A stretch of DNA of 64,000 nucleotides from Anaeramoeba ignava BMAN (lineage: Eukaryota > Protista > Anaeramoebae). Both the position numbers and the translations under genes were made by a program. Where the stretch lies: assembly GCA_028826165.1 (NCBI GenBank), contig JAPDFW010000055.1, forward strand, positions 310,001 through 374,000, read 5' to 3'. This document shows, piece by piece, positions 1-64,000 of the stretch (the first letter of the stretch is position 1; each line of letters opens with the position of its first letter). The notes beneath the pieces were generated by a model. The model was not told the DNA's origin and did not search any database. It worked only from the letters and a program-made list of their open reading frames with translations.

Positions 1-87
1 AAAAAGAAGTAAATTAATTAAAATAAATTAAATTAAATTAAAAGTTGATTAAAAATTTTTTCTTTCTTTTCTTTTTTTTTTTGTTAG

Positions 88-243
88 AAATTCGCTAAAA
101 AAGCTAAAAAAGAAAAAGAAAAATATCTTCAAGAACTTAAAGCTTTTAATGAAAAAAAACTTAAAATGTTTGATTCTACTTCTGGTGATGATTCTAATCT
201 TGATGAATATTTTGAAACTTCTTCTGAAGAAGATTCTAATTAA
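88..243 (+). CDS. Last exon of a probable HMG-box protein (gene starts upstream of window)
   Basis: After ttgttAG (86-87) reads KFAKKAKKEKEKYLQELKAFNEK...acidic tail, TAA 241-243; resembles HMG-box helix 3. Confidence 0.5.
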   Translation, partial: KFAKKAKKEKEKYLQELKAFNEKKLKMFDSTSGDDSNLDEYFETSSEEDSN

Positions 244-405
244 AGAAAAAGAAAAAATTTTTATTCATTAATTCAATTTAGGAATTGTTTGCTTTTTTTT
301 TTTCACTTAACCAAAAAAAAATTTATTCAATTTGATCGTCCACTTTTTTTTTTTCTTCTTTTAATAATAATAAAAAAAAAGCAAAAAAAAAAAGTTTTGT
401 TATTT

Positions 406-3400
406 TTATTTCTTCAATTTTTTTAAATTATCAAATAATAAAGAATTTTCATTCATTTGATAATATTCAATAAAATTTTCCAATTCATTAATTATTTCAG
501 AACTCAATGATTCATCCAATTTATCAAAATAAAGAAACTTCAAAAAACTTGATATTGCATCGCTTGAACTACCAAGATAATCAGAAACACTATTTGATTT
601 ATCATCCACAGAAAGAAACATTCCACGAAATAAACCAGTTCTTGCAAAAAGTATAAACTTATGAACTTTAAATTTTTTTTCTTCAACAACAATTACAAAA
701 TCCTTTGTTTCATCTTCAAAATACAATTCTTGTAAATTTGGAATAACACCATTTCTTCCTTTATTTCTTTTAATCCAATCTTTTGCCAATCCAAGTTCTT
801 TTACCTGTTCTTTCAAAATTCCTCTATTTTTTTCTTCAATAATTCCCGAATAAAGAAAACTAAAAAATATTTTTGCCAGTTCAACTTTTTTAAATTTGAA
901 AAAGTTTATTATTCGAAATAATTCTTGAACACCGCCAATTTTTTTCTGAATTAAACATTGAATAATCCCAATTTTCCCATCAGAGCATTGAATAGTAAGG
1001 TCTGTGAGTTCTTGTTGTTCGAAAAGGTTTTTCATTTCTTCCAATATGCATTTTTGTTGTAGAAATAATTTATGGATCTCTGGATTAGTAGTTAAATTAA
1101 TTGGAAGTAAGCCCTAAATATTGAATCAAGAGTATTTATATTTTAAATATTTTAAATATTTTTATATTTTTTGAGAATTAATTTACTTTCTAAATTTGAT
1201 TATTTAAAATTAATGTTGTTTAAAAAATTTTCATTTCATTTTTTTCTTTACCTTTGTTCTTGCTAAAAAATCTGCTCCTAATTCTATTAAAAGATGAACA
1301 ATTTTTGGATCATTTTTATATTGGCAAGCACAATGCAAAGGAGTAAGTTTCTATCAATAATTTTAAAGTATTTTAATAAGTTTTGCAAAAGGAAAAGAAA
1401 TATTTTTTTTGTTCTTCTTTTTTTTTGTTTACCCACTTTAATTTATTAATCAAAAAAAATGGAATAAATTTGGAATGAATTACCAATTATGGAATAATTA
1501 TTACTCCCTATTAATAAATCAAATAAATTCTCAATTAATCTATATATGAATAATTTGAAATGAATTTGAGATTAACAGTTTTTGCATGAATATTTGCTCC
1601 ATTTTCAATTAAAAGTTTTACAACTTCAAATCCTGATTTATAAATGCATGCATAATGCAATGGAGTATTGTTCTTAAATAGATTTAAATAAATAATAATA
1701 ATAATAATTCACTTAAATATTTTAATTTGTCTTTTATTTATTTTGATAAATTAAAATACATACTAAAAAAATTATTTATAAAAATTCAACAAATTTTTAA
1801 TCAAATATTTAATTAAATTTTTAATCAAATTTTTAATCAAATTTTTAATTAAATTTTTAATCAAATTTTTAATCAATTTTTAATTAAATTTTTAATTAAA
1901 TATTTAATCAAATTTTTAATTAAATTTTTAATCAAATTTTTAATCAAATTTTTAATCAAATTTTTAATTAAATATTTAATCAAATTTTTAATAAATTTTT
2001 AATCAAATTTTTAATCAAATTTTTAATCAAATTTTTAATCAAATTTTTAATCAAATTTTTAATCAAATTTTTAATCAAATTTTTAATCAAATTTTTAATC
2101 AAATTTTTAATCAAATTTTTAATCAAATTTTTAATCAAATTTTTAATAAATTTTTAATCAAATTTTTAATTAAATTTTTAATCAAATTTATAATCAAATT
2201 TTTAATCAAATTTTTAATCAAATATTTACTTTCTAAATTAAATTAAATTAAATTAAATTAAAAATTTGATTTGAGGAAATTTTGAGGTTTATTCACAGCT
2301 GGTAAATTAATTTCCGCACCTGCTTCAATAAACAATTTAATTATTTTTGGTGAAGCTTGATGTATACATGCAAAATGAAAAGGTGTATAATTCTTAAAAT
2401 GATATTTAGTTTTTTTTTTGGATATTTAGAAAAAAAAATTTTTTAAATTTACGAACTATTTTGGGATTTTTTTTAACAGGGAATAAAAATGGTATTTTAT
2501 TTTTGAATTTTTACATCCTAAAATTTAATTTTTGAATATAAAATATAAATATAAATATTAAATATTGAATATTGAATATTGAATATAAATATTGGATATT
2601 AAATATTAAATATTGAATATTGAATATTGAATATTGAATATTGAATATTGGATATTAAATATTAAATATTGAATATTGGATATTGAATATTAAATATTAA
2701 ATATTAAATATTGAATATTGGATATTGAATATTGAATATTAAATATTAATATTGAATATTAAATATTGGATATTGGATATTAGATATTAAATATTGGATA
2801 TTGAATATTTGATATTGGATATTAAATATTAAATATGAATATTGGATATTAAATATAAATATTAAATATTGAATATTGAATATAAATATTGAATATTGGA
2901 TATTGGATATTAAATATTAAATATTGGATATTAATTTTTGAATATTGAATATTGAATATTGGATATTGGATATTAAATATTAAATATTAAATATTAAATA
3001 TTGAATATTGGATATTGAATATGCAATTTTTACACTCTAAAATTTAATTTTTGAATATTGAATATTGATTTTGATTTTGAATATTGATTTTGATTTTGAT
3101 TTTGATTTTGATTTTGATTTTGATGATTTTGATTTTGATTTTGATTTTGATTTTGATTTTGATTTTGATTTTGATTTTGATTTTGGATTTGAATTTGATA
3201 TTGAATATTGATTTTGAATTTGATTTTGATTTTGAATATTGATTTTGATTTTGATTTTGATTTTGATTTTTAATTTTGATTTTGATTTTGATTTTGATTT
3301 TGATTTTGATTTTGATTTTGAATTTTGATTTTGATTTTGAATTTGATTTTGATTTTGATTTTGATTTTGATTTTGATTTTGATTTTGATTTTGATTTGAT

Positions 3401-4253
3401 TTTGATTTTGATTTTTGATTTTGATTTTGATTTTGATTTTGAATATTGTTTTGATATTGATTTAGATTTTGATTTTGGATTTTGATTTTTGATTTTGATT
3501 TTGATTTTGATTTTGAATTTGAATTTGATTTTGATTTTGATTTTGAATTTGAATTGGATATTGATATTGATTTTGATTTTGATTTTGATTTTGATTTTGA
3601 TTTGAATTTTTTTTGATTTTTGAATTTTGATTTTTACCATTTTAATATTCACATCTGCACCTTTCAGAATTAGAAATGCAGAAATATCATCACTAGAATA
3701 ACCCTCCATTGCATAATGAAGAGGAGAATAACCCTAAATTAAAACAAAATTCCAAATTTAAAAAAAATTTCAAATTTAATTTCAAAAAAAAAATTTACTA
3801 ACTTTTAAATCCAAAAAAAACAACATTTTAGAACATTTCAAAAAAAAAGAAATTCAATAAATTGATTACTGGCTAAAAAAAAAGCAGATGAGTATTATTT
3901 CTAATGAATAAAATTGATTTTAATTTTGAAAATATTTTACTGATTTTTCATTTATATCTGCTCCTTTTTCAACAAGTAATTTTACAATATCAAGATTTGT
4001 ATGAAATAATATTGCTGCATGTAATGGAGATAAACCCTGTTTTTGTTTCGTTTTTTTTTCCTTATTTTAATTTTTCATTCAATTTTTTTTTGTTTTTTCT
4101 TTTACTAACTAAATTTAATTTTTTTTTTAAAATTTTTTTTTTTTTTTTTATTTGATAATTTACAGATCTAGTTCGTAAAGATTCAGTTTCAAGTGCTTCT
4201 AAAACACCTTCATAATTATTTTCTTCAATTTTTTTAAATAACAAAGAAGACAT
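406..4253 (-). CDS. Ankyrin-repeat + BTB/POZ protein A, 18 exons including 11 single-codon microexons
   Basis: Exons in transcript order: 4253-4164; [4108-4106 L]; 4036-3941; [3872-3870 P][3801-3799 L]; 3733-3638; [3036-3034 S][2517-2515 D][2455-2453 F]; 2392-2297; [2232-2230 K][1762-1760 Y]; 1672-1577; [1507-1505 G][1435-1433 W]; 1350-1252; [1189-1187 K]; 1113-406. All introns GT-AG, phase 0. Main exons read [40 protein letters not shown]. The last exon carries BTB ([29 protein letters not shown]). Confidence 0.85.
1790..2222. repeat. Intronic 12-nt satellite (TTTTTAATCAAA)n
   Basis: Visible tandem array between microexons K (2230) and Y (1760). Confidence 0.9.
2540..3630. repeat. Intronic satellites (AATATTG)n-like and (GATTTT)n
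   Basis: Two arrays separated by the Ser microexon cassette at 3030-3060. Confidence 0.85.
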
Positions 4254-4284
4254 TTTGAGGAAAAAAATGAAAAATTTTAATCCA

Positions 4285-5765
4285 ACTTATAATAAAAATT
4301 AAAATAAAACTTAAAATAAAAATTATAATAAAAATTATTAATAAAAATTATAATAAAAATTGGAATAAAACTTATAATAAAAATTGGAATAAAAATTATA
4401 ATAAAACTTATAATAAAAATTAGAATAAAAATTATAATAAAAATTATAATAAAAATTATAATAAAAATTATAATAATAAAAAAATTATAATAAAAATTAT
4501 AATAAAAATTATAATAAAAACTTAGAATAAAAATTATAATAAAAATTATAATAAAAATTATAATAAAAATTATAATAAAAATTATAATAAAAATTATAAT
4601 AAAAATTGGAATAAAAATTAAAATAAAAAATGTAATAAAAATTATAATAAAAATTAAAAATAAAAATGGAATAAAAATTAGAATAAAAATTAAAATAAAA
4701 ATTATAATAAAAATTATAATAAAAAATTAAAATAAAAATTATAATAAAAATTGGAATAAAAATTATAATAAAAATTGAATAAAAATTGAATAAAAAAGTG
4801 GAATAAAAATTGGAATAAAAATTAAAAATAAAAATTGAAATAAAAATTATAATAAAAATTGTAATAAAAATTATAATAAAAATTGAATAAAAATTATAAT
4901 AAAAATTATAATAAAAATGAAAAAATTATAATAAAAATTATAATAAAAAGTGGAATAAAAATTATAATAAAAATTATAATAAAAATTGGAATAAAAATTG
5001 GAATAAAAATTGGAATAAAAATTATAATAAAAATTATAATAAAAATTATAAAAATAAAAAAATAATAAAAATTATATAATAAAAATTATAATAAAAATTA
5101 TAATAAAAATTTATAATAAAAATTAAAATAAAAATTAAAATAAAAATTATAATAAAAATTATAATAAAAATTATAATAAAAATTATAATAAAAATTATAA
5201 TAAAATTCTCTATAATAAAAAATTGAATAAAAATTAAAATAAAAAGTGGAATAAAAATTAAAATAAAAATTATAATAAAAATTGGAATAAAAAATTATAA
5301 TAAAAATTGAATAAAAATTGGAATAAAAATTTAATAATAAAAATTGAATAAAAATTATAATAAAAATTATAATAAAAATTATAATAAAAATTATAATAAA
5401 AATTGGAATAAAAATTATAATAAAAATTGAATAAAAATTATAATAAAAATTAATAATAAAAATTATAATAAAAAGTGGAATAAAAATTATAATAAAAATT
5501 ATAATAAAAATTATAATAAAAATTGGAATAATAATTATAATAAAAATAGGAATAAAAATTAAAATAAAAATTATTTATAAAATTATTAATAAAAATTATA
5601 ATAAAAATTGGAATAAAATTATAATAAAAATTGGAATAAAAATTATAATAAAAATTAGAATAAAAATTATAATAAAAATTATAATAAAAATTAAAATAAA
5701 AATTATAATAAAAATTATAATAAAAATTAAAATAAAAATTATAATAAAAATTATAATAAAAATTG
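4285..5765. repeat. Intergenic 12-nt satellite (ATAATAAAAATT)n
   Basis: Degenerate tandem array. Confidence 0.9.
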
Positions 5766-5811
5766 TAATAAATTTTTGGGAATTTTTGAAATTTTATTTT
5801 AAAAAGAAAAA

Positions 5812-6704
5812 TCAAAGAATTTTTGATAACCAATTCAAAACATCATCAATAACTTGTTCTGAAATTCCATGAGGGAGATTTTTATAAACATTAAATTTGA
5901 CGTCAAGATCATTTGCTTGAAGAAATTTTGCGGATCTTTCAGCCCAATTAAGAGGAATTAAAGAATCAGAATCACCATGACAAATAATAAAAGGAGTTTC
6001 TTTATTATTTTCAAGAATTTCTTGAGGTTTTTCTTTGGAAACTGGAACAAAACAACTTAAACCAATAACGCCATCCAATTTGACTTTTGTTAAAAATAAC
6101 GCTGTATATAAAGCAATTACTCCTCCTTGTGAAAATCCTCCTATTATTATCTTCTTTGACTTTGACACTTCTTCCTCAATTAATTTGTTTAAAATTTCAG
6201 ATGACTTTTTGATTCCATCATCGTCTCTTTTTGATGTTTCAGAAAACCCGTAAATGTCAAACCATGCTGGCATTTCCATCCCCATATTAGCTGTCACTGC
6301 CCGAGTTGGTGCTGTTGGTAATATTACTTTGGTTTTAGGAAATTTTTCGGTAATTATGTTAGCTACATCAACCCATCCTTTTCCAGTATCTAAATATTTA
6401 AAAATTAATATTAAATTTAAAATTAAATTTAAAATTAAAAATCAAATTTAAAATTAAAATTAAAATTAAAATTAAAATTAAAATTAAAATTAAAATTAAA
6501 TTTAAAATTAAATTTAAAATTAAAATTAAAATTAAAATCAAAATTAAATTTAAATTTAAAATTAAAATTAAATTTAAAATTAAAATTAAAATTAAAATCA
6601 AATTTAAAATTAAATTTAAAATTAAACTAACCGCCAAGACCATGAAGAATAAATATTGTAGAATCTGCTTTTTCTTTGTTTTCAATTGTAATTGGAGAAG
6701 ACAT
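5812..6704 (-). CDS. Acyl-protein thioesterase / lysophospholipase (APT1/LYPLA family)
   Basis: Exons 6704-6632 and 6389-5812; motifs ILHGLGDTG, PTAP, MPAWFDI, GGFSQGG, HGDSD, H in LPHG. Confidence 0.9.
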
Positions 6705-6809
6705 AAAAATGAAAAAAAAATGAAAAAAAAAAATTAAAAAATTTTTTCAAAATCTATTTTTTATTCTTCTTCTTCTTCTTCTTTAATTTTAATTTTAGTT
6801 TTTATTTGA

Positions 6810-8268
6810 ATGGGATTAAATCAATCAACTCATAAAACAATTACAGCAAATCAAACTAAAGAATACTTTAAATCAATTAACGATTCAGATGAACCATTTT
6901 TAATTATCAATGAAAATCAAAATTATCAATTTCTTTCAAAGAAAATATTAAAACTTTTTCACACAAATAAAAAATCTTTTGAAAAAACCCCCCTTTTAGA
7001 TCTTGTCTCTATTTCTCATTCTAAAGACAATATTTCCAAAGAATCGATAATTCAAAAAATTAATTCAGATTTACCATTGTAATCCTTATTTATTTATTTA
7101 TTTATAAAATTATTAATAAAATTATTTATAAAATTGATTATAAAATTAAATATAAAATTATTTATTAAATTATTTATAAAATTGATTATAAAATTATTTA
7201 TAAAATTATTTATTAAATTAAATGTAAAAAATGAATAAAAAGTGGAATAAAAAGTGAAATAAAAAGTGGAATAAAATTATTAATAAAATTAAATATAAAA
7301 TTATTATTAAATTATTTATAAAATTATTAATAAAATTATTAATAAAATTATTTATTAAATTATTTATTAAATTATTTATTAAATTATTTATAAAATTATT
7401 TATAAAATTATTAATAAAATTATTTATAAAATTATTTATAAAATTATTTATTAAATTATTTATTAAATTATTTATTAAAATTTTAGGAGTCAAACAGGCT
7501 TCATCGAATTGGAAATAGAATTCCAAAATTTTAAAAAATCTTTCTTTTGGGTTCATGTATGTAAAAAATAAAAAATAGAATTTTTAATAAATAATTAATA
7601 AAAACAAAATTTTCTTTCATTCAAATTTCAAGTGTTGGATCTCATCAATTAATTTAGATAATAAATTTTGTTTGCAAATTTTAATGAATCAAGTTGAACA
7701 TCCAAATTTCAAAATAATTGATCTTGGACCAACAATGTTACTTATCCAAAAAGATCACACAACAAAAGCAGTAAATAAACAAGTAACCACTTTTTTTGAT
7801 TTGGATTCAAATACTTCAGATTCTTCAACTACAGATTCAGAAGCTCCATATAAATCAATAAAAAGTGTGGAACAATTTCTTAGTTTTTATCTTGAATTTA
7901 AATCAGAAAAGTTTCAAGAAATCCAAAATAAAATTAAACCAATTTTACAAGAAATAAAACATGCTAAACAAAATGAAGCAACAAAAACTGCTTTAAATTC
8001 TTTGGAGAAAATTCAATCCATTTTTTCTGATTCTTTCCAAAAATCAAAACTTGAATTAAATGAAATTGCAACTCGAATGAATTTACTTCGTCAATCAGAT
8101 TTTCAACGTGATCAAGATTTACAAGATCGAATTCAAAAAATTGAAGGAAAAACACAAGTTTTAATGAATGAAAATAAAATGATTCTTCAAAGAATAATCC
8201 CAATAAAGAAATTTGTTGATTCATTGGATTTTTCTGATTTATTAAAAGAAAAAGAAAAAGAAAAATAA
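6810..8268 (+). CDS. PAS-like domain + coiled-coil protein with MG N-terminus
   Basis: Exons 6810-7078, 7487-7556, 7633-8268 join in frame; PAS-like FLIINENQNYQFLS..WVH-CWIS; same architecture as 20715-22457. Confidence 0.6.
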
Positions 8269-8381
8269 AAAAAAAAGTGGAATAAGAGAAAAAAAATTTT
8301 TTTCCTTTTTGGGAAAATTTTTTTGATTTAAAAATTAATTAAATTTCTTTGATTTTTGATTTTTGATTTTTGATTTAAAAA

Positions 8382-11300
8382 TTATTTCTTGGAAAGTAAA
8401 TCATTGAAATTGGAATTCATATTGAATTGATAATACTCAAAAGCTTCAGATAACTTTTCTTTTACTTGAGGACTAACTTCTTCTGGTAATTCATCAGTGT
8501 ATAAATAATAAAGTAAAGTTTGCAAAGACTCTTGAGAATTTTGAGAATAATCTGAAACTTGATTTGAATCATCTTCAACACTTTGAAACATTCCTGAAAA
8601 TAAACCAGAGCGAATCATAAGAATAATCTTATGAACTTTAATAGGTTTTTCCTCACAAATAATTGAGAAATCTTTTGTACTTTCATCTTCCATTAATTTT
8701 TTATAATCTTTTGATAATCCAAATCTTCCTAATTTTTGCTTCCAATTTTCTAATCCAATTTTTTTAGCTGTTTCTTCAATAAATTCTCGGTTTTTAAGTT
8801 CAGCTTTGCCAGAATAAACAAAATTAAGAAAAATATCGATATTTTTGGATTCTTCTTGATGGAAAATTTCAACCAATTTATCTGCTGATTCTTTTCCTAA
8901 TCGAGCATTTAAAATTAAACTATGAACTTTCACATTCGAATCAATGCATTGAATTTCAATATCAGTAACAAGTTTCTTCTTTAAAAATTCATCAAAATCA
9001 TTTTGATAACTTGTCCATTTTTCAAGATCTTCTGTTTTAACTTCAAGAGTTCTATAACCTCCATAATACTAATTAAATGGGAATTCAAGAAAAAATAATA
9101 TTTTTTTTTTGATTGTGTTTTTTCTTTTCTTATTCTTTTTGAAAATTTACAGTATCACTAGGTACATATTCATAATCAACTCCATAATAAACTAATTGTT
9201 CAGCAAGTTCTTTTTTTGTATATTTTGCCAAATAATACGGAGTTTGACTCTTGATTTTTTTTTTGATATTAATTATATTTATTTATTTATTATTTTAATT
9301 TGAATTTAAATTTGAATTTACAGACTAAAAATTAGAAAATTAACAAAATTAAATCTAATTTATATTTCAAAACAAAAAATCATTTTGCTTTTTACTTTCT
9401 AATTAATTTTATTTTCTAAATAAATAGTTTTTTTTTTATTTTCAAAATTCTTCAAATTTACATTAATTGTATCAAGATCATATCCATGTTTTGCAAAGAA
9501 AGGAACTACTAAAGGATTAGTTTTTTTTTCTTGGAAAAAAGAGTGAAAAGATAATGCCTAAAAAAAAAGCAAATAAATTTTTGGTTTCTTTTTTTTCTTT
9601 TTTTTTGGAATTATTAAAGATAAACTACATATTCATCAACTGCAAGAGCTGCCTTTAAATCTGCTCCTTTCTCAATAAAAAAATCAGCAACATCAAATAA
9701 ATTGTTTCTTAAAGCATATTCCAAAACTGAATGATTCTTTTGATAATTTAAAAAAAAAAGAATAAATTATAAGATCTTTTCTCTGAAAAATTTTATGTTT
9801 AAATTTTTTTTTAAAAAAAGAATACATTCTAAAAAAATAAAATTATTAAATGAATATAAGCTAATAATTATACAAATAAAAAATAATCTAATTTTTTACA
9901 TTCTAATAAATAATAAAAATATTTATAAATAAATCAATAGATTTAATAATTTTTTTTTTCAAAATACATTTTTGCAATTTAGATCACTTCCTTTATCAAT
10001 AAGAAATTTAACAACATCCAAAGAACAACTACCTATAACAGAAAGTAATAGTGGATTATCTCCCTAATAAAAATATTTAAATTAAAATATTAAATTTTTT
10101 TTCTTGACATTTTTTTCTTGAAATTTTTTTACTCCCTAAAAAAAAAAAGATTAAAATTGATTATGAAAAGAATTATTTTTTTTCTTAGAATAAAAAAGAT
10201 AATACTCTCTAAAAAAAAAAGTAAAATTAATCATTTCATTCTTTTTTTTTTTTCTTTATAATTATTTTTTTACAGTAATTTTATTAATTTCTGCTTTAGA
10301 ATTTATAAGAAACTCAATTGTTTGCAATTCATATTTATTTAAACAAGCATTCAATAAAGGAGTGTAATTCTAATTTTTACAAAGAATATTTAAAATAAGA
10401 TTATATGCTTTTTTTAATTGATTTTCATTAAACTTTGAATAAAAATAAATTACAGCCTAATTTTGATTTAATTTTAATTTAATTTTAATTTTAATTTAAT
10501 TTAATTTTAATTTTAATTTAATTTTGATTTAATTTTGATTTAATTTTAATTTAATTTTGATTTAATTTTGATTTAATTTTAATTTAATTTTGATTTAATT
10601 TTAATTTAATTTTAATTTAATTTTGATTTAATTTTGATTTAATTTTGATTTAATTTTGATTTAATTTTGATTTAATTTTGATTTAATTTTAATTTAATTT
10701 TAATTTAATTTTGATTTAATTTTAATTTAATTTTGATTTAATTTTGATTTAATTTTAATTTAATTTTGATTTAATTTTAATTTAATTTAATTTTAATTTA
10801 ATTTTAATTTTAATTTAATTTTGATTTAATTTTGATTTAATTTTGATTTTAATTTTGATTTAATTTTGATTTAATTTTGATTTAATTTTAATTTAATTTT
10901 GATTTAATTTTGATTTAATTTTAATTTTAATTTAATTTTGATTTAATTTTGATTTAATTTTGATTTAATTTTAATTTAATTTTGATTTAATTTTAATTTA
11001 ATTTTGATTTAATTTTAATTTTGATTTAATTTTGATTTAATTTTGATTTAATTTTAATTTAATTTTAATTTAATTTAATTTAATTTTAATTTAATTTAAT
11101 TTAATTTTATTTTGATTGTCTTATAAAAAATTACATCCTTTTTTCAAATTGGAATTAAATTATTTTGTTTTGTTTTCTTCTTCTTTTTTTTTTATAAATT
11201 AAATATTTACATCAGCAGAATTAATATCAGCACCAGATTCAACAAGTAATTTAATAACATCAAAACCTAATCTTTCTTCAAGTGCTAAATTTAATGGACT

Positions 11301-12189
11301 CACATCCTTATTTAAATTGAAAAAAAAACAAAGAATAATTTTAATTGAAAAGAAAATTTTATAAAAAAAAATTTACTCTCTTTTTTTTTTATTAAAATTA
11401 ATTTTGTTAATAATAATAATTAATAAATAAAGAAACGAATAAAAGAATTTACAATCTAATAATAAAATATAATAATTTGAATATTTGTTTTCAATTTGTT
11501 TTTTTAAATAAAAATTGTTTTTTTACTGATAATTCATTAACTTTTGCTCCGTTTTTTAAAAGAAATTCAATAATTTCTCGATCTCGATGTTTATGAATTG
11601 CAAGATGTAAAGGAGTAAAATACTAATTAGAATTAAATTTAATTTAATTTATTTTTAATTTAATTTTTGATTTAAATTTAAAAATTTAAAAAATAAATAC
11701 ATCCTAAAAAAAAAAGAAAGAAATTAATAAAATAAAATGAAAAAGAAAATGATTTAAATTCTACATTCTATTTTTAAAAAAAGAAAATAAATTTTTTAAT
11801 CATTTTAAAAAAGAAAAAAAAAATCCAAAAATAAATAATTTTTACATAAGTTTTTAAATTTGGATCTGCTCCTTGTTTTATTAACTTTTTTAAAACATCT
11901 AAACCCTTGTTTTCACTAATTGCTAAATGAAGTGCAGTGTTTCCCTTTTTATATTTTGATTATTTTCAATATAAAAAAATGAGAACTTTGATTATAAAAA
12001 AAAAAATTTACAAACTAAATAAAAAATTATTAATTAAAAAAAAAATTTCAATTTGGGAATAATTAAGTAAATTACTTCCTATTTTATTTTATAAGAAAAG
12101 AAAAATACAAAAAAAAAATTTAATTTAAATAATTCAAATATAAAAAATATATAAAAAAAACTCACGTTTTGTGAATTAATTTTCGACAT
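8382..12189 (-). CDS. Ankyrin-repeat + BTB/POZ protein B, 24 exons including 14 single-codon microexons
   Basis: Exons: 12189-12166 (MSKINSQN); [12078-76 E][12014-12 F]; 11944-11846; [11767-65 N][11703-01 D]; 11622-11527; [11455-53 I][11379-77 R]; 11306-11211; [11137-35 D][10456-54 A]; 10369-10274; [10208-06 R][10135-33 G]; 10063-9968; [9902-00 N][9828-26 N]; 9736-9629; 9557-9462; [9398-96 K][9324-22 S]; 9249-9151; 9068-8382 (tandem BTB). All GT-AG, phase 0. Confidence 0.87.
10459..11115. repeat. Intronic 11-nt satellite (ATTTAATTTTG/A)n
   Basis: Fills the 678-nt intron between microexons D (11135) and A (10454). Confidence 0.9.
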
Positions 12190-12328
12190 TTAAAATTTGA
12201 AAGAAGAAAAATGAAAAAAAATGAAAAAATTTTTTTGAATATTTTTTTTAACAAAAGAAAGAAAAAAAGAAGAAAGCAAAAAAAAGGAAGAAAAGAAAAA
12301 AAAAAAAGAAAAGAAAAGAAAAAAAAGT

Positions 12329-14788
12329 TTATTTCTTTTTTTGATTTGGTTCTTTTGAAAATAATTCATTTATTAATTCTTCAAGTGGAGCTAATTCTCT
12401 TTTTTGGATCAAATTAAATTCATTAACAAAATACATAAAATGTTTAAAACAAGCATTAGTATGACCTAAAGCACCTAATTGTTCAAGTTCTGTTGGATGA
12501 GAATAATAGATATCTTTTTTTTTTTAAAAAATTTAAATGAAAAAAAATTAAATGAAAAAAAATTAAATGAAAAAAATTAAATGAAAAAAAATTAAATGAA
12601 AAAAAAGTGGAACAAAAAATTTTTTTTGATAAATTTTAATTACGAGCATAAATTCGAAATAATCTTTTTGTAATTTGGGAAATTATTGAAAAGAAATCTT
12701 CTGGAAATTGATCTGCTGTTGGAAATATTTGTTCATTGTTTAAAAGATCTTGTACCCAATCTAATAATTCTGTAATGTATTCTGGTGCTGATAATTTTGT
12801 TGGTTTTTTATATTTTTGATTATCCATCCATAGATATTCATATTTTTTTCCTGCTGACATAACTGGACAACTTTCTTTTGTGCAAAATTGTTGAATACTT
12901 CCATAAATGAGTAATATTTGATTAAAGAAATCAACAACTAATTTATAATTAAATTTAAAATTAAATTTAAAATTAAATTAATAATTATATTTATAATTAA
13001 ATTTATAATTAAATTTATAATTAAATTTATAATTAAATTTATAATTAAATTTATAATTAAATTTATAATTAAATTTATAATTAAATTTATAATTAAATTT
13101 ATAATTAAATTTATAATTAAATTTATAATTATATTTACAATTAAATTTACAATTAAATTTAAAATTAAATTTATAATTAAATTTATAATTAAATTAATAA
13201 TTAAATTTATAATTAAATTTATAATTAAATATATAATTATATTTATAATTATATTTATAATTCAATTTATAATTAAATATATAATTATATTTATAATTAA
13301 ATTTATAATTAAATTTATAATTTATATTAATAATTAAATTTATAATTAAAATTTATAATTAAATTTTAAAATTAAATTTATAATTAAATTTATAATTAAA
13401 TTTATAATTAAATTTATAATTAAATTTATAATTAAATTTATAATTAAATTTATAATTAAATTTAAAATTAAATTAATCATATTTATAATTAAATTTATAA
13501 TTAAATTTATAATTAAATTTATAATTAAATTTATAATTAAATTTATAATTATATTTATAATTATATTTATAATTATATTTATAATTATATTTTATAATTA
13601 TATTTATAATTAAATTTATAATTAAATTTATAATTAAATTTATAATTAAATTTATAATTAAATTTATAATTAAATTTATAATTAAATTTATTAAATTTAT
13701 AATTAAATTTATAATTAAATTTATAATTAAATTTATAATTAAATTTATAATTAAATTTATAATTAAATTTATAATTAAATTTATAATTAAATATATTTAT
13801 ATTTTATATTTATTTATAATTAAATTTATAATTAAATTTATAATTAAATTTATAATTAAATTTATAATTAAATTTATAATTAAATTTAAAATTAAATTTA
13901 AAATTAAATTTATAATTAAATTTATAATTGAATTTATAATTAAATTTATAATTAAATTTATAATTAAATATAATTAAATTTATAATTAAATTTATAATTA
14001 AATTTATAATTAAATTTATAATATTTATAATTAAATTTATAATTAAATTTATAATTAAATTTATAATTAAAATTTATAATTAAATTTATAATTAAATTTA
14101 CAATCAAATTTATAATTATATTTATAATTAAATTTATAATTAAATTTATAATTAAATTTATAATTAAATTTATAATTAAATTTATAATTAAATTTATAAT
14201 TAAATTTATAATTAAATTTATAATTAAATTTATAATTAAATTTATAATTAAATTTATAATTAAATTTATAATTAAATTTATAATTAAATTTATAATTAAA
14301 TTTATAATTAAATTTATAATTAAATTTATAATTAAATTTATAATTATATTTATAATTAAATTTAAAATTATAATTAAAATTGAAATAGAAATTAAATTTA
14401 TAATTAAATTTATAATTAAATTTATAATTAAATTTATAATTAAATTTATAATTAAAATTGAAATAGAAATTATATTTATAATTACTATTCACAGCTAACC
14501 AATCTTCTTTACTTTCTCCATCAGGAAGAGTAACAGCTTCACGAAGGTTTGATGCATGAATTGTTTCTTTAGCAAGTTGATGTAATTGATGGCGTTTTGA
14601 ACCTTTGCGAAATCTCTTTTTAGGACGAAAAGTTAATGATTTTTTGTTTTTTGAACTTATTTTTTTGTTTTTGTTTTTGTTTTTGTTTTATTTATTTGAA
14701 GAATTTTTTTAATAATAAAGAAAAAATTTTTTTTTGTGAGAAAATGTAAAAAATAAAAATTTTATATTCACAAAACTTACAAATCCAT
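12329..14788 (-). CDS. MOB1: MOB kinase activator (MOB1 family)
   Basis: Exons 14788-14781, 14655-14486, 12937-12644, 12513-12329: [62 protein letters not shown]..CFKHF. Confidence 0.92.
12940..14483. repeat. Intronic 12-nt satellite (TTTATAATTAAA)n
   Basis: Fills the 1.5-kb MOB1 intron 2. Confidence 0.95.
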
Positions 14789-14934
14789 TGAGAAAAAAAA
14801 AATGGAAAATGATTTTTTTTTTTTTAAAATTATTTTTTTGCTTTTTCTCCATTTTTTTTTATTTTTTTATTTTTTTAAAAAAATTTATTTTTTCCTTTTT
14901 ATTCCTTTCCATTTTTTCCCAAATCTCAAAATAA

Positions 14935-15625
14935 TTAAATATTTATTTATAAATTTTAATAAATTAATTTTTTATTTATTTATAAATTTTAATAAATAAA
15001 TGAGGAAATTCCACTTTTTTAATTAGATTTATTTTAATTAAATATTTATTTATAAATTATTAATAAATTAATTATTTATTTGATTCTTCTTTTTTAATTA
15101 ATAAATAAATGAGGAAATTCCACTTTTTTATTTAGATTTATTTTAATCTAATATTTATTTATAAATTATTAATAAATTAATTATTTATTTGATTTATTTG
15201 ATTTCTTTTTTTTTAATTAAATTTTTATTGACTTAAAATCATTCCCCTTTTTTAATTTTAATTTTAATTAATAAATAAATGTGGAAATTCCACTTTTTAA
15301 TTAGATTTATTTTAATTTAAATATTTATTTATAAATTATTAATAAATTGATTATTTATTTGATTTCTTTTTATTTAGATTTATTTTAATTTAATATTTAT
15401 TTATAAATTATTAATAAATTAAATATTTCATTCTCTTTTGATTAGATTTATTTTAATTTATTATTTATTTATAAATTATTTATAAATTAATTATTTATTT
15501 CATTCTTCTTTTTGATTAGATTTATTTTAATTTAATATTTATTTATAAATTATTTATAAATTAATTATTTATTTGATTTCTTTTTTTTAATTAAATTTTT
15601 ATTGACTTAAAATCATTCCCCTTTT
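14935..15625. repeat. Imperfect intergenic direct repeats containing GGAAATTCCACTTTT
   Basis: Repeated blocks ttagatttattttaa..tatttatttataaattattaataaatt; motif at about 15009, 15118, 15288. Confidence 0.6.
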
Positions 15626-15826
15626 TTTAATTTTAATTTTAATTTTAATTTTAATTTTAATTTAATTTTAAATTTAATTTTAATTTTAATTTTAATTTTA
15701 ATTTTAATTTTATTTTAAAAACCTTTTTTGTTTTTTACATTTTAAATAAAAAGATCTTTTTAATTTTTAAAAAGTTTTTCATTTTTTTTTCATTTATTTT
15801 TTTTTTATTTCCAAGTGTGTATAAAA

Positions 15827-18729
15827 ATGAATCAAAATAAACCGAATGAAGAAATAGACTTCTGGGAAGCAGTTGAGAAAAACAACATTATACAACTAAA
15901 GAAGCATAAAAAGCAATTAATTTTACAGAAAAACAACTCAAATCAAACACTTCTTCATTTTGCATGTATCAAAAGAGCCAAAATTGAAATTCTCAAACTT
16001 TTAATCAAGAAAATCAACGTAAATGCGAAGGACTTGTTCAACAAAACAGCACTGCATTATGCGTGCGAAAAAAAGCCAACAAAACCCATATTGACTTTAC
16101 TAGTCAAACAAGGAGCAAATGTGAATGCAGAGGATAACGAGCGCCACTTGCCTCTACACATTATATGCACAAGAAAACGCATAACGGACAAAGAACTCGC
16201 GCTCGTCATCTCACCTGAAACAAACATTAATGCGCAGGACAAGGACCATAAGACTCCACTTCATTACGCCTGCGAATACAAACTTCGTTGGGAAATTGTC
16301 GACCAATTAATAAAAAGGGGAGCAAAAATCGATTTGCCAGATGTCTCTGTCAGACTGCCTTTGCATTTTTGTTGTCAAAATGGATCCGACTTGCAGATCA
16401 TTGATATTTTGACAAAGACACCCGAAGCTATCAATGCCAAAGACGCGCTGGGAAGATCGCCTTTGCATTTGGCTTCTATTTACGGGATGAGTTACGAGGC
16501 CACAAAGCTTCTAATCGAAAGAGGAGCGGTTGTCAATGCCAAAGATGCTGCCAAGAAAACAGCACTTCATTATGAATGTGAATTTGGCAACCGCAAAAAT
16601 GTTATTGAGCTTTTTTTGGAAAAGGGAGCTGTCCCGAATCCAAAAGATGGAAACGGAATGACCCCCTTAATTATTCTTTTTGAGAAGCGTGAATTGTCGG
16701 ATACCCCCAGAATCCTTATTGAAAACGGTGCTGATCTTTTTGCACAAGATCAAAATTCGCTTAATTGCCTTCATCATGCTTGTCGAAATAAAATCCAACC
16801 GCAAATTTTGAACATGATCATCGAAAAGGGGATCGATGTCAACTCTCCAGACGCTCTTGGAAAAACCCCTCTCCATCATATTTGCGAGACTTATCCTGAG
16901 CCTGAGGCTCTGAAATTGCTTATTCAAAAAGGCGCAAATGTCAACAGCCAAGATGCCCATTTGCAGACGCCTCTTCATTATCTTTGCCTCTCTTCCTCCT
17001 CACGAGAGTTGTTCACCATTCTTCTCGATTCGGGCGCTGATCTCTCGCTTGCTGATTCCAAAAAAGAAACCCCTCTTCATTATTCTTGCAAAAAATCGGG
17101 AAGTAAACCGATACTCGAGCTGTTTCTGACCTACCAAGGCGACATCTATTCCACCGACCAGGACAACAAAACCCTTTTGCACGTTGCTTGTGAGTACGGC
17201 ATCGATATCGACACAATGGATTTTCTTATTCTTCAGGGAATTTCGATCGATGCTCGCGATAAAAAAAATCAAACTCCTTTGCATTATGCTTGTCAACACA
17301 ATGGAGATCTTAGTTTCAAAACAATCCAGTTTCTTTTTGAGCGCGGAGCCAAGATCAACACCCAGGATCTTGACGGAAAAACGCCTTTGCATTGTGTTTG
17401 CGAGCAAAATCCCAATTTCGAAATTGTTAGTTTTTTGATCCAAAATAACGCCGATATTAACATCAAAACGAATGAGAATAAATTTCCGTTGCATTTCGCT
17501 TGTGAGAAATCTGCACATGCAAACGTTCTCAACTTATTGACAAACGCAGAAACCATGAACGCGCTTGATAGCAATCACCAAACACCATTGACATATGCCT
17601 GCATTGCGCGTGCCGAGCTCGATGTGTTCCAGTTTCTGGTACAGAAAGGAGCGGATGTGAACACAAAGAATTTCTATCATCATTCACCATTGCACTTCTT
17701 GTGTCTCAACAGAGCAAGTATCGAGATTGTCCAGCTTTTTATTAAATCGGGAGCAAATGTGGAACAAAAAGATCATTATTTAAGATCCCCTCTTCATTTT
17801 GCCTGCAAAAATAACGGTGACCAAAAAGTCATCAATTTTTTAATCCAATCCGGCGCAAATATTCATTCCAAGGATTATTACAATAAAACCCCTCTTTGCT
17901 ATGCTGCCGAGAACGTAGATTTTGACATTGTGCGTCTTCTACTTTCTTACGACTCGACTCTTTACGGACTTGATTTCGACTCACTTGATCCAAAAATCAG
18001 CAAATTGATCCAAACTCACTACTCCGTGATTGCTGATTTCCAGAACCTTCTCTCTTCCAACCTCCAGACAAACATCACATGCAAGTGCAAAAATGGGATA
18101 ATTTCCCTTCATTCTCACATTCTTCATTGCCGTTTTTGTGATCTTTCTTTGCCAAATAACGAGCTTGTTTTTGAGACAATAAAATCCAAGTTGGATCTTG
18201 TTTGCAATCAGCACAGTATCGAAGAAGCAACTGATTTTTTCATGTTTGTCTATTCCGGTTTTGTTGATCTCTATAACCCTGAAAAGGGTGTTAAAGCAGT
18301 TTCTCAATTTGTGAATCAACTTGGTTTTGACAGCTCATGGATTAACCGCAAAAAAGGTCGAAAAAATCTGCTTAAAGATTTGAATCTTTTGTATTTGGAC
18401 ACAAATTCAATGGATTTTGAAATTGTTGTTGGTGGAGATGAGGTTATGGCTCATAAAGCCGTTCTTCTTGCTCGATCCAATTTTACCGTTCAATGTTTGG
18501 ATCACTTTCAAAAAATCAACGTTTTGATGTTGTTGATGATTCAACTGGCAAATCTTTAAAAACTTTGACTGAACTTGTTCAATTCTTTTATTTGGACCAA
18601 ATTTCTTCTGATCTTTCAAATCAAACTCTTTATGAATTGGCTGATGTAAAAGATATTTTTCAATTAAATATGTTCTCTAATCTTAGTTATCAACTTGAAG
18701 AATTTCATTTTTTCAATAAGAAAAAGTAA
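15827..18729 (+). CDS. Intronless ankyrin-repeat (about 20 repeats of 34 aa) + BTB protein; one frameshift near 18483
   Basis: ORF 15815-18559 (ATG at 15827) continues in ORF 18493-18729. One extra T in the T run at 18481-18484 restores ARSNFYRSMF (BTB). Visibly higher GC than neighbouring genes. Confidence 0.88.
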
Positions 18730-18825
18730 AGATTCTTTTTTCTTTTTTTCTTTTTTTCTTTTATTGAGTAGAATAATTTCTTTTTTTTTTAATCATGTTC
18801 CACTTTTTTTTTTCTTTTTGAAATA

Positions 18826-20224
18826 AATTTTAAATCAATTTTAAATAAATTTTAAATCAATTTTAAATCAATTTTAAATCAATTTTAAATTAATTTTAAA
18901 TCAATTTTAAATCAATTTTAAATCAATTTTAAATCAATTTTAAATCAATTTTAAATCAATTTTATATCAATTTTAAATCAATTTTAAATCAATTTTAAAT
19001 CAATTTTAAATCAATTTTAAATCAATTTTAAATCAATTTTAAATCAATTTTATATCAATTTTATATCAATTTTAAATCAATTTTAAATCAATTTTAAATC
19101 AATTTTAAATCAATTTTATATCAATTTTAAATCAATTTTAAATCAATTTTAAATCAATTTTAAATCAATTTTAAATCAATTTTAAATTATTTTTAAATCA
19201 ATTTTAAATCAATTTTAAATCAATTTTAAATCAATTTTAAATCAATTTTATATCAATTTTAAATTAATTTTAAATCAATTTTATATCAATTTTAAATCAA
19301 TTTTAAATCAATTTTAAATCAATTTTAAATCAATTTTAAATCAATTTTATATCAATTTTAAATCAATTTTAAATCAATTTTAAATCAATTTTAAATCAAT
19401 TTTGAATTTTAAATCAATTTTAAATCAATTTTAAATCAATTTTATATCAATTTTAAATCAATTTTAAATCAATTTTAAATTATTAATTTTAAATCAATTT
19501 TAAATCAAATTTTAAATTAATTTTAAATCAATTTTATATCAATTTTAAATCAATTTTAAATCAATTTTAAATCAATTTTAAATCAATTTTATATTAATTT
19601 TAAATCAAATTTAAATCAATTTTAAATTAATTTTATATCAATTTTAAATCAATTTTAAATTAATTTTAAATCAATTTTATATCAATTTTAAATTAATTTT
19701 AAATCAATTTTAAATTAATTTTAAATCAATTTTAAATCAATTTTCTTTTTTAAATCAATTTTTTAATCATGTTCCACTTTTTTTTTTCTTTTTGAAATAA
19801 ATTTTAAATCAATTTTAAACCAATTTTAAATCAATTTTATATCAATTTCAAATCAATTTTAAATCAATTTTAAATCAATTTTAAATCAATTTTATATTAA
19901 TTTTATATCAATTTTATATCAATTTTAAATCAATTTTAAATCAATTTTAAATCAATTTTAAATCAATTTTAAATCAATTTTATATCAATTTTAAATCAAT
20001 TTTAAATCAATTTTAAATCAATTTTAAATCAATTTTAAATCAATTTTAAATCAATTTTAAATCAATTTTAAATCAATTTTAAATCAATTTTAAATCAATT
20101 TTAAATCAATTTTATATCAATTTTATATCAATTTCAAATCAATTTTAAATCAATTTTAAATCAATTTTAAATCAATTTTATATCAATTTTATATCAATTT
20201 TATATCAATTTTAAATCAATTTTA
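18826..20224. repeat. 11-nt satellite (TTTTAAATCAA)n flanked by about 90-bp direct repeats
   Basis: Direct repeat copies at about 18733-18829 and 20226-20312, partial copy at about 19763-19803. Confidence 0.85.
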
Positions 20225-20714
20225 ATTCTTTTTTTCTTTTTTCTTTTATTGAGTAGAATAATTTCTTTTTTTTTTAATCATGTTCCACTTTTTTTTTCTT
20301 TTTGAAATAAATTAAATTTTTAATTTAAATTTAAATAAGATTTTCTTCTCTATTTTATCTTTAATTTTTTTTTTTCTCTTTTTTTTTTATTATTTCCTTT
20401 TGTATTTGATCATTGAAAAAAAAAATTTAAATTATATTTAAATTAAATTAAAAAGAAAATAAAAATCGAATTTAAATTTAAATTAAAAATTTAAATTAAA
20501 AATTAATTAAGAAAATGATCAAAAAAAAAAAATAAAAAAAAAGAGAAATTGATCATTTAAAACAATCTATTACAATCTAAGTACAAAATAATATTGAAAA
20601 CAAAAAGAAAAAAAACAAAATTTTTTTTATTAAAATTTTTTTATTAAAAATTTTTTTTCATTTTTTTTTTTCAATTTTTTAAAAAACAAAAAGAAAAAAC
20701 AAGATAAAAATAAA

Positions 20715-22457
20715 ATGGGAAACGTTCAAAACGTACAAAAAGTGATCTCATCAAAAAAAAAGAAATCTTTCATAAATTTAATGACAAAAACAGTTGAAGC
20801 AATAGCAATAGTTGATGTTTCAGGAAAATTTATATTTGTAAATCAAGCATTAATTGATTTATATCAAGGAGCAAGTGAGTTTGTATTTTTGCACAAGAAA
20901 TTTCTTGATTTAAGTGCTCCAACTCAACCGCAATTTGGTATTAAAGCTGAACAAGCAGAGATTAGAGTTATAAATGCTATTTTAGGGTATTTTTCTTTTT
21001 ATTGAAATTTTTCTTTTGTTTTGATTTTAAAATAATTTTTTTTAATCCATTTATTAATTAATCAATTTTTTTTTTCTTTTTTGAATTTTTTCTTTTAGAA
21101 CTTTAAATCAAACAAATGATTTTGATTGGGTTATTTCTACATTTAAAAAGAAAGAAATTTGTGTTCATATTTGGGTAAGAAAATAAAATAAAATAAAAGA
21201 AAAAAAAAGAAAAAAATTTTTTTTTTTAATAATTTCCCATAATTAATTAAAAAAATAAACAAATTAAAATCATATTTAAATAATAATTAATAAATAAAAT
21301 TAATTTAATTTATTAAAAAGAAATAAAAATTTAAAATTAATCAAATTTACCAAATCAAAATTTTCAATTAAAAAAAATTTTTTTTTTAATAATTTCCCAC
21401 AATTAATTAAAAAAATAAGTAAATTGAAATAATATTTAAATAATAATTAATAAATAAAATTAATTTAATTTATTAAAAAGAAACAAAAATTTAAAATTAA
21501 TCAAATTTACCAAATCAAAATTCTCAATTAAAAAAAAATTTTTTTTTTAATAATTTCCCACAATTAATTAAAAAAATAAACAAATTAAAATAATATTTAA
21601 ATAATAATTAATAAATAAAATTAATTTAATTTATTAAAAGAAACAAAAATTTAAAATTAATCAAATTTACCAAAGTCAAAATTCTCAATTAAAAAAAAAA
21701 TTTTTTTATTAAAAAAAATTATTAAAAATAAACAAATTAAAAATTATTAAATAAAATTAATTAAAATTTAAAAATTATTAAAAATTATTAAAAACTAAAA
21801 ATTATTAAAAATTATTAAAAAAAGGCAACATTAATTGATTTGGCTGGAGATATCTCACTTAAATTTGTAATTCGACCAACAATTAACTTTCTAGATCCTA
21901 GAATACGAAAAAACAGTGATTTAAAATTATCATCACCACAAATTTTAAATATTGATGAAAATGATCTTTCTTCAAATGAAATCAACTCCTCAAACTCAGA
22001 TCTCAAACAAACCACACAACCATCAGACAAGCCCGTATTAATTTCGATTGAAGATCAAGATCTGGAAGACACAATCGATACACAAATTGATGAAATCAAA
22101 ATGAGTGTGAGATCATCAGAAGATCCAGAACTTGAACTTAAAGTAGTTAATTATCTTAATAGAATTCATAACTTATGTTTTAATTGGATTTCAAATAAAA
22201 ATTTGGAAATCCAAAATTTATCCGAAAAAATTCAAGTTGAAAGACAAAGTTTTCGCAAGAAATATCAACAACTGGAATCCCATTTGCAAAGAAGATTAGA
22301 TGGTTATGAAACTGAAAGAGATGTCAAAAAAAATGTTTCTAATGAAAATCAAGAACTTAAAGAAAAACTTGACAATTTAACTCAAATAATTCAAGAACAA
22401 TTTCAAGTTACAGAAAAACTTTACAAATTTTATCGAGATGATCTTTCAGTTTTTTAA
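20715..22457 (+). CDS. PAS domain + coiled-coil protein with MGN N-terminus
   Basis: Exons 20715-20986, 21099-21174, 21825-22457; AIAIVDVSGKFIFVNQALIDLY is a typical PAS start, followed by FDWVIST..VHIWATLI. Confidence 0.75.
21211..21700. repeat. About 159-bp tandem repeat, 3 copies, in intron
   Basis: aataatttccca(t/c)aattaatt...aatcaaatttaccaaa recurs three times. Confidence 0.85.
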
Positions 22458-22993
22458 ATTAATTTGAATTGATTTGATTTAATTTAAATTGATTTGATTT
22501 AATTTGACTTCAAAAAAAAAAGAATTTTTTCAAAATCAAGATCAAAAAAATTTGTGTTAAATCTATTTAAAAAAAATTTTGAAGTTTATTTTTTAATTCC
22601 AAATTATAAAAAGAAAATTTATTGATTAAGGAATTTCAATAAAAAAATTAATAAGAAATTTTTTTCTTTTTTCTTTTTTTTCTTTCTTTCTCCTTCTTTT
22701 TTTGATGAATGAGATTCTTATTTAAATTTAAATTTAAATTTAATTTGAGAAAAAGAAAGTATTTGTTGTTTTTTCCACTTCATTTAAATGAATCACTTTT
22801 TTTTAAATTTTTTTTTAAAAAAATCATCAAAAATAAAAAAAGAATTTCGATCTAAATTTAAATTAAAAACAAAATTTCCAAAAATTTCCATTTTTCATTT
22901 TCATTTTTTTTCTTATTTTCTTTCCTAATTTTTATTTTAATTTTAATTTTAATTTTAATTTTAAAAAGAACAACACAAAAAAACCATTTTTAA

Positions 22994-25900
22994 ATGTTAA
23001 GAATTTCATCTTTATTTAAACTTTCTCATTATTTACAACAAAATTTACTTAATTTTACAACAAATTCAATTTATGATAAACAAATTTATCAAAAATTTTT
23101 TCATTCTTTAAATTCGTTAAAAAATGAAAAAATAACAAAAATTAATGAAAAGCAAAAATATAAAAATTATACCCCTTCTTTATTTATTTCAAAATTTACA
23201 ACAAAATCAAAACCAAAAAGAAATGATGAAGATTGGTTTTTTGGAGATTTTGATGAAGATTTTTCTACTGATGATTTTAGTCAATATATTATTTCTGGTT
23301 TACAAGAAAATCAAAACCAAAACGAAAAAAATTTACAAGATGGTTTGTTATTGAAAATTACAATTAAAATTACAATTAAAATTACAATTAAAATCAAAAT
23401 TAAAATTTAAAATTAAAATTAAAATTAAAATTAAAATCCAAAATTAAAATCCAAAATTTAAATTTAAAATTAAAATTACTATTAAAATTCAAATTATAAT
23501 CAAAATTAAAATTCAATTTAAAATCCAAATTAAAATTAAAATTCAAATTAAAATTCAAATTAAAATTAAAATTAAAAATAAAATTCAAATTAAAATTAAA
23601 ATTAAAATTAAAATTACAATCCAAAATTACAATTAAAATTTAATTTAAAATTAAAATTAAAATTACAATCAAAATTTAAAATCAAAATTCAAATTTACAA
23701 TTAAAATTAAATTTTTAATTTACAATTAAAATTAAAATCCAAAATAAAATTAAAATCAAAATCAAAATCAAAATCAAAATTAAAATTAAAATTAAAATTA
23801 AAATTCAAATTAAAATTAAAATCCAAAATTAAAATTCAAATTAAAATTAAAATTAAAATTAAAATTAAAATTAAAATTAAAATTAAAATTAAAATAGATT
23901 TTACATCTACAAAATTATTACCATTAGTTTTTCCAAAAACAACTCCAATTATTCCATTATCTAAAAGACCATTATTTCCAGGAGTTGTAACAACAATGAC
24001 AATTACTGATTTTGAATTTATGAAACATTTAAAAAATGAATTCCAATCAGGAAAAAGATTTGTTGGGGCATTTTTATTAAAAAATCAAACAGAATCCCAA
24101 GAAATTCCAAATCAAAATCAAAATTTCAAAATCAAAATCAAAATCAAAATCAAAATCAAAATCAAAATCAAAATCAAAATTTAAATGAAAATCAAAATCA
24201 AATTCAAAATAAAATTCAAAATCAAAATTTAAATCAAATCCAAATTCCAACTGAAAATAATTTTGATTCAAATTCTATTCAATTCAATCAACTCAATGGA
24301 AATTTAACAATAATTCCAAAATTTGAAACAATTTCAGATATTTCTAAAGTTCATGAAATTGGAGTTTTAGCAAAAATTATTAGAATTGAAGAAGAAAATC
24401 TTAAAAATGATTTTCCCACAGTTATATTAACAGGAATTTGCAGAATTAAAATTACCGATACTCATAAAAAATCTCCAATTTTATCTGCTAAAATTGAACC
24501 ACTTAAAGTAATCAAGATGAGAAATATTTGAATAATAAATTTTGCAAGTTTTTCTTTTTAATCCAAAATATTTATTCATTTCAAAATTACAAAAAAAATA
24601 TTTGTTTGTTTGTTTGTTTATTTTTATAAAAAGAGTTTGAAATTTGATACTCAAAACAAACTAATTAGAGCATATACAATGGAAATAATTTCAACAATCA
24701 AAGAGATTTTAAAGTTAAATCCTTTTTTTCGAAATCAACTTCAAGTAAATTAAACATTCCAAATTTTTAAAAGAAAAAAGCAAAAAAAAAAAAAGTGGAA
24801 TTTTGTCTTTTTTTTTGACAAATAATTTTTATTAATAATTAATAGGCATTTAATGAAAGAGTTGATTTTGGAAATCCTTATGAAATTGCAGATCTTGCAG
24901 CTGCTTTAACAACATCAGATCCACAAGATCTTCAAGTATGAATTCAAATCAATTTTTATATTTAAATCAATTTAAATATTTTTATATTTAAATATTTTTA
25001 TATTTTTATATTTTAAAGGTAATCCTAACAGCTTTAGAACCTGAAGAAAGACTTCGAAAATCACTTCATTTATTAAAATCAGAATTAGATATGAATCTTG
25101 CTCAACAAAAAATTCAACAACAATTAGAACAAAAAATATCAATGAATCAACGCAAATATTTTTTGATGGAACAATTAAAAGAAATTAAAAAAGAACTTGG
25201 AATTGAAATTGATGAAAAAGAAATGTTACTTCAAAAATACAAGCAAAAATTAGTATCCAAAAATATACCCAGAGAAGCAAAGAAAATAATTGAAACCGAA
25301 ATGAAGAAAATTGAGGATCTTTCTCCAACATGCTCCGAATATGGAGTTTCAAAGAAATATCTTGATTGGACAACAGAACTTCCATGGGGAATTTCTGACA
25401 AAGAAAATTTTGATATTGAAAATTTCAAAAAAATTCTTGATAAAGATTATTATGGATCTGAAGAAACCAAGCACAAAATATCTGAATTTTTTTCGATAGG
25501 AGCAATCAAAGGAAGTCTCCCAAATCAAATATTATGTCTTGTTGGGCCATCGAGTGTTGGGAAATGCTTTGGATATAATACTCAGGTGATGATGAGCGAT
25601 GGTTCAATTGAATATGTTCAAAATATTAAAATCGGACAAAAAGTTATGGGAGACGATTCAACTCCAAGGGAGGTATATTCTCTTAGCAGAGGCACAGACG
25701 AAATGTTTAAAATCACTTATTTGAATGATGGATCTAGTTATGTTGTAAATAGTTTGCATGTTTTAAGCCTGAAATTTAATGGGATTGAAAATCCAATTCA
25801 ATGGGATCATATAAATTCAAAATTTGTTTATACTTGGTTTGAAAATCACGATCAACACTCAAAAGAGTTTCATGTCCCAATCACCTCAAATGAAATGATA

Positions 25901-28180
25901 GAAAAAGTTTATCAAGAAATGGAAAAATTTACAAAATTTATTGAATCAAAATATTCATTTACTAAAAAGGGTGATATCATTGATATTTCTGTTAAAGATT
26001 ACATTTCAAAATCCAATTTTTGGAAATCAAAATATGTTGGATATCGAGTTTCCTTGGATTTTAATGAAAAACATGTTGGAATTGATCCATATTTGCTTGG
26101 TTTTTGGTTTGGCTCGCAAAAAATTCCAAAAGGATCAATCATTCCAGAAAATTTAAAAGCAAAACTTTATTCCTTTCAATTCCAAAAATTAAAACATATT
26201 CCTGAAGAATACATTTTCAATTCCCGAAATTGTCGAAGTTCTTTTATTCGTGGATTTTTTGATTCAAAAGAAATTCAACCAATTTACTCCAAATTTAATT
26301 GTGATTTTTATGATCAAAACACTTTATTTTCACATGAAAATGAAGAATTTATTCAAGATTTGATTTATTTAATGAAATCTATTGGATTTGCAGTTATTAA
26401 ATCACAAAATTCTGATTTGGTTTGCGTTCCTCAACAAAAACATTTGATTGGAAATTATTGCGATATTTTAACTTCAAAAATAGGAATTGAACCAATTGGA
26501 AAAGATAAATATTATGGTTTTGGAATTGATGGAAATCAAAGATTTTTATTGGGAGATTTTTCAGTAACACATAATTCAACAATAGCTGAAAGTCTTTCGC
26601 GTTCTTTAAATAGAACATTACTTCGTTTTTCATGTATTTTTTTATTACAATAATTTATTTTGAGATTTAATTGAAAAAATTTTTTTTTTCAAATTTAAAT
26701 TTCTCAAAAAGTTCTTGAATTAAGTAGTCTTTCAAGTATTAAAGGAAAAAGAAAAATTGAAATGGGAGCGATACCTGGTAAAATTATAAGAGAATTAATA
26801 TCAGTTAAAAGAAACAATCCAGTTATTTTAATTGAAGGTAAATTAATAAAAAACCGGAATTAAAATAAAAATATATATTAAAAAAAATATATTATATTAA
26901 ATAAATTGTTAGAAATTGATCAATTGGATAAATTTAGAATGAGTTACGATGCCAAAGCTGCTTTTTTTGAAATGCTCGATCCAGATTTAAATCAAGAATT
27001 TCTAGACCATTATATTGATTTAAAATTTGATTTGTCCAAAATATTGTTTATTACAACAGCAAATAATATTGATAAAATACCAAAAGAATTATTAAAAAAA
27101 ATGAATATATTGCATTTATATGGATATACACTAGAAGAAAAACTAGTGATTGCAGAAAAATATATTATTCCAAAAATAATAAAACAATTGGGGTTAATTA
27201 ATTATAATATCACAATAACAACAGAATGTATTAGTAATGTTATTAAGAAATATTGCAGAGAAGAAGGTGTAGAAAATTTAAGACAATATTTGGAAAAAAT
27301 ACTGCAAAAAGTAGCTTATGAATTTTCTCAGATGCCAAGAGGAAGAAGAAAGCAAATCAAATTGAAAATTTCTGAATTGAGTTTGGAAAGTTATATTGGA
27401 AAACCAGTTTATTCAAGTAATCGTTTGTATCAACAAACAGATGTTGGTGTTTCAGCATCTTTATCATTAACAAAACTTGGAGGGGAAATAAATTATATTG
27501 AAAGTTCTGTTTGTGGATTTCAAGAAATTCCAAATCAAAATTTAAATCAAAATCAAAATCCAAATCAAAATCAAAATCAAAATCCAAATTTAAATCAAAA
27601 TCAAAATTTAAATCAAAATCCAAATTTAAATCAAAATACAAATCAAAATCAAAATCAAAATACAAATCAAAATCAAAATTTAAATCAAAATATTGGATCA
27701 TTACAAATTACAGGAAATGTTAATCAAATTATGGAAGAAACTGTTCAAATTGCTTATACTTATTGCAAGAATTATTTACATAAACATTTTCCAAATGATA
27801 ATTTTTTCAGTAATCACAAAATTCACACACATATATCATCATTATCAATATCAAACGATGAACAATCTTCAGGAATAGCAATAGCAGCATCACTTCTCTC
27901 ATTAGCAACAGGAAGACCCTTAAAACAAGATATGGCAATGTGTGGAGGATTATCTTTAATGGGAGTTGTTCTTCCTGTTTTGGGTTTAAAAGAAAAAGTT
28001 CTTGCTTCTAAAAGACTTGGTATTAAATTCTTAATTCTTCCAAAATCTAATATTAGAGATTGGGATGAAATTAATATTCTTGTTAAAAAAGATTTATCTG
28101 TTATTTTTGTTGATGATTTCCAAGAAGTTTATCGTTATGCTTTTAATTTTTATTCTTTTCCTCAAACAATTCAAAAATGA
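22994..28180 (+). CDS. LON: Lon protease (LonA type), organelle-targeted, multi-exon, containing an intein; divergent AAA+ motifs
   Basis: N-terminal MLRISSLF presequence-like; PLSKRPLFPG (N domain); YLDWTTELPWG; CLVGPSSVGK|intein|ST; FLDHYIDLKFDLSKILFITTAN; protease Ser..Lys spacing of 43 aa (QSSG..LKEK). Apparent frameshift in the QN microsatellite near 24120. Confidence 0.9.
25565..26575 (+). mobile_element. Intein (337 aa) in the Lon Walker A motif, with degenerate LAGLIDADG endonuclease remnant
   Basis: Starts CFGYNTQVMMSDGS, block B VVNSLHVLSL, ends YYGFGIDGNQRFLLGDFSVTHN, +1 residue Ser; remnant blocks PYLLGFWFGS, KHIPEEY, FIRGFFDSKE. Confidence 0.95.
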
Positions 28181-28794
28181 ATTAAAAACCAATTTAAAAC
28201 ATTTTTTCAATTAATTTTTCAATTAAATTTCAATTAAATTTTTAATTAATTTTTGTAACTTGATTTTCAATTAAGTTTTCAATTAAATTTTCATTAAATT
28301 TTTAATTAAATTTTCAATTAAATTTTTAATTAATTTTTAATTAATTTTTCAATTAAATTTCAATTAAATTTTCAATTAAATTTTCAATTAAATTTTCAAT
28401 TAATTTTTAATTAAATTTTCAATTAAATTTTCAATTAAAATTTTCAATTAAATTTTCAATTAAATTTTAATTAAATTTTCAATTAAATTTTCAATTAAAA
28501 TTTTCAATTAATTTTTTAATTAATTTTTAATTAATTTTTAATTAAATTTTGTAACTTGATTTTCATTGATTAAAAAGAAAAGAAAAACAAAAGCAAAGAG
28601 TAAAGGAATTTGAAAAAAAAAATAGGTTCTTTTTCCCTTTTTTTTTTCAACTATAATTTTGTTATTAATTAATTGTGAAAAACGAGGAAACATTTTCCAA
28701 CTTTTTAAAAATGCTTTAAAATGCTTTAAAATGCTTTAAAAATGTTTTCAAAATGCTTTAAAAATGTTTTCAATTCAAATTCCAACTTGAAATG

Positions 28795-31700
28795 TTACAA
28801 ATTCTTTTTAGAATCTGATTTAATATTAAGTAAAATTTCAAAACCTTGACGATATTCATCATATTTCATAATATCTTTAAGAAATTTTAAATAAATTGGA
28901 GATTCATAAATAATCCTATATAATTTCACAAGATTGATATAAAAAGCACCAGTTGTTGTGACACCAAAATTTTTATAAAGCATATGGAAACGAACAAAAA
29001 GACTATTTTTAAAGAAAAAATCAGCAATCAATTTGACATCACGTTCAAAACTCTTTGAAGGATCCTTCTTTCCAGGACGTATTTGAATCATTTTTTCTTT
29101 TGGTAATAAATTCATTCTTAGTATTTTGTTGATATAATATAATCCATTAAGTGTCGCTCTTTTCGAACTGACAGCTAGAAGTTCCAAGAACTGGATCATC
29201 AACTTCGACTCAATTAAATACTTGCAAAAAGATTTATTGCAAGCAATTGTTTGATACAATAATTTCCAAGACTCTCTGTTGAATTTGTAATTGATTTCAT
29301 CGTTGCAAAATTCTCGAATAAAAGAAACCAATTCTGATTTTTGACTTTTTTTGTCAGTCACTTTTTCCGAGATTGCATCGAATATCGTGGGTTCTTTGAG
29401 TAGATCTCGAACACACATCAAAATCGGGATCTTAAAATCATACGCATTTTCTGGAGTGGTTCGGATCATGATCATTAAATTGAAGATGATTTGGCAATCG
29501 ATTCGAATAATGTTTTTCATTTTAAAAATTTTGCGCATTTTATTCGACCGAGTTTTCCTCGGTTTGGATCCAAGACTTTCGACACCGAAAATCAGATTTT
29601 TTTTGAGGAGATGATGAATCATTTGCATTAAAAAACGCGCCACATAGGATAGTTCAATTGCGTAAAAGGAATCCATTATTGATCTATTTAGTCGTAACAA
29701 GAAGTTGTTGAAAAAAGTTGGAGAAAGTAACTCGAGCTGATTCAAATCAACCAATGTTTGCTCATGCATTGTCTGTTCATAAAGATAATGTCCATACTTA
29801 CTTGCAAGGATGGTTGAATATGTTGCTTGTTCTTTGTAATTTTTTTTAGATAGTTTCCGAACCAAATCCAAAAGAATAATTTCTTGATTTTGTTTTCCTT
29901 CTTGCTGTAAAACTCGTTCATCCTCAATAGCATTTGAACTCAAGTCTTGAGTATCCTGACTATTTGAATGAAGTGATTCTTCATTTTTTTTATGACTCTT
30001 TTTGGGTCATTTTCTTTTTCAATTTTTTTTGGATCATTTTCTTTTTCAATTTTTTTTGGATCATTTTCTTTTTCAATTTTTTTTGGATCATTTTCTTTTT
30101 CAATTTTTTTTGGATCATTTTCTTTTTCAATTTTTTTTGGATCATTTTCTTTTTTTATTTCTTTTAAATTTTCTGATTCTTGTATTCTTGATACATTTGG
30201 ACTTGATTTAATTACGATTGTTAAATTTGTTTGTGTTTTTGCTCGTGCAACTTTTTTTTCAAGTCCAGAAAATAAATCCTCTAATAAATCTTTTGCTTGA
30301 TATTGTTCAATAAAATACACAAAATATCTTTCGTTTTTCATCATTTCCCACATTCTTTCAGCTGCAATTTTAACATGAAGGAATCGAGAACAACCAAGTT
30401 CTCGAACATGTTGAATTAATTTGGAAGATTCTGAAACAAAAAACTTTCGAAGTGTTTCATCTTCACAATTAAGTAAATTCACCAAAACAAAAAGATATAT
30501 ACTTGATATAGTTGATGATTTTGAGGAAACACCTTCAAATACATCTCTTTCAATGATTCTTGGTGCTGATGTTATAAATGAGATGATTTGTTTTTGGATT
30601 TTGCGTAAAAGTTGGTCTAAAAATTTAACCATTTGGAATTCATTTTTGAAACATTGATATAAAATTCGAATGTAATAAAAGCAATATATTATATGAATAA
30701 AATTATTGAGAAGGACTTCTTTTGGGAAATTCTAAATAAATTTTATAATTATAATTTTAATAATTTTTAAATGAATTTTTTTGATTTTAATAATTTTTAC
30801 AATTTTGGCTAAATCTATCAATTCTTGTGAAAATGGAAAAACTTGTCTTAAAAAACTTTGTGATTTAACTAAAGTATATGAGAGTTTATATAAAATTTTT
30901 GGTTGTTGTTCATTCACAATTTCTTCAAGAAAATCATTTCCTGGTTTTGTTGTTAAAAATTTATTCAATAAAAATCCTATTTTAATATGAATAAGAACAT
31001 CTGGATGTAAATTAAGAAGATTTAAAATTTTTTTTATAATTTTCGGTGAAATTGAATTTAGAATTTTCTTTTTAATTTCAGATCCACTTTTAAATATTTT
31101 TGAATATTGATTAAAACTCTTTTTATTTTTAATAAAAACAAAAAGAAAAAAAATGTAAATAAATATTTTTTTAATATTATTATTATTATTACTTCTTTTC
31201 CTAAAATAAGATCTTTAAAATCTGGGAAATCAATATTTTTCTTTTTTAATAATACATCAATTTTTTCTTGAATAATTTTTTCAAACTAATTTAATAATTT
31301 TTTTTAAAAAAACAAGTAAATTAGTTCTTTTTTTTTTTGATAAAAAATAAAATATACTTTTTTTTCAGTTGCAAAATCTTGATTTGGGAAAATGATTGAA
31401 TAATAAGCATTTTCAGATTCTATAACAATAACTTTTTGTTCAATGTTAAGGAAATAATTTGGATCTTTATTAAAATTTTTCCAGTTAATCTAAATCAAAA
31501 TAATAAATAAATAATTTGAAATTTTTAATTTAAAATTTTTAATTACATTTTCTTCAATATCATATCGAATTAATCCAACTTCTAATTTATCAATATTTGG
31601 TACAACTTTTTCATGAAATCTATTTTTATTATCAATGGATGAATTTGATAATGGATTTTGTGTTGAAAAATGTAATGTTGGTTGTTTCTAAATTAAAAAA

Positions 31701-34482
31701 AAATATAATATAAAAATATAATTTAATAAATAAAATATAATATAAAAAATATTTACTTTTGGAAGAAAAGCTGGTTTTCCTAAAATTTCTGGTGAATTAT
31801 GTTGATATTTTTTCATATTTTCAGAAATATTTGAAAGTACAGCTTCAAAAAAATTATTCACTTTTGTTCTTGAATCTTGATCTAATTTCGAGAAAAATGG
31901 AAAAAAATTATCTTTATATTTTTGGATAGATTTTGATTCTGGAATTTTTTCCTTTTTAATTGAGAAAAAAAAAATTAAATTAAGAAATGAATAAGGAAGT
32001 TTTTCTTTCTTTTTTTTGGAAATTATTTTTTATACTTGAATTTTATAAAGATTAAATGTGTTTGTTAAATTATTTCTCCAATTATAATAAGAGTAATTAG
32101 TTTCAAATCCATGAAATGTTTGTTCAGTTCTTTTAGTAGGTTTCTAAAAGAATTTTGAAAAAATTTTATATATTAGTTAATTTTGAAATTTTGAAATTAA
32201 ATTTAAAAAAAAAATATTACCATAGCTTGTTGTAATCGAATTTGTTTTGTGAATTGTGATGCATGAATTGGCATTTGTGATAATGATTTTACAACAATTT
32301 GACTCCATCTTTTGTATGCTCTTTCATAATTTTCATATTTTTTATAAAGTTTTGGATTTGGTTCTTCTGGAAATAATTCTGAATCCCAAATGGAATCAGG
32401 AAGAGTTGCTCGAGAAAATTCAGTTGAAATTGTTGAATCATTTCTTTAAATTTATAAATGAATTTTATAAATGAATTTTAATTTTAATTTTATAAATGAA
32501 TTTTATAAATGAATTTTAATTTTAATTTTAATTTTAATTTTATAAATGAATTTTAATTTTAATTTTATAAATGAATTTTATATAATTTTAATTTTAAATT
32601 TTAATTTTATAAATGAATTTTAATTTTAATTTTAATTTTATAAATGAATTTTAATTTTAATTTTAATTTTAATTTTAATTTTAAAATTTTAATTTTAATT
32701 TTAATTTTTGATTACAAATTTAATCTTTTTTCTAAAACTTGTAAAACTTCTTGCTCTTGATGCTTATTTAATCTAACAGCAGTTCTAACACTTAGAAACT
32801 TTTTTGGACTTTGAAGTAAATCAAATTTTTTAACTTTTCTTGGCTTTTCAAAATCTTGTTCATTTGTTTCCAATTCATGTCCAGATGTTCTAAAAATAAA
32901 ATTAATAATTAAAAATTAATTAATAATTAAAAATCAAAAATTAATAATTAATAATTAATAATTAATAATTAATAATTAATAATTAAAAATTAATAATTAA
33001 TAATTAATAATTAATAATTAATAATTAATAATTAATAATCAATAATTAATAATTAAAAATTAATAATTAAAAATTAATAATTAATAATTAATAATCAAAA
33101 ATTAATAATTAAAAATTAATAATTAATAATTAATAATTAATAATTAAAAATTAATAATTAAAAATTAATAATTAATAATTAAAAATTAATAATTAATAAT
33201 TAAAAATTAATAATTAATAATTAATAATTTAATAATTAATAATTAATAATTAATAATTAATAATCAATAATCAAAAATTAATAATCAAAAATTAATAATT
33301 AAATAATTAAAAATTAATAATTAAAAATCAATAATTAATAATTAATGATTAAAAATCAAAATAGATTTTCTAAGTTGAAAATTAAAAGTTAATTTATACG
33401 CTTCAGTCATTTCAGAAAAATCATCTTCCCAATCTGTTTCAGTTTCAGTATAATCTGTAGTTTCATTTTTTTTGACAGCAATTTCTTTTTTATTATTCTA
33501 TAAAAAAATATTTTTTTTCAATTTAAAAATTTTTCTTTTCTTTTCTTTCTTTTCTTTTCTTTTGTTTAATAAATAAATTACTCCATCATCTGGTCTATAA
33601 AAAAATTTCCCAACAATCTTTGGAAATGATAAATGTTTCAATATATTTTCACATTGATTTTTCCATTCAATACATGCATTTTCATACTAATTAATTAAAT
33701 CAAAAAAATAAAAAAAATTTTTTTTATTTAAAATTAAATTAAATTTTTAATTAAATTCTATTTTAAATTTTAATTGGAAAATTTTTTTCGATTGATCAAT
33801 TTTTTTGTAAATAATTCATTTTTTTTTTGATAAGAAATTAATTATAGAATTGCTTTTTTTTTTTAATTGATCAATTTTTTAATAATATTTTTCGATTTGA
33901 TTTAAATTTTTTTTTTTTTGTGAATTGAATTTTTAAATTAAAATCCAAAAAAAAAAAATAATGAAAAAAAAGCAATTTTTTTCAAAAAAAAAAAAACAAA
34001 AAGTGAAAAAAAATATTTGTAAAATAAAAATAATAAAATACTTCTTGATAAGAGTTATAACTATCAAAGTTTGGAAATGATGGAATTGAGTTTAATTTTT
34101 TAGTTTCTTTTGATCAAAACCAATAATAGAAATGAATATAAAATGAAGCAAAAAAATTGAAAAAGAAAAAAATTTAAGTTTTTTTTTTTGAAAAATAATT
34201 TTTATCAATAATTTATAATCAAAAACCTTCTGATTGTAAATAGAATTGATTGTAAATTTTTCCGTCTGTTGAAATATAAACACCATTTGTTTGTTTTTCT
34301 TTTAATTCATTAGTAGTTGGTGGAATTGAATCTGAAGGAATAAAAGGAATTGAAAAAAAACCACCTTTTATTTTTAAAATGAACAATAAAATAATAAACA
34401 ATAAGATTTTGAGATTTGCTATTTTATTTTTAAAACAAATATTTTTATTACCGATTGCTTTATATTTTCTGTTTTGATTCAT
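28795..34482 (-). CDS. Large multi-exon helical protein, tentatively Sca1-complex scaffold (ScaA)-like
   Basis: Exons from MNQNRKYKAI (34482) through PFIPSDSIP, FDSYNSYQEYENACIEWKNQ, to ORFs 29940-30632 and 28795-29943. Family assignment is from recalled motif resemblance only. Homopolymer frameshifts near 34220 and 30000. Confidence 0.55.
30002..30150 (-). repeat. 27-nt coding tandem repeat (KENDPKKIE), about 6 copies
   Basis: Visible in sequence and ORF translation. Confidence 0.9.
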
Positions 34483-34614
34483 TTTGTTTTTTTTTTGTTA
34501 ATTAATTAAAAAAAAATGAATTTTCAATTTTAAAAAAAAATTTTGAATTTTCAATTTTAAAAAATAAAAACAAACAAAAATTTTTCTTTTAAAATTTTTT
34601 AAAATTCAATTAAA

Positions 34615-37120
34615 TTTATTTTAATTAATTTTATTTAGATTAAATTTATTTGAATTAAATTTATTTATTTAAAATTTAAAAACAAATTAAATTTATTTAT
34701 TAAATTTAAATTAAATATTTTTAATTTATTAAATTTATTTTTAAATTTATTTAGATTAAATTTATTTAGATTAAATTTATTTTAGATTAAATTTACATCT
34801 TTAATTAAATTTATTTAGATTAAATTTATTTTTAGATTAAATTTATTTAGATTAAATTTTTGATTAAATTTTTTAGATTTAAATTTATTTAGATTAAATT
34901 TATTTGGATTAAATTTATTTATTAAATTTATTTTTATTAAATTTATTTTGATTAAATTTATTTAGATTAAATTTATTTAGATTAAATTTATTAATTAAAT
35001 TTATTTAGATTAAATTTATTTAGATTAAATTTATTTAGATTAAATTTATTTAGATTAAATTTATTTAGATTAAATTTATTTAGATTAAATTTATTTAGAT
35101 TAAATTTATTTAGATTAAATTTTTATTAAATTTATTTAGATTTATTTTAAATTTATTTTGAGATTAAATTTATTTAGTTAAATTTATTTAGATTAAATTT
35201 ATTTGGATTAAATTTATTTATTTAAATTTATTTAGATTAAAAAATTTATTTATTTTAAATTTATTTTAAGATTAAATTTATTTAGATTAAATTTATTTTA
35301 GATTAAATTTATTTAGATTAAATTTATTTTAAAATTTGAATTTATTTTGGATTAAAAATTTATTTAGATTAAATTTATTTGGATTAAATTTATTTAGATT
35401 AAATTTATTTAGATTAAATTTATTTATAAATTAAATTTATTTTAAATTGATTTATTTAGATTAAATTTATTTTTATTTAAATTTATTTTAATTTGGATTA
35501 AATTTATTTAGATTAAATTTATTTGATTGAATTTATTTAGATTAAATTTATTTAATTAAATTTATTTGATTAAATTTAAGATTTTATTTTAAAATTTAAA
35601 TTTATTTAAATTAAATTTTTTGATTAAATTTATTTTAAATTATTTATTTAGATTAAATTTATTTAGATTAAATTTATTTGAATTAAATTTATTTAGATTA
35701 AATTTATTTGAATTAAATTTATTTAGATTAAATTTATTTAGATTAAATTTATTTAGATTAAATTTATTTAGATTAAATTTATTTAGATTAAATTTATTTA
35801 GATTAAATTTATTTAGATTAAATTTATTTAGATTAAAATTTATTTATTTGGATTAAATTTATTTAGATTAAATTTATTTAAATTTATTTGGATTAAATTT
35901 ATTTAGATTAAATTTATTTGGATTAAATTTATTTGGATTAAATTTATTTAGATTAAATTTATTTAGATTAAATTTATTTGGATTAAATTTATTTAGATTA
36001 AATTTATTTAGATTAAATTTATTTGGATTAAATTTATTTAGATTAAATTTATTTAGATTAAATTTATTTATTTGGATTAAATTTATTTAGATTAAATTTA
36101 TTTAGATTTATTTGGATTAAATTTATTTAGATTAAATTTATTTGGATTAGATTTATTTGGATTAAATTTATTTGGATTAAATTTATTTGGATTAAATTTA
36201 TTTAGATTAAATTTATTTAGATTAAATTTATTTAGATTAAATTTATTTGGATTAAATTTATTTAGATTAAATTTATTTAGATTAAATTTATTTGGATTAA
36301 ATTTATTAAATTTATTTAGATTAAATTTATTTAGATTAAATTTATTTGATTTTAAATTTAAATTTATTTAATTTATTTTAAAATTTATTTAGATTAAATT
36401 TATTTGAATTAAATTTATTTAGATTAAATTTATTTAGATTAAATTTATTTAGATTAAATTTATTTAGATTAAATTTTATTTGATTTATTTAGATTAAATT
36501 TATTTGAATTAAATTTATTTAGATTAAATTTATTTGATTAAATTTATTTAGATTAAATTTATTTGGATTAAATTTATTTATTTAGATTATTTGGATTAAA
36601 TTTATTTGGATTAAATTTATTTAGATTAAATTTAAATTTATTTAGATTAAATTTATTTGGGATTAAATTTATTTGGATTAAATTTATTTGGATTAAATTT
36701 ATTTAGATTAAATTTATTTAGTTAAATTTAAATTTTTATTTAGATTAAATTTATTTAGATTAAATTTATTAAATTTATTTAGATTAAATTTATTTGGATT
36801 AAATTTATTTGGATTAAATTTATTTAGATTAAATTTATTTGGATTAAATTTATTTGGATTAAAATTTATTTAGATTATTTAGATTAAATTTATTTAGATT
36901 AAATTTATTTAGATTAAATTTATTTATTAAATTTATTTGGATTAAATTTATTTAGATTAAATTTATTTAGATTAAATTTATTTGAATTAAATTTATTAAT
37001 TAAATTTATTTAGATTAAATTTATTTGGATTAAATTTATTTAGATTAAATTTATTTAGATTAAATTTATTTGGATTTATTTGGATTAAATTTATTGAATT
37101 AGATTTATTTGAATTAGATT
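34615..37120. repeat. Intergenic 15-nt satellite (ATTAAATTTATTT[A/G]G)n, 2.5 kb
   Basis: Tandem array between divergently transcribed genes. Confidence 0.95.
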
Positions 37121-37498
37121 TGAAGTAAATTTAAATTACAGTTGGATTAGTTTTTAATTAAAAAATTAATTTAGATCTAAAAAACAAAAAGAAAAAAAAA
37201 AAGATAAAAAGGAAAAATTTGCTTATATTTGGAACTTAAATTCAAAAGTAATTAAATTTTAAATTAAATTAATAAAGAATTTATAAATAAATTAATTTAA
37301 AAATAATAAAATCTAATTGAAAAAACTCACTATTTAAATTAAAAGGGTACTTTACACGTGTTAATAAAATGATCGAATTTAAAAGCAAAAAAAAAAAATA
37401 AAATAAAAATCATTTTTCTTTTTATCTCTTAATACTTTTTTTTTTTATTACAAAAAAAGGTTTTTTTTACTTTTATTTTTTTTAAAAAAAAGCGCAAA

Positions 37499-39177
37499 AT
37501 GCAATCAAACACTGCGATTACAATTAAAAGTACATTCAAAAATGATACAAGAAGATTTCTGTTGAATTCCAAAGCAGAAATGGAAGAACTTTTGAACACA
37601 ATTAAAAAGCTTTATCAACTTGAACAAGCAAATCCTGAATTGATTTCGATTTATTATTTTGATGAAGATGAAGACAAGATCACAATTACAAACACAAACG
37701 AACTTGGAACCGCAATTCAAACCACATTAGCAACTGAAACGAAGATTTTGCGGTTGGTAATCAAAGTTAGAAAAGCAAAAAAAATGGCAAAACAAGAACA
37801 AATGGGTGAATTTTCACATCCTTTCAAGGGCAAACGTTTTCATGGATTTTTTGGACGTAGATTTTTCTTTCTTCCTTTTGCTGTCCGTTATTTACGACCC
37901 AAACTTATTGAACTTGCAACTCTTGCTCAAGATCCTTCTGTTGTTGAATGGTTCAAAGAATCCCGTTTCCAAATTTCTTTTGCTCTTCGTGAACTTGTTG
38001 AAAATGGAAAAGAAAAAGCTGAAGAATTCATGAAAGTCGTTGAAAGTCTTGTTAGTAATGTGAAGTTTACTGATCCTGAATCGATTAAGAGAATTCAAGA
38101 TGTTGCTAAGTATGTAGTTGAGAAAGCTGATGAATTGAAGGAAAAAGTGAATGAAAATGGAACTTTTGGATTTGGAATGCATAAAGGATTTGGAATGAGA
38201 AAGTTTTGGAAACATCATGGTTGTGGAATGAATAAAGGATTTGGAATGAAAAAGTTTTGGAAACATCATGGAATGAAACATCATGGATTTGGAATGCATA
38301 AAGGTTGTCCAATGAAAAAGTTTTGGAAACATCATGGAATGTTTGGAATGCATCATCCAATGCATCATGGAATGTTTGGAGGAATGAATCAAGGTTTTGG
38401 AATGCATCATCCAATGCATCATGGTTTTGATATGGATTTTGGTGCTCCTTTTGGAATGCATCATGGTTTTGGTCATGGAATTCATTGTGGAATGCGTAGA
38501 GGAATGGGAAAGTTTTGGAAACATCATGGAATGAAACATCATGGTTTTGGAATGCAGAAACATCATGGTTTTGGAATGCATAAAGGTTGTGGAATGAGAA
38601 AGTTTTGGAAACATCATGGTTGTGGAATGAATAAAGGTTGTGGAATGAATAAAGGATTTGGAATGAAAAGTTTTGGAAACATCATGGAATGAAACATCAT
38701 GGTTTTGGAATGCATAAAGGTTGTCCAATGAGAAAGTTCTGGAAACATCATGGAATGTTTGGAATGCATCATCCAATGCATCATGGAATGTTTGGAGGTA
38801 TGAATCATGGTTTTGGAATGCATCATCCAATGCATCATGGTTTTGATATGCATCATGGAATGTTTGGTATGAATCACCCAATGTTTGATATGAATATGAA
38901 TCAAATGTCCCCTTTCAATTACAACCAATTTGACCAATATCCTTCTCAATTTCAACAAAATCCTTTCGTTCAAGAACAAGAACAAGAAGATGAATATCAA
39001 GATGAAAAACCTTGGAAGAAGTTTACTAAAAAAGGAAAGAAAGCTAAGAATGATTTTGGAAGACGTCAAGGAAGAAGAGGAAGAAGAGGAATGGGAATGG
39101 AAATGCAACAATTTGAAGATGAAATGAATGAAAACATTCCTCCTCAACAAGAACAAGAACCAAAAGAAAAGAAATAA
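37499..39177 (+). CDS. PB1-domain protein with long His/Gly/Met/Phe/Cys repeat region; one frameshift near 38668
   Basis: PB1: ITIKSTFKNDTRRF..IYYFDEDEDKITITNTNEL (basic Lys plus OPCA motif). At 38663 atgaaaagttttgg lacks one A relative to sister repeats (atgaaaaagttttgg), joining ORFs 37499-38692 and 38689-39177. Confidence 0.85.
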
Positions 39178-39456
39178 TTTTGATTTTTGATTTCTTTTCT
39201 TTTCTAATTTAGAAAGGGAAAATTCAACTTCTTTTTTTTTTCAATTCAATTTCTTTTTTTTTTCAATTCAATTTCTTTTTTTTTTCAATTCAAATTCAAT
39301 TCCCTTTCTTTTCAGAAATTTTAATTTTCTGATTTTCTTTTTTTTTCAATTCGATTTCGATCCAATTTTCAAAATAAAAAAAACAAAACAAAAAAAATCT
39401 TTTTTTCTTTTTTTCTTTTTCTTTTTCTTTTTCTTTTTGATTAAAAAAAAAAAATT

Positions 39457-41642
39457 TCATTTCAAAAAATCATCTCTTGATAATAAATTTGAAAGAAAAC
39501 CACCAACTTTAACTTCACCTTGTTTTTTATTAAGATCAATAACTCTTGGAGATTGATTAGTTCTTTTAATTTGGGATAATCTTTCTTTTTTTTCTTCTTC
39601 TTTTTTCTTTTCTTGTTTTAAACGAATTTGTTCTTTTCTTTCGACTTCTCTTCTTTCTCTTTGTTCAATTTCATATTTACTACAAGCATTACCTTCATGA
39701 ATTGTTAAAACGGAAGTTTGAAAAGAAGCATCAATAAAACCGAATTTAGAAGTAGAAATGTTTGTTAAATTGAAAGAACTGCAATAAATCATTCGGCTAT
39801 AAAGTTGAGTAGGTTGAGATAAAGTTATTGTATAAATCAATAAAGGAAGTAAATCATCAGTTGAAAGTAATTTTGATTTGGATTCTTTTCCTGGATAAGC
39901 TAATTTTGTTAGTTTTTGAATTGTTGCATCAAGAACAAGCATCATTTCAAAAGGTGTTTTTCTTTGGAAGATGTTTTGGAAAAATTTCAACTGCAGGTTT
40001 GAAATCAATATGAGCAAATTCTTTTGATATTCCTGTGAGCAAACCAATTAAAATTAAATATAAAATTCAATATAAAATTAAAAATTAAAATTCAATTTAA
40101 AAATAAAATTAAATATAATTAAAATCGGATAAAAAATTAAAATTAAAATTAAAATTAAAAATAAAATTAAAATTCAATATAAATTTAAATTTAAAATTAA
40201 AATTAAAATTAAAATTAAAATTAAAATTAAAATTAAAATTAAAATTAAAATTAAAATTAAAAATTAAAATTAAAATCGGATAAAAATTAAAATTAAAATT
40301 AAAATTAAAATTCAATTTAAAATTAAAATTAAAATTCAATATAAAATTAAATTTAAATTAAAATAAAAATAAAAATTAAAATTAAAATCGGATAAAAATT
40401 AAAATTAAAATTAAAATAAAAATTAAAATTAAAAATTAAAAATTAAAATCGGATAAAAATTAAAATTAAAAAAACTTACCAAATGCAGCTGGTGGATTGC
40501 CTTTCACCTTTTTGATTTGTTGATAACAATTATCATCCTCTTCAGAATATAATTCCCTCATTTTTTTATAAATATTCAAAGTGCCAAGAACATACATTTT
40601 CATAATACTTAACAATTCAATTTTGTTATACTTTTGATTTGCTAAAACAGAAAACTTAGGATTAACATTAATAAAAATTGAGAAAGTATCTTCACATAAT
40701 TTCTCAATCCGATTAGCTGCATCTTCTTCATATTTCTTCACAAAAAAATATGACTGTTTGAATTCTTTTAATTTTTCTTTAATTTTTGGAAATACTTGAA
40801 AATTTTCATGGAATTTTGTGAGAAATTTTGAAATTTCTTCAAGTGTTTTGTGTGGAGGAAATATAGAAGAAACAGTGATAATCTCTCCAGAAAGAGAAAT
40901 CACTTCTTGAGTATTATAAATATTGAACTCAGGTTCTGGAACAATTTGGATTTTTTCTTTTGGTTTTTTCTTTTGATTCGTTTGAGTTTGTTGCCGTTGT
41001 TTTTCAACTACTGGTTTTTGCCGAAGTTCCTTTTGCGGTTTTTCCTTTACTTCTTTCTCAACAGGTTCGACCAATGGTGTCTCAATCAAAACTGCATTAA
41101 AAGGCTGGAAATTTTCATTAAAAAAAATTTCTTTTGTAATAATTGAAATGTTTCTTTTTTTTGAAAATCCTTTGGTTTTTTTTTTTTGGGATATTCAAGT
41201 GTGTTTTGAAAAGAATATTAATTTAATAACGATGAGATAATGATGTGTTGAGTCCAATAGTTTGTGTGTGATATGTATTTACCTTCTCGTGTTTTGATTG
41301 TTGTCCCGTCGATTTGAATACTCTTTGGTGGGTTTGTGTTTGTATCAAAAACGTCTTTAAAGCTAATTGAAGGTTTTAAAACATGCATCTCTTTTTTATT
41401 TCAATGTTAATTTTACGACCGAATATTTATTAAATATTACTTGTGAATTTATAATTTTAGAAAAAAAAAATAAGAAAAAAAATAAATATTTTACCAGCAA
41501 ATTCTTGATTAATTTGACTTTTAGTAAATGAGGATTTAGAAGGAACGCAAACTAACCATTGATTTCCTGATGCTTTTTCATATAAAGTGCTGAATTTCTT
41601 TTTTAAATCAATAAAAAAGGGATTTTTTGAAATTTCTTCCAT
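39457..41642 (-). CDS. VPS9-domain Rab GEF with VARP/ANKRD27-like N-terminus, no ankyrins
   Basis: N-terminus KNPFFIDLKK..LVCVPSKSS; VPS9 motif LSTDDLLPLLIYTI..LYSRMIY..FGFIDASFQ; three exons with GT-AG introns. Confidence 0.8.
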
Positions 41643-41717
41643 TACAAATAAAAAATAAAAAATGAAAAATGAAAAATAAAAAATGAAAAATAAAAAATGA
41701 AAAATGAAAAAGCAATT

Positions 41718-42260
41718 TTTATTCCACTTTTTATTTTTATCTAAGAATTAAATATAAATATTTATTAGATTAAGTTAAATAAATATTAATTAAATAAATA
41801 TATTTTTATTCCACTTTTTATTTATAAAAGAATTAATATAAATATTATATTAAATTAAATTAAATAAATATTAATTAATTAAATATATTTTTATTCCACT
41901 TTTTATTTTTGGAAAAGAATTAAATATAAATATTATATTAAATTAAGTTAAATAATTATTAATTAATTAAATATATTTTTATTCCACTTTTTATTTATCA
42001 AAGAATTAATATAAATATTATATTAAATTAAGTTAAATAAATATTAATTAAATATATTTTTATTCCACTTTTTATTTTTGGAAAATAATTAATATAAATA
42101 AAAATGATTTGAAAAAATAAACATTAATTTATTAAATATATTTTTATTCCACTTTTTATTTTTGGAAAAGAATTAAATATAAATATTATATTAAATTAAG
42201 TTAAATAATTATTAATTAATTAAATATATTTTTATTCCACTTTTTATTTTTGGAAAATAA
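41718..42260. repeat. About 85-bp tandem repeat (7 copies) each containing TTATTCCACTTTTT
   Basis: Motif at about 41722, 41809, 41894, 41982, 42063, 42147, 42236. Confidence 0.8.
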
Positions 42261-42330
42261 TTAAATATAAATAAAAATGATTTGAAAAAATAAAAAAATT
42301 GGAAAAAATTAAATTTAAATTTTTAATTTA

Positions 42331-42402
42331 GTTAGTGTAGCTCAGAGGGAGAGCAATCGACTGCAGATCGATAGGTCATGGGTTCAAATCCCGTCACTAA
42401 CA
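42331..42402 (+). tRNA. tRNA-Cys (GCA)
   Basis: Cloverleaf: GTTAGTG/CACTAAC acceptor, GCTC/GAGC D stem, ATCGA-CTGCAGA-TCGAT anticodon arm, ATGGG-TTCAAAT-CCCGT T arm. Confidence 0.93.
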
Positions 42403-42504
42403 CACATTTATAATTTAAATTTATTTTTTATTGATTTTTTATTGATTTTTTATTGTTGGAATTTTTTTTTCATTTTTTTTTTCTTTTGTTTGATAAAAAA
42501 GAAA

Positions 42505-43086
42505 ATGATTGATGTTATAATTGTTCATGGTTTTGGATGCAATTCAACAAATTTATGGTATTCTTGGCTTAAAAAAGAATTAGATTCAACAGAAGAATTT
42601 CAAGCAATAACACCAGATTTTCCTAATCCAAAAGATCCAGAATTAAAAGAATGGATAAAAACACTTGAAAAAGCAATTGAATCAACAAATGAGAAAAATC
42701 AATTGATTTTAATTGGTCATTCTTTAGGAGGATTTACAATACTTCGATACTTAGAAAAACTTGAAGATGAAGAAATAAGAAAAAGAATACTCAGTATTTA
42801 TCTTGTTGCTTCCCCTTCATTAACTCGAGAACGCGCGACATCTTTTTATTCACCGAAAATCAATCTTCAAAAAATTGATCAATTAATTTTGGATTTAAAA
42901 ATTCCTTTTTTTGCTATTTGGTCTGAAGATGATAAGATTGTTCCAAAAGAACATATTGATTATTTATCTGGAAATGATGGTTTATCTTCACTTCAATGCA
43001 AGATTATTAATAATTATGGTCATTTCTTAGAAAAAACAAATCAATATTTACTTGATTTAATAAAAGAAAATCATTTAAAAAATTAA
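42505..43086 (+). CDS. RBBP9/YdeN-family alpha/beta serine hydrolase
   Basis: IIVHGFG..WYSWLK..P..P..EW..IGHSLGG..LVASP..SEDDKIVP..GHF; intronless. Confidence 0.88.
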   Translation: MIDVIIVHGFGCNSTNLWYSWLKKELDSTEEFQAITPDFPNPKDPELKEWIKTLEKAIESTNEKNQLILIGHSLGGFTILRYLEKLEDEEIRKRILSIYLVASPSLTRERATSFYSPKINLQKIDQLILDLKIPFFAIWSEDDKIVPKEHIDYLSGNDGLSSLQCKIINNYGHFLEKTNQYLLDLIKENHLKN

Positions 43087-43181
43087 CTTTTTTAAAAAAA
43101 AAGCAAAAAAAAAAATTTTGTTCCACTTTTTATTTTTATTTTTTTTTTTTAAATTTTATAAAAGAATAAAAATAAATTTGG

Positions 43182-45204
43182 TTATTTTCTTGTATGAACA
43201 CTTTGTTCTAATTTTGATTCTTCAACTTCATTTTGTCTTTTGAAATGAGCTTCAGTTGGTTGTTGATTTTGAGATGGTTGATTTTGAATACCTGGAATAT
43301 GAGAAAGAGGCCAAAGTTCTTCTATTCTCAAAATAAAATTCAAATTCAAATTCAAATTTAAATTCAAATTCAATATAAATTTTAATTACCTAAACTTAAA
43401 GAAATATCTTGAACATTTAAATATTTTGATTCTCTATGTTTAGCAAATTCACAAGCAGAATTAACAATTTGATGAACAAATTCTTCAGCTAATTCTTCTA
43501 AAATCTTTTTTTTACAAATTATAAATTTAATTATAAATTTAATTATAAATTTAATTATAAATTTGATTATAAATTTGTTTATAAATTTGTTTATAAAGTT
43601 GTTAATAAATTTGTTTATAAATTTAATTATAAATTTAATTATAAATTTGTTTATAATTTTGTTTATAAATTTAATTATAAATTTAATTATAAATTTAATT
43701 ATAAATTTAATTATAAATTTGTTAATAAATTTAATAATAAATTTGTTTATAAATTTGTTTATAAATTTGTTTATAAATTTGTTTATAAATTTGTTTATAA
43801 ATTTGTTTATAAATTTGTTTATAAATTTAATTATAAATTTGTTTATAAATTTGTTTATAAATTTGTTTATAAATTTGTTTATAAATTTGTTTATAAATTT
43901 AATTATAAATTTGTTTATAAATTTAATTATAAATTTGTTTATAAATTTAATTATAAATTTGTTTATAAATTTGTTTAAAAATTTAATTATAAATTTGATT
44001 ATAAATTTGTTTATAAATTTGTTTATAAATTTGATTATAAATTTGTTTATAAATTTAATTATAAATTTGATTATAAATTTGTTTATAAATTTGATTATAA
44101 ATTTGTTTATAAATTTAATTATAAATTTGATTATAAATTTGATTATAAATTTAATTATAAATTTGATTATAAATTTGTTTATAAATTTAATTATAAATTT
44201 GTTTATAAATTTGTTTATAAATTTGTTTATAAATTTGTTTATAAATTTGTTTATAAATTTGTTTAAAAAGTTGTTTATAAATTTAATTATAAATTTAATT
44301 ATAAATTTGATTATAAATTTGATTATAAATTTAATTATAAATTTAATTATAAATTTAATTATAAATTTAATTATAAATTTAATTATAAATTTGTTTATAA
44401 ATTTAATTATAAATTTGTTTATAAATTTGTTTATAAATTTGTTTATAAATTTGTTTATAAATTTGTTTATAAATTTGTTTATAAATTTAATTATAAATTT
44501 AATTATAAATTTGTTTATAAATTTGTTTATAAATTTGTTTATAAATTTGTTTATAATTTTGTTTAAAAAGTTGTTTATAAAGTTGTTTATAAAGTTGTTT
44601 ATAAATTTGTTTAAAAAGTTGTTTATAAATTTCTTTATAAATTTAATTATAAATTTGTTTATAAATTTGTTTATAATTTTGTTTAAAAAGTTGTTTATAA
44701 AGTTGTTTATAAAGTTGTTTATAAATTTGTTTAAAAAGTTGTTTATAAATTTCTTTATAAATTTAATTATAAATTTAATTATAAATTTGTTTATAATTTT
44801 CTTTATAAAGTTGTTTATAAAGTTGTTTATAATTTTGTTTATAAATTTGTTTATAAAGTTGTTAATAAATTTAATAATAAATTTCATAAAAAGTTGTTAA
44901 TAAATTTCTTTATAAAGTTGTTTAAAAAGTTGTTAATAATTTTCTTTAAAAATTTCATTATAAAGTTGTTAATAAATTTCTTAATAAATTTCATAAAAAG
45001 TTGTTAATAAATTTCATAAAAATTTGTTTGTAATTGTAAAATAACTTTTTGTGCATCTGGTTCTATGGATTGAAATGGTTCAATTCTAGCAAGAATTTCT
45101 CGAATTGCTCTTTTAGATAATAATTTCTGAATAAAAAAAAATAATAAATTACTTAATTAAAAATAATAATAAAATTTAAATAAATAAATTACTTTTTCAG
45201 ACAT
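43182..45204 (-). CDS. TAF12: TFIID subunit TAF12 (histone fold)
   Basis: Four exons: MSEK / KLLSKRAIREILARIEPFQSIEPDAQK / ILEELAEEFVHQIVNSACEFAKHRESKYLNVQDISLSL / EELWPLSHIPG. Confidence 0.88.
43515..44990. repeat. Intronic 12-nt satellite (TTTATAAATTTG / TTATAAATTTAA)n
   Basis: Fills the 1.5-kb TAF12 intron and produces spurious long ORFs on both strands. Confidence 0.95.
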
Positions 45205-45268
45205 TTTTAAAAAGAAAAAAATGAAAAATAATTTTTTTGAATTTTTTCTTTTTCATTTTTTTTTTGAA

Positions 45269-46539
45269 ATGAATAATTTTCCTTATTTATCTCTTCCAAT
45301 TAAAATTACATCATCTAATTATATTGGAAATCATGTTGCAATTCGTTCAAACACACAAATTTTCATTTCAAATTTAAATCAAATATTTTGTGTTATTATT
45401 GAACCAATAGAAACATTTTTAGAAATTTCAAATAAAAATGAATTAAAATTAAAAAATTTTGAAGAAATTGATAAAAATGAATTTAAACATTCAATAGAAA
45501 TTCAAGAAATATTTCTTTATCAAGAACAAAAAACCCAGAAAGAATATTTAGCAAGTATTGACAAATCTAATAGATTAATCATTCGTTTACTTAATTCTGG
45601 TAAAAAATCAAAAAATCAAAAAAAAAAAAACTGATTTTTTTGATTATTCATTTTACTTGAATTTCTTGAATATATTTTTTATCATTGCAATCATGAAAAG
45701 AAGGAGAACCAATTGAGTACAAAATTTTCCATAATAAACTTCCCATTGGGACATCATTTGGATGGGGAGGAATTGATATGAAATTATTTGAAGAAAATAT
45801 ATTAATTGCAACAGCAAATATGTTTGGAAAAGTTATTGATATATATGATTTTGAAACAAGCAAATTAATAAGAAGAATTCAAACAGGACAATTTCCAATG
45901 CAGATTAAATTAATGTTTTTAGAAAACAAGAAAAAACAAGTGATAACAACAGAATTAAACCAAATTGTAGTATATGATTTTGAGTTACCAGAACAACAAG
46001 AATGCGTTAAGAGAATCATCTCTCCAAGTAATGAACTTCTTTATTCACTTGAAGTTGGAGAACATTTTATTGCTGCAGGTGGAGCTAATCGCTCTATTTA
46101 TTTTTATAATAACCAAAATTATACTTTTTTGGAATCTTGGTTAAATGCAACTAAACATGAAATTTCTCATTTTAAAATTCCTAAAAATCATCAAGATATT
46201 TGTTTTGTTGGTGGAAATGACCAAGAATTGATTATTGGATTATGGTCAAAAAAGAAGAGAAATGAAATGATGAGAATGAATGAATATAAAGAATTAAATT
46301 TACTTTCAGATTCAAATTGGATTGGATTTGATGTTAAAGAGAATAATATAAATGATGAAAACAATTTAAATAATTTCATTTTTTTTGTTGGTTTATCTCA
46401 AATTGGTTCGCTTTATTTCTTTCCTTATAATATTCAATTCGATAATTCTTCTGATAAATCAAATCAACATTTTCCTCTTCAAAATAATTTGGGTACTAAA
46501 AGATCTTTAAATGAAAATCAAAATCAAAATCAAAATTAG
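45269..46539 (+). CDS. WD40-like beta-propeller protein
   Basis: Two exons (intron about 45600-45701); KVIDIYD, IVVYD, IAAGGANRSIYFYN, FVGGNDQEL. Confidence 0.6.
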
Positions 46540-46701
46540 AAATTTATCTTCTTCTAAATTTTATTATTTTTTTTTTCATTTTAACTAAAAAAAAAAAAAA
46601 GTGGAAAAGAATTTGGATGAAAAATAATTTGGATCAACAAAAACAAAAACAAAAACAAAAAAAAAAAAAATATTCATTTCTATTAAAAAAAATTTTTCAA
46701 T

Positions 46702-49700
46702 TTATTTTAAAAAAAAATATCTTTTTGTTTTCTTATTAAATTTTAAATCATAACCTTTTTTAAAAAGTGAAACAACTGGAACAAACAATTCTTTATAATG
46801 TTCTGTTGAATTAACAAGAACTAATAATTTCCCACAAAGTGAATTTGTTGCAATAAGATGATAAATTGAAGCAATATTCTTTTTAAAAATTAAAAATATT
46901 AAAAATATTAAAAATTAAGTATTAAAAATTTTCTTTTTTGATTTTTGAAAATTTACAATAAATCTTCGATCTTTTAAATCAAAACATGATTTCAAAACAA
47001 TATGAAAACTCACAAACAATGATTTTTCAATCAAATAATCAACAATAATCTTAATATCCTTTTCAATACTTTTTAGTGAATGTTTTTGTCTTGATAATTT
47101 TTGTTTTGATTTGATTTTTTGTTTTTCTTGATTTGCCATATTGAAAATTTTTTTGAATGTTTCAAGTCCACAAATCACAACAGATTTTTGAGTATTTGTT
47201 GTAATCAATTCGATCAATATTCTGAACTGATTACTTTTAATCATTTTAGTAACAAATCCAGTTTGATGAAGAATAGATTGATAAACAACTTGCCACAAAG
47301 TTTTACTCAAATTAAAACTTGTTGAGTGATAAAACAATCCAAGAAAAGAACTGAAAAAATCGGAATTTTTTATCACAACAGAAAATACTTGATTATCCAA
47401 AAGTATTTCTCTCAAAATTGAAACTAAATTAGTTTTAACTTCATCCATATTCTTTGGAATTTTAAGAATTATTGAAATGATTATTTGCAAATGCTCCAAC
47501 GTAATTACTAAATATGACTGTTGTGAATATACTATTTTTGTGGGTAATTCTGTTCGAATTAGTGATAAATGTCTGAATTTCTTTGCCATAATTTTCATTG
47601 TTTTTGTCAGATAAATCAAACTTATTGTGAAATCCTTATTATTAACAAGATATTCACACTGAAAAAGTAAATCAAAAAACAATTTTCCTCGAAATATATT
47701 ATATACTGGATCGTTTCCTTTTTTCAGCTTGATTTTGTTGAATATCACTCTAAAAAAATCAAATAATAATAAATTCATCAATCGATAAGTTGGAGTAATT
47801 TCAAAATGATTTTCGTTTTCAATCTGTTTTTGTGGTTGAATATCTTCAATTATAAAAGGATAATTTTTTGAATATTTTTGTGTTAAAATTGTAAGCCACT
47901 TAGGCTTATTGAGCAATATACTCCATAAATGTTTGCAATGATATTGTGTATGACTGAATCTACTATTTGCTAATTTTCTAATATTTTCAATAATTTTCGC
48001 TTCATTTGAACTTAAAATATCCTAAGAAAAAAAAAATATTCAAATATATATATATATATTTAAATTTTGATTGTTTTCTTCTTTATCTTTTTACAATAGT
48101 TGTTGAATCTTCCAATTCTAATAGTTTTTTCAAAATAAATGAATTATATCTAGAAATTATAATTGATCGTGAATTTATTCCTTCAAATATACTATTGGTT
48201 ATATCGTTCAGATTATTTTTTAATTGGTTTTCTAAAATTAATCTGAATTGTTTCATTTTTTTCAAAATTTCTGTTGTTCCTGAAATGAATGAGAATAATT
48301 GCTCTTCTGATGTAATTTTTGATTGAATAATTGAAAAATAATAATCAAGAAAGAAAACATTCTCGAATTGATATAAATCTGGATTTTGTTTCTTTTTCTA
48401 AATGAAATGAAAATTGTAAATATTTTTTAAAATGAATATTTTTTAAAATCATTTTACCATGCGACAAATTTGTTGAATTTCATCAGAATAACAAAATAAT
48501 ATTTGTGAATTAGTATCAATAATATTAACTGAATAAGCAAGATAATAAAGATTTAAAATTGAATGATTATTTAAATAATAATTAATAAGCGAACGACCCA
48601 AAGATGTTTGAAGAGTTTCAAAAATAAATTGAGCTAACTAAAACCAAATTAGAGAAATATTTCAAAGAAACAAACAAAATTTATGAATTGAATTTTGAAA
48701 TGATGATTATTTACTTTCAAATGAAAAGCAAACGATTGGATTTCATTAAATAGATTTAAAACTTTGAAAAAATTTTCTGCTGTTAACGAAGATTGGAAAA
48801 ATGTTGAATATGGCTTTTCTTCATATTCAACAATAACAAAATCGGATAATAAAAAAGTAAAATGATCAAATCCCATTTTAAGTCGAAAAATGTCTTTAAA
48901 TTGTTCAAAATTGAGAATATTTCCTGAATTTGCTAAATCATCAATATATTGTTTTTCCTTTAAATAATGCTGTATTGATACAAAAAAAAAATGAATTTAT
49001 TATGAATAAAAAGAACCAATAAATTTTATATTTACTTCTTTTAAATATTTATTTGGTTTAGTTGAATATTTATAATCATCAAGTTTTGTTTTTGGGATAA
49101 GATTATCAATTTCTTTTTGAAGAGTTTTAAGGTAATTTGGATCTTTGATTTGTGTTATATCAAATTTACAATCAAGATCATAATTTGTAAATGAAAAATC
49201 TAAATCTTTTTTCTATTTTTTCAATTAAATTTTTCCAAATGAATAAAACACAAAGAAAAGAAGATTTTTTTTTAACCAATTTTTGTTATTTGAGAATATA
49301 CATTCACATTAATTGGAATTTTGAAGGATTCATTTAATATTTCTTCAGTTAAATCATTTCTTCTAAGAGGTTGATGTAATTTATCCTTGTCTTTCTTTGT
49401 ATATTGAAGAGTATTTTTTGATATTATTTTTACTTGCATTTGAAAAAGAATAGGTTTACAATTTGATTTGAATTTTTGTAAATTATTTTGGGTATTTGAG
49501 TATATTTTCTGGATAAAATCTTTAATATTTTTAAAATCTTTAATATTTTCATTATTTTCATTATTTTCATTATTTTCATTATTTTCATTATTTTGTTTAT
49601 AAAATGGATTATATTCTTCCGTTTTCAATTTGCAAAAAATTTTAGAACAATTGCCAAATATAGGAGAATAAAAGAATAAATTAAGCTCAATTTTATGCTT

Positions 49701-52274
49701 ATAAATGATATACCAATTTACTCTTGAAATTTTCTTTTTAATTTTTCTATCATATTTATCCTATTAAAAAAATCAATTTTTGAATTAATTTTTTAAATAA
49801 TTTTTAAATAATTTTTAAATAAATTTTTGAATTAATTTTTGAATTAATTTTTGGAATTAATTTTTTAATAAATTTTTGGAATTAATTTTTAAATAAATTT
49901 TTGAATTAATTTTTAAATAAATTTTTGGATTAATTTTTGAATAAATTTTTAAATAAATTTTTGAATTAATTTTTAAATTAATTTTTGGATTTATTTTTAA
50001 ATTAATTTTTAAATAATTTTTGAATTAATTTTTAAATAAATTTTTGGAATTAATTTTTTAATAAATTTTTAAATAAATTTTTGAATTAATTTTTAAATTT
50101 ATTTTTGGATTTATTTTTAATTTTATTTTTGAATTAATTTTTGGATTAATTTTTGAATTAATTTTTAAATTAATTTTTGAATTTATTTTTAAATTAATTT
50201 TTGGATTTATTTTTAAATAAATTTTTGGAATTAATTTTTTAATAAATTTTTAAATAAATTTTTGAATTAATTTTTAAATTAATTTTTAAATAATTTTTGA
50301 ATTTATTTTTGGATTAATTTTTGGATTAATTTTTAAATTAATTTTTGGATTAATTTTTGGATTAATTTTGAATTAATTTTTAAATAAATTTTTGAATTAA
50401 AATTTACAAATGCAGTTTCTTTTTCTTTAAGAAATTTCTTTTCAATTAATTCTTTTCTTTCATCTCCTGTAAGAAAACCATACATTTCCTCAAAATTTCT
50501 TGGATGAGGAGGTAATAATTTAGTTTGATCCAAAACAGTTTCTGCCCATTTTAAATATGCTTTTTCATAATCTTTTCATTTTAAAATAGATTTTGATTTT
50601 TTATTTTAAGATGAATTTACTTTTATTAATTTTTTTTGGAAATGGTTAATTTACCTTCAAAACAAGAATAATTTTGTGATTTTGGAGCTGATGGAATTAA
50701 ATAATTTTTCCAACTTTGTGATTGTCGAATTAGCAAATCTGTTCCTTCATAAAATCCAATTGAATGATTTGAAAATTTTGACTTTTGTTTTGGGAATTAA
50801 TTTGGAAAATTGATTTGGAAAATGATTTAAAAATTGATTTAAAAATTGATTTGGAAAATAATTTGGAAAATGATTTAGAAATTGATTTGGAAAAATGATT
50901 TAATAATTGATTTAATAATTAATTTAATAATTAATTTAAAAATTGATTTAAATATTGATTTAAATATTGATTTAAAAACTGATTTAGAAAATGATTTAAA
51001 TATTGATTTAAAAACTGATTTAGAAAATGATTTAGAAATTGATTTAAAAATTGATTTTTAAATTGATTTGAAAATTGATTTAAAAATTGATTTGAAAATT
51101 GATTTAAAAATTGATTTGGAAATTGATTTAAATATTGATTTAATAATTATCTACATCGTTTTCATCAAAGAATTCTGAAGAATTTTCTTTTTCACTTTGA
51201 GTTTCTGATTCTGTTTCTTCAAATTCATTTTTAAGACTTGATAAAGAAGTTCTTTGTGAAATTATTGGAGATTTAGAAGGATCTGAAGATCCTCTATTTG
51301 GAAAAGGAGGAAATTGTTCATCAGATTCAAAATCTTTATAAGTCTTTTTTATTTTAAATTTTGATTTTGATTTTAATTTTAATTTTAATTTTAATTTTAA
51401 TTTTAATTTTAATTTTAATTTTAATTTTAATTTTAATTTTAATTTTGATTTAAAAAACCTGAATTTTATGAAATTTTGGTCGAGAATATTGTCTTCCAAT
51501 TAAATGTGGTAATTTAACAAATCCAATTTTTTGAGTTAAATCATTTTTCCATTGAATTATTTTTTCTTCAAATTGTGAATAAGATTTACAATTAGTTGAA
51601 GTTGGAAATGGAGATAAATTATGAAAATTTGGAATATTTTGATTTGAATGTAAAATTTGTTCATCTTTAATTTGTTTATTTTCAATTTGCTCATTTTTAA
51701 TTTGTTTATTTTCAATTTGTTTATTTTCAATTTGTTTATCAATTTGTTTATCAATTTGCTCATTTTCAATTTGTTTATTTTCAATTTGTTTATTTTTAAT
51801 TTGTTCATTTTTAATTTGTTTATCAATTTGTTTATTTTCAATTTGTTTATTTTTAATTTGTTCATCTTCAATTTGTTCATCTTTAATTTGTTCATTTTCA
51901 ATTTGTTTATCAATTTGTTCATTTGAAAATGAATCAATTTCGTTATAAAAAAAATCAAATTGTTTTCCATTTGAAGAAATATAAAAAGGAAAATTTTGAT
52001 ATTTTGGATTGATTTCTTGATTTGTTTCTTGATTTGTTTCAATATGTTGTATAAATGGTGCTGGATATCTTTTTTGATCTATTTTCCATTTGGAATTATT
52101 TTTTTTTTAAATTTGATTTTTTTTTAATCTTTTTGTTTTTGTTTTTGAAAAAATTTTTTTACCATTTGTTTGAAAAGGTTTTTCTATTGAAAATTGAAGT
52201 CTCAAATTGGTTTTTGCTCGTTGTTTTATTGTCATATTTCTTATAATTCTTGTATATCTTTTGTTCATTTTCAT
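46702..52274 (-). CDS. Second large multi-exon ScaA-like paralogue (ends approximate)
   Basis: C-terminus KSIEKDIKIIVDYLIEKSLFVSFH aligns with KSFERDVKLIADFFFKNSLFVRFH of the 28.8-34.5 kb gene; also NYSCFEDYEKAYLKW. Confidence 0.5.
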
Positions 52275-52549
52275 TTTTGTTTTATTTTGTTTTGTTTTAA
52301 TCAAAAAAGAAAAAGAAAAAAAATTTAATTAAAAAAAAAATGAAAAAAAAAGAAAAAAAATGAAAAAAAGAAAATTTAAAAAAAAAAAATTTAATTTGAG
52401 GACTAATTTCAATTTCAATTTCAATTTTAATTTTAATTTCAATTTGAATTTCAATTTCTTTTCAAATAAAAATTTAAAAAGGAAAAAAAAATTTTTTTTA
52501 TTGATCAAAATTAAAATGAAATTTTCCAAAAGAAATTAATTTAAAAATT

Positions 52550-53380
52550 GATTTAGAAATTGATTTAGATTTATATTTAGGTTTTGATTTAGATTTTAAT
52601 TTAGATTTAGATTTAGGTTTTGATTTTTATTTTGATTTTGATTTTCTAATGGATTTTTATTTTGATTTTGATTTTGATTTAGAAATTGATTTAGATTTTG
52701 ATTTAGGTTTTGATTTTTATTTAGAAATTGATTTTGATTTTGATTTTTATTTTGATTTAGAATTTGATTTTGATTTTGATTTTGATTTTGATTTTGATTT
52801 TGATTTTTATTTTGATTTAGAAATTGATTTTGATTTAGGTTTTGATTTTGATTTTGATTTTTATTTTTATTTTGATTTAGATTTAGGTTTAGATTTTGAT
52901 TTTGATTTTGATTTTGATTTTGATTTTGATTTTAGATTTTTATTTTGATTTTGATTTTTGGTTTTGATTTTGATTTTGATTTTGATTTTGATTTTGATTT
53001 TGATTTTGATTTTGATTTTGATTTTGATTTTGATTTTGATTTAGAAATTGATTTTGATTTAGGTTTTGATTTTGATTTTGATTTTTATTTTTATTTTTGA
53101 TTTTGATTTTGATTTTGATTTTGATTTTGATTTTGATTTTGATTTTGATTTTGATTTAGATTTAGGTTTTGATTTAGATTTTTATTTTGATTTTTTTGAT
53201 TTTTGATTTTTATTTTGATTTTGATTTTTTTTATTTTTGATTTTGATTTTGATTTTGATTTTGATTTTGATTTTGATTTTGATTTTGATTTTGATTTTGA
53301 TTTTGATTTTGATTTTGATTTTGATTTTGATTTTGATTTTGATTTTGATTTTGATTTTGATTTTGATTTTGATTTTGATT
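52550..53380. repeat. (GATTTT)n microsatellite
   Basis: Visible tandem array. Confidence 0.9.
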
Positions 53381-53439
53381 TAATCAAAAATAATCAATTC
53401 CTATTTTGATTTTTGGAAGAATTTATTAAGAAATTGTTT

Positions 53440-55266
53440 TCAAAAAATTGAACAATCTTTGTTTTTGATTTTTTGATTTTGAATGTAATTTTGATTATTA
53501 AATTTCTTAATTAATAAATCAAATAAATTTGGATTTGTTTGATTTAATTGAAAATAACCAATTCCTTGTTGAAATTCTGTTGCGATTTCTTGTGTAATTG
53601 GAATTCCATCTTTAATTTGATTTGAATAAATCCAATATTCAAATATTTCAAATGATTTATTACTTAATTCACTATAATCTGTAACTTTATTTGAAGTATC
53701 ATTTGTTACAGATAAAAACATTCTTCGATATAATTCACTTCTCATTATTAATATTAATTTATGAAACCGAAAATTTTTTTCTTTTCTTTCAATTATAAAA
53801 TCTTTTTCATTTTCATTGTAATAAATTCTTTTCATTGTTTCTTCTATTTTTTCATTGGAATTTATAATTTCTTTAATTTCATAATATAATTTTGGATTTA
53901 TTTTGGAGTTATTTGAATAAATCATTTCAAATATTTGATTTGGATTCTTTAATTGATTTGTTTGAAATAATTTCTTTAAGTTTTTCAATTTGATTTTGGT
54001 TTTGATTTAATCTATATTTTAATATTAATTTATGAGCTTCAATTATTTCTCCATTTTGGTTTTAAATGAAATATCACAAAATTCTCTTCTTTGAAATAAT
54101 TTTATCAAATCTTCTTCAAGATTGGAAAAAGGAGAAAGAAAAGGAGAATAATAAAGAAATGATTTTTCATGAGCACAAGAAATATGATAATTAGAAATAT
54201 CTTCATTAAATCTTAATTTAGGAAACATAATTTTAATGGGAATTAATTGATTATTTGTATCTCCAGTTCCTAATTGACCGTAATAATTGTATCCAAATCC
54301 TATCATTTTATAATGAGAAGTTAAAATCAAAGTATGCATATCTCCAACAGAAATTTCAAGAATATTATCATCATTTTCAAATAAAGGTAATTTAACTTGA
54401 GTAAATTCATAAGCATCTTCATCTTCATTTTTTCCAAGTCCATTATATTCATAATTTCCACATGAATAAAGTTTTCTTTTTTCATTTTCATTTTCAATCA
54501 ACATTATTGAATGAAATAACCCAGATTGAATATCAATTATTTTACCTTTTGGAATATTTTGGATTTTGGTTAATTTTTGGATTTTTTTTTCTTTTATTGA
54601 TTCTCCTAATCCAAGTTGGCCATATCTATTATCTCCACATCCAAATAATTCTTGATTTGAATTTAAAAGAAAAGCTGATCTTGAAGTATTTCCTGAAAAT
54701 ATTTTATAAACATTTTTCATCATTAAAATTGGTTTTTCTGTTTTTTTGGGTTTTTTCAAACCAAGTTGAGCATTTCTATTATCACCAATTCCATAAACAT
54801 TTTGATTTGAAGTTAATAAATAAATTGAACGAGCTCCACAAATAATATCCTCAATTATTCTATCATTTGGATGTTCAATTAATGATGAAATATTATAAAG
54901 TTGATTTCTATTTTCTGGATTAATATCTTCTCCTTTAGCAAATAAATTTCCTTCTTTTGTTAAAATAGCATCATTTAGAGAACCAACAGTTACTTTTTGA
55001 ATATTTTCTATTTGCATTTTTTGTGGACTTTTATTTAAATATTCTGAATATTCTATTGCTTTTCCATTTTCAAAAAGAAAAATTGTTGAACAATTACTTG
55101 GTGAAATTTGTTTAATTTGTATTTCATTGAAATTTTCTTTTCGATATTGATATTGATATTCATTTTCATTTTCAAATTTAAATTGAATTGGTTTTGTTAT
55201 TTGATTTGGTTCATTTTTGAAAAGTTTTGGTTTTATATTGATACCAAAATATAAGATTTCATTCAT
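53440..55266 (-). CDS. RCC1-repeat + BTB protein, copy 1 (frameshifts near 54050-53990)
   Basis: GCGDNRYGQLGLG, ISVGDMHTLIL, FGYNYYGQLGTG; BTB DFIIE..FHKLILIMRSELYRRMF; C-terminal CSIF (CaaX-like). Confidence 0.85.
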
Positions 55267-55419
55267 TTTTAAAAAGAAAAAAATGAAAAATTAAAAATGA
55301 AAAAAAATAAAAAAATTTTTAATAAATAAAATCAATTAAATTTTGGATTTGATTTTGATTTAATCAAAAATAATCAATTCCTATTTTGATTTTTGAAAGA
55401 ATTTATTAAGAAATTGTTT

Positions 55420-57239
55420 TCAAAAAATTGAACAATCTTTGTTTTTGATTTTTTGATTTTGAATGTAATTTTGATTATTAAATTTATTAATTAATAAATC
55501 AAATAAATTTGGATTTGTTTGATTTAATTGAAAATAATCAATTCCAATTTGAATTTCATCAATAATTTCTTGTGTAATTTGAATTTCTTCTTTAATTTGA
55601 TTTGAATAAATCCAATATTCAAATATTTGAAATGATTTATTACTTAATTCACTATAATCTGTAACTTTATTTGATTTATCTTCTGTTACGGATAAAAACA
55701 TTCCTCGATATAATTCACTTCTCATTATTAATATTAATTTAGGAAATTTATATTGTTTTTCTTTTCTTTCAATTATAAAATCTTTTTCATTTTCATTTTC
55801 ATTTAAATAAATTCTTTTCATTGTTTCTTCAATTTTTTCATTGGAATTTATAATTTCTTTAATTTCAGAATATAATTTTGGATTTATTATTCTGTTTGAA
55901 TAAATCATTTCAAATATTTGATTTGATTCTTTAATTGATTTTTTTGAAATAATTTCTTTGAAGTTTTTCAATTTTGATTTTGATTTTGATTTAATCTATA
56001 TTTCAATATTAATTTATGAGCTTCAATTATTTCTCCATTTTTGGTTTTAAATGAAATATCACAAAATTCTTTTCTTCTAAATAATTTTATCAAATCTTCT
56101 TCAAGATTGGAAAAAGAAGGAGGGGAATAATAAATAAATGATCTATCATGACCACAAATAACATGATAATTGGAAATATTTTCATTAAATCTTAATTTAG
56201 GAAGTTCAATTTGAATTGGAATTAATTGATTATTTGTATTTCCAGTTCCTAATTGACTATAATTATTTCCTCCAAATCCAATTAATTTTGAATTAGAAGT
56301 TAAAATCAAATTATGCATATCTCCAACAGAAAAATCAAGAATATTATCATCATTTTCAAATAAAGATGATTTGATTTCAGTAAATTCATTTGTATCTCCA
56401 TTTTTTTTGCCAAGTCCATTATATTCCCGACATCCACATGAATAAAGTTTTCTTTTTGGATTTTCATTTTCATTTTCAATCAACATTATTGAATAATAAT
56501 ATCCACATTGAATATCAATTATTTTGCCTTTTGGAATATTTTGGATTTTAGTTAATTTTTTGATTTTGGTTTCTTCTTTTCTTGATTCTCCTAATCCAAG
56601 TTGCCTCCAATGATTACTGCCACATCCAAATAATTCTTGATTTGAATTTAAAAGAAAAATATGATTTGAAGAATTTCCTGAAAATATTTTAGAAACATTT
56701 TTCATCATTAAAATTGGTTTTTCTGTTTTTTGAAGTGTTTCAGAATCAAATCCAAGTTGGCCTAATTGATTATCACCAATTCCATAAACATTTTGATTTG
56801 AAGTTAATAAGTAAATTGAATTATTTCCAGAAACAATATCTTGAATTATTCTATCATTTGGATCTTCAATTAATGATGAAATATTGATAAATTCATTTGG
56901 ATTTTTTGTATTAATATATTCTCTTTTGGCAAATACATTTCCTTCTATTGTTAAAATAGCTTCATTTTGAGAACCAACAGTTACTTTTTGAATATTTTCA
57001 ATTTGGATTTTTGAAGGATTTGGATTTGAATTTTTTAAATATTCTATTGCTTTTCCATTTTCAAAAAGGAAAATTGTTGCAAAATAACTTGATGAAATTT
57101 GTTTAATTTGTTTTTCATTTTCATTTTCATTTTCATTTTTATTTTCAAATTTAAATTGAATTGGTTTTGTTATTAGATTTGGTTCATTTTTGATAAGTTT
57201 TGGAAAATGATTCCAACCAAAAAATAAACAATCATTCAT
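55420..57239 (-). CDS. RCC1-repeat + BTB protein, copy 2 (frameshift near 55975)
   Basis: Paralogue of copies 1 and 3; ORFs 55968-57239 and 55420-55971; ends CSIF. Confidence 0.85.
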
Positions 57240-57485
57240 TTTTAAAAAAGAAAAAAATGAAAAAATGATTTTGATTTTGATTTTAATTTTAATTTTAATT
57301 TTAATTTTTATTTTAATTTTAATTTTAATTTTAATTTTAATTTTAATTTTAATTTTAATTTTAATTTTAATTTTGATTTTAATTTTAATTTTAATTTTAA
57401 TTTTTAATTTTAATTTTAATTTTAATTTTAATTTTAATTTTTAATTTTAATTTTTTTAATTTTAATTTTGATTTTAATTTTGATT

Positions 57486-59265
57486 TTAATTTTGATTATT
57501 AAATTTCTTAATTAATAAATCAAATAAATTTGGATTTGTTTGATTTAATTGAAAATAATCAATTCCAATTTTAATTTCATTAATAATTTCTTTTGTAATT
57601 TGAATTCCATCTTTAATTTGATTTGAATAAATCCAATATTCAAATATTTGAAATGATTTATTACTTAATTCACTATAATCTGTAACTTTATTAGATTTAT
57701 CTTCAGTTACAGATAAAAACATTCCTCGATATAATTCACTTCTCATTATTAATATTAATTTTGGAAATTTATATTGTTTTTCTTTTCTTTCAATTATAAA
57801 ATCTTTTTCATTTTCATTTTCATTTTCATTTAAATAAATTCTTTTCATTGTTTCTTCAATTTTTTCATTTGAATTTATAATTTCTTTAATTTCAGAATAT
57901 AATTTTGGATTTATTTTGGAATTGTTTGAATAAATCATTTCAAATATTTGATTTGATTCTTTAATTGATTTATTTGAAATAATTTCTTGAAGTTTTTCAA
58001 TTTGATTTTGATTTTGATTTAATCTATATTTCAATATTAATTTATGAGCTTCAATTATTTCTCCATTTTTGGTTTTAAATGAAATATCACAAAATTCTTT
58101 TCTTTCAAATAATTTTATCAAATCTTCTTCAAGATTGGAAAAAGGAGAAAGAAAAAGAGAATAATAAATAAATGATTTATAATATCCACAAGAAACATGA
58201 TAATTGGAAATATTTTCATTAAATCTTAATTTAGGAAGTTCAATTTGAATTGGAATTAATTGAGATTTTGTATCTTCAGTTCCTAATTCACCATAATAAT
58301 TATTTCCAAAACCTATTAATTTTCCATTCGAAGTTAAAATCAAAGTATGCCGAAATCCACAAGAAAAATCAAGAATAATATCATCATTTTCAAATAAAGA
58401 TGATTCGATTTCAGTAAATTCATAAATATTTCCATTTTTTTTGCCAAGTCCATTATATTCCCGACATCCACATGAATAAAGTTTTCTTTTTGGATTTTGA
58501 TCTTCAATCAACATTATTGAATAATAATTCCCACATTGAATATCAATTATTTTACCTTTTGGAATATTTTGTATTTTGGTTAATTTATCAATTTTGGTTT
58601 CTTCTCTTGATTCTCCTAATCCAACTTGACCATCTTCATTTCGTCCGCATCCAAATAATTCTTGATTTGAATTTAAAAGAAAAACATTATATGAATAAAT
58701 TCCTGAAAATATTTTAGAAACATTTTTCATCATTAAAATTGGTTTTTTTGTATTTTTGGGTTTTTTCAAACCAAGTTGAGCATAGAAATTCTCACCAATT
58801 CCATAAGCATTTTGATTTGAAGTTAATAAATAAATTGAACTCCATCCAGAAACAATATCTTCAATTATTCTATCATTTTTATTTTTAATTAATGATGAAA
58901 TATTGATAAATCTATTCGGTTTTTTTGAATTGATATATTTTCCTTTGGCAAATACATTTCCTTCTTTTGTTAAAATAGCTTCATTTTGAGCACCAACAGT
59001 TACTTTTTGAATATTTTCAATTTGGATTTTTGAAGGATTTTGTTTTGAATACGCTTCGTTTAAATATTCTATTGCTTTTCCATTTTTAAAAAGGAAAATT
59101 GTTGAGAATTCTGATGTTGAAATTTGTTTAATTTGTTTTTTCATTTTCATTTTCATTTTCATTTTCATTTTCAAATTTAAATTGAATTGGTTTTGTTATT
59201 TTATTTGGTTCATTTTTGATAAGTTTTGGATTTTGATTTGAACCAAAAAATAAACAATCATTCAT
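57486..59265 (-). CDS. RCC1-repeat + BTB protein, copy 3 (frameshift near 59170)
   Basis: ATG 59265 (MNDCLFFG as in copy 2); ORF 57486-59174 shows RCC1 and BTB in one frame. Confidence 0.87.
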
Positions 59266-59352
59266 TTTTCATTTTTAAAAAAAAAAAAAAATGAATTTTA
59301 ATTTTTAATTTTTCATTTTTTTTTCAATTAATTTTTGTGATAAAAAATTAAA

Positions 59353-62012
59353 ATGGATATTTTGGAAGCTATTACACAAAATGATTTGGAATATTTAAAA
59401 AGCATAAACAATTTTTCAGAAATTGATTTTACAAATGAAATTCAAGGTCATTTCAGTTTCAATGAAATTAAAGAAATATCTTTTGAAATGATTGAACTTC
59501 TGATGAAAAAAGGAATGAACCCAAATTTAATTGATGATTCAGGAATAAATTTTCTACATTTTGCAATAAGAAACAGTTTAGAAATCAAATCTATTATTCT
59601 TTTAATTGAAAAAGGGATTGATATTAATGCAAAAACAAATCAAAATGAAACATCTTTACATTTTGCTTGTAGAAATCAAAACATATCATTTGAAGTTACA
59701 AAATTGTTAATTGAAAAAGGAGTTGATATTAATGCAAAAACAAATCAAAATGAAACAGCTTTACATTTTGCTTGTAGAAATCAAAACATATCATTTGAAG
59801 TTACAAAATTGTTAATTGAAAAAGGAGCTGATATCAATTCAAAAACCAATTATAATGAAACAGCTTTACATTTTGCTTGTAAAAATCAAAACATGTCATT
59901 TGAAGTTACAAAATTGTTAATTGAAAAAGGAGCTGATATCAACATCAAAAATAGTGATGAAGAAACAGCGTTACATAATGCTTGTAGAAATCGAAAAATT
60001 CCATTTGAAATTATTAAATTACTCGTTGAAAATGGAGCTGATATCAATGCAAAAACATGCATTATAGATCTTTTTGGATTTGAGGAATATCCTGCTCTTC
60101 ATTATGCTTATTGGAATCAGCCATTTCAAGTAGTCCAATATTTACTTGAAAAAGGTGCAAATGTTAATAATACTGGAAATGATGGAACAACAATTTTGCA
60201 TAGTGCTTGTGGAAACAATTCAATATCAATTGAACACATAGAATATTTGATTCAAAAAGGTGCTGATATAAACGTGAAATTCAATAACAATCAATCCATA
60301 CTACATTTTCTTCTCAAAAGACGAATTCAAAATTTGGAATTGATTGACTTTTTTATTCAAAAAGGAATTGATATAAATGAAAAACAACTAATAATGAAAC
60401 AGTTCTTCATTTAGCTTGTCAAAATAATTCACTTGAAATTATCAAATATTTGGTTGAAAAAGGAGTTGATATAAATGCAAAAACAAATGATAATGAAACA
60501 GTCCTTCATTTAGCTTGTCAAAATAATTCAATTGAAATTATCAAATATTTGGTTGAAAAAGGAGTTGATATTAATGCAAAAACAAATAATAATGAAACAG
60601 TTCTTCATTTAGCTTGTCAAAATAATTCACTTGAAATTATCAAATATTTGGTTGAAAAAGGAATTGATATAAATGCAAAAACAAACGAAAATGAAACAGT
60701 TATTCATTTAGCTTGTCAAAATAATTCAATTGAAATTATCAAATATTTGGTTGAAAAAGGAATTGATATAAATGCAAAAACAACTAATAATGAAACAGTT
60801 CTTCATTTAGCTTGTCAAAATAATTCAATTGAAATTATCAAATATTTGGTTGAAAAAGGAGTTGATATTAATGCAAAAACAAACGAAAATGAAACAGTTC
60901 TTCATTTAGCTTGCCGATATAAAAATTCTACACTTGAAATTATCAAATATTTGGTTGAAAAAGGAATTGATATTAATGCAAAAACAAATAAGAATGAAAC
61001 ACCTTTACATTATTTGGCAGAAGATCCATTTCATACAACTGATATTTTTGAATATCTAATAGAAAATGGAGCAGACGCAAATATAAAAAACAGCAAAAAT
61101 AAAACACCCTTTTTAATGGTATTACAATCACGAAGACAAACAAATCGAATTAATTTGATCACCTTATTAAAGAACGATTCAAATTTTTACGATTTAAAGT
61201 ATTCCAAAATTACTCTTCTTTTTGCCAAATTTTTTAAACGAATTTACTCATTGAATGAGGATATGAATAATTTATTGAGATCTGATAATAATTTTTCGGA
61301 TTACCGAATTGAATCCAATGATTCCGCAAAATTTTGGGTTCATAAATTAATTTTATTAACAAGATTTGATAATAATGAATCAATTTTACAAAAATTCATC
61401 CAAACTTGTCAACAAAAATCAAAAGAAATTGTTCAATATGCTTTAAATTTTCTCTATACAGGATTTATTGATTTTGGAGATTTAATTGAAAAAATGGATC
61501 AAATAATCGCAAATTCTACAACAAATTCGAATACTTCTCCAAAAGAAAAAAAAGATAAACAACTAATTTCAGAAGGAATCAACCAGAAACAAGAACAATT
61601 AGACCAATTTTTCAAAGAGGTTGGATTTGATTCAAACTGGATTCAATCCAAAAAAGGAAGAAAAGGAATAATAAAAGATTTTTCAAAATTATATCAACAA
61701 GAATCAACAAAAGATTTTACAATCATTTTTGAAGAAGAGAAAAAAATCAAAGTTCACAAATTGATATTAATTTTAAGAAGTGAATTATTCAAAGGAATGT
61801 TTCAATTAAATGTTCAAGATTCATCAAATCAAGTTCATGATTATTCAGGAAAATCATTTGAAACAATTCATCAATTGATTTATTTTTTTTATCATGATGA
61901 ATTTGAAAAAGAAACCAACAAATTTCCACAAGAAATTAAAAAAGAGTTTGATTATTTTAAAGATTATTATCAATTAAATCCAAATTCAATAATTGGTTTT
62001 CCACACAACTAA
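59353..62012 (+). CDS. Intronless ankyrin-repeat + BTB protein with near-identical tandem repeats (frameshift near 60380)
   Basis: ataaatgaaaaacaacta lacks the C of sister repeat ataaatgcaaaaacaacta; joins ORFs 59353-60414 and 60450-62012; tandem BTB at C-terminus. Confidence 0.88.
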
Positions 62013-62049
62013 TTCAGAATAAAACAACGAGAATGAATTTCATTTAATA

Positions 62050-62370
62050 TTTTATTTTATGTTTAAAATAATTTTTATTATTTAGATATTTAAACATATA
62101 AATATAAAAAATGGGAATAGATTTAATTTAATATTTAATTTATAAATTAATTTAAAAATATAATTTAATATTTAATTTTATTATTAAAATAATAATTTAT
62201 TGTTTTAAATTTAAATATTTTATTTATTTTAAATATTTAACATATAAATATAAAAAATAAGAATAGATTTAATTTAATATTTAATTTATAAAATAATTTG
62301 AAAATATAATTTAATATTTAATTTTATTATTAAAATAATAATTTAATGTTTTAGATTTAAATATTTTATT
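62050..62370. repeat. About 150-bp tandem duplication
   Basis: acatataaatataaaaaat..gaatagatttaatttaatatttaatttataa occurs twice. Confidence 0.7.
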
Positions 62371-62863
62371 ATTTAAAAATATTTTGAAAATTGATTTTTG
62401 AAATTAATTTAAAATTAAAAATTTTATTATTTTTTGAATTAAATTTGAATTTAAATATTAATATTTGAAATTTGTTTTAAAAATATAAAAATTTTATTAA
62501 TAATTTTAAAATTCAAAAATTGATTTTTGAAATTTTAAATTAAATTGAAAATAATTTTTGAAAATTTTTTTAAAATTTAAAATAATAATTTTTAAAAAAA
62601 AATTAAATTAAAAATTAAATTAAAATAATTTTCCTTTTTTTTAATAATAAAAATTAATAAAAATAATAATAAATTTTAAAATAATAAATTAAAAAGAAAA
62701 TTAAATTAATTATTAATTTAAATTTATTCTTATTTTTTATATTTTTATTTATTTTCAAAATCCACTTTTTTTATTCATTTTTTTTTCAATTTTTTTTTTC
62801 ATTTTTTTCCTTTTTTTTTAAACACAAAAAACAAAAAAAACAAAAAACAAAAACAAAAACAAA

Positions 62864-64000
62864 ATGGATAATAATAATAATAATAACCAAATTGAAAATG
62901 CAAATCAAAATGCAAATCAAAATGAAATGAAAAATTTAGAAAAAAAAGTAACAAAAAATTTAATTAAAGATTATTCAAACCTTTTAAATGGAAATTCATT
63001 TAAAGATTTTTCAATTTTTGTTGAGAATGAATCAAATCCTTTTGAAATTAAAGTTCATAAATCAATTTTATCTTCAAGATCTTCTTTTTTTAATGAGTTT
63101 TTAAAAGGGAAAAATGAGATTGATAAAATTTTTTTAAATCAATTTAATAAAAAAGAAATGGAATCAATTTTGAGTTATATTTATTATGGAAATATTTCTT
63201 TTGAGAATCAAGAAAATCTTATTCAATTATTAGAAATTTCAATTTATTTTAAATTAAATTTATTGAAAGAAATTATTCAAAAAAAAATTTCAAATTCAAT
63301 TAATTATTCAAATTTTTTCCAATTTTTATTCCAAAATCGAAATTTAAATTCAAATGAAATTGAAGTAAAATGTTTTGAATTAATAAATCAAAATTTTTTC
63401 CAAATTCAAAATAATGAAAATTTATTCAATTTAACTAAAGAAGAAATTATCAAATTTATTCAATTTAAACAAGAAAAAAAAGAAATTTTTCAATTTGATT
63501 TTTTTCAATTTTTAAATAATTGGATTAAAAAAAGAAATAAAAAATTAAAATTAAAGAAATATAAACACCAAATGAATGCAAAGAAAAGATTATTTCATTC
63601 TTTTTTTTCATTATTTGATAAAGATTCAATTTCAAAACAAGATTTTGATAAATTAAAACAATTTCAAATTTTTCTTCCCAAATCTATTTTCATCAAGAAG
63701 CAAAAAAAATTAATTCAAGACAATAAGATTCAAGAAAAGAAAATTCGAAGAGAAAGAAAAGAAAATTAAAAGAAGAGATAAAAGAATCAAATCATTTGAA
63801 TCAGATATTCGAAATTTGAAATCTGAAAATAAGAAGAAAGAAAAGGAAATTGAAGAGAAATGGAAGAAAGAAGTTGATAAAATGAAACCAATTTTTGATA
63901 AATATCGAGATCAATATCAAAAAGATTTGGAATATGAAAAGAAAATGAAAAAACAATTACAAAAGATTTTTTCAGATTCCGAAATTGTTCAAGATATTGA
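62864..64000 (+). CDS. BTB/POZ(-BACK) protein, runs off the window end
   Basis: DFSIFVENESNPFEIKVHKSILSSRSSFF..ILSYIYYG; coding-like sequence continues past an apparent frameshift near 63750. Confidence 0.8.

Follow-up and report, generated by a model that had tools for sequence, protein, structure and literature searches.

Probable constitutive single-codon exons at the inter-repeat loops of an ankyrin-BTB gene of Anaeramoeba ignava

Gene A of Anaeramoeba ignava BMAN is an ankyrin-BTB gene located on the minus strand at positions 406-4253 of the window, that is, of the whole stretch of 64,000 nucleotides that was analysed. Its large exons, five ankyrin exons of 96-99 nt and one BTB exon, together with a first exon encoding an N-terminal cap, are separated by six gaps. 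Exon 1 (4164..4253, with the ATG at 4253-4251) codes for 30 aa, identical to residues 1-30 of the public model P0003. Ankyrin repeats 1 to 5 are encoded by one exon each: exon 2 (3941..4036, 96 nt, GLSPLH...INEKS; Pfam Ank 2.9e-08, model positions 2-31 of 33), exon 3 (3638..3733, 96 nt), exon 4 (2297..2392, 96 nt), exon 5 (1577..1672, 96 nt) and exon 6 (1252..1350, 99 nt), all of them passing the Pfam Ank profile PF00023 (24.1-38.6 bits vs a gathering cut-off of 21.1). Exon 7 (406..1113, stop at 406-408) encodes a linker and the BTB/POZ region, 235 aa in all, and matches the Pfam BTB profile PF00651 (4.4e-13; 49.8 bits vs a cut-off of 20.5). The public name of the gene, INK4 / CDKN2C, is a by-similarity label. 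Members of this family are small proteins with nothing but 4-5 ankyrin repeats, and the 235-aa C-terminal BTB region rules out such an identity for gene A. From its domain architecture, the product is a possible Cul3 substrate adaptor, in which the ankyrin domain would recruit the substrates.

The six gaps, amounting to 2.57 kb, contain 11 cassettes of the form AG-NNN-GTA and no other AG-NNN-GT site; the AG acceptor and the GTA donor are intact in 11/11, and none of the codons is a stop. Following the minus strand, the first gap holds TTA (Leu, 4106-4108), flanked by introns of 55 and 69 nt. The second contains CCA (Pro, 3870-3872) and TTA (Leu, 3799-3801), coding for beta-turn positions 2 and 3, respectively, among introns of 68, 68 and 65 nt. 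In the third, AGT (Ser, 3034-3036), GAT (Asp, 2515-2517) and TTC (Phe, 2453-2455) are preceded by introns of 601, 516 and 59 nt, the Phe cassette being followed by one of 60 nt. AAA (Lys, 2230-2232) and TAT (Tyr, 1760-1762) are found in the fourth gap (64, 467 and 87 nt), GGA (Gly, 1505-1507) and TGG (Trp, 1433-1435) in the fifth (69, 69 and 82 nt), and AAA (Lys, 1187-1189) in the sixth (62 and 73 nt). Thus, the sub-introns measure 55-87 nt except for three that are expanded by satellites, as detected with TRF: a 6-nt satellite of 94 copies between exon 3 and the Ser cassette (3065..3634), a satellite with a 7-nt period between the Ser and Asp cassettes (2532..3087), and a 12-nt satellite of 36.8 copies between the Lys and Tyr cassettes (1790..2228). 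The original prediction had described these 11 cassettes, the range of intron lengths with its three exceptions and the junction peptides INEKS-PL-GYSPLH, INLPA-KY-NNTPLH and IHAKT-GW-KLTPLH, and all of this was found to be correct; an example of a predicted loop-spanning peptide is INEKSPLGYSPLH. Elsewhere in the window, sites of the AG-NNN-GT type are scattered and mostly lie within exons.

The Ser and Asp cassettes have identical flanks (22 + 9 nt): this gap owes its third cassette to the recent duplication, in place, of an acceptor-codon-donor unit, the Asp cassette being the copy. As a general origin, recent tandem duplication was rejected, since cassette flanks within a gap resemble each other no more than flanks of different genes do (0.53 vs 0.51) and the Ser/Asp pair is the sole clear duplicate.

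Two or three cassettes follow the 96-nt ankyrin exons and one follows the 99-nt exon 6, the extra codon of which is offset by the single cassette downstream. The cassettes encode positions 2-3 of the beta-turn (D1-x2-x3-G4). The ankyrin exons alone span just positions 2-31 of the 33 of the Pfam Ank model, and it is only with the cassettes that the repeats of gene A attain a unit length of ~33 residues and a full beta-turn (D1-x-x-G4). In a family set of 14 genes (107 introns, 23.9 kb), the loop length shifts from k=7 (34/42) without cassettes to k=9 (29/42) with them; among relatives with contiguous loops, a loop of 9 is the family norm (54/62), and lengths of 8-10 occur. Moreover, an exon of 6 nt is already annotated at this place of the loop in one public model. 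Beta-turn positions 2-3 of ankyrin repeats are among the high-entropy, target-facing positions (PMC4308713). The residues had originally been described as typical of binding surfaces and, as judged by their position, the cassette residues would indeed belong to the ankyrin binding surface; as to the functional side of that claim, they may play a role in binding and in loop diversification.

Gene B (8385..12189, minus strand) is a sister of gene A located 4 kb from it, and the divergence attributed to the two genes is borne out by an identity of 31%. Transcript evidence for this gene is provided by the EukProt ORF P0266 (512 aa), taken as the product of an assembled transcript by its EukProt/TransDecoder-style header. 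P0266 equals the public model P0027 (498 aa) plus EF, ND, IR, DA, RG, NN and KS, and these extra residues match, 14/14 and in order, the translations of the only AG-NNN-GT sites of the gene B gaps (first bases at 12078, 12014, 11767, 11703, 11455, 11379, 11137, 10456, 10208, 10135, 9902, 9828, 9398 and 9324); gaps devoid of such sites contribute no extra residue. One cassette pair flanks a 678-nt satellite intron, and P0266 also includes the pair that follows a 99-nt exon, giving a long loop. The single-codon exons of gene B are truly spliced in, and the public model is wrong there. Structure prediction with and without the microexon residues, which had been proposed as a check, gave AlphaFold pLDDT values of 90.4 vs 88.3 for gene B, both confident and therefore non-discriminating. 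Three further ORFs were discarded as cassette tests: EukProt P0005 maps to a sister gene with a one-exon ankyrin part and is uninformative on cassettes, while confirming the removal of a satellite intron in that gene; P0133 has a likewise contiguous ankyrin part; and Logan P0153 comes from an unrelated organism.

The preferred reading is that the gene A cassettes are real, probably constitutive single-codon exons, to which a probability of about 0.85 can be assigned. Their identification as microexons, already proposed in the original prediction, is supported directly in gene B and by strong indirect evidence in gene A: sequence, family statistics and the case of gene B indicate that the cassettes are very probably included in its own mRNA. 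The product would have ~437 residues, comprising five ankyrin repeats and the BTB region; the beta-turn residues joining the repeats would lie outside the 96-99-nt exons, each forming a 3-nt exon of its own with an AG acceptor and a GTA donor. Most likely, the ordinary spliceosome would include all 11 constitutively, the units of recognition being the introns of ~70 nt (intron definition). The two introns flanking a cassette would probably be removed sequentially, an order that we infer because the acceptor and donor of the cassette are just 3 nt apart.

It seems unlikely that the cassettes, being real, are optional, so that regulated or stochastic skipping would generate many isoforms with differing beta-turn tips and the Ser cassette and the Asp cassette might exclude each other. 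All cassettes measure 3 nt and all introns of gene A are in phase 0, so the reading frame is preserved whichever cassettes are included; loops of 8-10 residues among the relatives and the recent duplication of the Ser/Asp unit, with its identical flanks, would also fit such a scheme. However, the sole transcript available holds 14/14 of the gene B cassettes, the long-loop pair included, and the protein collection contains no second isoform of this gene. Furthermore, the splice consensus is stronger, not weaker, at cassettes than at the large exons, and it is full inclusion that yields the loop length considered normal in the family.

The public model of gene A, KAJ5078048.1, omits 11/11 cassettes and joins the large exons directly and in frame. 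In intron 1 it chooses an acceptor upstream of cassette 1, with which this cassette competes, thus adding EKKTKQKQ; on BLASTP alignment with P0266, 2-residue gaps are opened at the inter-repeat loops covered. Three homologue searches of the protein collection, including a region-restricted one with 4 hits, found no transcript-derived protein of gene A, which may be weakly expressed or differently spliced. Among sequencing runs, just one, of unrecorded type, was found to contain the stretch; stranded Illumina RNA-seq of A. ignava BMAN is described in PMC11550330. Both the in-frame model and the lack of a transcript in that collection would suit cassettes that are unused relics, with whole gaps removed as single introns or with gene A silent. 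This is very improbable: for gene B, a public model of this kind has been shown to be in error, the gene A cassettes retain AG and GTA in 11/11 and are free of stops, the sub-introns are of typical size (the family median being 71 nt), the repeats would be 2 residues short if the cassettes were left out, and the exons and the BTB domain are all intact.

In the 23.9 kb of family introns, AG-N{k}-GTA occurs at k=3 in 142 sense and 0 antisense sites, shuffles leading to an expectation of 7.4 (maximum 17), and at k=0, 2, 4 and 5 in 0 sites; the spacers found are of 3 nt, plus a few of 6 nt. Stop codons are depleted in the cassettes (0/141 vs 11.8 expected, P=4.6e-6), the GC content of which is 0.20 vs 0.10 in the introns. 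Although introns of about 90% A+T and low complexity let short motifs recur, and some gaps are long, the reading of the sites as chance matches or as non-coding ratchet points of recursive splicing is refuted by the strand counts, by spacers in multiples of 3 nt only with AG|GT zero-nt sites absent, by stop codon depletion and by the codons contained in the gene B transcript ORF.

The claim, made from genes A and B, that this architecture is a family trait and not a local accident is supported. It is present at 15/20 sister loci surveyed and in 13/13 of the ANK-type sister models mapped. Genome-wide, a tandem pattern, which also matches the Pro and Phe cassettes of gene A, gave 294 hits vs 10 for a 4-nt-spacer control, relied on instead of the backward-read control, which was high (139 vs 294). 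Two BTB paralogs with non-ankyrin N-terminal exons have 0 sites in their 14 introns, and in A. flamelloides the cassettes are absent from the two relatives examined.

Several known systems share features with this one. Recursive splicing ratchet points are zero-length exons (AG|GT) that contribute no nucleotide to the mRNA and act in long introns. Like them, the A. ignava cassettes present an acceptor with a donor almost immediately behind it, an arrangement implying that the flanking intron segments are removed in steps; unlike them, they add one codon to the mRNA and are flanked by short introns, and sites with a zero spacer do not occur. In animals, isolated coding microexons of 3 nt have been described in cytohesin-1, Drosophila homothorax and MAP4K5 (PMC6314551, PMC7392893, PMC8632122). 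There too, a lone codon between canonical splice sites adds one residue with the frame kept, but these microexons are single, usually alternatively spliced and located in otherwise ordinary genes, whereas A. ignava has one to three in tandem per inter-repeat gap, 11 in gene A and hundreds to thousands genome-wide, seemingly constitutive and between very short introns. Reference annotations likewise miss, in a systematic way, the microexons of plants (1-15 nt; PMC8831610), which are stable in evolution and required to produce the correct protein, with strong donor sites flanking the smallest of them. However, they number about 100-240 per genome, in three phases and many sizes, being ancient, conserved in housekeeping genes and rarely adjacent, while those of A. 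ignava are nearly all of exactly 3 nt, in phase 0, in tandem and linked to a single structural position in one type of repeat. Finally, the micro-exon genes (MEGs) of Schistosoma, with exons mostly of 6-81 bp and typically of 15 bp, also combine many frame-preserving tiny exons that defeat automatic annotation, in a layout thought to favour variation (PMC10526429). In MEGs, most of the coding sequence lies in microexons, introns are long, and the products are secreted disordered proteins subject to alternative splicing. Gene A was rejected as a gene of this type, its microexons contributing 33 of the ~1,314 coding nt (~2.5%) and its introns measuring 55-87 nt, or ~70 nt on the whole, in a gene for a folded ANK-BTB protein; the one transcript found of a cassette-bearing gene, moreover, has everything included. 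No description of the tandem single-codon architecture of A. ignava was found in the searchable literature.

A more speculative and, at present, doubtful proposal is that the module of a single codon plus an intron of about 70 nt acts as an evolvability device for the binding loops of a huge ANK-BTB adaptor family. Residues could be added, lost or exchanged singly without breaking the frame, through duplication of units (as for Ser/Asp in gene A), through deletions or mutations of splice sites, or through regulated skipping, and substrate recognition would thereby diversify rapidly and perhaps in a combinatorial manner. If true, it would imply a spliceosome that routinely defines tandem 3-nt exons.

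Whatever their function, one-codon exons are otherwise rare curiosities and here constitute a routine building block, with, very probably, 11 in gene A and a proven 14 in gene B; the 43-Mb genome of A. ignava probably contains well over a thousand of them, nearly all in phase 0 and often in tandem between introns of ~70 nt. It is hardly plausible that a donor just 3 nt away from an acceptor could be engaged at the same time as the latter. This poses a challenge to models of how exons and introns are defined, and it means that the order of splicing can be tested directly in a natural system. In addition, in 14/14 of the cassette-bearing genes checked, each ankyrin repeat of the A. ignava public model is 2 residues short, and the missing residues would sit on the target-binding surface, which affects the structural and evolutionary use of these sequences. 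A gene architecture tied to one position of a repeat protein also prompts one to ask by what route, and for what reason, this lineage gathered introns at precisely that place.

The window is strongly AT-rich (GC ~9-25% in most 2-kb bins), and the ankyrin-BTB gene A is laid out there as seven large exons on the minus strand (406-4253). Exon 1 (4253-4164) encodes 30 aa and is followed by five Pfam ankyrin repeat exons, four of 96 nt (exon 2, 4036-3941; exon 3, 3733-3638; exon 4, 2392-2297; exon 5, 1672-1577) and one of 99 nt (exon 6, 1350-1252), and by exon 7 (1113-406, 708 nt), which carries a BTB/POZ domain (Pfam 4.4e-13). When the spliced model was searched against Pfam exon by exon, the ankyrin matches of exons 2-6 were each restricted to profile positions 2-31/33. 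With its ANK-BTB architecture, the protein may act as a Cul3-type substrate adaptor. Directly upstream of the start codon lies a 1.5-kb satellite (4270-5772; 124 copies of the 12-nt unit AAAAATTATAAT), which separates the gene from a hydrolase-like ORF (5812-6297).

The six gaps between these exons hold exactly 11 AG-NNN-GT sites, all of them with a GTA donor, and the predicted single-codon exons (cassettes) read, gap by gap, L / P,L / S,D,F / K,Y / G,W / K. The sub-introns that separate them measure 55-87 nt, with three satellite-filled exceptions of 601, 516 and 467 nt. Since sites, codons, intron sizes and satellites were all found again in the re-count, the original observation of 11 cassettes between 55-87-nt introns and three satellite-expanded ones was exact. 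The antisense strand of the gene A span contains two AG-NNN-GT sites, both within exons and one of them a stop codon. One cassette comes after the 99-nt exon 6, and two or three come after each 96-nt exon; exon plus cassettes thus amounts to 34 or 35 residues.

In the 42.8-Mb A. ignava assembly the window corresponds to C56:310001-374000. The BTB exon of gene A is 100% identical to the public A. ignava model KAJ5078048.1, whose name, 'cyclin-dependent kinase inhibitor 2c', is a by-similarity label only, since the protein consists of five ankyrin repeats plus BTB. The large exons are spliced straight to one another in this model (INEKS|GYSPLH, NIKM|NYTPFH, INLPA|NNTPLH, IHAKT|KLTPLH, ARTK|GLLPIN), and therefore all 11 cassettes are skipped. 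For intron 1 (4037-4163) it chooses an acceptor that lies 24 nt before exon 2 and brings in the low-complexity string EKKTKQKQ, the alternative in the cassette model being RTRS-L-GLSPLH.

No transcript-derived protein of gene A turned up in the protein collection searched, and a sequencing-run search with the gene A stretch found one run, of unrecorded kind. The direct evidence comes from the sister gene B, 4 kb away on the minus strand (8385-12189) and 31% identical to gene A, a value which bears out the divergence first noted between the two. The public model of gene B (P0027, 498 aa) falls in one 90% cluster with P0266, which the EukProt A. ignava set EP01156 lists as a 'complete' ORF of 512 aa, its header (a3196_37.p1) being in the style of TransDecoder. 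The two differ by EF, ND, IR, DA, RG, NN and KS, and all 14 extra residues of P0266 are the ordered translation of the sole AG-NNN-GT sites in seven gene B gaps; no residue is added at the two gaps, of 71 and 82 nt, that lack such sites. This match shows that single-codon exons are truly spliced in, all of them in the P0266 transcript, as had been proposed for such 3-nt segments. The D/A pair is separated by a 678-nt satellite intron and is included as well, so satellite-expanded introns do get removed. For a further EukProt ORF, P0005, the match to its own locus spans a satellite intron and is exact, which shows that the transcript set fits the A. ignava genome.

When the gene A public model is aligned to P0266 by BLASTP, 2-residue gaps open on the gene A side wherever an inter-repeat loop is spanned (for example, 14 protein letters against GADINSADDANYTPL), and the places of these gaps coincide with the gene A cassette locations. 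If the conserved Asp-like residue is numbered 1 and the Gly 4 (S1-P2-L3-G4-Y5-SPLH), the cassette residues occupy ankyrin positions 2 and 3. Both belong to the high-entropy set (2, 3, 5, 10 and 13) which, through beta-turn 1 and helix 1, forms one continuous binding surface (PMC4308713), and the early suggestion that the cassette residues would lie on a binding surface agrees with this placement. AlphaFold puts the cassette residues of P0266 in the loop between repeats, where 3-5 residues separate them from the first helix of the repeat that follows (pLDDT 90.4, pTM 0.81). A difference had been sought in structure predictions with and without these residues: of the two database proteins of gene B, the one without them also folds (88.3 / 0.79), and higher scores with them (ankyrin region ~95 vs ~90) were obtained, so that the modelled comparison lends the cassettes weak support.

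The trait extends over the family, as originally claimed. The counts rest on 107 introns (23.9 kb, 11% GC), obtained by mapping public models to gene A, to gene B and to 12 sister loci of the ANK type. AG-N{k}-GTA with k=3 occurs 142 times in sense, in 14 ANK-type genes, and never in antisense, against 7.4 sites (maximum 17) in shuffled introns; there are no matches at k=0, 2, 4 or 5, five at k=6, and 12 at k=1, which are by-products of AGN codons. None of 141 non-overlapping cassettes is a stop codon, where the trinucleotides of the introns would predict 11.8 (P=4.6e-6), and their GC is 0.20 vs 0.10 for the introns. The GA[DN]-to-next-TPL distance is 7 at 34 of 42 junctions in the public models, 9 at 29 of 42 when the cassettes are added, and 9 in 54 of 62 in relatives with contiguous loops, whose residue spectrum (K, N, D, S, F, Y, Q, E) resembles that of the cassettes. 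Cassettes are skipped in 13/13 ANK-type sister models. One of these proteins, KAJ5070467.1 (G000:C96:200250-207600), does include in its public model an exon of 6 nt, GATAAT (Asp-Asn), at the loop position of the cassettes; in sister genes, four further candidates of this size (RS, TG, NC, ES) are skipped by the models. Two same-family BTB genes (L026 and L034; P0013 and P0024) have N-terminal exons made of non-ankyrin repeat units of ~120 nt, and ordinary single introns, with no sites in 14 introns; the cassette design thus tracks the ankyrin repeat and not the BTB family as such.

The codons of gene B are present in mRNA, with strong splice sites and introns of the genome's usual size between them. 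Family-wide, cassette junctions exceed large-exon junctions in GTA (94% vs 82%), +4A (88% vs 66%) and -3T (70% vs 52%), and sub-introns (median 71 nt, IQR 63-79) resemble ordinary single introns (80.5). Each short intron would be recognised as a unit, and the two flanking a cassette would be removed sequentially, because its acceptor and donor lie 3 nt apart; after the first removal, the codon would belong to an exon of normal size.

As regards origin, the Ser and Asp cassettes of gene A share 22 identical nt upstream and 9 downstream, their codons differing at two of three bases, and this recent duplication accounts for the third cassette in the S,D,F gap. It is the only such pair seen; a general recent duplication was rejected, same-gap flanks being family-wide no more alike than unrelated ones. 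Conserved splice sites with variable codons had been anticipated in orthologues: two A. flamelloides relatives (P0082, P0123) keep the loops, contiguously, with several repeats per exon, two introns each and chance-level sites only, so the cassette design is not common to them. The intron totals given in the genome papers are more than 30,000 for A. ignava and A. flamelloides and only 22 for A. pumila. These papers also describe intron gain as recent and introns as 91.9% A+T; they make no mention of microexons, and no paper in the literature searched contains both 'Anaeramoeba' and 'microexon'.

Other architectures occur in the window and elsewhere in the genome. An intronless 914-aa ORF (15815-18559, plus strand; GC 41% vs ~19% for the genome) has ~25 ankyrin repeats, canonical and in an unbroken row (Ank_2 4.5e-152), and ends with a weak BTB start, an architecture opposite to that of genes A and B, which lie only a few kb from it. 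A very large intronless ANK-BTB subfamily on many contigs (86 scored loci, ~45-57% identity to the protein P0133, open frames mostly 500-2,600 aa) coexists with cassette-bearing, intron-rich members. A tRNA gene (42331-42402, plus strand; Rfam RF00005, 71 bits) explains one scattered AG-NNN-GT site outside genes A and B.

Genome-wide, a restrictive pattern of two cassettes one short intron apart gave 294 matches, vs 10 with 4-nt spacers and 139 in a backward-read control. Most pairs escape this tandem pattern, so the number of cassettes in the genome is probably well above a thousand, an estimate and not a count. At least five follow in succession at C60:118861-119143, and C61:332255-335659 (minus) and C61:392022-395412 (plus) look like an inverted duplicate pair of a gene with cassettes: indels set their introns apart, but the cassette codons are unchanged in the six matched segments. 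Single 3-nt exons are already known in animals (PMC6314551, PMC7392893, PMC8632122), plants have widely mis-annotated microexons of 1-15 nt (PMC8831610), and in schistosome MEGs the building blocks are exons of 6-81 bp (PMC10526429). What is new in A. ignava is the scale, the strict one-codon size, the phase 0, the tandem layout with very short introns in between, and the link to a single structural position.
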